NCBI GenBank assembly: GCA_965153455.1
Contig: OZ234493.1
Coordinates: 5,332,001-5,396,000 of the forward strand
Reading direction: 5' to 3'
Source of the DNA: Sphagnum compactum
Taxonomy: Eukaryota
Length of the DNA stretch: 64,000 nucleotides
The position numbers and the translations under genes are program-made. Positions 1 to 64,000 of this stretch are shown one piece after another. Each line of letters starts with the position of its first letter. Position 1 is the stretch's first letter. The notes below the pieces were generated by a model, which ran no database searches, was not told the origin of the DNA, and was given only the letters and a program-made list of their open reading frames with translations.

Positions 1-507
1 TTCGATCCAAAATCTTATAAGCATAAGAATGCAAATTCGTTGAACATAATTATTTTTTTTCAAGTGAAAACATGGTAAAGTATACACAAAAATAATGTAA
101 GCAACAAAATATTAAAATCACTATAGATGATTTTATGCTCTCAAATTAATGACGGCCATTTAAAATTGTATCAGATCTTTACACTATGGCATGTTTTGCA
201 CTTGTAATCTCAAATGACATTCCAAGTAATAATTTCTACATAACCCTTTATACCCCTAGTGTGCACATAACGTGCCTAACATGGACTCAAAACATGCCTA
301 GGCATGACAAGGTAAAAATAAACGGGGCAAATGGGCAGACTGAAGGAGAAAATCGCAGCAGTACTTTTGTACTGACTGCATTCATTTCCTTTGGCCCGTT
401 TAATATTTTCGACCTTTTCTCCCTCTTTTAAGTTCCCTTACGAGGGACAATAGACAGGTCTTCTTGGGTCTCCTGACCTAACCGTGTTCAAAATCCGCCT
501 GCCCAAT

Positions 508-603
508 ATGCAAAATCCACACGACCATTGTGCAAAATCCACATGGCCATTGTGCAAAATCCACATGGCCATTGTGCAAAATCCACATGGCCGTTGTGCA
601 AAT
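508..603. repeat. 22-bp tandem minisatellite (TTGTGCAAAATCCACATGGCCA), about 4.3 copies
   Basis: Units read directly head-to-tail with no spacers. Confidence 0.9.
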
Positions 604-1302
604 CATGCATTATGTTAGAGAGCATGCCATTTACAAGCAATTGTGCAAGTCAATGAAAACCATTATGTTATGGAGCTTGCCAGGTACAAGCAATTGTGCC
701 CATTTTGCTGCCTGCTCAGAAAGTTTGGCTCAACCTACTGAGCTTGCCTGAGTTCCTCTCACAGGCACCTCACCTGGCATAATTGACTGGACCCAGCACA
801 TTCCATAATACAAAGAAATAAAACAAAGCCAACTAGGAGGGATGGTATCATGGGACTCCAAATGTAAAACACAATTCTCAGCATCTTTGTTTTTCAAATA
901 AATGAAAAGAAAAAGAAAAATCCTAATGGGAGGTACTCCAAAGATTATTTTTCAACAATTTTCTTTCATTTTTTCAACAAAAAAATTGGGATAACTTTGG
1001 AAAAATGTGTTTTCCTAGTGTGAATTCCACTGATTTTGCTATTTTTTGCCGGACAAATTTACCAAATTTACATATCTATCACAAAATTGAAAAAAGAATC
1101 CTGTAGGTAAGATACTAGGGATGCGTGGGTTTTGGACGGTTATCAGCCAAAAACAAAATGGAGCTACAGGATTGGACAGCCCGTTCTCCTTATCTTATCC
1201 CATCCCTCCCAGTCCCGAACTGCGGATCGAATCCTGCCAGCGACAGATCGCGCTCGGTTGCTGCTGCTGCTGCAGTGGTGTGGTTTGTTGCTCCGCTGAG
1301 GA

Positions 1303-2175
1303 TTGCGAGCGATGGCGGCGGTGAGAGGCGATCATGTGTTGCTGCATACTCGACTGCCGCAGGCTACCATCGCCAGCAGCAACAGAACAACAACAACAAC
1401 AACTGCTGCCGTTTCGGTCTCAAGGCTACTGGAGACTAGTGTAAGTGGGCATCAGAAGAATGTTGGGCAGAGATGGAATTGTGAGAAGTGGCAGCTCAGT
1501 AGTAGTAGTAGTAGTAGTAGTAGAAGTGGTGGTGCATTTGCATTCCAGTCGCGTGCATTTTTGTTGCAGCAGATGGGAAGAGTGCCGGGATCTTGGAGAA
1601 GAGGAGGAGAGCCAGTGGTAACAGCAGGAGGTGTGGTTTTTGCTGTGGCGTCGTCTGGAGGAGACTTCGGACAAGACCCGGAATGGCGTGAGGATGATTA
1701 CATTGTGTTGGGACTGGCACACTGCTTCCGTAAGGACGATCTGGGTAAGTTGAAGGATGTTTTCGTAGTGGAGCCGGTCACGGCAGGGACGCTGGAGTGT
1801 ATGGAGAACGGCGGCGTGACTTGTTATGTGCACACCACGGCCACCACGCTAGGTGTGGCGTTGCAGCGGGATGTCTCTTTGCTTCCGGTGGAGTTCCGAA
1901 ACGCAGAGATCGCCGAAGAGTTCGATTTTCGTGCCAAGTGTGCTTCGCGCACTTGGAAGAGGGATCACCCACAGCAGCATCTCCTTCATCTTGTGCCCAA
2001 GGATGGAGGAGTGCGCTCCGATTTCAACTTCTCGCTAGAGGACAAACGGGTGCTCAACGCGGAGGTGGTAGTCAACGACTCCGATAACATCAAGCAGGAC
2101 ATGAGCATCGACGTCTACGGCCGGCAGAAGGAAGAGGAGATAAAAGATGAGATTTCCCAACTGTACAGCGCTTGA
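1303..2175 (+). CDS. Intronless 290-aa protein: probable chloroplast transit peptide plus a conserved domain of unknown function resembling a cyanobacterial hypothetical family
   Basis: The N-terminal ~115 aa are Ser/Thr/Arg/Ala-rich and poor in acidic residues, with poly-T from (AAC)n and poly-S from (AGT)n. The C-terminal part has GC3-rich codons and the motifs DDYIVLGLAHCF, VVEPV, RAKCASRTWKR and DFNFSLEDKRVLN...DNIKQ. From memory these match a cyanobacterial/algal conserved hypothetical protein; not verified by search. Confidence 0.8.
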   Translation: MRAMAAVRGDHVLLHTRLPQATIASSNRTTTTTTAAVSVSRLLETSVSGHQKNVGQRWNCEKWQLSSSSSSSSRSGGAFAFQSRAFLLQQMGRVPGSWRRGGEPVVTAGGVVFAVASSGGDFGQDPEWREDDYIVLGLAHCFRKDDLGKLKDVFVVEPVTAGTLECMENGGVTCYVHTTATTLGVALQRDVSLLPVEFRNAEIAEEFDFRAKCASRTWKRDHPQQHLLHLVPKDGGVRSDFNFSLEDKRVLNAEVVVNDSDNIKQDMSIDVYGRQKEEEIKDEISQLYSA

Positions 2176-4561
2176 AGAATCATCATCTAACCCTAGTACT
2201 CGAGAATGCTCCTCCTCCACCATTTTGTCGGCTTGGTGATATGACGGCCAATTTTCACAAGCTTTGGAAAGCAGCAGCAGCAGAGCAGTTGTAGTAGGTT
2301 CTTGAGGTTTTTGGGTTGTGGTGACATGCAGTTTTTTCCTTTCTTTCTTTCTTTCTTTTCAGCTATGAAGAGAAATCCTCGGTTCTATTAGGTCTGTTTT
2401 GAGCAAGAAACTGTAAGAAATTGGAGTTTGGTAAATGGAGCTCCAGTGCACTTTATTTGGATAATTTCGGTGCTTGAAAGAAATTCAAGGACCCAATTCT
2501 CAGATCAAGTTCTATTGTATGGGGTTTGTTGTTCCTCGACCTTGTCCTCCCGAGTCTTCTCCTCCTTCTTCTAGCCCCATCCTCCCTTCTTCAAGGCCCT
2601 TGGTGGAGTACCTATTGAGGGATGTGGAAGCAGATAGAATTTGTATCATTTTGTTCCTTGGATTTTAAGTTTTAGGGTTTGCTATTTGTGGCAGTGAGGT
2701 TTATCTCTCTCTAGCACCACAGTTGTAGACCCCTGTCCCCAATGCATTTGAGGATTCTGTGAATGCTGAATTTTGTGGATAGGTGGATGCAAAGCTTTGT
2801 ATTGCAATGTTCCATGTGTCTCTTGGCTTTTGAAGAATCACATGATGGAGAGAAATTATACCCAGAAAAGATTATCAAACTTTCAAAAATGTGCACTCTT
2901 TTGAGAAATATCAACCCAGAAAAGGTCATCAAGCTTTCAAGAAACATGCACTCTTTTTGAGAAATGGCATTCTTTCAGTGATGCTGTTGTGATTGTAGCA
3001 GCTATGGTCCTAAATGTGCAAAGGCAGTTTGCATGATTCTGTTTTTCAGACTTGTCTTCTATCTATTCACTAGAATGTGGTTTGGTCTCAGCATTTTACA
3101 TACAGGAATCCATCAGGCAAGAAGCTGCTGGATTGGGGATCTGGGGACCAATGCTTGCTACTTGGAGGCAGGGATCCAGGGGATGAAGTGGTGATTACAT
3201 GAACCAATGGGAAGGGGCAGGGACAAATATTCTACAAGGCTCCAGGATTGCCATGTTGATCTTTTGGAGACTGCCAAATACTTGAGGCTGCGCTGCACTG
3301 TTTGTTTTGTTTGCAGATGTTCTCTTCTCTGGCAATTGGGTAGCTCTTGGACTAGTGCAGGCTTGCAAACTGACTTCTTCTCCGGGTTTTTCTTTGTTTT
3401 TTTGTCTGGTTCCTAGTCGTCAGTGGGAACATGAGAAATGCTCATTTCTCTTGGTAACACAGCTGCCAGCTGAAATTCTGTCAAATCTGATCATTGCCAG
3501 GATCTGTGAGTTATTGAATGTCAAATTGCCAGTTCTTCTGTTTAGGACACTGCTGGTTTTTCAAAAATTCACCTTGAAAGCAGTTAATGCAGATTCCTCC
3601 TCTCAGCATCCAGGAATTCTTCTCCTTTATTACCCAACCTGTGGTCATAGTTCTCTAGTTGCAAATTCTTTGAGAGTTTACACTAGGACACAGTTTCAAC
3701 TATAGTATAACAACATGCTCTTCTCAAATCATGGATACAGCCTTGTCTTTGCAAGAATTCTCTCTCTTAATTTAGGATGCAGCTCCAGACCATTACCATC
3801 TCCTACTCCCGTGAGGATGAGTGCTGATTAGTCAGCAAGTAATGGGCGTTTTAGGAACTTACTTATCTTCAGCTGAGTGTAGTTGTCTGGGAATCCAGGT
3901 GAGAAACTGGGTCTCATTCCCACAGGAAGTGAGATCCCATATCCAACCTGTTATGTGCTCCAAGGGCATCCTGCTATTGGCAATGTTTGTGATGTGAGTA
4001 GACTGTTACACCATTGCTGTTCACTGCCAACTGGAGACTTGACAAGACTTTGAAACCATTGAAGTATTGACAAGTGAGGTCCCATTTCAGGCTTCCAGTG
4101 GGTGACGAGCAGTGCATTCATGGCAAATGCAAGACTTGAACAACGGCTTCTGTACATGAATGATCAACTCCATCAGCCTGCAGTTCATGTGATCATACAG
4201 GTGAATCCAGAGCCCTGCAGAAAGAAGGTAAACCATTCTCACACCCATTGACCAATAAGCCCTTGTACTGGCTGTAAGATGCAATGACTGCATGCAAATT
4301 AGTATGCAGAGCTAGCCAAATTTCCATCAATAACCTCTGGGTTAGCTGTTATACACACATAAGAGAACTAGTAGTGCAATCTCCCTGGAACTCTCAGTGC
4401 TTGTCACCTGGTGTGGCACAAATCAAGAAGTCCTATGGGGCACTTTTGTATCAATACCCACTTTTATGATCACAATGATAAAGCAATGCAAGTTCTGGAT
4501 GAAAGTTCTAGCATTTTTGTCCCAATGACATTTGTGGGTTGCCTTCTTGCAAGAACAAGAC

Positions 4562-7500
4562 TCAAGGGCGGGGTGCAGACATTTGCTGCTTCCTTACAAA
4601 TGGCCCTGCTTTCACTGAGGAGATGTCATGAGGTGTGATGAAAATCCACTGAGATCCTTGCTGGACAGCAAAATCCACAACAGTATCAAGGCTGATTTTT
4701 CTACTGATTGCATCCATGAAGACATCAAACTCATCCATGGCACGAAATGGTGCTTCAGTCATCTCATGAAGAGCCAACGCAAAAGACAATGTGGAGTAGG
4801 ATCTCTCACCACCTGATAGAGCTCGGGTGTCCCTGACAGCACTGTTAGAGACATCCTGAGGCATCTGCACTTTTAATGAGAGCGTCTCAGTAGAGTAGTC
4901 CACTTTGACACTCCCACTGAAGCCCTTTTTTCGTAAGTGCCCATTAAATTGCCATGTAAGCTGCTGTCGAAGCCGAATAGCATTCTTTTGGAACTTTTTT
5001 AATCTGATCTGATAAGTTCCATCCAAAAGTTCAAGCTTCCCTTTGAGGCTTTTATACGTGAGCTCTTTCTTCACCACACGGCACTCAATTTTCTGGCGCT
5101 TGTTTTCAAGATCTTCTAGTGGCTCATTGTTTCGCTCTTCCCTACGCACCTGATCTTGAAGGCGACAGAGAATGATGCTGTACTCCTGAGGGCTTTTATC
5201 AACTCCACCAAGACCTGTCACCTCCTCCTCTGGACAAACTTGGGATGCTTTGCCACTGGTTTCCTCTAACTCCTTGTGAAGATTCTCAACTGCTTTCTCA
5301 GCTTCACATATGTCAGGTAAAACCCTGGTTTGCATGATTTTCTGAAAATGCTCTAAAGCGAGGACAGCTGTTCTGAGTTCCTCCTCAAGGGTAAGAAGTT
5401 CTTCTTCAGCCACCTTGGTGGCTTCAATGCCTCCTCTTGCTGACTCCCGGAGTGCATCAAAATGAGCTTTTGCTGCATCAACCTTTTCTTGGGCCCTCTG
5501 AAGACTGAATGTCAACTTCACCAGCATGTCTTCATTTGCCTGTATCCCTTCCTTTGCCTTTGAAATCTCCCCTTCAAGCTCATTGACATCAGGCTCCACA
5601 TCCATGGCTGACTCTGCTTGAGCAGCATTTTGCATGTCTCGCAACTGCAACTCAAGCCCAGTGATGTTCCACTGGAAGTCCTGTCGTCTCCTTTTCATAG
5701 CCTGTAATTGCATCTGGAAGTTGTGAGCAGAATCAGCAGCAACTCTCTTGCGGTTCTCAGCTGAATGGATAGTTTCCTGCAGTGCAGAGGCCTCAACCTC
5801 TGCTGTCTCCAATTGATGACCAACATGAACCCCAAGTCGCCCTTGGACTCGACGATCCCTATTCAGTATAGTCTCACTACCATTTCGAGAAAACAGTTTT
5901 ATTCCATCTGCAGTCAAAACCTCCTTCACATTGTTACTGAGATGAGAATTACCAAAGGCAATGAGCTTCCCTTCGTTGTAGTCTTTTGCCAGGACTTGCC
6001 TTTCAATGCTTCCCTGGTCCACCAGGACATTCATGACAACATGATTATCAGACTGAAGAACTGACATAACAGTCCTGAGACTAGAGTCAGGCAACAGATG
6101 TGGTGGCAACTGCAAAGGAGGCCGATCAAAATCGTATATGATGATCTGAACATAACCATAGTTTGACCATTGGGCACATTTACGAAGTAGTAGCATATCC
6201 TTCTGATTGGTGACAATAAAAGCATTCAGGAGCTTGCCAACTGCTACTTCAATTGCAAGTGACCATTTTCATTTCCAACCAGTGCGGTGTGTGAACCAAG
6301 AGGGCCAACTGTTGGGCTTGTAAACCCACGGGACTGAGCCTCCACTGTTTGGAGCAGCTTCAGGACTTTGTCTCCTCCAAATGTGGTCATCACATTGGAC
6401 TGCTGGGACTTGAGCCGCCGAATGTAGCCCTGTGTATCTCGAAGCTTGGCTCCAAGCTCTTCCATTTCTGACTTGATCCCATTGACTTGCTGATTTATGT
6501 CATCAACTTGTCCTTGCAGGTTTGCTTCCTCTTCTCGAATCTGTCTGAGCTCACATTGAGCAGCTTCAACATTCTGGTTAAGCTTTTTGAACTGCTCCTG
6601 TTTTACTGCCTCTTCAGCTTGAGTATCCTTTACATGACGATTGCGAACTTCTGTGACATGTTGCTCAAGTGTTTGCAACTGCTCCATCTGCCTTGCAATC
6701 TGACGCTGCTTGTTGTTCAAGTCCTCTTCCAATCCTGCTTTTTCCCGAGTTGCTAGGGAGAGTGCTTGCTGAAGCTCATTTTGGGAATTCCTCTGTTGAT
6801 TAGATGTCTCAAGTAGGCCAGCAATTGAAGCTCGCTTCAAGCGGATGGCCTCCTGCACATTTTTGGTCACCTCCTCAGCTTCATCAATCTTTCTCTGGCA
6901 GGTTCGAATGCCGCTCTGAAACTTCTCAAGGTTTTGTGCTTCTAGTTGGAGCTTCTTCTGTGTATCATATACCCAACACCAAGCAAGTTTCTTCTTTAGA
7001 ACCCCAACCTGCTGTGCCATCTCTTCAATTTCCTGTGCATTCCTGATCTGCTCATCTAGAGTTTTGAGCTCCTCAATGAATGGCACCATCACCTGTTTGA
7101 GCTCTTCAACCACAGCACCTGCATTCTCAATTTTCTCCCGTATTGTCATCAGGAGCTCTGCCACTTGCTGCAGCAGTGTAGCTTTAAAGTAAAACTTGAA
7201 CTTTTCCTTGCCACTCCCAGCATGGAGGAACTCTCGGCTTTTGTCTTGTGTCATGATGACACAAGGATTGTCCACCTCAATGTTGAAATGGTCCAAAAGC
7301 TCTTGAAGGTCCTCCCTCTTGCCGGCAACTTTCTTGCCCTTCTCATCCTTCATACAGAAGGTCTGGGTGGTCTCTGTGATTCGGCGCTCCACTGTGATGA
7401 CCTTACCATACAAGGGAGGTTTGAAGGCATCCTCTCCTTCATTCTTAATGTCAACTGACACGGAACCATAGCCACATCCATTCTTGATAAAATCCTTCAA

Positions 7501-7701
7501 GGAGGATGCCCGCTGTGTGCCCCGTGCTTTGATTCCAAATGCAACACAGAGAGCAGTGAGGATGGCGCTCTTGCCACTCCCATTCTGCCCTGTGATGAAA
7601 TTCACGTGGTCCTCAAGCTCAATGATCAAGCTACTATGGCACATGAAGTTTTGCAGTTTTATCCTCTTGATTGACCCTGCCTTCTCTGCAATTTCTTCCA
7701 T
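4562..7701 (-). pseudogene. SMC6: SMC6 (structural maintenance of chromosomes 6): full length, no coding introns, one 1-nt frameshift in the hinge (recent pseudogene, null allele or assembly error)
   Basis: ATG at 7701. N-half: LQNFMCH, Walker A GQNGSGKS, Q-loop VIMTQDKSREFL, coiled coil. C-half: hinge IIIYDFDRP and NVLVDQGSIERQVL, signature LSGGERS, Walker B/D-loop APFRAMDEFDVFMD, ITPHD. The halves join as GSHTALVGNE[K]WSLAIEVAVGKLLNAFIVT if one A is added to the A4 run (T4 at 6266-6269 on +). Confidence 0.9.
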
Positions 7702-7702
7702 C

Positions 7703-8320
7703 CTGCCAGAAAAAAGATCCAATGCATGGTGTCATGCAACACCATCTAGAAACCCTCTTTACCTAACCCCCCAAAAGGCGAACATTCCTGCTATGATCTT
7801 GCTGGAATCTTAAGCTTCTGCCACATGGACTCTCAAGCCCGAAACGCTGAAGTGCATGCTAAGGATGGAAAAGCACAGGCTCCTCAAGGCAGAAAATATA
7901 TTTGAGGTTTTGTGATATGAAAACAAAAAACTGGAGTTTCTTTGGTACCTATACATGGACTCTTGCCATAAACAATGACCATGAAATTTCACTAAATGAA
8001 AGGCAACACAGAACCCAGTGATGAAACTGCATACATTTCAACTCATGTGCCCAAAACTGGAGAACAAAATTCACCACAGGAGGACGCCAAATTTAAGGGA
8101 AATCAACCCATCACGACGAAAAAAAGGGTCCAGCATGACCTGCAACAGAAAGTGGAGAAATATCTACGTGGGCAGCAGAAGGTGGTGACATCAACTTCTT
8201 TGTAAACCAAACAGCTCTAGGTCACAACACAAGGAAATAAAAAATAAAAAACTCCTTCCAGGAGGCCAATTTGAAGCGAAAACCCATGGATATAAGTGCA
8301 CCGATCCGAGACTGAGTCAC
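7703..8320 (-). other. Predicted 5'UTR intron of SMC6
   Basis: Acceptor TTTTTTCTGGCAG|G-ATG lies 1 nt before the start codon. Candidate donor CCAG|GTGACT at 8320; a CT-rich leader lies at 8400-8560. Confidence 0.5.
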
Positions 8321-9437
8321 CTGGAAAATCGCTGGACTGTGAAAAGAAGACAAACCTGACCTAACCCGCAAACTCGGAGGATGCAGCAGACGAGTGGGAA
8401 CACCCAAACCCTAGAACCCAAAATGCTCTTCTGGAGTTTAAATTCAAGGGGGGGGGGGGAAACAGTAACAAAAACATGAGAAAGGATCCCGGAAGGTGGA
8501 GACGGTTTGGGAGGTGAAGAGAGAGAGAGAGGAGAAGATCGCACATGCACAGAATGAATCAATTGAGATCAGGAGACTCGCGTTGAGCTTGCCTCCAAAC
8601 ACTTCCGCGAGATGATAATGCGGAAAGGAACCTGCACCCACAATCCGAACTCAAGACGGCAGGAAATCTCATCGTCGAGCCAGCAGTCGAGATCTCAAAA
8701 CGAGGGGTCTATGTTTTCGCTCATCGACTATTTGTATCAAATCAGCTTGTCCGCATCTCGGACTCTGAGCGCAAATTCTGGAACTGCCGATAAGTATAAA
8801 CACCCCCCTTATACCAGTTCGTATTCCTATTCGTACTCGTATTTGTATTTGTATAGTTGAATAGTTGTGACTGCAATCTTTGCCCACTGATTTTGTCAGC
8901 TCCCCAAAGTGAGTATGTCAGAAGAAAATGCTCTGCTCAAACCATAGCGAGAACAATTATACAAAACCAACATCCTGAGTTTGTCTCAAATTTTGGAAAG
9001 TGAAGGGAGACTAGTATATCATGTTTGTTAGCTAGCACGCAGGCAAAGCTCATCAGATAAGTCAATTGTGGCCCCATTCAAGCTGTAACAAGCTTGTGAG
9101 GTAAACATCATTCCATTTCAGCTTGCCCCAAACAAATCAAAGCCAATGGCATAGAGAGGAACAATTCAGTAGTGGTTGGGATATCTGCAGCCTGAGCACA
9201 TCCTCTTACATGTTTAGTGTCAGAAAGTACAAGAATATGATGTCAAATTCACAGCATGAATTTCACTATACGTTTCTTCTAAATTGGTTGTGGTAGACTG
9301 CATCATATCTGTTGTTGCAGCACATCCTGAAATCAAGATATTTGCATCACTGCCTGTAGTGCAGTTTCTCAGATTTAGAGTCTCCTTCTGGTTTTAATTG
9401 AATGGCTGAGTCTTTGGTGGACATCCTTCTGGGTTGC

Positions 9438-12029
9438 CTATGTGTTGATATTACATTGGCCTGGATGTTTGACACACCAAAGAGGCTGCAAAGGTTCAGC
9501 ACTGATACCCCTGGACACTAACCGGAATCTCCAGTCATTCAACCTGTCAATAGCCTGTGCATATCGTTTTTTCCCATCAGGGTGCTTGTTGCCTGACCAA
9601 AGTGACTCAGCCAAAGCTGCAGTACGGGGCCACAGACGGCTGTCAAGAACTGTAGCATCTGCTTGCTCTGACCAGAGGCTCACCTCTGCACCAATCACAA
9701 GAGCAGCTTCAGAACTTGTCAAATTGAAAGTGATATCATAGTCATAAATTCTTGCCCATGTTTTGAAAGGTCCGCACCAGGATCCGCCATTGCCACCAGG
9801 GTAGTTAAATGGATTTCCTGGGTCATTGCTGTCTTCATCATACCTATACAAGACCAACCCAAGGTCATGTCAACTACAAACTGGGGAAAAACATTTGAAA
9901 TGTTACAAATCTTGTAATGTAACATTTTATTTGCTCCCTGGAAGGCCCAATTTGTTAGAGAGAAAAGATACTCTTGGTAGAGCATTTCATGATGTAAAAG
10001 CACATATTGGCAGTGGTGCACTACATCCTGCAATGACCACCATATCAAAGGTGATCAGCAAAGAGATGCCAATACGCTACAGTGACAGTTGAAGAGCAAC
10101 ATACCGGCTGTCATTACCAACCCAGCCACCATGTCCACAATCAAGGTAGTAAAAGTCTGATGATGATACAATTGTGCGGTAGCCATTAGACGTCAAGAGC
10201 TTAGTATTTGCAGCACCATTGTTCCATGTCTGAAGAATTGTTGTCTCTTTTGGAAGAGCTGTGGATGGCACATTTATATCCCTGTCGGTGAGGAGGTCTT
10301 CCCAATACACTGCAGTCTTGTTGCTTCCTGTTATATAAGGATGTGTTGTGATCACAAATTCTTCCAACAGTGTGCTCATGTTACCCCCTGCAAGTACATA
10401 TTCCTGCAGGCAATTGTCATTGCCATTTGGAGATTCTACTGTCCTTGACCACAAGCCTCAATTGGCACAGCAGTCCTGTTTTCTTCCAGTAAGACAATAG
10501 CACCTGTAAGTAGACTTAATCTGGTAATTGTCCATTGCTGTGAGGGGTTTAGACTTCTCATGAGCTCCTCCTATCCCTAGAGTCTATCATATGATGACTG
10601 CAGATGGGTCATGATCTTGACAGAAGGAGAGCATGTGAAGGATACCTGAATATCAAGACTTTTGTTCCAACAGTTTGGATTCACCTCATCACCTCCGCCA
10701 TGGAAGAAATTGTCAGGGAAGAGTGATGCCACCTCTTCAACCAAATTCTTTACCACTTTGTAGGTGAGTGGATGCAGTGGATTGAGCTGTCCAGGCCATC
10801 CTGGCTCTGATGCCATCCTCAAACCCCATGGTGCTCCTGGTTGCAACCAAAATTGGTCATGGCATGTGACAACCTCTGGATAGGCTCCAGACCATGATCC
10901 TGTATGACCTGTGCCGTACATCTCCTTCATAAGGACAGAGCCGCAGCATGCATGGGAAGAATCATTGTCCAAGCTGTGAAATCTTGGACAAACTATTAAC
11001 TGTTTTTACGGAGGACACCTTTGAGCAACTGAACAACTTTGCAGGGTTTAGGGTTTTGTCAAATTCTTTCGCCAAGTACATAGAGGTGATTGAGCAAAAG
11101 GATGTCACGGTATGAAGCTCATGCTTACCGGGCATGTCAAGCTCTGGAATGATGCGCACACCGTGTTGCGTTGCATACTCCAGCACTCTCTTCACATCCA
11201 TGTGCGAGTACCGATGCCTTTCACTGTAAGCACCTTTCTTTGCTAGTTCTGGTTCCTTGAATAGCTCGAGAGGGAAGGAATGAGAATCAGTGATGTGCCA
11301 GTGAAAGACGTTCAGCTTATTGTAAGCCATAGCTCTGATAGTGCGTAGAATCGATTCCACAGGGTAGAAATTCCTCGCAGTGTCCAAGAGCAATCCACGG
11401 TGAGGAAAGTTAGGCTGATCTCGAATGTACACACCATGATCTATAAAGAGCTCCGAGGAGGTCTCAGGACTAGTGCCGCGATGGATTAGCTGAGAGAATG
11501 TCTCCAGCCCGTGTAGTGCTCCCCACACTGTCGCTGCTAAAATGGAGGCTGACAGACTTGAAGGAGCCGATCTAACACCGGTACCTACTACTGCAAGAGA
11601 GCTCTCCGGTACTTCGATGGTGTAGGATTCATCAACGCCATGCTGTAAGTCTGCTTCCAGATCCAACACAACAATAGCAAGAGACTCTAAGACCACTAAA
11701 GCTTCCATCGATTCCACAATCACCAGTGTCTCCTCCTCCTCCTCCTCTTCTTCTTCAGTCCAATGAATGGGTAACCACCGCTCTGTCCTAATGAGCTCCT
11801 TGTACTCTACCACCGCCTTGTCCAACACTGCATTCTCGGGAGACTGGAAATGGAAATCTCTACTCAACAGAATCGCAGGCCCGGAACCCCATTCTACTAC
11901 TTGTGGCATGGGCCACAGATAAACGTTCCCATGGACGCCGGGAAGAAGAAAAGAATCAGAGTGCGACAAAAAAGGCAGCAGCAGGGCAAAGGCAGGAAGA
12001 AGACACACATAATTGTGAAGAGACACCAT
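9438..12029 (-). CDS. Beta-hexosaminidase (GH20, HEXO2-like), 4 exons, about 622 aa
   Basis: Exons 12029-11129, 10908-10646, 10403-10105 and 9843-9438; all introns GT-AG; 1869 nt in frame. Signal peptide, then [49 protein letters not shown], catalytic [16 protein letters not shown] and LWSEQAD...RLWPR. Confidence 0.95.
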
Positions 12030-12207
12030 GAGTGCAAGCAGAGCCCCCCAACTCTTCCTTTGCACAACCGATTTGCTTGCAACAAAGAAAGAAGCAAACA
12101 ACGAAGCTCCAAGCAATCAAAGAAGTGCAGCTCGAGCATTAAATACTTATCAAACAGAATTTGTTAATGCCTCTTTCAAACAGGGGGCAACTTACGCCTG
12201 CAAGTGG

Positions 12208-12480
12208 CAGCCTTTTTCTTTTTTTTCTGGTTACGATTTGGTTGATAGAATTAATGGCTAAAAATTTGTGTTTTCTAATTTTCTAGTCGCCACAATTTTA
12301 CAGATTAAATTTATATATATCACCAGATTTCTTTATTGGGTTCTAGCATATAGCCAAATTTTGTGAGGGAATCTTAAACTTTTTTACTTGAATACCCTTT
12401 TTTAACCAAAATTTGGCTAAACTATATTTTGGATGATTTTCAGTTCACTACATCACAAATATGGAAAAAAAGAAACCCTA
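12208..12480. mobile_element. Probable short MITE-like dispersed repeat
   Basis: Ends CAGCCTTTTTCTTTTT ... AAAAAAAGAAACCCT with the internal palindrome-like GCCAAATTT/AAATTTGGCT. Similar architecture at 21205-21575 and 945-1103. No clean TSD found. Confidence 0.35.
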
Positions 12481-13710
12481 ACAGGAAGCCTCTTCTTTAG
12501 AGGCCTATAGTAAGAATCCATACTGCCAAAATTTTCATTTTAATCCTTAATTAATTGACATTTGATCAAAACAGTACCAATACAAAAATTGGACCAACCA
12601 TCCGAAAGTCACTCATTACATTGGACCCTTTGATGTTATTTTAGTGACAAGTCATAAATGCGTCATTGGTTTCGAGGTGGCTTAGCATTGGTTTTCACAC
12701 ATGGGCAAAATGAGCCTCGAACAAACTAACACAGAAACATGTCACATGTCATGTTTCAATGGCAGCTTGGCACTAGTTTTGACCACTCAAAAATTATGCA
12801 CTTTGAAACATGTCCTTCAAAACCTTGAACTCAAAACCTATCATTCATCGAAACATGTCAAATTTCGACAGGTAACTCAACACTCGTTTTGATGCTCGAA
12901 TTATCATGAACATCACCATCATCCAGTTTTTCCAACCCTGTTTTATGAATTGAACTTCATGACCCCATAATCTTGGCTACACCTTAGGGAAATTGAGATG
13001 TTAAACCTAAATCAAATATGGTGCAAAGGAGAAAAGAGAGATGGCCAACAGAAGCAAAAACCATTATCCTTCCTTGAGCTTAAAAGAATCAGTTACCACC
13101 CCACACAGCCATTCAGGGAAAAGGAGTTGACATTGGGTTATAGTATCTTACCATCCCCCAGAAACACCACAAGCACAATCAGGTCGGTACCTCATCTTGA
13201 TTCCACTAGGTTGCAAATCTATGATCCTCATTTCTATTCATTTCTCACTCGGACACACTAACACCCACGTCCATAAGATCCAAAATTCAGAGTCAATAAC
13301 TTCATGTTTATGGGGAACAGCTCAGACCAGGTTGGTGGTGTGCTAAATTGGTCACAACAAGTGAGGGGGCCCAACTGATAGCATTATGGTTGATGTAACC
13401 AATTCCTGCAGAAATGGCATATGCACATGGGAACAAGGAGATCAAAGACACCAACATAGAGTCCACCCCGAAGTTGAAAGTCCAAACTTTCAAACAAGAA
13501 AAGTGAATCCTGAAGAACATACCGCTTTATGAATGACAGAACCTATTTACAGCTTAATTGGAAGTGCACATTGATGGCACAGAAGGACAAGCTAGCTGCA
13601 CTTATGAGCAGACAGAGATCTGCTGCCTGCAGTGAGGCTGTTACAGCAAAGGGCATAGATATACCAGACAGGTAGAAATGCAGATGCTTAGAACAACAGC
13701 TGGGAAGCTT

Positions 13711-16700
13711 TTAGCAGTTGTACTCAAAATACTTTGGATTCGCAGGGAAATCATTCTCCACTTGCAGCTGCACAGTAAAGCAACAACTCAAAATTGGCAG
13801 GTTGAGAATAATTGTCAGTTTCAAACTTTTTTATCCTGGGTTCACACAAGGATACTATTGAGACAGCACTTATCTAATCTTTTTGATGTCATAGTTAACT
13901 TGTTGAACTTAAGTTTCAGTGGCTAGCACCAGAAAATGTACTCCATCCATTTCCAAAAGCAACAGGAAGACTCAACGCATGCTGCCAGCTAGTATTCAAG
14001 AGGCAAGATGATATAAATGTCAATAGTATCCTCATTCCAAGCTCCAACCAGCTTGTAAGGGTAAAAGCTTCATTTTCATTTTAGCTTGACCTTATAAAAG
14101 CAAGCATCCCAAGGCATAGAGAAGTCTACACAGACAGTAGTCCTTGGGCTTGTTCTATGGCAAATATTTCAGAGCAGATTGAATCTAAAGATGTTGGCAC
14201 TACTTGCTTCAGACAGTTTGATACTCTGATTAGTTTTCACTATTATCACAAACCTAGACAAGTACCTCTATCAAAGTCTCTACATAAAAAAAGACACACG
14301 TATCCTATTCCAAACAAAATTCATCACCTTATCATAGAGCTGATGACCAAATCAAACTGCTCAGTTGCCCCACAGCAGGGACTCTCTGAAAACAGTGGCA
14401 ATGTGTACACTGCAAACTCTTGGCCCAAAAAATATTGATTGCTCAAAATCTCTCCCTTATATCCAGACTCTAAAAGTGTATCACTTCAGGATCAACCATT
14501 GAGTCCAAGCTCTGTGGTTGAAATCCTACTGGCGAGCAATTTTTGGAACAAGAAGTCCCACTGTACATTTATGTAGTAGAGTGATTATTTTCTAAGAACC
14601 TAAACTGACACCTAGCAGTCATAGTTTCCAGAGGAATAATGGAACATTTCCTTATTCCTCATGGTCACAAATTGATTGTAAATGGAGACACTTCTAAGCT
14701 TCTCAGAGGAAAGACAGGATGGCATGGCCATGACCAAGACCTGTTCTAGTAGGCTGTGATAAAAAAATTGTGCAACACATTGCTTGAGATCATGGTCACA
14801 GTTACTTCCCTGCTGAAATTTCACAAACAATTCATATGGGAAAAGTTATAAAGTAGAGAAAATGCACCTTGCCCTCATCGGCATCTGATTGGCGCTGCGG
14901 GAAAACCACCCTCAGATCTCCATAGATATAAAAGCGTCGTCTGTCTTCAGCATCCAGAGCTTTCACTGCACATGGAGGCGTAGACTGCCCACTGAAGGAC
15001 TGCTCACTTGCTGCTTTCTCTTTACCTGGGGTCCTAAGAGGCGGGCACATAAAACGAAGATGGAGAGCATACCGAAGTACACTTCCACCCCCTTCTCCAC
15101 TTTTTAGACTCCCCTGGCTGTTGCCACTTCTGTAACTGCTCGAACCACCAGTCCTTCCTGGACCTCCATTTCCTCCTTGCTTGCTAGTCTGTCCATGAAG
15201 CTCCTGGTTTCTTCTGGCTGGAGTACTGGCAAATGAATTGTGCTCCTGGGTAAAACCGGATAAACTTCCCATACATCCACCTGACCTCATACCTGAACTT
15301 CCATAAGTTTTGGACAATCCACCACTGCTTTCATGTACCTTGCTGTTGAAAGTCCTTATTGGGAAGGTCCTGCTTTCTTCATTGCTTTCAAATTCTGTAC
15401 TGGACTTTACCTTTCCACAGCAGACAGCTTTACTTAGTTCCTCACAGATACACCCTTCAAGAGTATATCTGCAACCCCTAGAGCTACCATTGATGTTCCT
15501 ACAGGCTCTTTTGTCTACTTCCAAACCACTACCCTCTGAGAAGTTTTCCTGCTGAAAACTGCTGTACATATCTAGTGGAGACCCCTTTGGGTCCACACAG
15601 CCACTGAAGCCTGGAAAGCAGCACATGTCACCAGCCCCATTTGAGGATGAGCCAGACAGCCGACTTTTTGGTGAATCTAGTGCCACTCCACCAGAATCTT
15701 TTATTGGAGTTGATGACTGCCCCCCAGATGCTAGTGAAACTTTATGCCGAAGAAATGTCTACACAACATTCAAACAACATCACAACCAGCATTTATCAGG
15801 ACAAACCTTTGACCTACAAAAAGATAATACCAAGTTCTGATCACCAGATTACATGTTGGGCAACTCAAAATTTCAAGTGTACAATAGCCTCCTGTTCGAT
15901 GCAGTCATGAGATGTTTCCAGGTGGAAGTCATCAACATAAAGAGATCAAGTGGCTTCCCAGTAAAATCCCACATGAATGAGTAACAGGAAAACAAAGGTC
16001 TATCAATTGTAAATGTGTTCAAGGCTCAACAGTCAATTGGAGTTCAACTTGCATAATGAATTAGAGACTGGGTTATTGTTAGATGCTATCCATCAATGTC
16101 AGTCTTGCTCCCACAATATTGCAAATTTATGACCATGGGCATTAGGAATGCTTTAAAGTGATCAAACGCACAAAAAGCTCGAGGAAACTCTCCAGAAATC
16201 CTTCAAAACCAGTACGAAGCAATGCTCCAGAATTGGTTAGAACAGCTTCAAGCTTCGCTCGACCTTTCCAAAATGACAGAACAGTTTACAAGATTTTTGC
16301 CATCCCAGTACCAGCTGAGATAGGCTATCAACTGGATTTCCACTTTGACATAGGCAACAACTTATCCAAATCATGGATCCACAGTCAAACTGTCTCATCT
16401 CATTTGCACAACAAAATTTTGTACAGCAAAAGTATACATTCTGATGGGATTTTGGATGCTGACCACTAATCACCACAAAGATGCAAGGACTGAAACAAGA
16501 CAGGCATGTCAATTTAATATCTGCCCCAGAACAGCTCGGCCTGAGGGGTTGTGCAACCTGTGGAGAAACATCTCAAGAGGGTTGGACCTTGATCTACAAA
16601 TTTCAAGAAGGTTAAGTACAACAGACACCCAGGTAGCAAAAAGCAAACAACATACCTTAGTACCATGTGGCATGTCTGTTAAGTCATAGCTACAAATAAA

Positions 16701-19635
16701 TGTATGAACAGGTGTCATCTCTGGATTGCTCAGCACCTACATTCACACTTTTAGCAGTCAATCCCCTGCCTCAAAGTTCTGGTCCCCTCCAAAATTATCT
16801 TTCCAGACAGGCAGTCTACAGCCTAAACCATGCAATATATTGTCTATCCTTGCAGGCTACATTGAGTCCTGAAACAAGCTGAATCAGTGAAAATGTATCC
16901 ATACCAGTTGTACACGGCCCTGAACAGGTATACGAATGCGGGATTTAACTGGGTGAAGATCGTTGATTTTACTTTTGTAGGCTCTATTGAGAACATTGTC
17001 GCCTGAGGCACTTCCAACAAGATCAATGGAGGCAAAGTACAGCAAAGAGCTGTCTCCATCCACACATGTGACAGAAAATGGGAGTTTCCGCATTGATGGT
17101 GACCAGCTTCCACCCGTCACACTCAGCAAAGCAAGAAATCCATCCAATTTCTGTTCCACAATCATCAATGCATCTTAGGACAGTGCAAGAATCTTCATAA
17201 TCCCATACCCTAATAAGAAATGACCTTCTAGTGCATCCTCTGCTTGACTGGCCATGCCAAACTGCATTCCAGGCTGAAACAGCTATCTGCAAGCAGATCG
17301 TCTTCCACAATAACACACAATGTGCTTTTTTGGCTCCTAGTGCCAGAACAAAATCAAACCAAGAACTTGAATTCTCCTGATTGAACCCTAATACCTTCAT
17401 CTGACACAGGGATCAGAATATCAATCCCAGCAAGAGCTCCTGGCAATTAAACAGAGTCACTTAAAAACAAGCAAATCTATTAATTTGCAGAGAAAGTCCA
17501 TGACAACACTTTGAAGGTAACCTTTCTGTCAGCTGCAGCAAAACCCAAACTAACGTGACAAGAATGAGTGCAGTCTTAAAACTTTGAAGGTAACCAATGT
17601 GTTAGTTCCGGCAAGACTCAAATGCACACAATGAGAATAAGTTGCAGTAGTAACCTTATGAGTTTCACTCACAAAGTATCAGACCATAACCTTCATCATA
17701 AATGGCAGTGAAAGAAAGCAGATCCCTTGAGAGAAATACCAGAACATTGTCTCTATTTCAGAGTCACTCCTTGCAGAAAAAAGCCATTGATAGAAATGAC
17801 AAAACTTCCTCCACAAAAAGGCATGTCAAGTTGTGCAAACCTGGAAAGTTTTTCCAGCCAGAAATCGCCCTGACAATAGAGATTCTTCGAATGAGCCAAC
17901 CAGGGAACGCCTGGTGGGCAGACCAATGGAACCACTAGGGCTCTTAATGCCAATAGTAGGCACAGACATTGGTTCACACCCCCAGCTTGTCACACCCAGT
18001 TGCTTCTGTGGAGTTCCTGACACTGCATAGTGGCTGCCAGGGCCAGACTCTTCAAAACAACCTACAACAATATTGGTTACCGCATCCTCAACCCTCACTT
18101 TCTCCCCTTCTGGAAACAAATCTGACCTCCAACTCGTGAGGTGGGGATGATCTGTTTGCAACATCAACCGGTTAGAATCAGATGACTCCCAAGGCTGAAA
18201 TTTTCCAGGAGAGCCATGCAAGTCAATGCTTGCGGCTGCTGGGGACAACCATCGAGGTCGAAGGGGTGACAAAGAGAGGATTGGTGTAAGGCAAGGACGT
18301 GGCAACTGGAAATCTTTTGAAACGGTTTCTGAAACAGAACTGTGCCAAATTCCTCTCTCTACTGCCACCTCCCTCTCTGGAAATATCCGAGAATTTGCTT
18401 TCTTCGGCCTGAAAGTGCTATCCATGTCCCTGCTCCTTGTTAGCACTGGCCCATCTGTTTGAATTTCCAAGGGTATGGCCATGGCATGGTTTGAGTGGTC
18501 TCTCATATGTGTCCGAGGGATGTTGACAGGGCTGCTCACATAATGTGGATTCACACCTCTTCTACAGTCTAACAGCCCCATGATGGTGGCTCTTTCCTCT
18601 AAATTTCCTCTCCTATTTTGATCATCAGAATCATCCTTTTCCAATACCCCACTGTTCTGGCCTGAGGTGAGCATATCAGGCAGATGAGATGAAGGTCTCT
18701 TGCACATAATAATGCCTCCAGACTCACTCCCCCCTGCATCTCCATTGCTTCCTGAAAGAGAATTACTGCCGAGCTCAAACGCAACCTGCAATCAGAATAT
18801 GCTCCAAACTAGAGACTTACTAAGTACATAAACCTCAAAACACAGAAACAAGAGCAAACATAATAAAAACCAGACAGGTCTGAATTGCTGCTCCTGGAAA
18901 AGGTCAAGCACAAAATCCTCCTTCAAAACCAGCATCATCAAACTAAGTCAAAAGCATCAGCTATATATACTGCAGACACTATAGATGCTTTTGGTCACTG
19001 CTTGCAAAGGTCTTCAGCACACCATGCCAGATGGCATAATTCAATCTCAGATTCTCTCTAGAAAAACCCTCTTGCACCACCACCATCAGATCAACATGAA
19101 GGACTGCAATTCAAATCACCTGTGAGCCTGGAAGAAGCCCTATATCTGTGCCATCAACAGATTTTGAAAGTTGAGATGAAGGTGAGGACTGAGCCTCAAA
19201 GCCAACAATTATCGCAGTTGGAGTGCCTGATGATGATACACTGGCTGATTTCTGTGCTCCAAACAAGCTCTTGTCCCCAGGTTGTATGCCCTCCTTGGCT
19301 AAGGATGCTGTTGTGGCCCCCCAAGGGTACTCCCAGACTCCTCCTTCTGCTTCATGTATATTGGTGGACTCAGAAGATGGCAGACGAGATTTGCTGGTAC
19401 ATTCACTGTAATCCAGCAATCCCTTTTTTGCATGGTGGTTTCTGTCTTTCCTTTCCTGCAATGTGGCACTAGTATTGGAATCTTCTGCAACATCCCAGCT
19501 TAGGTAACTGGTCCCGTTGCCTCCTCCTCCTCCATACTGTTGTGGTCGTCTCGTGATACTACTACAGCGTGCTCCTCCCCCACCCACAGAACAATCGTCA
19601 TCGGATCCTTTAGTAGTTGGTCCAAGAAGCCCCAT
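13711..19635 (-). CDS. Atos/FAM214-family protein (DUF4210 plus chromosome-segregation domain), 6 exons, about 911 aa
   Basis: Exons 19635-19120, 18785-17841, 17150-16905, 16736-16656, 15758-14868 and 13767-13711; all introns GT-AG; 2736 nt in frame. Motifs [76 protein letters not shown] and [16 protein letters not shown]...[13 protein letters not shown]. Confidence 0.92.
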
Positions 19636-21099
19636 TTCGTGGTACGTGGGTCGCTCACTCGCCCCCTTCCTTACTTAGCCCTGTTGGATTGTTGCGAAAG
19701 ATAACGGAATCGAGCTTGGTCAAGATGATCCCAACAAGACCCGCAGCGCTAAAATCAATACGGCTACAACATATCCTTCTCTGGACAAATCTTTACTGAT
19801 AAGAAAGAAAGCTCCGGAAGTTAGCGCCAAGATGGCGGAGTTCTGCTATTCCTCCTCCTCCGCCGAACTACTCCAAAGTCTTGTTACACTTGGAGACGAC
19901 GATGAGAGCACCATCTGATCCCTTGTGCGCTACAATTTGTGGAAACGATATCTCTTTCTACTTTTATCTCTCCGGTAAAACAGCCCTGTGCCAATCCTAA
20001 CCAGAAAACATCGAGTCGGACAAAGACCAACAACAAGAAGTACGAGGCAAAGAGGAATCGGCTAGCCTCTCTCCTCAACAACAACAACCACTCTTTGCAG
20101 ATGTCTGTGAGGGGTTGTAGGTCGTCACTAAACAGCGCCGTCCTTGGATCTTTGACTTTTCTTCTTCTGCCTGAAACACATTTTTGCAGCGACAACAACC
20201 TCCACCACCACAGGGCTGACACGACGACGAGCACGACCACGACAGTTGTGTTGTTGTTCTCAAGCCCCGATCCTTGAAGTTGTGCGCACAAAGACGAGGA
20301 CTCGTCCTCCTTCACTTGGGACACCACCGCCACCACGACGATCCATCGTCTCTCATTCATCAAGAGCCTTGATCTTCAGTACTTGCCTGAACTACTCCCC
20401 TTCCTTCATCACAACAACGATGCTACTCAGGTCAGAGCAGTAGCAAAGCAAAGTGAATTCCAAGCCCCGCACGCACGCACGCACGCATCTCTCTGTCTCC
20501 GTCTCTCTGTGAGCCTCAATCCCTCTGCCTTCCATCCAAAAACACCACACCTCCCTTTATCCTCTGCCTTCCGTCCACCGCAAAAGCACATCTATTGAAC
20601 GCTCGCATATTTCAATCCTTGTTCTAACAGAAATTCGTTCTCCCTCGCACCCTCCCCTCTCCTCGTCCTCCGCTGACTTTACATCTTACATCTCTACCCA
20701 CGCTTTGTGAACAACAACAACAAAAACAACAAATAGAAACAGCAACGCAAAAGCAGGCAAGAAGAAAGCCCAAGACAGCGAGACACAGAGGGAGAGAGAG
20801 AGAGAAAGACAACAAGACACAGCAGCAAACTTGCACTACTGCCGACTGGCGCACACAATACGTGGAACTACTACACATACGTCAGGGCAACGAATGGGGA
20901 CATTGGAGCGGCAGGCCAAGCGAGACCAGGCGAGGCCAGACGAGACGAAGACGAGGGCGCAGGCCCAGAGCAGCAGCAGCAGCAAAGAGGGCGAATAGCC
21001 GGCGCACATGTAGTAGAGAAAGAGCAGGAAACAAAAGGAGGTGTGCGACGATAGAATACACGCAACGAGACAGCCCTGGTGTCGCTATTGAAGCAACAC

Positions 21100-21960
21100 C
21101 GTTCCCCACAGCTGTTTACACGTTTCACCATTCACCATCTGCTACTCTACCCTAATGTCATTTCTCTTCATCCTTTTATCATTCACCCACCCACCAGTGC
21201 AAACCAGGCTCTTTTTTCCCCCAATTTTTGTCTAGTTGGTGGACTGCCTGCCGATCGTCCACCACACGAATGTGCCAAATTTGGCTACCGGTCAGCCAGC
21301 AAAGTAGACTGGCTGCAAAGTAGCAGAGTCCCGCCCCCCCTCTTCTTTTCTGGCAACCGCTAAGAACAGACTAAATCAATAAATAAATAAAATAAAACTC
21401 ATTCTACAACTCATTGTCTAAACATGATGAAGTCTGAGTCTTTTCCTCAAAATATGGAATTTTTTGGACCTTTTTTTCCCCAAAAAATACACTTTGTGCT
21501 GCACTTATCACCGGATTTTATTTTTATTTTTGTTGCCGCTGTGTGAAAATTCGCCAAAAGAAAAGAAAAACACGGAAACCCACCCTGTGCCCTCACAACC
21601 ACTTACTTCTACAATTTACCCATCACGTTGTTAAGTCTTCTTCACTCGTCACAATGTCTACCACCCATCACGTTAACTGTGTACCCTAATGTCATTTCTC
21701 TTCATATTTCATCCAAATTATCATTCATTTTTCACAAGTGTTTACACATTTCATGTGATCACACCTCGTTCATAACATTGTTCTTGCCCACAACACAATT
21801 CACCTAGGTCTAACCTAATGTCATTTCTGTTGATATTTTATCACCCACAAAATAACTCACCCATTACACTACGTCTAACCTCATGTCAATTCTCTTTGTA
21901 TTTGATAATAACATCATTCCTCACAAGTGTTTACACATTTTTATCCATTCACACCTAGTT
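21100..21960. repeat. Diverged ~190-bp repeat array, interrupted by a MITE-like insert at about 21205-21575
   Basis: Core CCTAATGTCATTTCT at 21151, 21685, 21814 and (variant) 21879. ACAAGTGTTTACACATTT at about 21734 and 21923, with a variant at about 21108. Confidence 0.6.
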
Positions 21961-24900
21961 TATTCTTATATTCTTCTATTTATCATTGTCATATAAATTT
22001 AAATTTCATGGTTTATTAATGAAAATTAAGCGAATTTTTTTCTTTTGCTCATATATTTTGCACACAAATTATTATGTATTGAAAACACATTTGACACATA
22101 TAAATATGTTAACAATGAAATATGAATTTATGAATGAACAAATTTCACACAAATTTATTATTGAATCATTGGATGTTAAGTGTATGATATAATAATAACT
22201 ACACAATTATTTGCATAATTTGTTCATCATTATTCTTAACAATCCTAATCATTCGACCCTGTGTTGCCACTATGTCCTACAATGACACTTCCTCTTATCA
22301 CTTTGTTTAATGGTAATGGAACAATTCTAACCTTAACACCTATCATTCCAAACAAAAATTTAACAATATCATAGTGTATAGAGTTTTGGGAGAGTTAGAA
22401 ACATTGTGAAAGATAAGTTTGACTCCATAAAACCCAAAATCAGTTTCCAAATTATTTTTACAAGTTTTACATAACAAGGCAATGTATATGAAACAAGGCA
22501 ATTACAGTAGGATCTAGACTAATTACATCAATGATGGAACTATTTGAAACAATGTTATTGCATTTCAGTGACTAAAATGAAGTTTTAAAAATTAAAATGT
22601 TACAATACGTTAAGTACAAAACAAATATTCAATGAATTATTATGTAGACTTAACAAGAGATAATGATTTTGTGTTTGATAATGAACAAGAAACAAAAGGT
22701 TTTATCCATGATTTGAAACATGGTGAAAAAGATGAAAAGTCACAAGTACATTTTAGGACCCCATTCTTTCAAATTTATAAAATGTAATATTTCAACTTTA
22801 AAGGTTATAAAATACATTGTGAGCTTTGCTTAAATTTACATGAATCTACTTAAACCTACTTTAAACATGTAATTTTTATTTATAATTGAAAAGAATGTTC
22901 GTATTTATCTTTGAAATAAAGAATATTTTCATATATCAAAGCCTACTTGATGTTTACTTTTCATTTATGTTGCAAGGAACATTTGCAATCTAATTTACCG
23001 TGCTTGGACCTATAAATGATTCATTGGTTGACATAATCAATGATAATGATCGACACTTTTTACCATTAACTAAGGCCAAAAGGTATTTACATATTCATTA
23101 ATAAAATGTCCTTCAAATATAACTTTCAATTGGCTTCCATGGGGAGGTTTAACTTCAAGGACAATTATTAAGCAACAAGTGTAATTTAAAATAAATAAAA
23201 TTTATAATTCAAAATTTATTCATCTTTAGGTTTTTGACATGAATTACTTGGTTGAATTAATCTAAATGTATCATCAAAATTCAAAGAGATGTGCAAACAA
23301 TTTTTTTTAATTTATAAATGTGATTTCAATTTCTTCTTTCTTCAAGCTTAATGTGTCAAACTATATAGGAAAAATGACTACAAGATGTACAAAAAAGGTT
23401 CATCTATTATTTGTGTGCAATGGTCAAGTTCCAAAAAAATTAAGTTGTTTCCCAAGTGATTTTTATAGGGGGGCTTGAATAATGGAAACTCCTTGGATAT
23501 GGATCACACAATAATAAAACCTTTGAAAATTGATGGCATGTTAGGTTATTGTACAACATTCAAATGTGTCACGTGCGAATCAAGGTTTGAATGGATGTTA
23601 TTAATGAATTTTTTCAACATTCAAAGGTGCATTGACTATATTTTAAATTCATTCCCATTTGTGTTCATTAAGGTCATGTTCATGTTAATGGAGTCAAATA
23701 TTGCAAACCTTTTTAACAAACTTGCAAATCAAACATTTTTCTTTCCTCAGATTTCTTTTTGCCATCAATTCCAATTAAAGCTAGCCTAATATGTCTCTTA
23801 CAAATGGTCGATTCCTAAAAACATTGGATAATCAAAACATGAAATATTTTTTGGATTTTCATATATTTCAAAAGTAATTTTACAAATTGGATTCACCTAG
23901 GTAATGATAGTGTTCAAATTGCTAGTAGTTTTTTTTTTTCAAAAGCATGATAGAAAGTACATCCTGAATAACTAACCAATTCTAATTCCAGTTTTGTATG
24001 CTAGATGTTGGCTTCAATGATGTTTATTTTTATAATGAACTTGAGTTTTTTATAATTGTTACATTAAGTATTATACATTTTTCTAAAAACATTTAGACCT
24101 TAGGTACTTGAATGCTTTTATTAATATACTACATATCTACATGTATTATAGTTACAACATTTATAGGTAATCATGGCAAGTATTATTCTTGTATTAATTG
24201 TTGTGATTCACATCTACATGTAGAAAACGCCCCCTTTTGCAATTACGTTTTCAACTAATGTTCAATTATAAACCAAATAAAAAACTACACATATAATTGT
24301 AATTTATTTTTTACAATTAGGATATATTTTTTGTGACTGTTAGTCAACAATTACAAGTTCAAGAATGAAATTACAATTGAAAGTGTATGCCATGTGTCAA
24401 CACCATAGCAATAGCCACTATGTGTTACTACTTACCAATTTGGTTGAAAATTGCTCTACTAATCTAATTGAAGATGTTGTCAATTGCATTCGACTAATGG
24501 ATGAACTTCATCCGTTAACTGGGCATGATGTCAACCAAAAATATAATTACAATTTCAACTAGGTTGCAATTATTTAAGTTGAACATTTCGACTATGTTGC
24601 AACAATGTAAATTAAAAAGTGAGCCACCATAGCTTGCATCTACCCACTTCAGTAATGAAAAGGACCATGTTGTAGTTGCATTAAAATACTATCCCAAGTT
24701 TGTAGAGATGCAAAAGATGTTCCAAGGGAAAAATGCATCAAGTTCAGATGGAAAAGTTTAAAGGTTGAAATAATCACTACAGATGTGAATGTAGTAGATG
24801 TAAATGTTGCCACAAGAAGCATAATAAAAGAAGAATAGGTGTTCCATGAGAGAAAACCACTGAAGAACAAAAGTATTACAAATTATGAGAAGGAGGAAAA

Positions 24901-27408
24901 ATTAAAGAAGACAATGGTAGAGACCATACATCAATTTTAGAAGGCACAAACTACTAATGATGGCTCTTCTACATCAAGTGAAGGATAGAACACAACGTGG
25001 CTAGGTATGCCTGATATTACACCTTCTACAAAAACTCCAAAACCTCACGAATCTATAGTTTCCCAAAGTAAGTTGATATCAATAGAAGATATATTTTAGG
25101 ATATTAGTAGACATATGTTGGAAACTAATTATATTTTGAATTTGGGATAAGTATTAAAAATGGCCCCTGAGTTGAAGAGATATCTATGGCAAAAAATGAA
25201 ACCAAACAAACCACATAATGTAGCAAAAGTAACTACAGAAAAACAATGCCATCTATAGTACTAGAAGTAGTAACAACAATTATAGCTATTAATAACCATG
25301 TGGCAGTTATTCATGTACAAATCAGTAAAAATATTATAGAGGATGTTACTAGATGGTGGATATGGAGTGAACATTATTACAAAGTAGTTAAGATTGAAGT
25401 TAGGGTTGCCAAAGCCTAAATTTGCACCATATAATTTGAGGATGGCAAATTGGGCCACTACAAAACTAATGGGATTGATTTGTGATCTAAAGATATATGT
25501 TCACAACATACCCTATGTTACTAGGTTTGATGTGTTACATAATAATGTAAGATATAGACGTTAGTTATTCCATGCTGCTAAGGAGACCATGGTTAAGGGA
25601 TGCCAAAATAGCACACGATTGGGGAAACAATACGGTGACCATTCAAGGGAATGGAACGATTAGAACAGTAATGGTGACTAAACACCTAGGAATAGAGGTG
25701 AAATAACTAGAAGTGTTGTTATGCCACGATTACCAAAATGGTATCACCGATGAAGAGGAGGATATCATATTTACTACAAAACCAAAATTGTTTTCCATAG
25801 GCACCATTACTTTACCAAATGCATTTCAATATGTAAGAACCACTAAATCCAACCACAAAAGCACTGAAGTCAAGAATCATAATATAGATTGAATAATACA
25901 TAATCTATTTTAGTAGAGGGAGAAATTACTAATAAATATGAGCCAATAATGGTTTTTTTATAAAAATGTACCCAAAAACATATTACAAACACCAACCAAG
26001 GAATGTTCAAATAGATGACATTTCAGCAAAAGGTCAAGGCGCAAAAGTTGTAATTAACAAGCTAGACATTAACAAAAGAACAATACCTAACAAACCTTAA
26101 TCTAGGGATTAAAGAATAACCACATATAGTGAAGGTGAATTCTAAATTAGAACCAAAGAAGGTGTTGAAGTTGGAGGAACCTCTTTGAGAGTATAAGGAT
26201 GTCTTTGCATGGACGTACAAATATTTGAAAGGCATTCCACTAAAGTTAATTCAACACATAATTAAATTGGATACAACCATACCACATGCACATTAGGCCA
26301 TGTATAAGTCAAATCCAAATTACATTGTAGCAATGAAATATGACATTGATGAACTATTAGTAACAAGATTTATACAACATGTGCAAGAGGCTACATGGTT
26401 GTCACAACTTGTGGTAGTACCAAAAAAAAATGGGAAGCTTAAAATTTGTGTGGATTTTAAAAAGTTGAATGTAACAATGAACAAATATCCTTTTCCATTA
26501 CCATTTATGAGGTACTAAACACAGTGGTAGGGTGTGAAACATATTCATTTTTGGATGGATATTCCGAGTATCATCAATTATCCATATATTCTATAAGATA
26601 GATACAAGACAATATTTTTCATAAATTGGGGAGCAATTATTTTGAGGGTGAAGTTTTTTGGAGTTAAGAATGGACCTCCAACATTTTAGGAAGATGTGAC
26701 AAAAACATTCAATGAATATTTGGACAATTTAATGACGATACAACCTAGACGATTTCACAGTTTATAGTGACATGGAAACTCATTTGCAAAAGTTTAGATT
26801 ATATTTTCAAAAGTGTAGGGAGTATAACATCAATTTAAAATCGGAAAAATGAAATTTTATGGTATTTTTTAGAGTAATTATTGGATTTATTATTTCAAAA
26901 GAAGGTAAGCTGCTTGATTTGAAGAAAATACACGTGATAGTGAACATGTTTGTACCATAGAATTCACTACATATTCAAGTATTCAATGGCATGGTATAGT
27001 TTTACAAATGTTTCATAAAAATCTTTACAACCATTATGGCTCCAATTACTAAATTCACAAGGAAAACATAAATTTTTTTGTGGATTTTTGTGTTAGAAAG
27101 CTTTGGAGTTTATAAAGTAGGAATACATTGGAGCGCTTATTTTAATACCAATGAAGTGGGATGTGGAGTTCCATGTTCACACATATGCATCATTATTGGT
27201 TATGGGAGTTTTACTAGCACAAAATATCACAGGGAAGAATGATTGATCCATAGTGTATGCTTCTAAACTTTTTAATAGTGCAGAATAAAACTATAATACC
27301 ACATAAAGATAAGTTTAAACTATGGTCTTTGCATTGCATAAGCTTAGGCATTATCTATTATGAAATAAAATGGTGTTTTATGTACATCATATGGTTTTAG
27401 TTTACTTG

Positions 27409-28981
27409 CATTACTGGGAAACATAGGTCCAGTTCATAATCCATTTCACTAAGAGGCTTTAAAAGTGAAACGGATTCACTAACTAATGTTTTAACCTAGT
27501 GCAATTACACCATGGGTGAAATCATTTACACTTAATTCTTTGAGGTTCATTTTTTAATTATTAAAAATACTTATAAATTAACATAAATATAATATTTATT
27601 GAATGTAAATATTTATTAATTTATTAAAAAATTTGGTACTCATACAACTTTTTAAACTGTTATAGTTTGTATTAAATTTATTTTTATGATTGAAAAGACC
27701 TTTCCAAAAACTTAAATGACAATATTCTTCAAAATAAACTTCAATCAAATTTACAATACTAAAAATATTATATATGTATAAACTAATAATTAAGAAGTTT
27801 ACATGTAATGTTAATATTTTACATGACATTAAAAAATATTTAAAAATAATAATAGTGTGTATTTAATAACTTAAATATTACACCTTTAAGTCAATTGCTA
27901 AATAATTATAAATAATATAATACTAAAATGTATAATTTATATTGATTAAATATATGTTTAAAATGTGGGGAGATGTAATATAATATTATATATCATTATC
28001 AAAAATCAAATATTGGGGGGGGGGGGGGAATAATTAATAGACTTATTCACAAATTATGTCATTTGAAAAAAAAAATCAAAACATATTGTTGAAATGTATT
28101 AAACAACAAAATTAAATGCATTTTCAGTCAAATTAATTGATTTTTATTTTCTTAAAATAAAGAAAAAAACTTCAAAAGACCATTCTGGAAATGCATTAAA
28201 TTGCAAGTTTCAAATGTATTTTCAATCAAATTAAGTAGTTTTTTTTTTCTTAAAAATGTTAAAGATGTGTATGTTTAGGAAAAAGTTTCTAGAATAAGGT
28301 TTTAAGTTTTTCATTTGGACAAAATATGAGAAAGATAAGAATGGTTTTAAAAAAAGAAAAAAAATTCAAGACATCATTGTTGAAATGTATTAAATTGCAA
28401 GATTCAAATGCATTTTCAGTCAAATTATAAAAAATATTTAAAAAATATTAAAGATGTGTACATCTTGGAAAAATCTTCTAGATTGAAGTTTAATTTTTTT
28501 CATTTGGAATAGTAAAAAAATAAAAAATTGTTAAAGTTGGCTTTTGCAAAACATTTGGAATAAACAATGTATTAAATACAATCATCACTTCATTTGTTTC
28601 AAATCAAATGAGGTGGTTGAATGCCAAAGGCAATGGGCTATTACCTTGAAGGCCAAGGTCTAAATCTTGGTAAAAATTTCCATGCAATAAATGGTGTATG
28701 TTGACCAAATAGTTAACATTATATGTATATAAATATCATTTTTATTAAGAACATAAATTTAAAATTTCGAATTAGTATTTTAAAAATATTTAGAAATAAA
28801 AATGCCATGTGGCAATTTCTTATTTGATTAATTTTTAGTGAATTTGCTTGTCCATACTAACACATCGTCGATCATTAAGTGTTTTGGTGAATTCACTAGT
28901 TTTTAATTTAACAAATTAGTGGTAATTTCACCTAAATGGTTAATGAAACTCCTAATGAATTAGGGACAATCTCTATTAATG
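27409..28981. mobile_element. Non-autonomous CACTA (En/Spm)-type element, 1573 bp, nested in the Gypsy RNaseH region
   Basis: Termini CATTACTGGGA ... TCTCTATTAATG, read as decayed CACTA...TAGTG. The 3-bp TSD is TTG at 27406-27408 and 28982-28984. Removing the insert restores HMVLVYL-VNKPQV. Subterminal TTCACTA/TAGTGAA repeats are present. Confidence 0.8.
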
Positions 28982-29211
28982 TTGGTAAACAAACCACAGG
29001 TTTTAGTGAAAATAGCTAGGTGGTTACTGTTGTTTTTAGAATATGATTTCATATTAATAAACTAGGCAAGACTCATGTAATTGTAGATGTTTTGTTTAGA
29101 TTGCATGATACCACATAACCCACTGGAGACCTAGAACATACCATAGATGTTACCTTTTTTTCACATAACCAAAATGGTTGAACGATGTTAGAATTTTTTA
29201 CAGACAAGATA

Positions 29212-29590
29212 GATGGAAAAGTTTCTGCCAAAAGGACAAAAACAATGGTTACCCATGAGGGTTAAACCCTTTACAATGAAGAATGATGTTTTGTACAAGA
29301 TGGGATAGGAGAACACATTGAGGCGATGCCTATCAACCATAGAAGCCCAAAGGGTGATGAAGGAGTTACATGAGGGAACATCGGGAGGTCATTTTTTACA
29401 AAGATGGAACAATTTCTATCAATAGGACAAAAACAACAATTAGCTGGAAGGGCTAAACCCTTTATAATGAAGAATTATGTTTTGTATAGGATGGGATAGG
29501 ACAATAGATTTAGGTGATGCCTATCAACCACAAAAGCCCAAAGGGTGATGAAGGAGTTACATGAAGGAACAACATGAGATCATTTTGCAA
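29212..29590 (+). repeat. Tandem duplication (about 190 bp x2) inside Gypsy pol
   Basis: GATGGAA...AAACCCTTTA...GATGCCTATCAACCA...GCCCAAAGGGTGATGAAGGAGTTACATGA...CATTTT occurs twice in succession. Confidence 0.85.
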
Positions 29591-32500
29591 TTAAGATCAC
29601 ACATAAGAAAATTTTGGATGCAAGGTATTAGTGGCCCACAATGTACAGAGATGTCAATGATTTCTACAAATCATATGATGTGTGTTAGCACACTAGAAGG
29701 TCGACTACACAAAGTTTGGCTAGGCTACTTATAACTTCTTTAGAGGAACCATTTATGAAATGGGAACTTGATTTTGTGGGACCAATAAAACCAACAGGAA
29801 GGTATACATGGAACAAGTACATATTGGTGGCCATAGATTATGTAACAAAATGGGTGGAAGCCAAAACATTAAGGACAAATACTATAACAATAATAACAAA
29901 AAAATTGCATGAGTGCACTCTTACCAAGTTTAGATGTCCACTAACTATAGTCACATATTAGGGGGTGCATTTTATTAATGATGTTATCAAACATTTGACA
30001 GACCGTTTTTTATTAAACAATGTTAGTTCCACTACTTGTTACCCATAGGGGAATGGTCAGGTTAAATCCACTAACAAGGTATTGGGGAAATTGTTGATTA
30101 AGTTGGTTAGTGTAAATATAACATATTGATATGAACATTTACCAATAATTTTGTTTTCTTACAAAACAACATACACGGTAGCTATAGGATATACACCATA
30201 CTAACTTGTTTATGGGTTACATCCTTTAATGCCTATAGAGTACATTTTACCATTAATTCGTAATAACCACAAAGAAGGAAATAATGTGGGAGTTTTAACA
30301 AGTAGAGTTTAGAGCTTACAAAGCCGCATGAAGACATTGCAATTTGAGGTGAAATTAGGAACATAGTAATGGAATAAGGCTTTTTGGAATCAAGCCTTAT
30401 TTTGGTGGTTATTACGAAAATACAATTCAAATTCAATGATTTTTTTTTTGGTGGTTTCCAAAGGGGAGTAAGTCACATCTTGGGAAGTTCACTAGGAAAT
30501 GGTTTGGACCATATAAAATACAATATGTGTTGCCTAACAATACGATATTGTTAGTGACACTCACTAACTTTGAACCTAATTTTGTGTTGGTGAATATTAA
30601 CAAATTGAAACCATATAAATTTATTGAATATGAAGTGCAAGATTTTGAAGTACAAACATCGATCTCTTTGGGAAGAACTATAGACAACAAACAATTCACA
30701 AAAAGGAGGCAAGGATAATAGTGATATGGATGAAGATGCAAATGATGAAGTAATGCCACATCAACCACATATGAAGGAAGGCAGCTTGGTAGTCATAACC
30801 ATAAAAGAATTGATCGATCTAGCAACTCAATTGGATGACTCTATTGATGAGTTGGGATGTGTCTTGATACACATGGCAAAGCAATTGAAGAATGAATGGA
30901 AGGTGGCTATGAAGACATATGGATGAATGAAGAGGATAACAATGCATTTGGACCATTGACGGACGTTAATTACTTCCATGTGGATGTACAAGAAAAAATT
31001 CATCATGAATTGAATGGGGTGTTTGAAAAAAAAAAAAACATTTACTGCAAAAACTGCCTTAAACAAAAAAACAGGAGGAAGGAATGGCTATTGAATTTCT
31101 TGGCATTCAAAGGTTTTTCATAACATATTCATGTTTTACATTTACAATGTGTGTTGCAACATGAATGAAAAATTGCAAACAATAACAACGGAAGCAAAAG
31201 CGCAAATAACTATAGAGCGTGATAGAGTGCAAAAACTTGAAATAGAAAAATATGTGGCAAAATTTTTGAATGTGAGGAAGGAAGAAGGTTTGAAGTAGGG
31301 ATCAATGCAATAGTTCAATGTGTAGACAAAATTCAAGCCTTGGTATGACTTGTGTTGGGGAGGCTACAAAGTGGCATTTTCAACAAGAAAACAAGAGATG
31401 CAATGAGACCTAGTGCAACAATGGAAGAATCGGTGGAGATTCCGGATTCCAGTGACAAAAATGACAAAGAAAGTGTTGGTGCAAAACAATGGTTAATTGC
31501 AAAAACACCAAAATTTCAGGAGACCACAAAAATTACATTGGAGGCAATGCGGCCATAGATGGTAGGGAAAGAAATAATGCCCACCTCACCATCTCAACTA
31601 GGTTTGGAAAACTTAATAGGCTTTGGAACTCGAAAAAAAAATGTCTATGGAAGATGGATCAAAAGACTCTAGAACAGAGGGGGATTAGGATTCTAGATGT
31701 GACAAGATTTTTTTTTACTCCAACCAAACAAAGTTATTCCAAATATGTGGAGGGAATAAAAATGTTGAAGAAGATGGGAGAGGGTGAAGAAGCATGGGCT
31801 AGTAAGGCAAGTTTAGTCACATTGTTGGACATTGACTAGAAGGAACCATACCATGATAATCTAGTAGAATTCCTGAATATTTTTGTGATTAAAGGGTCTA
31901 AGATTTATTTTGGGAGGAGAGGTATAGTGTATGTCATTGGTAAATAAATAGTAGCTTATGCATTTGGAGTCTATTATAGTGGGTATGTTGAGGATCTAAA
32001 AGGACAAGTGACCAAGATGTTGGTACACGAATTGTTGTTTAGTTGTTACATTAAGCTTTTATACACAAATGCAGATTAGTGGAACATTAAGAAGTGAAAA
32101 ATGCCAATTAAAATTAGATACCCAATTGTAATATCTATGGTATACTAGAGGCAAAAAATAAATTACATGAATAACATGAATGCATTGACATTCATGAAGG
32201 TGGAGGAAGGACTTGAGGTGGATTGGGCACATATTATGTTCAATAATCTGTGTAGTGAGTTGGATAGATGGACCAAGATGCAAGCAAAACTGTAAGTGGA
32301 TGGGAAACATGAGGACAAAAAATAAACTTCTAATTTGGCGTCAATTTTGGAAAGGTCGTTCAAACACATGTTTCAAGAAGATTATGGGGTTGCAGAAAAA
32401 AAGACAAAAGAAACCCAAAAGAAGACAAAAATAACCAAGGAGGAAATGCAACAGGTTCTAGATAGGAGGAGAGGAGCATCAAGGGGATCTTCATAAATGA

Positions 32501-33599
32501 TGGAAAAAAGTAAGGACATAATTGAAATTGGAAAAGGATTAAAGTAGAGACGAAAATTAAGGGAGGATGTTAGACCTTAGAAATTCATTTGCAAGGGAGT
32601 TTTAGACAACTTGGAGTCATCATCCTAGGAGTGGTTACACATCATATTCCTTTTAAACCACATAACGAGAACAAATCAGTACAAGAGCAATAGAGGAAAT
32701 AATAGTTGCAGAATATGAAATAAGAGCATAATAAATCACCACATCTAGTAGCAGTAATACATGAACAATACTAATAGTCACGACATGATGTAGCAGATGA
32801 TTTTTATGATTATCATGCACATATGGAAGCTCATGAGGATGTCATTATGGATGTTAGGATAAAACAACCATAGACGAACCAACAACAGTCACATCAACTT
32901 TAGGTACCATAGATGGTTTTAATAAAACCATCATTCAATGAATATAAACCGACTATAATATTAGTACCACAAAATAGACCAAGGTCAATAGAAGGGACAA
33001 CTTTAGAAATGAGTTAGGAACTATAGATGAAGGATAATAAGGTGATGTCATTAGGAAAAGATCTAAAGAAGAAACACCACAAAACCTTACACCCAAATCT
33101 GTAAAGGATATGGCAGCTAAGGTTTTAGAGCATAACAAAACTATAGAGATGTTTCAAGCAATGGCTATAGTCAACCTAAAGACGGGAAATTTGGGTTTAG
33201 AGGTACAATTAGTAAAAACTAGATTAACCACAGTGGAAGTCTAGAAGAACAAAGATTGTTTAGGTAAATACAAAAGGAACAAGAAGGTTGTGAGGAATAT
33301 AAAAGCAGATGGGGGGTTGGAAGAAGCAGAAAATGGAAATGGAGGAATGAATGAATGCCAAAATAGTGGAATTGACTACATAAAATGAGGAGCTAAAGAG
33401 GAGGATGGTTGAATGGACAACTATACATAAGGAATGCCAAAAATTGAAAAAGAAAGAAAAGTCATGGAATGAGACGAAATAACAGTATTAGAAGGCAATG
33501 ATAGACTATAAACATAAAAAGGAAGGATTGCAAAAGGAGAAGGTATTGTGGCTACAAGAGCAAGAGATTAGGGATAATATAATTGAAAAAATGTCTTTA

Positions 33600-34224
33600 T
33601 AGGGTGAAAACACATTAAGGTGGAGTACATAATCTTGTCACAACTTGTTGAATTATCAATCATGGGCCATGGAACAAAATATAAATGAATAATATGTGAA
33701 ATGGATTAAAAAATAATAATATTACATGTGATATGATCACATTGTATGAATTTCATGAATAAATTTTGAATTACCATAACATATTGGACTTTTAAAGTGC
33801 CAAAAACCTTGCATCATAATTCATATCTTATGATTATGGACTCATTATATTTATTAAAATGTTTAGTTGAATGAATTTTTTTGACATAAAAAGTAGTGTG
33901 ATGCCATTGACACAAAAGAAGACAATTTTGAAAGATTTTGAAAACCATAAATTGAGATATATAATGAAATATGGAGTTTTTTTATAAAGTCATTTTTTCA
34001 TTTGAATTAATAATTTCACTTTTCATTTTTTAAATGTAAATTTTTGATACAATTATCTACAATTGATAAAATTTAGAAATAAATAAAAAATTTGTTTAAC
34101 CTTGCCATATGACTTGTGTAATATAATATATTTTGCTATAGTGTAGAAATGGACTTTTATTTAAATACTAGTATGGATTCCACATATGTTGGAAAATACT
34201 TCACCTTAATGTGCTTTCACCCTA
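33600..34224. mobile_element. Tc1/mariner-type MITE, 625 bp
   Basis: 28-bp TIRs, TAGGGTGAAAACACATTAAGGTGGAGTA versus reverse-complement TAGGGTGAAAGCACATTAAGGTGAAGTA (2 mismatches). Flanked by TA at 33598-33599 and 34225-34226; AT-rich non-coding interior. Confidence 0.85.
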
Positions 34225-36989
34225 TAGATTTTACGCATGAAGTTTATGATTGTAGCAAAGGAACTTTGTCAACAAAAGGTGGAAGAGGAAAAGGAGAAGG
34301 CACTTTTTGAAGTCTTAGTAGTATAAAAAAATATACTAAAAACCAAAATCAAATTGGATGATTTGTTGGAAAGGTACAAGGATTTGGATCTTGTGTACAT
34401 TATCAATAGATTGAAGGAGTATGACAATTCGGTACACTATTACACTATATTATGTACCAAACAAATAGTTGGAAGACTCCAATGTTGAATCAGATGAATG
34501 GTGGGAGTTGGCAAAAATGCAATTCAAGGAAAACATGATTAAGAATTTGGCTACACATAAGAAGGATGAGGATAGGTACATAAAACATTTGTTTGTGTTT
34601 ATGAAAGCCTTTTCAAACTTTATGTACAGAATCTAGATAATTTAGAGCCATCTAATCAAGTGCATGAAGCAAAAGAAGAAGCTCAATTTTGTGGAATAGT
34701 ACATGAATAGTAGGAGGAGACAACACATGGTCTTAAAGGAGGAGGACATGATCATTAGAATGAGGAGGTTGAGGAACAAATATAGAAAAATTCTTATACA
34801 AGGAGTAGAGAGGACAACTAATGACATTAGTGAATAGAGGGAGCCAGTTGGAAGCACATAACAGGTGGTGGAGCACAAACAATAAGGTACAACAAAACCA
34901 TTGCTTGAGGTTTCAATTCTTCAAATGAGTGCAACATCTAAGGATGCCATAGGAGCATAAACTAAGGTGCAAACAACAATATCAACAACTTAGGGTGAGT
35001 AGATCAAGCCATAGATGGTTGATGTATTGACTTGAAGAACAAGTTTTTAAAAGCTATAGCAAGGATTTCAAGGATGGAATCCAGAGCGGAAGGAAGGTAA
35101 CATGTTACGTGGTGAATGGTAGAAATTAAACAAGGCATAATGTGGCAAGGATAAAAGTAGCGATTCAACAAAGTAGGATGAACATGCTTAGTTAGTTGAA
35201 TAGGATGAAGACATTTAATTAGTTTGATGATTCAAGTTACTTTTGGAGGGAAGAGACTTAGGATGTAGTTTTGGAAATTGATGAAGATTGGGATAATGTT
35301 TTTTTTACACACAAAAAAATTGAAAGAGTTGTTGGAGGATAAAATAGAAACACAATAATAATAATAATAATAGTTATGTTGGGTATTGACCCACAAATTT
35401 TCCTATTATCATATTGGATTTCTATATTTCATATATTTCAATAGATGTTTCATATATTCAATTATGAGTCAAGAAAATAGTAGAATGTTGATGAAGAAAC
35501 AATGAAACTAATTTGAAACTAGTGTGTTTATTTAATTGAATTTTGAACCTTGATCATATATTTTGATTATTAAGGATCATAGAAAATCTAGAAAGTAAAA
35601 AAACAATATGTGCAATAAGAAATGTGTGAATACAGTCTACAAATGAAATAAAGTAAATAAAAACACATTTTGTGTGTGTTGTAAGTATTTTTGAAAATAT
35701 AATTTGCATTGTTTTGTTTGTAGGCATAAAACAAATTTATGTAAAATTTGCGCCTACCAATGGACTACTTTTGATTATTTAAAAAATAATGGTAATGCTT
35801 ACCAAGATGATGTGGCAAACCATGATTGGTTATAAAATCTGATGGATTCAAAAATCATGATTTTCATACTGGTTGAAATTTTCATTTTTCTAGTCATGAC
35901 ACATTATATTATTATGTAAAGGTTTGAATTAATTATTATACATTATCATGTCATTTTGAAGGCATTTCAATCCTTTAAAAAATGAAAAAAATCAAAATCA
36001 ATAGTTATAGTGCTTTACGTATGCTTTTGAATAAGGTGAAAGCACACTAAAGGTGAGCCACTTTTCACCAAAGAGGTGATGTATAATGAATATCATAGTA
36101 CGTAGTAAGCTAATATCTTGATGGTATCCTTTGGCTATCTTAATCACAAGCAAAAAAATTAAAAATTTACATGATAACCTTTTGGAACTCAAAGTTTACT
36201 TTGAGTCAAAATTAATCTTGATCCAACGGTTAGATGAAGAGGATGGATAAAATTAATGTACATACAATATATAACTTACAATTTTTCAATGACCATAAGG
36301 CCTCATGTTTGTGGTTCATAAAACATTACCAAACGAAAACAAATTGAAAAAATAATGCAATCTTCATCTATAAAATCTCCTCCTCTTTGATATGGTAGTG
36401 GTTTTTTCCTAAAAATAATAATTATTATGCATTTATTGTTCAAAAATGCAAAAAACACACATTTTTTGAATGAAATTTCATCCAAAAACTTTAAATCTTT
36501 AAATGATCCTAGATTTAATTCATGTATATCAATATCATACACCATAAGAAATTCACCCAAGAATTTCATTCATAACCCTAGTTTTGAAATACATATGCAA
36601 TTTTTTCAAACTTTGTGACATGTATTATTTTGTCACAAATATACTAAGTTTTTCATTATTTGTTTGATTTAAAAAAATACTTGATATTAAGTTTAAAGTT
36701 AATCAAATATTCTTAAAACATACAAAAATAATCTAAGATGTGATGTCCATACATTACCAAAAAAAATAATTGTAGAAAGATTATACTTGTGACTACAATT
36801 TTTGGAGGGCTTATTGTGCTTATGCCCAATAGGTTATTTTTGTTAGGTTCAATTCAAATTATTTCACATGTTTTCAATATATTAGAATGGGCATCATGTA
36901 GATATATTTTAAACTTACAATATTAGTATATTTTTGATATTAAAAGTTCATGAAAGCTCAAACACTAGTTACACTTGTTGTGATACATG

Positions 36990-38990
36990 TTATATGACTA
37001 CATTTGAAAGGCTTTGTTGAAAAGCTTCCTTGGGAACCATGGGAATGGACTTGGTGAGACAAACATAACATGAGGAATTTCTCCTTTTTGAGTCATTTGG
37101 TAGGTGAAGATGCAATAGCAACTTGAAGGAGAGACCTAAATTGATTGCTTGGATGAAATAACTACTTATTAGTGGGTTTATTGAGGGATAGTTGGACGCC
37201 ATTCTCAAATGGATTTGGCATGCTTTTAGACCTAGGAAGGTTATGTTGATCTAGTTTATTTTAAACAAAGGACTCTTAACAAGTTCATGACTTGTTCAAA
37301 TGGGTTTTGACTTTGGATGTTCATTATGTAATTATAGGTTAATGGATATTCTCTCACAATTTGTTTATTGGCTATGACAATGTTCAATTTGCTTAGGGCA
37401 CTTTTCAACAAGTTTGCCAAATCTTTGACACTTTTATGGATAATTTCATTTGGGTTCAACTTCTTTTTGGGGGACATCAATGAAGACTTGGATTCTAACA
37501 TTTTTGTTTATTCTAGCTTTACTTTTGCCAACCAACCATTAGACACCATAGGTATTTTACTTATTATTTCTATGGCATGAGATATATTTGTTGAGATTTG
37601 ATTGTAATTATTCTATGACTCATGTTTGAAGTTCTACCTTGATTTCTATTGTTCAAGTTGGACTGGTCACACGGCAATCCTTTCAAAATGGTAAGCAATC
37701 TAATTTACTTTTTGTTCAAACTCAACTTAAAGACCTTTTTTGTAATAGCTAGTTTATTCATGGCATTTTCAGGAGGAAGGGGCAACCCATTTGTCGACCC
37801 TTGTTCCCCTTGGATTCTTCAAGAATTTCACTAAATAAAAAAGGTTTGAACTTTACCCCTCCTTGAATGGGATTTACTCTACAAATAACAACCCCTAATA
37901 AACATGAGACAAATCATAAATTCAACATTCATGAAATGGTTGTGTAAATTATGAGGTGACCATCTTTCTTAATGTAAATAGTTTCAATTTGTCAATCCCG
38001 ATTTGTCATATGAATTGTAAGGACTTACCTAAAGACTAACTAGGTGGGCACATGTGGCTCTTGTGATTTTACAAATCTTGTCTTTATACAAACAAGGGTT
38101 ATAACATGAGTGTAAAACATATGCACAAATACATAATGCTCATGGACAATGCTTGTGTATAGGGGTGAAAAAATCCTATATTGTTAGTGAGATAGATAAA
38201 ATGGGAACCTTGAATTGTTTTGAGTTAACTTTAGTAAACTAATAGTTAAAATGTTGAAATAATTTCAAGGCAAACCCATCCTTGGTTGGTATCATTAGGA
38301 ATGTAGACATTGAATTTTTTAAACCCATCCAGCTTTAGGACAACATAGGACTCACTTAAAGAAAAAAACTCACTTGAGGTTTTATAGTTAAACCCAAGTT
38401 GTGAAAATTTTGAAACTTCAATTGGATTTATAGAAATTTAAAGACGGAACTAGAAAATGGTTATTGGTTCAACTGACCAACTTGTTGTTACATTTGAGGA
38501 GGGTTGTCAAGATCAATCGACTCGCCTTGAGGGGACGATACTGACCCTTTGTACTTCACATGAAGTTCAAGCTCTATTGAAAAGTTATCCTCATCTTCGG
38601 ATTCTAATAGTTGGAAATTCAAGTCAACCGAAAACTAATGTCAAAAGATGAAGTTGACTACTCGGGTTACATTCAATTATGTCTTGCCAATTTATTTTTT
38701 TGGGGTTTGATTACGGTGGATAGATCCTGCAACCTAAAATGCAAATTGTTGAATATTACCTGAGCCCAATTTACCGGTTTTTGGAGTTCATCCAAGGCCA
38801 CTAGAATCATAAGCTTATTGCTAACATTTAAGATTCCAAGTGAACAATTGATGAAAAAGTTGCAGGAAAGTAACAATTTGGGTTCCTTTGTTCAAGAACA
38901 CAAAAGAAACATGATTTATTTTATTTTTAATGCTTTTCATTTTTAGGTTGCTTAACATGGTCTTTTTTAGATTTGTTTAATATATGGTGG
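36990..38990 (-). mobile_element. Decayed fragments of another retroelement accessory ORF
   Basis: 38673-38876(-) encodes VNWAQVIFNNL, similar to VDWAHIMFNNL at about 32218-32250(+) in the Gypsy extra ORF. Surrounding short Lys/Asn-rich broken ORFs. Confidence 0.4.
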
Positions 38991-41900
38991 ATTGAAGCAA
39001 TCATACATTTTGGAATAATTTTCAAAGGTTAAAACTAGAAGGTCTTGAATGGCCATTGCATTCATGTTTACAAATTTGTAATAATTGTATTTTTTTGGTT
39101 TTAATCAACAAGCACTATACCCTAGTGATTATAGTTGATAAACAAAGAAAAAAGTTTGTCCAGGTGCTACTTGACACTTAATGATAAGATGTTGGGAATT
39201 TCAAAAATACATGTCAAAACCATTTCAAGAACACAAAACTTTTACTTGTGTAGCCTATGTAAGCATCTATATTTTGTCCACAGTGTATACATACGTAGGG
39301 AACACAAAGCCCATGTGGTTTGGCACATATTTGTGTTATTTGTTTTAGAAAAAAAATTTCATGTGAGACGATGAATTTGTGTCAAGAAATGATTTTTTTG
39401 GGTGTGATAATTTTCATTGATTTGTGATTTAGAAAGAAAGTTGGTGCGACATGGTTAGATAATTTGAATGCAAACTTTATAAATCATGAAAGATGATGAA
39501 ATTGTTTGGGAAGAAAAATCTTTTTCAAAGAAAATTATGGTATATGACGACGTTTCATTATTTTGTGAAATTTTTTGAAAAAAATTGTGTTTTTTCCAAT
39601 GTAAATACTTAATTGTGCTTTTTTAAAAGCAAAAAAATGCCACATTAGAGAAATTAAAAATTCAACATTTGGCATTCATTATTCCAATGTCACAATAGTG
39701 TTTTGGAATCTTGTTGCAAGCTTCCATAACCATTTCTTTGATGAAAACATGATCCATCAATGTGCATTGGATTCCATTTCAATTTGATTTGCCCTAACTA
39801 TAACTAGCCATATAATCCTTTTCTTTCCTTCATATTTATAGTGAACCAATTTCTCATAATGTTTTTCCCACGAGGCAATCTTCATGGATTTCGTTTCACA
39901 TTTGCATTTTGATATTGTCATCTAGAGCACCTTTCACATGGGGAGCTTTTGTTAGGATGACACCTATTACACATTTAGGTTTGGTTCTACATCACTTTAC
40001 AATTGTGTCCTATAATGTTATATGATTCATCCAATTCCACTGCATCCCTTCACATCCATAAATATTGTGCCCCAATTCAGGATTTGGAAAAATTCCACCC
40101 ATTCCACTTCAACCCACTACCCTACAATTGTCCAAATTCCATGTGACTTGACAATGTACATATGTTTTTCAGATAATTGGATGAAATCCCATTATAACTT
40201 CCGCATCCATTTATAATGCTACATGATTTGTTTAAAACTCCAATGTAACTTTTCTAATCCACTTGCTTGGTTATCACACAATTGGTCAAATTCATTTCCT
40301 TTCTATTGTGAAACCATTGAGGTTTTTGACATGCCTGAAAAGCATCTCCATTGCACAACAGTAGAAGCATCTCCATATTAAATTTCGGATGAAATCTACA
40401 ATAAGATTGTGTTAAACTTTCTTTGGACTAATAAATATCACAAAGATACAATGATCATGACAATTGCCAAATTGTGTTAAAACACCCTTTGGGTCAATAG
40501 AAAGGACAAAGATACAATGACCATCAAAAGCATTGGTATGAAGTGTTGCTTTTGATTGGCCAACACTAATGATTGGCCCAAGTGCTAAGGTTTAAATGAT
40601 CACTCACTTTATATGTCATTTTTTCATGTTTCTGGGTGGGGATGCACAACAGTTTCAACTATATTTAAAATGATGTGCAGGTGCTTTTAATGCTATGGCC
40701 CTATTTCTCCAGATGGAATTGCAATAACTTCAAATTCAGTAAACCCACAAGTCTGAGCAAAGTGTTCAGCATTCACAATTTGACATGAGCAAAGTGACAT
40801 GCACACATGACATAAAATCTCCTGTGTAGCAGTTTCAAGGACACTGTTTGCAACAGGTTTCAGCATTTCTTGACTCACCAGCTTGGTTGTGTTTTCAACA
40901 AACTGATGACAGATAAGTTTTGAACTGAGCTATATCTACTGTAATACAAGAGCAAAGCTGTCAGCATCAAGTTACTCTTTTTGTTTCATCATAACCCTAG
41001 ATAGGTCACTGAAATTCATGTGTACCTCCACCAGCTTCTGAAGGTTTTGGTCTGTTCACCTTCTGAGATCTCCTGTGTTTCATATGCCAAGTGCGAAACC
41101 AGCACCTGGAAACAATGGGTAAAACTTCTGATTGAGAAAGTTGTACACTGGAATACACCTGAGTCAAGTCTAGTATGGAACCCTACTTAATCAAAGAGCT
41201 ATCTCAACATTTGTCTTTGCTCTATCATGCTAAACAACAAACACATTTCTACAACAGTTCAATTAGTTGTCTTGCACTATACAGTATTACCACAAGGGAT
41301 CCAAAACAACATAAACCAAGAGTGGTTTTGAGGGTACTCACATCATTAGCCATGGGTATAGGCTGAAGGGAACTGATAGAGAACCCACTCTGCTTACAGA
41401 TCCAGAAGGCTACTGCTATCTATGGATTGCTTTTGATAGGATGAAGATGAAGATGATTATTTTCTCCATCCAGTGAGCCTCTGTCATTCAGATGCAAAAT
41501 ACACAAATCCAGAGGGCCATCAGAAAGATAAGAGACTAGTGAATTGCACAAAGACAACTTCAAAGCTGACATTCACTTGGCTACAGACCAAAAGATAATA
41601 TGTCTGAGCTCAACTAATTTCCAAGATGTGACATCCCTGCTACCACAGCTTCCAAAACTACCTTGGTCACATATTTTAAATATCTCCATTCCAAATGAGC
41701 ATGGCATCACTCTTCATTGCACTAGAAAAACAATCTAAGAGCGTACCACCAAAGTGGACCGCATACATAGTTCCAAGCCTAGAGGTTCAGATTAACTATC
41801 CAAATGCAAATTGGATTGTCCAGCTCACTTACAAGTGCTACTGATGAGGACCCTGGAAACAGTTCACCCAATGGTATGGCTGCCCCTGCAGTTATATCCA

Positions 41901-42306
41901 ACTCTGTGGTGAACTTTCATATCCAGCATTACCAGGGAACATGACTGTTTCCATTGGAGAGGGAACCTGTGGGTTAAGGACTTTGTCAGAAAACTGGGAA
42001 TGTACCACCTGCATGTCTTCTGTAGCTCCACTTTGACAGACCCTAGGTTCTGATCAATTATATGGTAAACTGCCACTTCACATCTAGGCAGCTTGACATT
42101 GCTGTCATACTGGGCTGCTTACCTAAAGGGACTTTAATTATAGAAGCTTGGTTGTTGAGAGGAGCAGAAACTGCACTGGGTGTAGCAATTCATTTTGGAC
42201 AATCCCAGATCCATGTTTGCTTCAACTGAAAATCAGCTAAGTAGCAATGGATGGAAAACAAGAATAAGGATGAGGTTTGACCTAATGACCTTAAGTCTCC
42301 TTGCAC

Positions 42307-45300
42307 CTAAATTAGGGGAGAACTTTCAGACTCTAAGCCTGCACTGTTGCTTGATGTTTCTTTCAATGCAGTAAGAGGGAAAGTCTGCATTGCTGGCCCT
42401 CCCAAGAGCATTTGATCCCCATCCCTTTCACTGTGTTGCTCTTCATCCATCTGTGCCTGCTTAGGAGGGTTGAGAGAGTCTCGGTCAGGACTTTTCCTGA
42501 ACAGAGAGCTCAGAGTATTGGCACGGGAGAAAGTTGGTTTTTCCAAGCCAGAAGCTTGGTTTATCATAGCCACTGTCCTGGAATGACCAAAAATCCCTTT
42601 TCTTGTGCTCTTCACTGGTGCAAGAACACTATCACCTTCTTTGTCCTTGTGAACCTGCTTTGATGATTGCCCATGCTTAGGAATCAGGTGAGAGCCAGGG
42701 GATTCGGTGTCATCACCGTGTTTAAGAATAGCACCCAGTGTCTTAGCCCGAGAGAATTTGGCATCAGAAGAAGAAGAAAGTTCTAACTCAGAGACTTCTC
42801 TAACTGTGTCCAATGTCTTTGCACGAGAGAGCTTTGATTTCTTGGCTTTCCCCACAAGGTGTGACCAAACTTCCTCTCTCTCTTTGTCCTTGCTGTTCTC
42901 CTCATTCAGCTTACTCTGCTCAGGAATCTGCAGATACACAATATTTCGGTTGTCATTTAAGTTTCCCTGCTCAGGTATCAGTCGAGGGCTGGAAGGTCTC
43001 ATCTGAGATACTTCTCTAACAGTGCCTATAGTTTTGGCACGAGAGAAAACTCCTTTCAAAGCTGAATGAGATTTGGAGTCTGAAATCTCTCTTAAGGCAC
43101 CAATTGTCCTTGCACGGGAGAGAGGTTTTGTGCCCTCCACAGGTGATGGAGCTCTGCCTCCTTTGGCACTTCTAACATCATCTTCATAAAACCGTCCCTT
43201 CCTGAATTTCAAGTTTGCACCTTGGGAGTCACCTATGGATGTTGAACCAACATCTTTTCCTTCATCTTCGTACTTTTCAGCATAAAATGTTCCCCACCGG
43301 AATATCAGTGGAGACCCTGGCGACTCTGAACCTGAATTTTCCTTGGCATTGATGAAAAAGCTGGACTGTGAGTGGTCTTGTTTTGTGGAGTCTCCGGAAG
43401 TTTGAGCTATGCCACCTTCATCTTCATCATAATCCTCATAGAAAAAACCCCGCCTAAAGATCAATGGAGAGCCAATTGATTCTGAATCTGAATGTCCACT
43501 AGCACTCCCAATTGTACTTGCACGTGACAAACAACCTTTTAAACTGCCCCCATACCATGCAATAGTTCCACTTCCCAATTCATCTTCATGACTGCCATCA
43601 TAGAACACTTGCAATCTACTAGAGCCAGGAGATTCATTGCCTGCTCCAAAAGTATCCCTACTTGAATAGTATCTCCTTAAGGAACCTTTGCTTTCTTCAT
43701 CTGTATCATCATCCTGATAGAATGTGCCTCGCCTGAAAACTAGAGGAGGACTAGGATTTTCCTCTAAGGATCCAGTGACAGAGCCCAATGTGCTTGAATG
43801 AGAAAAGCCTCTATTCACAGAGTCCACTTCTTCATCACTTTGATAGAATGTTCCCCTTCTGAAAATTAATGGAGAGCCAGGAGATTCTAGGTCCAAGGCT
43901 CTATCACTGGAGCATAATGTGCTAATCCTACAAAGAATCTTCCTGGAGGAAACCTCAGCATCAGGACCATCGTAGAACCATCCATGCATAAATGTCAAAG
44001 GAGATCCAACAGATTCTGAATTAGATGCTTCACAAGAAAGACTTGATTTCATTTGGTTGTCTTCTTCCTCTTTCTGAGCCTGAAAGAATGCTCCCCACCT
44101 AAAAGTGAGTGGAGAGTCATCTTCATCATCACTGATATCATCATCATCTTCGAGATCAACATACTCTTCTTCATCTGTATGTCTTGGTAAAGAGCCTTGC
44201 AAAGGAGTCTTACTGTCTTCAATGTCCTCCTCCTGCTCCTGGCCCTTCTCAAGGTCTGCACCACCTTCCTTCTCGTCTGAGAAATCTGGGTTTTTGTAAG
44301 CATTTCGCAAAAACACTGCTAGGTTCAAGTCTGGTTCTTTTTCTTTCTCCACAGTGTCTTTCTCCATGGCATCCTGTCCAACATGCAGGGTATTTCACAT
44401 CCATGCACAATCAGTGAGTGATTTTGAGATCCTTTAGCTGTACCAAAAGAGAACAAAGGCCAATAGAGAACAAAGGCTTGTATCTCTATAGAGATAGACA
44501 TAAATGCACATCTTTTCTCACCTCTAGGGGATAATGCTTAAATGCAGGCTCAAATCGGCTTTTGCAGTAGACATGAAAGTAAAGTGTCAAAATTGGAAGT
44601 GCGATAATAAATGGTGCAGAGGAGCAAGCTTGACTCAAATATCCCAGAACTTTTCTTTTAACAGTGGTCCCTGTATTTACTTTCACAAAAGATACAGGAC
44701 CTTGCACAAGGAACATTCCAATCAAAGTGAGATGCTCTAATATCAGTGCTGCTATGATGCGGCCATGCACATGTGGCCAGAATGCTCCTGCACTCTCATA
44801 TGTAGGGTCATAAACATTGTAGATCTGAAATTCCCATCCAGCCACGCCCCATCCATTTGTTCAGATAAGAACAATCTAATAAGAACATTCATAGTCTGTA
44901 TCAAGTAGTTTGCAGTGTCTCTATAATTTGTTGTGTTTTAATGGACGTGCATATGGACTGGAGGTGTGAACTTCATGTGGACGAAGGCCAGAACAGGGGC
45001 AAACAGTTTCCTGGTTATGTAAACTGAATCTTCTTTGTTAGATGTCAGCCTGCATCCATGATTTTTGGTTACACTCTACTCTCTAGAAGCAAATAGCAAG
45101 AAAGACTACAGTCCCTTTGGTTGACACATGAGATGCATAGTATTTCAGGTGACAACACAAAGTAAATCAACATGTAAGAGCAACTAGGTAATCTAAACAT
45201 TTAGATGCACACAGGTGCTCAATGCTAAGAAGGGATAGCAGATAAGCATGAAAAATTGAGTCACTTACCTGATGGCGATAAACAACAAACCCAAAGCCAA

Positions 45301-48300
45301 AGAACAGAACAATAAAAGGCACAATAACTGGAGATATGACTGAGTACACAAGACCCATCAAGAAGTAAAGCTCCAGCTGGGGAAGTGATTCATCCAGACT
45401 GATTGTGCCCGGGGAAGTTGCCCGCAATCTGTCTCTCTCTGTTTTGACAAAGAAAAAGTTTCTTATGTGGTACATGATCAATGGCCAAAAACGCAGAAGT
45501 TCCCCAGCCGGAATAGACCAAGCATCTAACATAATATAAGTGATGAAGAAATTTGCCCTCTGAGGAATGGATTTTGCAAGTGCTTGCACAAAACTGTCAA
45601 CATCATGGGAAACATATCAGTTAGTATTTATTCATCTGTCTTCACTGTCCAGGAGTGTAGGAGAGCTCTGACAAGAGAACACCAGAGCAAAACTTTTTTT
45701 GGTGGAAGTGCACTCCACTGGTGGGTTTTTCCTATTAGGTTCTGTCTGAAGGATATGTCAACGAAAAGTTGCAGATCCCTCAAGGCTCGGAGCTTAAGGG
45801 ATTGTCTCAAGATGCCCATCTAAATTGATGCAGTTACATAGTTGCTCTTTGACAATTGGAGAAAGGCTTTCTACAGAGGTGTGCACTACATATCAATTAC
45901 AGATACTGTCCTGGTCACAAGAAATTGAAAGCTAGTCTTCACATGTACATAGGAGAACACCCTAGCAATTATCCGTCAAAGATGTGCAAAATGACTAACA
46001 GAGACATGAATATGACATCATACAACAACATCAGAGAGCCAGGCCACACACCCAAGAGCTGTTGTTGAAGAAACAAAGGTTTTGAGCTGCTGAAAGGCAG
46101 ACCCACTCAAGATGCTGCCGAAGAAAACATTCACCACCATAAAATAGTAAAACTTTGCTGCTGCCCTTCTTTCAAGCTTTGAAATAGCCAGGTGACCCTC
46201 AATCTTTGATACTACCATAAGAATTCTTGGGAGCAGCCATAAAAAAGCTTTGAGGATAAGGCCAGGTAGGAAACCCTGGACAAACAATGAGACAAAGCGC
46301 CTGCATGCTTCAAGCCCACAAAAGACCCATGCTTAGATATCTTTCTATGACACCATATGTCTTGCATTGGCAGACTAAAAATGTGAAGCATGTCAAACCC
46401 ACATGATTCTTCAGCTAGTAACTACACCCAGAGATGGAATTCGGTGGCTTCATTGACAGACCCCAACCTTACAATCTTTTGCAGGAGACATGTTCTAAAG
46501 TTTGAGCCAGCATTTCAATCATCGCAGCATGGAGATTAGAGAGAGAGAGAGAGTTTGGATACTCACTTTCGGACAAACCCATCAAGTGAGGGAGATATTT
46601 TTTGGATTCCCTGAAGATTTGCCAATGACTGCACAGTTACAATAGGGATCATGTAAAAAAACACGAGCAGGAAAACCACCACACCCATTGCCAGACTACG
46701 AAACCCAAGCTCAACATGGGGAATGGCCAAATTTGCCCACACAACATCTCTTGGTTCAGGTGCCCAGTCAGTGAGCCATATTGTTGGGTCTTGATTCTGC
46801 TGTGTCTGGGCACATACAGCAGCTCCCCACCGAGTCTTGAAAGAAACAAAAGCAGCTGGCATTGTAGCTTTTGGATCTTGCATGATCAGTTCACGCTCAG
46901 CCTCTGCCTGGAGTGAATGGAAAACAGAATCTCAGTTCAAGAAGGAAGTGATTGCAGAGATTGAAGACCTAGTCACAACCGTTCCAAATGATTCTAGTTC
47001 TCAGGATTGTCTCATTGTAGGTGGTCAGCTTTGTTCTACAGAGAGGATAACTAAGAGGAGATAGTTCTCTTGGGTCACATAACTATCAGCATATGGACAA
47101 GTGATGTCCAGAGTATAGATCTTTTTCTACTTGCGATTATGTGCTCTCTATACCTTGCTCTGTTGTGCAATTTGCAAAATGTTTTTATATTTCTTAAGCT
47201 TCTAGCATATAGTCCAATTGCAGCAGGATTCAGGTAGGAGGGTTACACCCTGAGCCACCCTGTGACCCTGAGGGTCAAGAAAAAAACCTAAACTTCCTAC
47301 CCATCTTCTGATCAGGGATCCTAGGTGGAGAGGAAGCTCTACTGTTCCTCTACAAGAACAGCAGTAGGATAATGAAGAAGAGGGGTATGAAGCATATATT
47401 CTAGGCATATGACCCTGGGGGTCACCCTTGAGTTTAGAGGTTGGGGAAAATGTACCCCATCTACCTTATCCCTGCCCCAATTGCTAATTTCTTTGTTGGA
47501 AGTCATATAGCTTGCTGAACTGTGAGTAATAAGTGTTTATCCAAATTGGACTCTCAAGACATAAGAGAAAAGATTGTGTTTGACACTCACCAGCCTTGAT
47601 CCTAAAGATATGAGAAACAAGGAGGCAGGCCCATACACAGACCGTGGACCTGTTACCTGTTCTGTTAATTTTTCAATTTGTGTTGTGTAGTATTCAATGG
47701 CATCCACTTGCTGACCAAAAAGTCCACAAAAGCCTGTCTGCACAGCATCTCACACACAGGACAGAAAGTGTTACATTTCTGTGAAACAGTGTGGTATATT
47801 CAATGTGTATTTGACTGTGTGAGATGCAATCTAAATGCATATATATGCTCCACATTTACTGGGCTGCTAAACTTCACCGTCATTATTTAGCTCAAAATTG
47901 TTGCATTGGTCATATTAGGCCTGATCTTCATTGCCATCATATTGTATTGGTGGGATGACCACAGGAAACCACTAAATTTAGTTGGCATACTACAATATGA
48001 ACACTTGTGGATAGAATTTCTCTCATGTTTCCAGAAGTAACAGGAAAAATCAGCCATGATGTTGGCTCCCAATGTGCAACTGATCAGAATGCCAAATATA
48101 TCCTCATCCAACATTTTAAGCTAAAGTTCATTTGACTTTAATTTTCTCCTGTAACCAACAAACATCTGAGCAAAAGAGCAGAGAGAGGTCTGCAAAACAA
48201 GTAGTTGAAGAGTATCCAACAGAATGCATAAGTATTGACCTTTGTGGTTGGCCTTGTAGATGGAGTATGTGAATGCTTGACTTGAAAGTAAACCAACCAG

Positions 48301-50794
48301 TTCTGTGCTGCATCCCTCTTCTTTACCGTTGCATGAAGTTTGGTTGCATTGTATGCCATCTGTCCATCTCCAATATCCTAGTTTAGTCTTGATTTGTCTC
48401 TTGCAGCTCAATGATCACCATAACACCCTCTCCTCTCTAATAATGTAGCTTCAGCCCCATTCCAGAACCGAAGATACCTTCCATCTGAGGTTCATATTGC
48501 TGTTATCAAAAATCCCACTAGCTCTGAACCCCACTGGGAAACATAATATTAAATAAAACCAAGAAGAAAGACAGCATTGCTACAGACTTCCTTGGCATCC
48601 TAAAGATGCAGGAGATATTTCTCACAGAGCTACCTTTTTCAAACTCGTCACTCATATGCCATTATTGACTCTCCTAATCCTACATGACTTGAAAAAGCCA
48701 AAGAAAGTTGCAAATCTACATACTTGATGTGTAAGGTAAGAATCTGGATGGTTCTTAAGGAAGTAGCTCTCAACCCGAGTACTGATGGGTTCTTTCCCCA
48801 CATCTGGGACCTGGCGAACCATCACCTGCAACCAGCCAAATTTGCACAGCCCTCTTTATCAGTTCTCCTGTGACTCAGGATCCTCACAACAAGCAGGTTT
48901 CACACCAGACCCAGTCAGCAAGCGTTTACAGAGAGCTCATTCATCTACCTTCACCATAATCAAGCATCACTGGTTGCCATGAGAGAGAAACCCCCTACAC
49001 TGATTGGCTTGCTATCAAGCACAGATTCATTCAGTCAGTAGAAAGCACATATCATATTAAATTAGTGAAAATGACATTAGTGCACAGTTTGGTTATAAGA
49101 TTGACAGCTATGGGCCAGAGTGGCAAATCCCATGGCTCCAGAAAAAGGAATTATCTCAGTTCAGAACTGGTTGCATTGCTGGGCAAACCTGATCCCTCTA
49201 CAACTTCACCATTTGACTTTGTCATATCTGGACTGCTCTTAGGATCATGTCTCTCAGCTGGCACATAATTACTAGACAATCCTCTGGAACTGTACAACTG
49301 CCTTTGTTGCATTTTTCTGACATCATTTATCCAATCCAGTTCATCCTCATAGCAGGATGAAATAAACACCCTACACTGATTGGCTTGATGGACAGCTCAG
49401 ATTTGTTCAGCCAGTACAAAACAACTGTCATCTTAAAGTAGTGAAACATGACATCGGTCCCCAATTTGGCTAGAAGGGGTGGAAACCTACTGTAAATTGG
49501 TCAGGCCGTCGCTTTTCACTTTTAAGAAAAGAAAGGCGCAAAGCTACAATACTCTTGTACTCCATGAAGAGAATGAAACAGGTCCAAGCTGTGAACACAT
49601 AAGACATTACCAAGTGCGCCCAAAGCCTGAACCAAGCAGATCACAAGAACCAAAATCAATCTGCCATTTACCAAACAACTGCAGTTGATTTTCTAGACCA
49701 CTCTTGTTAACAATAAAACTTCACTTATGGATTGCCAGATGAAAATCATGAGAAATAAACAAAACCTTAGCTCAGAGTTAGGACCTCCAAACCTTATCAT
49801 CCTGGATGATAGCAAACACTATCCAGATAATGCACAAGCAAGTACTTCACAGCAGAATAGTGTAGACGGACCTCATTGACCGCTTAGACACATTTGACAT
49901 GGAAAGCCTGTCAATGCTGCTGTCTACCCAATCTGAGTTAACTGAGGCTCCTCCTCCTACATTTATAGGGACCAGGATTGCAAAGCCCAGAATCATCACA
50001 GGAACAAATATCTTCAACCTGCCACATTCAGAACAGCTCCCCATCATTAGCTTCCCTTCCATTCTCTATGTGAGTACCTGAAGATGCATATTCAAGAGAC
50101 TGCATATCAACTTTTTAAGAATGTGGCCAGCACCTGAATCATCACTGCACTTCTGATGCTAGATCACCCAACTGAATAGAATCAACAATGGACCACCTTT
50201 CCTCCTACCCTAACCTTCACTTCCCCTCCCCTCACCAAACTTAAGACAGCTAATATGAAGAGGATTTAGAGCACATGAGAGTGGACGAAAGTAAAAGAGG
50301 ATCATCAAACTGAACTACACATGGGAAAAACAGGGGAGAGGGTGAGGTTGAGGATAGGACTGGGGGTTTGTTGGGGGGGACGGGGAAGGAGGCTCAGCAG
50401 GGGGTTGTCAAGGAGAAGAACCACGCAAAAAAAACTCTTGTCCATGAAAGTGAAAATTGATGGATGCTCACCCAACCAAATAGATGTGGAGATAGACTGC
50501 AGAATCCAAGCCTGCATGCTTGATAATCTCCTCTTCAGTCTTCCGAAGTGCTGATCTTGCCCAGTGGAAAACCCTGAGATATTGATATATGTCCATGTTG
50601 AAATATACACCTCTATGTTTCAGCTGGGGTGGACCATATGGTCTACGCTTTCGAATGCCTTTAAGATACAACTTGGGATAATATACGCGATCATTGATCG
50701 GCTGCACACTGAATACAATAAACCCAAGGAGAAACACACTTGTGATACCAATGTTGAAGAGGGCAGACACACCTATCTCTTGAAGTGTCGTCAT
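42307..50794 (-). CDS. OSCA1/CSC1 (TMEM63/ERD4 family) mechanosensitive cation channel with a very long repeat-containing C-terminal tail, 11 exons, about 1397 aa
   Basis: Exons 50794-50472, 50018-49872, 49626-49491, 48825-48724, 48359-48240, 47737-47657, 46907-46567, 46300-46052, 45593-45269, 44824-44522 and 44373-42307; all introns GT-AG; 4194 nt in frame. Motifs QPINDRVYYPKLY, HAGLDSAVYL, LWAHLVMSY, RRPDQFTV, PAAFVSFKTRWGAAVCAQTQQ, WAPEPRDVVWANL, FFITYIMLD..AGELLR, YESAGAFWPHVHGR and AMEKDT...LRNAY.NP.F. Confidence 0.95.
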
Positions 50795-50869
50795 CTCTTT
50801 GGAAACCCTGAGTTTCTGGCTCAACTGCAATCTGCTCAGGCTACACACCTAAACCCTAATCCAATTTAC

Positions 50870-51579
50870 TGTTGAAAAGAAAATTTTGCAAACAATAATT
50901 TTCTGCCTGACCAACTAGGTATTCTGCTTCCTCCCTCCTTCTGCCCACTTAAAATCACTTTGGTGAGACGCCTCCTTCCCTTGTTCTCAGCTTCTCTTAG
51001 GCTCCTGCTGGTCAACAGTCATTCCACTACGTGTTGAAATTTGCTTGCTTACAGAGATCTTCACCGCCAATCAATGCCTTGGCGGAAAGAGAGCACTACT
51101 TGACTATCATTAAGGTGTGTGTTTGTCGCACTGCCAATGAGAGACTGTTCCTGATTTTATTTTATTTCTCTGATTCACTATTGCAATCTGCTTGTCCACC
51201 GTAGCATATCTTGCCTGTGCAATCACAAGTGTAGGTCCAAAATGTAAGAGACTGTAGATAACTTCTGCTACGACAAATTCACATATTCATATCAAAAGGA
51301 TATACGCTTGCAGAATGGAGCTTGAATGATGAGTTGCAGCGAGCGAGAAATTGCATTTATTGACCGGAAGATAGGAATGCCCTCAGCTAAGATGAGTCAT
51401 GCAGAAACTGAAGACAAAAACACTACAGAACTAAAAACGTGAAAGCCGCCTCGGACAATCACTGCAAACGACACTACGAAACAGAGTCAACTGCAATACG
51501 CGCAGACTATCACTGACGACTCGTGACAAGAACTTTGCTACTGTTGTAGAAACAAGAGCTACAAGGTAAAGAAACTTAC
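50870..51579 (-). other. Predicted 5'UTR intron of the OSCA gene
   Basis: Donor AGAG|GTAAGT near 51579 and acceptor TTTCTTTTCAACAG near 50870. Internal UTR exons cannot be excluded. Confidence 0.45.
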
Positions 51580-53749
51580 CTCTTGCAGTTGCCGATCTCA
51601 GAAGCTGATTTTCAATGAAAGAAGTCGAAAACGCAGCTCGCTCGCGTTGCACGCTAACGCCTTTCGGTGCAAAAAGCAAAGAGACAAGAGCGTTTTTTTT
51701 TCCCGCAAAAGGAGTAGAAACAATCGAACATGTATTTGAAATTCTTCTTACATCAAAAGGACGATGTTTGTGGACTCTTTGAAAATCATCAAATCACAAA
51801 CGCAAAACCACCGCGCGCAGCGCACAACGATACAGTGCAAACGCAGAGCGGACCAGGCGGCCGAGAGGGAGAGGGGGAACTGTGAAGACGACTTTTCCGC
51901 CGCATAATTCGCTGTTCTCATTCCTCGTCGGAAAAAGTGGGGCGCCATTCTACGCTCGCCGCAAGTCATCATCCCTCAACGATGCATTTTTTCGTCCACA
52001 TTGGCGGCATCCTGTCATCCAAGCGCCGGTAGTTTACGACAGAGAATAATATTACGTAGTTTCCGTGCCCCTGTGGATAGCCAGCCTGCGAACACGGAAC
52101 TGCGAACATGGGAACAAGGCAGTGCGGCGAGTTCCCACACCATTAACGCCAGGCTGGCGACGGACCAGCGTTGACCAGAGTATTGCGGCAGAGACTAACC
52201 ACTCCGGCGGGCACCGGGCAGGAAATTAGTAAAAGATGGAAATCAAAGTAAGACCAGTACACGCCTATGTATGTACAAACCATACACATGTATTTGCCTA
52301 TGCACAGTAACTAGCATGCGCTCAAGCCAGTTACCGAACATCATCAGCATTCCTTGTGTGGATCAAGATGCCCTCTTTTCATCCATGCAGAGTGCGAATA
52401 TGAAATTTTCATTCAAGCAAACAAAGGTTATGGAAACATTGGGCCAATGAGAGTTGGCCCAAGGTGGTACCTTGTACTAACTAGTAGGTTGCTGATGAAA
52501 CAAAAGATCAAAGGTTATGGACTAGTAACCAGCCAGAGCATGATGTATATGTAGGCTATTGAAGTGTGTGAGCACTGAGAGACTATCCAGGATAACCAGC
52601 CTACTCAAGCTGGCCATCAAACATATATCTGACTGTATGTCACTACCAAGCTTAGCTTCTGGGTTACAGGACACAAAAGAAGTGTGTGTTATGAGGTTCA
52701 ACCAAGTAGCAACCAGGAATGTGAAAAAGGTAATTTGGTAGGTACACAAATGTCAAAAGGAAGGAAGATAAATGATATAAGTGGGGAGCGCTCGTGTGCT
52801 GCCCTGTTAACAAGACACTCTCTACAATCACTAATGGGCTGTAACTTGTGACTTGATAACCATTGAGATTCTCACATGGGATGGGTATGGAGGTACTTAA
52901 TACTTTGTTTGCTTTCGTTTTTTCTTTGGGTTGTGTTTGCTTGTGCCCTCGTTTGCCTTGTACTTTTGATAGATGGGTTCCGTCCTTGATTTTTTTATAC
53001 AGGGTTTTTCTTCTTTGCATATAATTCTTGCTACTTACATAGCTACTTACATATGATATTTTACCCACTTACAAAGGTAGTGTGAGAAGGAAATAGGAGG
53101 GTTTACAGATAGGTTACCATAGTGGAAAAACTCAGTTGCCGTTCATCCACAATGGATCCTAACAGGCTTTCCAATGGATGATAGTACACTGGTGAGTGGT
53201 ACTAGAGTCACATACATAATCCCCAACTAACCCACATGAGATTTGGAGGTTGTACAGATTCCAGTACCAAATAGAGCATGCAATTTTTGTGTGATATTTG
53301 GAAAATCTAAAGAATGAAATCCACATTATTTTCATGTAAGTAGGATGCTCCTTCACAAGTTTGAAAGAAAACATATCTCCTCCTTCCCCCTGAGACAAGA
53401 ATTCTTTTAAAAAGATCATCCTGGAAAATTCTCTGTTTCCAAAGGAAACCTCACTCTTATTACCCCGGAGGAATTTGAAGTTGAAAATCTGACTCATTGA
53501 CTGAAGGAGAAATCCTCTTCCAAGACTTTGACCTTACCAACCATTGTTTAGCTGTTCACAATCTGGGCCCACAATCTGTCTGTTGACTGTTAGGGAATTA
53601 CATCCCTTGAGGTTTCTATTTTCAGGGCTGGAGTGAACCAGCAGCCACCAGTGCACCAGTTTAGGATGAGGCCGTTCAAGCTGTTTTGGGGATGAACCAA
53701 AAACACATCCTTTTCCCCAGCCCAAGGATTTTTCAGCCCCCTTATCAAC

Positions 53750-54900
53750 CCAAAATTTTCCCCTCCTACCTTCCTCTCTCCCTCACCTCATTTCCCGCTC
53801 ATTCCATCTCGAGAGCTCCTGAGCTTGAGTAGCACAGAACTTCGAAGAGACGTGACACAAAAGGCTTGAGGAACGTGAAGAGCTCAACATTTAAAGAATG
53901 TGGAGAGGAGAAGGCAAGAGGAACGCTTCATCTCAAATGCAGAAATGAGAGAAGAAAGGTAAGTTCCCTCCTTTCTTTTCATTTTTTTCTTCTCCATGGT
54001 TTTTTTTTCTTTTCTTCTACTTGAGAAGAAAAGACACTATTGTTTTCTTCTTTCATTTTTTTGTTTTTGTTTGAAGCGAAGAAGGTGATGACATAAGCGT
54101 GTCGTTGCCTTTTTTCCTCTATTTTTTGTGGCGAACAAGGCGACGACAACAAGCTGGTTACCATCCCAAAATTTTCCCCTCCTACCTACCTCCCTCTTAC
54201 CTACCTTCCCCCCCTCCTACCTCCTTCCTACCTACCTACTTCACCTCATTTTACGCTCACTCTATCGTTAGAGCTCGTGAGAGCTTGAAGTGCAAGGGCA
54301 TAATTAAGAGCCAAAAGTGGGAAGGCAGAAATGGCAACCAAGAAAAAACGTTTAAAACGAAAGGGCAGAAGTGGGAGGGCAGAAGAGGGAGGGTAGAACT
54401 AGGAGCCAGAAGTGGGAGGGCAGAAGTGGCAGCCAGGAGAAAACGTTTAAAACAGAAGGGCAGAAGCGAGAGGGCAGAAGCGGGAGCCAAAAGTGAGAGG
54501 GCGGAGTGGGAACTTGAAGGTAAGCTCCCTCCCTTCTCTTGGTTTTTTTTTGTTGTTTTCTTGTGTGTTTTGTCTTCTCTGTGTTGGAGAAGAAGAAAAC
54601 AATGTTAATGCGCCATTGTTTTGTTATGTGGTGTTGCAACAAAAAGGGCGACGACAATAAGTTTATGTTTGAGAAGAAGAAGACGACAATGTGTCGTTGT
54701 CTTCTTTTGTGGTGGTGTTGCAACAAAAAAAACGATAACAACTTGTTGTCGTTAACTTCTTCTGTGTTAGAGAAGAAGAAGACAATGACAATGCACCATC
54801 ATCTTCTTTTGTGGTGTTGTTGTAGCGAAGAAAGTGACAATAGCTTGTTGTCGTCGCCTTCTTCTTTGTCTTTGAAACAAAGAAAAAGATGACGGCGTTG
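53750..54900. repeat. Low-complexity/composite repeat, probably a non-autonomous TE
   Basis: Duplicated CCCAAAATTTTCCCCTCCTACCT...GAGCTC(C/G)TGAG block at about 53750 and 54165. Reiterated GCAGAAGTGGGAG units at 54310-54520. Three ~60-120-bp AGAAGAAGAAGAC...GTGTTGCAAC units at 54585-54890. Confidence 0.6.
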
Positions 54901-55714
54901 GGTCTTAATGTTTAGGGCGTGGGAAGCATGCCTCAAGATGCAACATCATGGATGGAGAAGGATGAAGATTTACAAGAGATGATTTGATCCACCCATTCTA
55001 CATATGCACGACAATTGAAAATGGCATGGGATGTCGAAAATTGGGATCGAGAGTCCACTAAAGCAAGTCGAACACAAAAGTTGATAGATGTATTGGATTT
55101 TCATGAATCTAAATTGATTCATGGAAATTAAGAAAAAATAATAATCAATGTTTATTTATTTTTGTAATTTTGTTTCATCCAAGGTTGTTAGGATTTAATT
55201 TGGTGGTTTTTGGATGTTTATAGGGTTCAAGGCACAACAAAGGAAAAGTTTGTTGCAAATGTAATTTAGGTTGAAATGTAACACCTATAACACCACCATC
55301 TGTACACTGTTCTTCATGCAGCAAAGGTTGCAAATGCAGCAACTACTTACCGAGCTAAACATAGGATTGTAGATAATGATATGGTTTAGGCTTTTCACTT
55401 TATATAGTTAGCTAGGTTTTTTCAGCCCTTTCATTTTTTGAACTACCCAATTTTGAACTTTGGTCCTTTGATATATTATAAATAACCTTTTTTTATTGGG
55501 TTCTTTAACATTTTTTGATCCACCGATATTTGTAAATTTTTTATCAATATAATATTTTCTTCTAATCACATTTGTTTGATGGGTATATGGTTAATTATAT
55601 ATGTCTTTTTTTCATAATCTTTTTAGTGCTTTAGATGTAAGAAAAACTTAATAAGCTCATATGAATAGGTAACATTAATTTGTCTAGGGTTTACAAAAAT
55701 CAAAATGAACATTA

Positions 55715-56670
55715 TGCAATACCTATATCCTTTTTATGATAATTTCTATACGACCATTTCAAATATGCAATACCCACATATCGGTTTCATAAATAATTAT
55801 TGGTTGTTTACATCCATTGCAATACCCGCATATATGTCTCGTAAATAGTTGCTAGTTTTTTTACATCCATTGCAATATTCACATACAGGTATAGTAGTTG
55901 ATCCGTTTAACATCCATTACAACACCTACATATAGGTCCATAAATAGTTGTTAATTTTTAACATCTTTTGCAATACTTGCATATAAATTTCCATTGTAAT
56001 ATTTATGGGACTCATATGACATAATAATCTAGTCTAAGTATCAACAAATAATGTCATAATTAAGGAGTTACTAAAAATTATTTCAGATAATGTAAATGAT
56101 TGATTATAATATTTAAACAATCATTTATTTCTTAATATTAATTAACTGATTATTTGGTTGAACCTTAATTATTCAGATAAATAAAATTAGATCTAAAAAT
56201 CAAATCAATAATTTGATATTTAATTTTTTATCTTAATTAGATTTTTTATGTTGATAAGTTATTCAAATTATTTTAAATAATTATTCATGATATATTAATT
56301 GTCATAAAATTGATTTAGGTATATAAAGAAACATATTTTGGGTACCCAAACCACTTATTTTGAAGTGATCTTACATGTGGGTATTGCATTTAGGGTTGAT
56401 TCTTCACCTAAGGTTGTCTAAATCACCTATGGATTATTTCAAAAATGAACTTGCATGCAAATACTGCATATAAGTTTTAGTTTACATTAAAAGGTCACTC
56501 AAATTTCATACTAGTTATTTCGAAATGACCCTACATGTGGGTATTACATTTAAGGTTGGGTTTGCACCTCAGGTTACCTAAACTACCTATGGGTTATATT
56601 GAAACGAACTTGAATATTGGTATTGCATTTAAGGCTAGGTATTCATATAATTTTGCAATACCCGCACACG
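55715..56670. repeat. Foldback-like structure: forward ~51-bp array facing an inverted ~80-bp array of the same core
   Basis: TGCAATACCC(A/G)CAT core six times forward (about 55716-55985) and reverse-complement ATGTGGGTATTGCA four times (about 56375-56630), around an AT-rich spacer. Confidence 0.65.
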
Positions 56671-58104
56671 TACTTATTTTCACCGATTAGAAATTTGGCC
56701 TTAATTTTTTGAATAATTAAATAAAAATTGTAACAAAACACAAAAGAAGATATGTCTCTTACCATTTGGTAATATTTCCAAGTTAAGTTCTTTCACTTTC
56801 TTTAAGAAAATATAAAATGACATTACATTGTTTCACATATGTTTAAGCCCTAAAGATTTTGCCCAAAATGCACCCTGGATTTATTTTAATTATTACAGAC
56901 TTGTAAAAAAAATGTTAATTAATTTATATGTCCCAAACTCTAAATCTAAACCATAATTTTAATATTAAGTAGTAAATTTTACATTAAACCCTAACCCCTT
57001 ATATCATTAATGTGACCAATTTTGCATTATGTTCATTTTTATGTATGTTAAATCATACTATAAGGTGAATAAATAATTTTGAAAACATGAATTTAATGAT
57101 GTATGGGCGGGGTTTAGGGTTTTAGGATGTCTTACAAAATCTTGAAATACATCAAGTTGGCTAAACTTGTTTGTGCAAGTAATTGATTTTATTGAAGATG
57201 ATCATTGTTTTTCTATATTGTTGACCTTCATGAAAATTACACTATAAAATTGATTAGCCATGCATTTGGAGCTTGTCATTTGCATGTTCAACCATAAGTT
57301 TTTCACTCTATGTAACTTTCCTTTTAGAGTAGTAATTCAAAATTGGAAAGAAATCAAAACTCAATACAATGTAGAAGGTTAAAGCTTGAAGCAAGAGTTT
57401 GATGGTTGAAAATTAGATCATGACAAGGCTATTAATTTTCAATTTTTCTGGTTTTGATATCCCTCCTATCTCTTCCTATTTTTAAAAATTTATTTGAAAT
57501 ATGAATGCATGATTATTGTTAAGAAGTTTTAGATGATTTGTTCAAGCAGGCAACAATAATAACCTATTTGAATTTTGATTAGTAACGTGAAGATGTACCC
57601 TTTGTAACCATGGTTTTTTGTAATTTGCATCCAACCCCCTCGTTTAAGCTTGTAGGATATGTTTTTGCATTCAATATTACCAACTAATTTTTTTTTTGGT
57701 GCACACCTATTAAGGTTTATGTTGCAATGGGCAAGGGCTTTTCTTATTGACATTCAATTGCCAATACAACATGTTATCAAAAATTAAATGTAAATAACAT
57801 TTGTTCAAAATTAAAAAAATTCAAGTTAGAATGATGCGTTATAATTGTAATTGTGGTTCAATATTTTTAAAAAACCAAATTAGACATGCTCATTTTAAAT
57901 CTTAGAAAAAAAACCACACATTATCCCACCTTGTAGTTGGGCGGATAAACACTCCATGTGTCCATGTGACAATTAAAGTTCTAACAAGTATTGGCATGTA
58001 ACAAATTTAGCTAAAAATGAAAACTGAAAAACAAAACATTAGTACCAATGTGGGTGTTAGTTCACCCAAGGCATAAAATCATCCACTAAGCTAACCTATT
58101 AGTA

Positions 58105-58765
58105 GCATTTCGCGTGAGTGCACCCATCTCCTTCCACCCCCTTCCCTTAGTATTCCCGTCGGCGAGTTAACATTGTGTTATTAATTGATGGCATTCACAC
58201 ATTGGTGAATGTGGTGATTGCCAACCCCACTTGATTAAATTTGGTCTCTCAAGTTGTTTCATCTCATGGGGTGGCCATGATGGTGGCAACTCAAGCAAAA
58301 GAAGGATTCTATCATGATTGACAATCAACAAACATGTTTTTTCCGATTGCCATAGAGGTTTTTGGGTGCCTACACCAACAAGTGGATGATTTTTTCCATT
58401 GATGTGCTAGCATATATGATTAGCTAAGGGCACTGGTGGCCTTCCTTTTATTGTTATACTTGTTTTTATAGGTAGAGATTGTTGATAGTTTTGCAGAGAG
58501 TGCAAGTTGTTTTTATTTTGAAGTGCTCTGGCATAAGTGGTGCGGATTCTTTTAGGCTTACTATGCTTTCAAGTTCCCTTTCCTTCTTTCATATGCTTTT
58601 TACGATTGGTCAAGATTCTAGAGCATCATTTGTTCCATTGCCCCCCTTATCCCCTTTGGGGTTTGTGTGTTTTTGGCTCGGACTCGGGGTCCTCTTTCTT
58701 ATGCTTCCTTCCCCCCCTTTGCTTCATGTTTCGTTTAATAAAGTTTACCAAGTTTCATCATACTA
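58105..58765 (+). mobile_element. 5'-truncated, decayed 3' end of an RLE-type (CRE-like) non-LTR retrotransposon
   Basis: Translates as RVNIVLLIDGIHTLVNVVIANPT...ATQAKEGFY...FFPIAIEVFGCLHQQVDDFFH...AKGTGG...LQRVQ. This fits the restriction-like endonuclease pattern R.D...D...K...P.A.E.FG with D>N decay. A T-rich 3'UTR and AATAAA near 58737 follow. Confidence 0.65.
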
Positions 58766-60149
58766 TAGTAGAATAGCCCATGAGTAATCACTTAAAGGTT
58801 TTGTGACCTAGGATTTAATAACTGTGCATTTTTTCACAATGGTTTTCAAAGAACTTAGGTGAAGCACTAGTCTAAGCACTAGTGACCATTTAACCTATTC
58901 AATTGGAACCATATGATGTTTTCCACACCTGCAAGGACTTGGGAAACCTTTAATTTGGTCGTGTGGTAGGTTCTTCAGGCCTTTGATTAGCTTTGATAGA
59001 ATGCTTTAAGAAACTAATACCCACTATGTCTACAAGTTGAATTTTAAATCTGATTTTTGCAATGTCCTTTTTTTTATTGGTTTTAGGGTGATATACATTG
59101 GGCTGGAGTTTGGGACTAATGGTGAATATTTTGTATGCAATGGAGGCCCTATATTAACTTCAGGATGTAACATAATATAGGCATCAATACAGTAATCTTT
59201 ATTCTGACAAGTTACTTGCCTCCTCCAAGTATAAAAGATAGTTGTTTCCTTCTAATTAGCTTTTTGGTTTCAAATATAGTCAGATCATCATGGTCATTTG
59301 ATAAAGAATTTTTCTTGAAAACATTGCAAGGACATTGACCATTTTGAAGCATGCTAAACCCACTACAAATGACCCATTTTATATTGCGCCTACATATGCA
59401 AAAATTTAGCCTGAGACCATTTTCCAAAAAGCAAATGAAGAAAAAAAGACATGAAAATTTTTGCTTAAAAAAATAGCCAGTTGTCCTTTCATGTTCTTTT
59501 ATTGTTGTGAGCAGAAGAAATTTAAGATACATGGTGCTCATTTCGACAGTTTACCCAAAACCAAACAATCATGATGAAATAGTCTTTGTCATACAATAGT
59601 TACATTTCTAAGCTTGAATTGTTGCTAAAAGTTTATTGCCAAAATCCTTCTGAGTGCACCTTCCATTTCCTTTTTGTCACCCTAAACCTTTTTCTATCAA
59701 AGTCCTTTTGAGTCTACTTTTAAAACCCTAAACCCATTACCACATGCAGACATTCTTCTCTCCTTTACTTCCATTCTTTTTTTGCATCGCCATCTGTAGA
59801 CAAATTGATTTCTATTCTTTTATCTCTCCCCTTCCAAACACACTCATGCACCCTAAACCCTAAACCCAGACCCTTACCCCCTCCTTTATTCTTGTTAAGA
59901 AGAGGGTTGCAACCTAGTTGGGACATGTCCAGCAAGTTGCATCCTTGCCATTCTTTGCTGTGTAGATGTGATTACTAAACCAAACCTTTTATAACCTAGA
60001 GGATGGGCTCGAAATCATCTTCTAAAATTGTTGTGGAAACATTCACTAACAACTTTAACTTTAGTAGTAAACCATGTTTGATTGAACCTAGTTCTCTGCT
60101 CCTTTTTCAATGATCATTTGAGCTATGTGTTCATTTGGGGTAAGTGTAT

Positions 60150-61560
60150 CTTGAAACCTTTTTTATCTTTTCTCCTCCTTTTTTGCTTTGAATTACCTAA
60201 CTTTGTCCGCAACCTTTTTGTCCATTACTTTTTGCTTAAGCACAACTAAGTATTAATCAAATGTCACAACATGTGAGTTAAAGTAGTCTAGTAATGGTTC
60301 CTTCCCAAGAGTTTTCTTTGTTGGCAATCATGGCAGAAATAAAAAATTTGCTAATGCAAGAACTTGTTGGAGTTTGGTATGAAACATTTAGGTCATTTGA
60401 TTCAAGACAAGGATCTTTTAAATTCACAACTAATTCATGGTTGGTTGTTGGGGTGGTAGGGCTACATGGCATGTCTACATAATAATGAGGTGTGGGTGAA
60501 GGGGGCCATACACCTCTAGTGTGAATTACTATAATTATTACTTGAAAAGTTCTTACAATATTCAATAACTATGTGACAACTTTAACTTCATCCTCACTGT
60601 CATTGATTTGCATTGTCGTATCTAAATGGTGTGAATTTCCAGGATCCCTTTCCTTTGGTGCAATGAAACTTCACTTGGACCAAACTTTTCGACCATGGCA
60701 ATGGAATTCAATGGCCAAATTCTACAAACCTTAAACCTAGACTTCATGTTTTTTTTTCTCAAAGATTGTTGTAAAGCTTTGTCCACCCATTCTACCAAGT
60801 TGATTTTTTCTGGTTCTAAAAAGTAATTTTTGCCATGGTGACATCCCATTCCTTTTTGAATGCAATTTTAAACGGTTTGAAGCAAGTCACATCCAAGGGT
60901 TGGAACGTGTGTGAAATGTGAGAAGGTACGGTGACCATGATTAGTCCAAATTCTATAGCTTGTTCAAGTCTTTCTATTGTGACATGTGATCCATGGCCAT
61001 CTAGAATCAAAAGGTGACAATTCTATTGAAAAATCCCCCTTAGTATAGATTTGCAAAAGAAAATAAACCACTGGTTGAAAAGGTATACAATCATCCAAAC
61101 ATTCTTTTGCATGACCATGCATGATCTTGATTTGCATAACTTTATGTATTCTTCTCTCATTCGTGAACCTCTAAAGATGTAAATGGCAGGTAACATTGCC
61201 CCTACTGCATTAACAACACAGTTAACAGTTAGCCATTCTTAAGACTTAGTGATGGTGCTATAAACTTCCCAGAACCACACCTAGCCAAACTTGGGCATTA
61301 GACTATCGCCTTGCTTGAAACCTTGTTTCATTTGAATTCCAAATGTGGTTTGGTGGGTAATTATGATGTGTGTACAAGTTCTTTAGGTTTTGGTAAAAGG
61401 TATGGCATGTTGCACTTGTCAACCCTTTAGCTTTAGAAACCTCCAATCCTTTTACAAGATGTATATTAATTTTTAGATGGCATTTTTTGAACTAGTACCA
61501 CCAACCGTAAAACACCATTTCGAAAGCGCATCGATCTGGTTTGTGTAACTTCAGCTACCT
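60150..61560 (-). mobile_element. Degenerate pogo/CENP-B-like DDE_1 transposase (Tc1/mariner superfamily)
   Basis: HIWNSNET (first D decayed), WLTVNCVVNAVG..LP..IFRG, LILDGHGSHVT, PSHISHTFQPLDVTCFKPFK and WVDKAL...FKVCRIWPLN, with several frameshifts. Confidence 0.85.
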
Positions 61561-62809
61561 TGATGGAAGAGAAGGAAACCTACGACCTGTGCTACTTCTA
61601 GAATGTGATGAAAATTGTAAGACTGCTACTTGGTGAACTCAATGATAGTATAAGTATTGTGAGTATTTGTTTGTGTATTCTTGCACCAACTTTGGCATGC
61701 CACTTAGATCTGCCTTTTTAAACGTTATTCCTAAATCTTGCAACTCAAATTCTACCTCTTGTTTGATCCCAATGTAGTAGGATCTTCTACTTTCTCCTTA
61801 ATCTCAATTTCAATACAAATTGTCTCTTCTACCTCCTTCCTTCACTTAAATATAATAAGGATTATACCATTTACTTCCTTCTTGACCTCAATTGCAACCA
61901 AATCTAAGTCTACTTTTTTATTGATCCCACCTTGTAGTCTTTCTAAGAATGACTTAAACTTTTGCAATGAACTTGTCGCTAGATTTAACATATTTAGAAT
62001 TAGAAGTTCTTACTATAGGAATTCCAAGTTAAGAATTTCTTTTTTTCCTACCAAGTGGTTTTTGGTGGGAAAAATCGATTCATATGAAATGTGGTGGGAA
62101 AATCTTGCATTCATTTCCTTGGTTCTTGTTCTTTGGTATCCAAAGCTAACTCTTAAATGGGTTCATTGAACTATTTGTTGTTTTGGTGTCTAGCCCAAAT
62201 TTGGGCAATTTATCAAGGAACAATTAGACAAGGGCTCAATTTTGTATTCTTGGATGTTGTTTTGTACACACAAAATGTCTCATTTCTAAGCACTTGAATA
62301 CAATTTTATGTGCTCAAAGCCTCAAATTTGCAGTCATCTCCTTGTTGTTTAATGTAACCTTGGACCCCCATTACCAATCAAGAAGTTGTACAGATTTGAT
62401 AAAAAATTGATGGGCTCTTAAATTTTTCACAATAAAGGGTGAGTGTCTTGCACCTTATTACCGAACATTAAATTCCCTTAAAATCATCAAACAATTTAGA
62501 ATTTTCGCACAACTCACTTATGGATGAACAATTGACCACAGATGAACTTTTGCTTGGTCATCACCAGAGAACAAAACTAAAACCAAGTATGTTACATGGC
62601 GAAATCCGTGATGGGTGATGGGTTGTTCTACCCTAGTAACTCATGCCTTTTTCCCCCAAGATCACTACAGTTATTAGTTTTTTCATATGGATGGTAAAAA
62701 GCTCAATCTAAAAGGATGCTCTTTTTGTTTTTGTTGATGAAATTGCTCCACGTGATTTTCTGTTTTGTTTAATAATGGCAAAAGATTGCCTCCCACACCA
62801 TCATCATCC

Positions 62810-63520
62810 ATGAATGAACGATAAGATGCAGAGTGGATGAAGAAGAGAGTGATATGAGGGTAAGGAAGATTAGGGTATATGAGATTAAGCAAGTGAGCTT
62901 CGAGCTCTGAGGTTCTTCTATTTTCGTTGGATTTCCATCCATTCAAATTACAACGGAGGCTTGTAACTTTTGTGGAGGAAGGAAGAAAGGAATGAATGAA
63001 TGATTGAATGGGCAGTAAAGATGAAGAAGAGTAGATGAGAGAAAAAGAGAGAGATTAGGTGAGTGGGATTGGGGTAAATGAGATTAGAGTAAGTGAGCTT
63101 GGAGCTCTGACGTTCTACGTTCGTTGTGTTTTCATCCATTCAATTTGCAACTGAGCAGAGTAACTGTTGTGGAGGAAGGAAGGAAAGAATGAATGAATGA
63201 ATAATGAATGGGCGGTAAATATATGAAGAAGAGTGGATGAATGAGAGAGAGAGAGAGAAGGGTAAGCGAGAGTAGGGTAAATGAGATTTTAGTGTAAGCG
63301 AGCTTGGAGCTCTGACATTGTATTTTCATCCATTCAAATTGCAACCGAGGAATGTAGCTGTTGTGGAGGAAAGAAAGAAAGAAAGAAAGAAAGCTTGAAT
63401 GAATGGGCGGTGAAGATGAAGAAGAGTGGATGAATGTGACAGAGGAAGAGGTTAGGGTAAAGTGAGATTAGGGCAAATGAGATTTGTGTAAGTCAGCTTG
63501 GACCTCTGACGTTCGTATTT
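62810..63520. repeat. ~200-bp tandem array, about 3.6 copies, directly upstream of the complex I 51-kDa gene
   Basis: Anchor GAGCTCTGA/GACCTCTGA at 62902, 63102, 63307 and 63501. Shared TTCATCCATTCAA, TGTGGAGGAA, GAATGAATG and GATGAAGAAGAG blocks. Confidence 0.85.
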
Positions 63521-63704
63521 TGGTTTCGTGGTTCTTCCTCGCGGTGTTTGTTGTCGTGTTCTTTCTTGTTAGGGTAAGCAAGCAAGCTTCGATCTGAAGA
63601 GGAAGTGGGCGGGGCGGGACGGCGAGAGAAGGAGTGGGGATTTTTTTGTTTTCTCAAGGCTGTTGTTGAGGAAGCCAGCCTTGAGAACGACAGTGGTGGT
63701 TACG

Positions 63705-64000
63705 ATGAGGAGCTTGGGAAGTGCAGCCAGGAAGGCTGCAGTTTGTCTTAACGGTAGCGGCTATGGCAGTTCATTGGTATCTCAGCGACGAGCCTTAAGT
63801 CAAGCTGCTGCTGCTACTCCTCCTCCTCCTCCTCCTCCTCCTCCTCCTCCGCCACCAGCCGAGAAAACGCACTTCGGAGGATTGAAAGATGAGGATAGGA
63901 TATTCACAAATCTGTATGGATTTCACGATCCGTTTCTGAAGGGAGCGGTGAAGCGAGGGGACTGGTATCGGACCAAGGATCTGGTGTTGAAAGGCACGGA
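63705..64000 (+). CDS. NDUFV1: Mitochondrial NADH dehydrogenase (complex I) 51-kDa flavoprotein subunit, 5' part, runs off the window
   Basis: Not in the ORF track. Translation is [13 protein letters not shown]...[11 protein letters not shown](P)[48 protein letters not shown]: a presequence, poly-Pro and the conserved N-terminus of the plant CI51/NuoF protein. Confidence 0.95.

What the first reader, a model, noticed from the sequence alone, without database searches (positions are those of the whole stretch)
42307..44373. OSCA mechanosensitive channel with a ~690-aa cytoplasmic tail built from an apparently undescribed repeat module
Seen: the last exon begins with the normal OSCA1 end (DAMEKDT...LRNAYKNPDF) and then stays open for 688 codons. 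It is acidic and Ser-rich, punctuated every ~30-55 aa by a conserved motif: SPLTFRWGAFF (about 44081-44116), SPLTFMHGWFY (about 43970-44005), SPLIFRRGTFY (about 43841-43877), PPLVFRRGTFY (about 43713-43750), SPLIFRRGFFY (about 43435-43472), SPLIFRWGTFY (about 43279-43315) and ANLKFRKGRFY (about 43183-43220). Decayed copies are SRLQVFY, SPRLIP, SHLIP and the terminal ESSPLI. Linkers are highly diverged while the motif is kept, which suggests selection on the motif. Known: OSCA1 channels are typically about 770 aa with a tail of roughly 100 aa after this splice site. Inference: a multivalent docking or scaffold tail coupling an osmo/mechano-gated Ca2+ channel to a partner or condensate, possibly bryophyte-specific.
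Basis: partly seen in the sequence, partly recalled or inferred. Interest (0 to 1): 0.8.

Follow-up and report, generated by a model that had tools for sequence, protein, structure and literature searches.

The report
Moss OSCA channel with long repeat tail
A moss gene for an osmotic and mechanical stress ion channel carries a real, transcribed, about 650-residue floppy tail. The tail is studded with two kinds of conserved short motifs, found only in a few moss relatives and of unknown function, though it looks like a phosphorylation-controlled docking region.

Summary
Window 42307-44373 (- strand) is the last of 11 exons of an OSCA1-type channel gene (1397 aa). After the normal OSCA C-terminal helix the frame stays open for 657 further codons.

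- **Transcription:** metatranscriptome contigs from moss and plant samples show all ten GT..AG introns removed, the 44522-to-44373 splice, and unbroken cover of the exon. No joint was reported inside it.
- **Motifs:** the tail holds seven copies of S-P-L-x-F-x-x-G-x-F-[FY] (0.0006 expected by shuffling).
- **Selection:** synonymous sites between copies are saturated (pS 0.77 against pN 0.24). Motif residues are 58-68% identical in the three longest distant relatives, against 29-34% for linkers. Tail dN/dS is 0.38-0.50, against 0.12-0.30 for the core.
- **Structure and relatives:** AlphaFold predicts disorder. Pfam, PDB and the ESM Atlas give nothing. Searches of 1.84 and 5.8 billion proteins found seven distinct relatives, and every one that reaches the N-terminal end starts at the OSCA C-terminal end.

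It is a new variant of a known channel family. A phosphorylation-tuned, multivalent docking tail is the best reading, but it is inferred and not shown.

The parts
50472..50794 (-). Exon 1 of the OSCA gene (start codon at 50792-50794); RSN1_TM
   Evidence: ORF and Pfam RSN1_TM E 1.6e-15; joint 50018/50472 in RNA contigs; model assembled
49872..50018 (-). Exon 2; RSN1_TM
   Evidence: RNA joints; Pfam E 1.8e-08
49491..49626 (-). Exon 3
   Evidence: RNA joints; frame kept
48724..48825 (-). Exon 4; start of the PHM7_cyt cytosolic domain
   Evidence: RNA joints; Pfam PHM7_cyt E 0.008, below the cut-off on this piece alone
48240..48359 (-). Exon 5; PHM7_cyt
   Evidence: RNA joints; Pfam E 6.6e-05
47657..47737 (-). 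Exon 6; PHM7_cyt
   Evidence: RNA joints in X1 and X5; Pfam E 8.7e-07
46567..46907 (-). Exon 7; end of PHM7_cyt and start of RSN1_7TM
   Evidence: RNA joints; Pfam E 1.4e-13
46052..46300 (-). Exon 8; RSN1_7TM
   Evidence: RNA joints; Pfam E 1e-19
45269..45593 (-). Exon 9; RSN1_7TM
   Evidence: RNA joints; Pfam E 3.6e-34; PDB 6oce OSCA1.2 E 1e-37
44522..44824 (-). Exon 10; end of RSN1_7TM
   Evidence: RNA joints; Pfam E 2e-08
42307..44373 (-). Exon 11: 688 codons plus stop (42307-42309). Residues 710-1397 of the 1397-aa protein
   Evidence: ORF. Joint 44373/44522 in 4 of 4 runs laid. An unbroken 2994-nt RNA contig covers 41500-44375
44281..44373 (-). Conserved OSCA C-terminal end, including the C-terminal helix
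   Evidence: Aligns to 6ijz residues 686-717. It is the only helix in the AF2 model, residues 23-34. 0 substitutions against L001-L004
44116..44280 (-). Strongly acidic linker (D+E 42%)
   Evidence: Composition
44083..44115 (-). Motif A copy 1 (S-P-L-x-F-x-x-G-x-F-[FY])
   Evidence: positional orthologues in P0007 and P0003
43972..44004 (-). Motif A copy 2
   Evidence: orthologues in P0007 and P0003
43915..43935 (-). Extra L-x-R-x-x-T site upstream of motif A copy 3 (weak motif B)
   Evidence: Read; in register with other units in alignment A4
43843..43875 (-). Motif A copy 3 (no aligned counterpart in the distant relatives)
43717..43749 (-). Motif A copy 4
   Evidence: aligned to a copy in P0003
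43600..43635 (-). Decayed motif A copy (Ser/Pro lead-in kept, core eroded)
   Evidence: Read; DNA repeat family D3 member at 43613-43635
43510..43530 (-). Motif B copy 1 (phi-S-R-A-x-T-[IL]). It lies 13 residues upstream of motif A copy 5, so the two form one composite unit
43438..43470 (-). Motif A copy 5
   Evidence: orthologues in P0007, P0004 and P0008
43282..43314 (-). Motif A copy 6
   Evidence: orthologues in P0007, P0004 and P0003
43186..43218 (-). Motif A copy 7 (variant lead-in)
   Evidence: orthologues in P0007, P0004, P0003 and P0008
43102..43122 (-). Motif B copy 2; acceptor Thr kept in 7 of 7 aligned sequences
43027..43047 (-). Motif B copy 3; acceptor Thr kept in 7 of 7
42964..42993 (-). 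Ser-Pro variant of the motif A lead-in without the aromatic core. Conserved as such in five relatives (P0006, P0007, P0004, P0003, P0005)
42811..42831 (-). Motif B copy 4; acceptor Thr/Ser kept in 6 of 6 aligned sequences
42736..42756 (-). Motif B copy 5; acceptor Thr and Arg at -3 kept in 6 of 6
42670..42705 (-). Second decayed Ser-Pro lead-in without the aromatic core
   Evidence: Read; reference copy of DNA repeat family D3
42511..42531 (-). Motif B copy 6 (Arg at -3 is His in the 96%-identical relative P0006)
42310..42327 (-). Last six codons, resembling the start of motif A
   Evidence: Read
41500..42306 (-). Transcribed 3' region (probable long 3' UTR)
   Evidence: RNA contigs of X2, X3 and X5 run on from the exon to 41500; X5's holds 121 more letters beyond it. 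No ORF of 85 aa or more

Best explanation
**What it is (shown).** This is an OSCA1-type, dimeric, Ca2+-permeable mechano- and osmo-gated channel gene, most likely of a moss. It has 11 exons and encodes 1397 aa. Its last exon adds a 657-residue intrinsically disordered cytoplasmic tail after the conserved C-terminal helix. The tail is the eroded remnant of an old composite repeat of about 40-55 aa. Each unit has four parts in order:
1. A basic site, phi-S-R-x-x-S/T-phi.
2. A Ser/Pro-rich lead-in with S-P sites.
3. A hydrophobic-basic-aromatic core, P-L-x-F-R-R-G-x-F-Y.
4. An acidic run.

The proximal two thirds keeps mainly the aromatic cores in an acidic setting. The distal third keeps mainly the basic sites in a net-basic setting. 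The tail is spliced and transcribed as predicted. It is under purifying selection that is weaker than on the channel core, and that selection is concentrated on the motifs.

**How it most likely works (inferred).** The tail is a multivalent array of short linear motifs. Its state would be written by basophilic stress kinases of the CPK/SnRK2 type at the phi-x-R-x-x-T sites and by proline-directed kinases at the S-P sites. Phosphorylation would switch the binding of the aromatic cores and basic segments. The binding partner could be a cytosolic protein, the channel's own intracellular domain, or the membrane. The result would be tuning of gating, clustering or turnover of the osmosensor.

I put the descriptive part at about 0.9 and the phospho-switch docking mechanism at about 0.35-0.4.
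For: **Gene and family**
- All ten introns are GT..AG and the CDS is 4194 nt with a single terminal stop.
- The three OSCA Pfam domains lie in order on the exons.
- The best PDB hits are OSCA1.2 and OSCA1.1 (E 1e-37 to 1e-34), against ERD4/OSCA3.1 at 1e-15.

**Expression**
- One 2894-nt metatranscriptome contig (X1) carries 1038 nt of the tail exon joined across all ten junctions.
- A 2994-nt contig (X5) covers 41500-44375 without a break.
- No joint inside the exon was reported in 4 of 4 runs laid. X2 and X3 give identical tables and count as one data set.

**Disorder**
- The AF2 model on a 7-sequence alignment has mean pLDDT 38.7. Residues 96-650 are below 50, and the only helix is the OSCA C-terminal helix.
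- A 40-aa unit folded alone gives pLDDT 86 over the 10 residues of the aromatic core, with no strand or helix there.

**Selection**
- Between copies, pS is 0.77 against pN 0.24 for motif A, and 0.53 against 0.18 for motif B.
- In the three longest distant relatives (P0007, P0004, P0003), motif residues are 58-68% identical against 29-34% for linkers (Fisher p 1.5e-6 to 5.7e-10). In the two short ones (P0008, P0005) the figures are 46-47% against 25-27% (p 0.012 and 0.003).
- Tail dN/dS is 0.38-0.50, below 1 at binomial p 0.034, 0.012 and 0.0014. The core gives 0.12-0.30.
- There are 0 stops and only 0 or 3 gap columns in the tail of L001-L004, against 16-38 gap columns in 3607 nt of intron.

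**Kinase-site reading**
- phi-x-[RK]-x-x-[ST] occurs 12 times, against 3.2 +/- 1.7 in shuffles. [ST]-P occurs 15 times, against 6.2 +/- 2.2. In both cases 0 of 5000 shuffles reach the observed count.
- The acceptor Thr/Ser of four sites is kept in all aligned relatives.
- LXRXX(S/T) is the preferred OST1/SnRK2 site (PMC2978106, passages read). phi(-5)-x-R(-3)-x-x-S is the classic CPK motif (PMC11174488, passages read).

**Topology**
- The OSCA C-terminus is intracellular and its C-terminal helix is part of the intracellular domain (PMC6235563, passages read).
Against: - No phosphorylation, partner or effect on the channel is shown by anything here.
- All six main acceptors are Thr, whereas the cited CPK/SnRK motifs were defined mostly on Ser.
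- The residue at +2 is Gly, Asp or Ser, not Pro, so the sites do not fit the R-x-x-pS/T-x-P 14-3-3 pattern.
- The conserved stretch around several basic sites runs on for about 13 residues. That is longer than a kinase consensus and suggests a binding segment instead.
- At shallow divergence, motif codons (dN/dS 0.16-0.55) and linker codons (0.36-0.61) are not distinguishable.
- The tail's substitution rate (2.0-2.4%) is about two thirds of the intron rate (3.05-3.17%).
- The deep motif-versus-linker contrast is measured on an alignment that the motifs themselves anchor, so it is biased upward.
- AF2 on a 7-row alignment is a weak disorder test.
- Contigs drop rare isoforms, so a minor transcript that ends or splices early is not excluded.
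Confidence: 0.5

Rival explanations
1. Tolerated, nearly neutral extension. The tail is a lineage-specific disordered appendage that grew by internal duplication. It is kept open only because truncation or misfolding would be mildly harmful, and the motifs have no specific partner.
For: The tail diverges at 2.0-2.4%, against 3.05-3.17% for introns and 0.9% for core exons. dN/dS is 0.38-0.50. Relatives differ by large insertions and deletions, with 96-396 linker positions gapped. Disorder is predicted. No domain is found.
Against: The frame stays open for 456-802 aa in relatives that are only 33-44% identical. dN/dS is below 1 at p down to 0.0014. Motif residues are kept although synonymous sites between copies are saturated. 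The acceptor Thr/Ser is kept in all aligned relatives at four sites.
Confidence: 0.12
2. Membrane or tether model. The basic-aromatic cores and the basic amphipathic distal segments bind acidic lipids or another membrane. The tail would then anchor or tether the channel, loosely like the disordered tail of the TMEM16 relative Ist2. Phosphorylation and the acidic flanks would act as an electrostatic switch.
For: Each core combines Leu/Ile/Phe/Tyr with two basic residues next to Ser-Pro sites and an acidic run. Residues 389-638 are net +17. Ist2 is an ER-resident TMEM16-type scramblase that reaches the plasma membrane through an intrinsically disordered region (abstracts in the search listing only, PMC12617493 and PMC8282664). 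That OSCA shares the TMEM16 fold comes from PMC6235563 (passages read).
Against: The extreme C-terminus is acidic, not polybasic: net -6 over residues 639-688 and -1 over the last seven. AF2 predicts no amphipathic helix. OSCA1 channels are plasma-membrane proteins (recalled, not tested here). No lipid-binding test was possible.
Confidence: 0.13
3. Calmodulin/CML feedback tail. The basic segments descend from IQ-like helices and bind Ca2+ sensors, giving the Ca2+-permeable channel direct feedback.
For: The relatives carry a helix-like element just upstream of the basic site that fits the pattern [FILV]-Q-x3-[RK]-G-x3-[RK] exactly: P0007 three times, P0003 twice, P0004 once and P0008 once. That this pattern is the IQ consensus is recalled, not taken from a call. 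IQ (PF00612) is the only Pfam family reported for P0007 and P0004. The window's motif B aligns with the second half of that element.
Against: The Pfam scores are far below threshold (8.9-9.3 bits against 20.3, E 1.4-1.9). The window's own tail has 0 matches to the pattern and 0 Pfam families. The several matches are repeats of one another, so they amount to one coincidence.
Confidence: 0.1
4. Artefact: a mis-joined gene model, a read-through into a neighbouring gene, or an exonised mobile element.
For: No annotated full-length protein with this tail was found among proteins of 1218-3475 aa.
Against: A single RNA contig joins the tail to all the upstream exons. The OSCA end and the tail lie in one ORF in the window, in L001-L004 and in P0003, P0006, P0007 and P0008. 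There is no second copy of the tail DNA or protein elsewhere in the window. Only 4 hits turned up in 1.84 billion representatives, unlike a mobile element.
Confidence: 0.02

Closest known systems
Canonical plant OSCA1.1/OSCA1.2 channels (solved structures 6ijz, 6mgv, 6jpf, 6oce)
   Same: Same three-domain core (RSN1_TM, PHM7_cyt, RSN1_7TM). Exon 9 matches at E 1e-37 to 1e-34. Same C-terminal helix and end motif, aligned to residues 686-737 of a 771-aa chain. The C-terminus is cytoplasmic (PMC6235563).
   Different: The canonical chains are 771-774 aa and have 54 residues after the aligned end motif. This protein has 657. The repeat profile finds nothing in any PDB chain at E up to 10.
Unannotated relatives P0003, P0004, P0007, P0008, P0005 and the near-identical P0006 and L001-L004
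   Same: All that reach the N-terminal end begin at the same OSCA C-terminal end in the same ORF. They carry the same motifs in the same order.
   Different: P0007, P0004 and P0003 have an inserted block of extra helix-like repeats that fit the recalled IQ pattern and that the window lacks (alignment columns about 300-500). The window has two aromatic-core copies with little or no counterpart in them.
Yeast Ist2 (TMEM16-type protein with a long disordered tail that tethers ER to plasma membrane)
   Same: A member of the wider TMEM16/OSCA structural superfamily that carries a long disordered cytosolic C-terminal region holding a short partner-binding motif (abstracts in the listing).
   Different: No sequence relation. 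The window's tail ends in an acidic stretch, not a lipid-binding basic one. The analogy is of architecture only.
Multi-site LXRXX(S/T) substrates of SnRK2/CPK kinases such as ABF3
   Same: Several conserved phi-x-R-x-x-S/T sites lie in a disordered region.
   Different: In ABF3 one site lies in an R-x-x-S/T-x-P 14-3-3 motif (PMC2978106). Here no site has Pro at +2. No phosphorylation is shown.

Membership tests
OSCA/TMEM63/CSC1 channel family | RSN1_TM, PHM7_cyt and RSN1_7TM domains in that order | tested here: met
   Found piecewise on the exon ORFs, in order. RSN1_TM E 1.6e-15, PHM7_cyt E 1.4e-13, RSN1_7TM E 3.6e-34. The spliced protein could not be scanned whole.
OSCA/TMEM63/CSC1 channel family | Mechanically or hyperosmolality-activated cation conductance | not testable with these tools
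   Needs electrophysiology.
OSCA1 clade | Closer to OSCA1.x than to OSCA2/3/4 members | tested here: met
   Exon 9 gives OSCA1.2/1.1 at E 1e-37 to 1e-34, ERD4 (OSCA3.1) at 1e-15 and HYP1 at 3.7e-14. This is best-hit evidence on one exon only; no tree was built.
OSCA1 clade | Conserved C-terminal helix and end motif, followed by a short tail | tested here: not met
   The helix and end motif are present. The tail is 657 aa instead of 54, which is what makes this a variant.
IQ calmodulin-binding motif (PF00612) | Match to the Pfam IQ profile, or to the pattern [FILV]-Q-x3-[RK]-G-x3-[RK] (recalled as the IQ consensus) | tested here: not met
   Window tail: 0 Pfam families at E up to 1 and 0 pattern matches. 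Relatives have 1-3 pattern matches, but Pfam gives only 8.9-9.3 bits against a cut-off of 20.3.
CPK/SnRK2 substrate sites | Hydrophobic residue at -5 and Arg at -3 of a Ser/Thr acceptor | tested here: met
   Six main copies (three with Leu and three with Phe at -5) and one more Leu copy. 12 pattern matches against 3.2 +/- 1.7 expected. This is a sequence pattern only.
CPK/SnRK2 substrate sites | Actual phosphorylation by such a kinase | not testable with these tools
   Needs phosphoproteomics or a kinase assay.
14-3-3 mode-1 binding site | R-x-x-pS/pT-x-P, that is Pro at +2 | tested here: not met
   The +2 residue is Gly (4 copies), Asp (1) or Ser (1) in the six copies.
Ist2-like membrane tether | Long disordered linker ending in a basic lipid-binding signal at the extreme C-terminus | tested here: not met
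   A disordered linker is present. The last 57 residues are net acidic.
Known repeat or domain families, or mobile elements | Significant match to Pfam, PDB or Atlas clusters, or many dispersed copies | tested here: not met
   Pfam 0. PDB profile search 0. Atlas no usable hit. 4 hits in 1.84 billion representatives. No other copy in the window.

The most novel reading that the evidence does not exclude
A subset of mosses has equipped its OSCA1 osmosensor with a built-in signal integrator. The Ca2+ that the channel admits (through CPKs) and osmotic stress (through SnRK2s) would write a multi-site phosphate code on a 650-residue disordered tail. The array of aromatic cores would then reversibly cluster the channel or recruit effectors. 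This would be an adaptation or memory device for plants that dry out and rehydrate, built from a motif pair found in no other protein so far.
Probability: 0.2. Interest if true: 0.8.

Novelty: new variant of a known kind. Interest (0 to 1): 0.55.

Why it matters
How OSCA channels are regulated and what lies downstream of them is largely open; PMC11325057 (passages read) calls the downstream effectors largely unknown. The one regulatory site mentioned there is the BIK1 site in the N-terminus of OSCA1.3.

A natural variant whose cytoplasmic end has grown twelve-fold offers a direct experimental handle. The extension is an expressed, selected array of kinase-type sites and aromatic motifs, so it can be deleted, mutated or used as bait.

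It also shows that bryophyte genomes without public annotation hold channel architectures missing from the protein databases. No protein of 1218-3475 aa with this tail was found. The OSCA evolution survey PMC12806904 has 0 occurrences of 'C-terminal' in its main text.

Tried and rejected

- Tandem Repeats Finder found only a 3-nt/18-nt acidic-run repeat (44117-44162) inside the exon. The other row lies in intron 10. There is no array of the units. The unit copies are only 60-71% identical as DNA, so a recent DNA amplification is rejected.
- The search for homologous proteins with lengths 'longer' found no protein of 1218-3475 aa.
- The motif-profile search (A4, proteins of 71-2000 aa) returned only the four known relatives among 3084 candidates. 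No other protein context for the motif turned up. Single-copy carriers could not reach significance in that search.
- The ESM Atlas gave no usable hit.
- The PDB search with the unit profile gave nothing at E up to 10.
- The search of earlier findings by place, sequence and words returned nothing that bears on this finding.

**Calls that failed and what I did next**
The 92 members of P0006's cluster and all source names remain unseen.
- No whole genome is held for the window, so paralogues in the same genome could not be sought.
- The search for related loci with the 7-row alignment failed for lack of a conserved stretch. The 3-row alignment worked.
- A 25-aa unit alignment was too short for the protein search. 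40-aa units were used instead.
Those coordinates were worked out by hand.

**Not attempted or not resolved**
- Complex prediction was not used. No partner sequence is at hand, and I do not claim a specific binding pair.
- dN/dS of motif against linker codons among the three close haplotypes was computed, but the counts are too small to separate them.
- Parts of the exon lack contig cover in X1 (43289-43334) and in X2/X3 (42576-42645 and 43110-43599). X5 covers them.
- Lead from memory, not tested: canonical angiosperm OSCA1 tails seem to end in a basic site followed by a Ser-Pro-rich hydrophobic-Gly element. If so, the moss unit may be an amplification of that ancestral end. No canonical plant tail sequence could be fetched to test this.


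Full report
**1. The observation**

The minus strand is open from 44394 to 42310, 695 codons stop to stop. From the splice acceptor at 44373 there are 688 codons, then a stop at 42307-42309.

The first 31 of those codons are the usual end of an OSCA channel. Residues 7-57 of the ORF align to residues 686-737 of the 771-residue OSCA1.2 chain 6ijz. A canonical channel therefore has 54 residues after the point where this protein has 657.

The invariant core L-x-F-x-x-G-x-F-[FY] occurs 7 times. In 20000 shuffles of the same residues it occurs 0.0006 times on average and never more than once. The decayed copies are also there (43600-43635, 42964-42993, 42670-42705 and the last six codons; read, with DNA repeat family D3).

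**2. The gene and its transcript**

Ten joints in metatranscriptome contigs define ten GT..AG introns. With them the CDS is 4194 nt, 11 exons and 1397 residues, with a single terminal stop.

The exon ORFs carry RSN1_TM, PHM7_cyt and RSN1_7TM in order. Exon 9 matches OSCA1.2 and OSCA1.1 at E 1e-37 to 1e-34, against 1e-15 for ERD4.

- One 2894-nt contig of run X1 holds 1038 nt of the tail exon (43335-44372) joined through all ten junctions to 51 nt of exon 1.
- A 2994-nt contig of X5 covers 41500-44375 without a break.
- No joint inside the exon is reported in any of the 4 runs laid.
- X2 and X3 give identical tables and are best counted once.
- The contigs are 95-99% like the window, so they come from close relatives or other strains.
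- The 22 runs that hold the stretch include 14 on record as RNA, labelled moss or plant metagenome, from 12 studies. This is my only basis for calling the organism a moss.
- Contigs drop rare variants, so a minor short isoform is not excluded.

**3. Anatomy of the tail**

Composition after the OSCA end is Ser 15.1%, Glu 9.1%, Gly 9.0% and Asp 8.1%.

- Residues 39-100 of the ORF are 42% Asp+Glu.
- Residues 39-388 are net acidic and hold all the aromatic cores.
- Residues 389-638 are net +17.
- The last 57 residues are acidic again.

It has six copies, one in the middle of the tail and five in the distal third, against 0.0002 expected. A further L-x-R-x-x-T site and two degenerate copies with His at -3 lie in register upstream of aromatic cores.

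Aligning 40-residue windows around the cores puts an R/H-x-S-T-[LI] element about 14 residues upstream of the Ser-Pro lead-in in three of seven units. In the relatives the same order is explicit: a basic site, then the S-P lead-in, then the aromatic core, then an acidic run. The repeat is therefore a composite unit of roughly 40-55 residues. The window's tail is an eroded array of it.

There is no tandem array of the units at the DNA level. The copies of the core region are 61-71% identical as DNA.

**4. Structure**

AlphaFold2 on the 7-sequence alignment gives mean pLDDT 38.7. Its only helix is at residues 23-34, the OSCA C-terminal helix, and everything from residue 96 to 650 is below 50.

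A single 40-residue unit, with the seven units as its alignment, gives pLDDT 86 over the ten residues of the aromatic core but no strand or helix there. This is a weak hint of a preferred local turn.

The OSCA C-terminus is intracellular, and its helix is part of the intracellular domain (PMC6235563, passages read). The tail is therefore cytoplasmic.

**5. Relatives**

- HMMER of the 657-residue tail against 1,835,955,588 representative proteins found 4 proteins at E up to 0.001.
- The word-indexed search of 5.8 billion clusters found 5 proteins of 382-1217 aa.
- It found none of 1218-3475 aa.
- A profile of the repeat unit found only four of the same proteins among 3084 candidates of 71-2000 aa.

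Together these searches returned seven distinct relatives (P0002-P0008). The relatives that reach the N-terminal end (P0003, P0006, P0007, P0008) start in the OSCA C-terminal end and run on into the tail in one ORF. They look like last-exon ORFs called on unannotated contigs.

They fall into four groups: the window with P0006, P0007 with P0004, P0003, and P0008 with P0005. They are 33-44% identical to the window, apart from P0006 at 96%. The motifs are collinear:

- Aromatic copies 1, 2, 5, 6 and 7 have aligned counterparts. Copy 4 has one in P0003 only, and copy 3 has none.
- Basic sites 2-5 have counterparts in nearly all relatives. The acceptor Thr/Ser is kept in 7 of 7, 7 of 7, 6 of 6 and 6 of 6 aligned sequences.
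- P0007, P0004 and P0003 carry an extra block of helix-like repeats that the window lacks.

**6. Selection**

Four metagenome loci (L001-L004) are 96-97% identical to the window over about 9.9 kb. With the window they form three haplotypes.

| Region | Substitutions against the window |
|---|---|
| Core exons 2-10 | 0.89-0.94% |
| Tail | 1.98-2.44% |
| Introns | 3.05-3.17% |
| 3' flank | 2.5-3.75% |

- The tail has 0 or 3 gap columns, against 16-38 in 3607 nt of intron.
- None of the four loci has a stop in the tail.
- dN/dS is 0.12-0.30 for the core and 0.38-0.50 for the tail.
- The tail's deficit of non-synonymous changes gives binomial p of 0.034, 0.012 and 0.0014 for the three pairs.
- At this depth, motif codons (0.16-0.55) and linker codons (0.36-0.61) cannot be separated.

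Two deeper measures do separate them:

- Between the copies within the window, synonymous differences are saturated while amino acids are kept. pS is 0.77 against pN 0.24 for the aromatic motif, and 0.53 against 0.18 for the basic motif.
- Against the three longest distant relatives (P0007, P0004, P0003), motif residues are 58-68% identical and linker residues 29-34% (Fisher p 1.5e-6 to 5.7e-10). Against the two short ones the figures are 46-47% and 25-27% (p 0.012 and 0.003). That alignment is anchored by the motifs, so the contrast is somewhat inflated.

**7. What it is not**

- Pfam finds nothing in the tail at E up to 1.
- The unit profile finds no PDB chain at E up to 10.
- The ESM Atlas gives no usable hit.
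- The tail has no second copy, as DNA or protein, elsewhere in the window.
- Four hits in 1.84 billion representatives is unlike a mobile element.
- A mis-joined model is excluded by the RNA contig and by the shared ORF in all relatives.

**8. Mechanism**

Shown: an expressed, conserved, disordered cytoplasmic tail carrying two classes of short motifs under amino-acid-level selection.

Inferred: the basic motif fits phi(-5)-x-R(-3)-x-x-S/T.

- This is the preferred site of the SnRK2 kinase OST1 (PMC2978106, passages read).
- It is also the classic site of Ca2+-dependent protein kinases (PMC11174488, passages read).
- Such patterns occur 12 times in the tail, against 3.2 +/- 1.7 expected.
- S/T-P occurs 15 times, against 6.2 +/- 2.2 expected.

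Both kinase families are switched on by the stimuli that this channel senses or produces. My best reading is therefore a phosphorylation-tuned, multivalent docking tail.

Points against this reading:

- All main acceptors are Thr.
- None has Pro at +2, so the R-x-x-pS/T-x-P 14-3-3 pattern is not met.
- The conserved stretch around several sites is about 13 residues long. That looks more like a binding segment than a bare kinase site.

The rivals are:

- a nearly neutral appendage;
- a membrane-binding or tethering tail on the Ist2 pattern (abstracts in the listing only), which is weakened by the acidic extreme C-terminus;
- a calmodulin-binding tail.

For the calmodulin reading, the relatives match the pattern [FILV]-Q-x3-[RK]-G-x3-[RK] one to three times each. 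That this is the IQ consensus is recalled. The window matches it not at all, and Pfam IQ stays far below threshold.

**9. Comparison and novelty**

[quoted passage not shown] The tail is the departure.

I found no description of it:

- the OSCA evolution survey PMC12806904 has 0 occurrences of 'C-terminal' in its main text (find);
- the listings of the searches show no paper on a long-tailed moss OSCA.

These searches cover only the held library, and supplements were not opened.

I rate it a new variant of a known kind. It is interesting to people working on plant mechano- and osmosensing because it gives a natural handle on channel regulation. It has no demonstrated function yet.

Noticed in passing
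window 41500-42306 (and beyond 41500): RNA contigs of X2, X3 and X5 run on from the stop codon for more than 800 nt; X5's 2994-nt contig holds 121 more letters past 41500. No ORF of 85 aa or more lies there. Divergence from L001-L004 is intron-like (2.5-3.0%). It is probably an unusually long 3' UTR, or an overlapping non-coding transcript.
   Followed up: partly
window 44799-45166 and 45580-45913: Low-depth RNA contigs of X5 (depth 3.5 and 2.96, against 10.8 for the spliced contig) cover parts of introns 9 and 8. This points to unspliced pre-mRNA or some DNA in the library.
   Followed up: no
runs X2 and X3: The two runs are filed under different years, samples and studies. They give identical counts, contig lengths and depths, so they are probably one data set filed twice.
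   Followed up: no
window 44443-44477: A 17-nt unit duplicated in tandem (2.1 copies, 94% matches) inside intron 10, just upstream of the tail exon.
   Followed up: no
window about 53900-54900: A low-complexity stretch about 3 kb upstream of the gene. Long open frames on both strands are made of Lys/Glu/Arg- or Ser/Leu/Phe-rich simple repeats. It is probably a purine/pyrimidine-rich simple repeat and not a gene.
   Followed up: no
P0007 residues about 220-560, P0003 about 260-450, P0004 about 100-440: These relatives carry a block of extra helix-like repeats that end in the basic site and fit the pattern recalled as the IQ consensus. The window's tail lacks this block.
   Followed up: partly
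P0008 and P0005: P0008 breaks off after the second distal basic site into unrelated sequence. P0005 starts with unrelated sequence and then carries the distal motifs. In that lineage the tail may be split by an intron or a frameshift.
   Followed up: no
L005:2287-2424: A metagenome contig ends 10 nt after an OSCA C-terminal end that is 78% identical to the window's. It is a more distant relative whose tail, if any, is cut off by the contig end.
   Followed up: no
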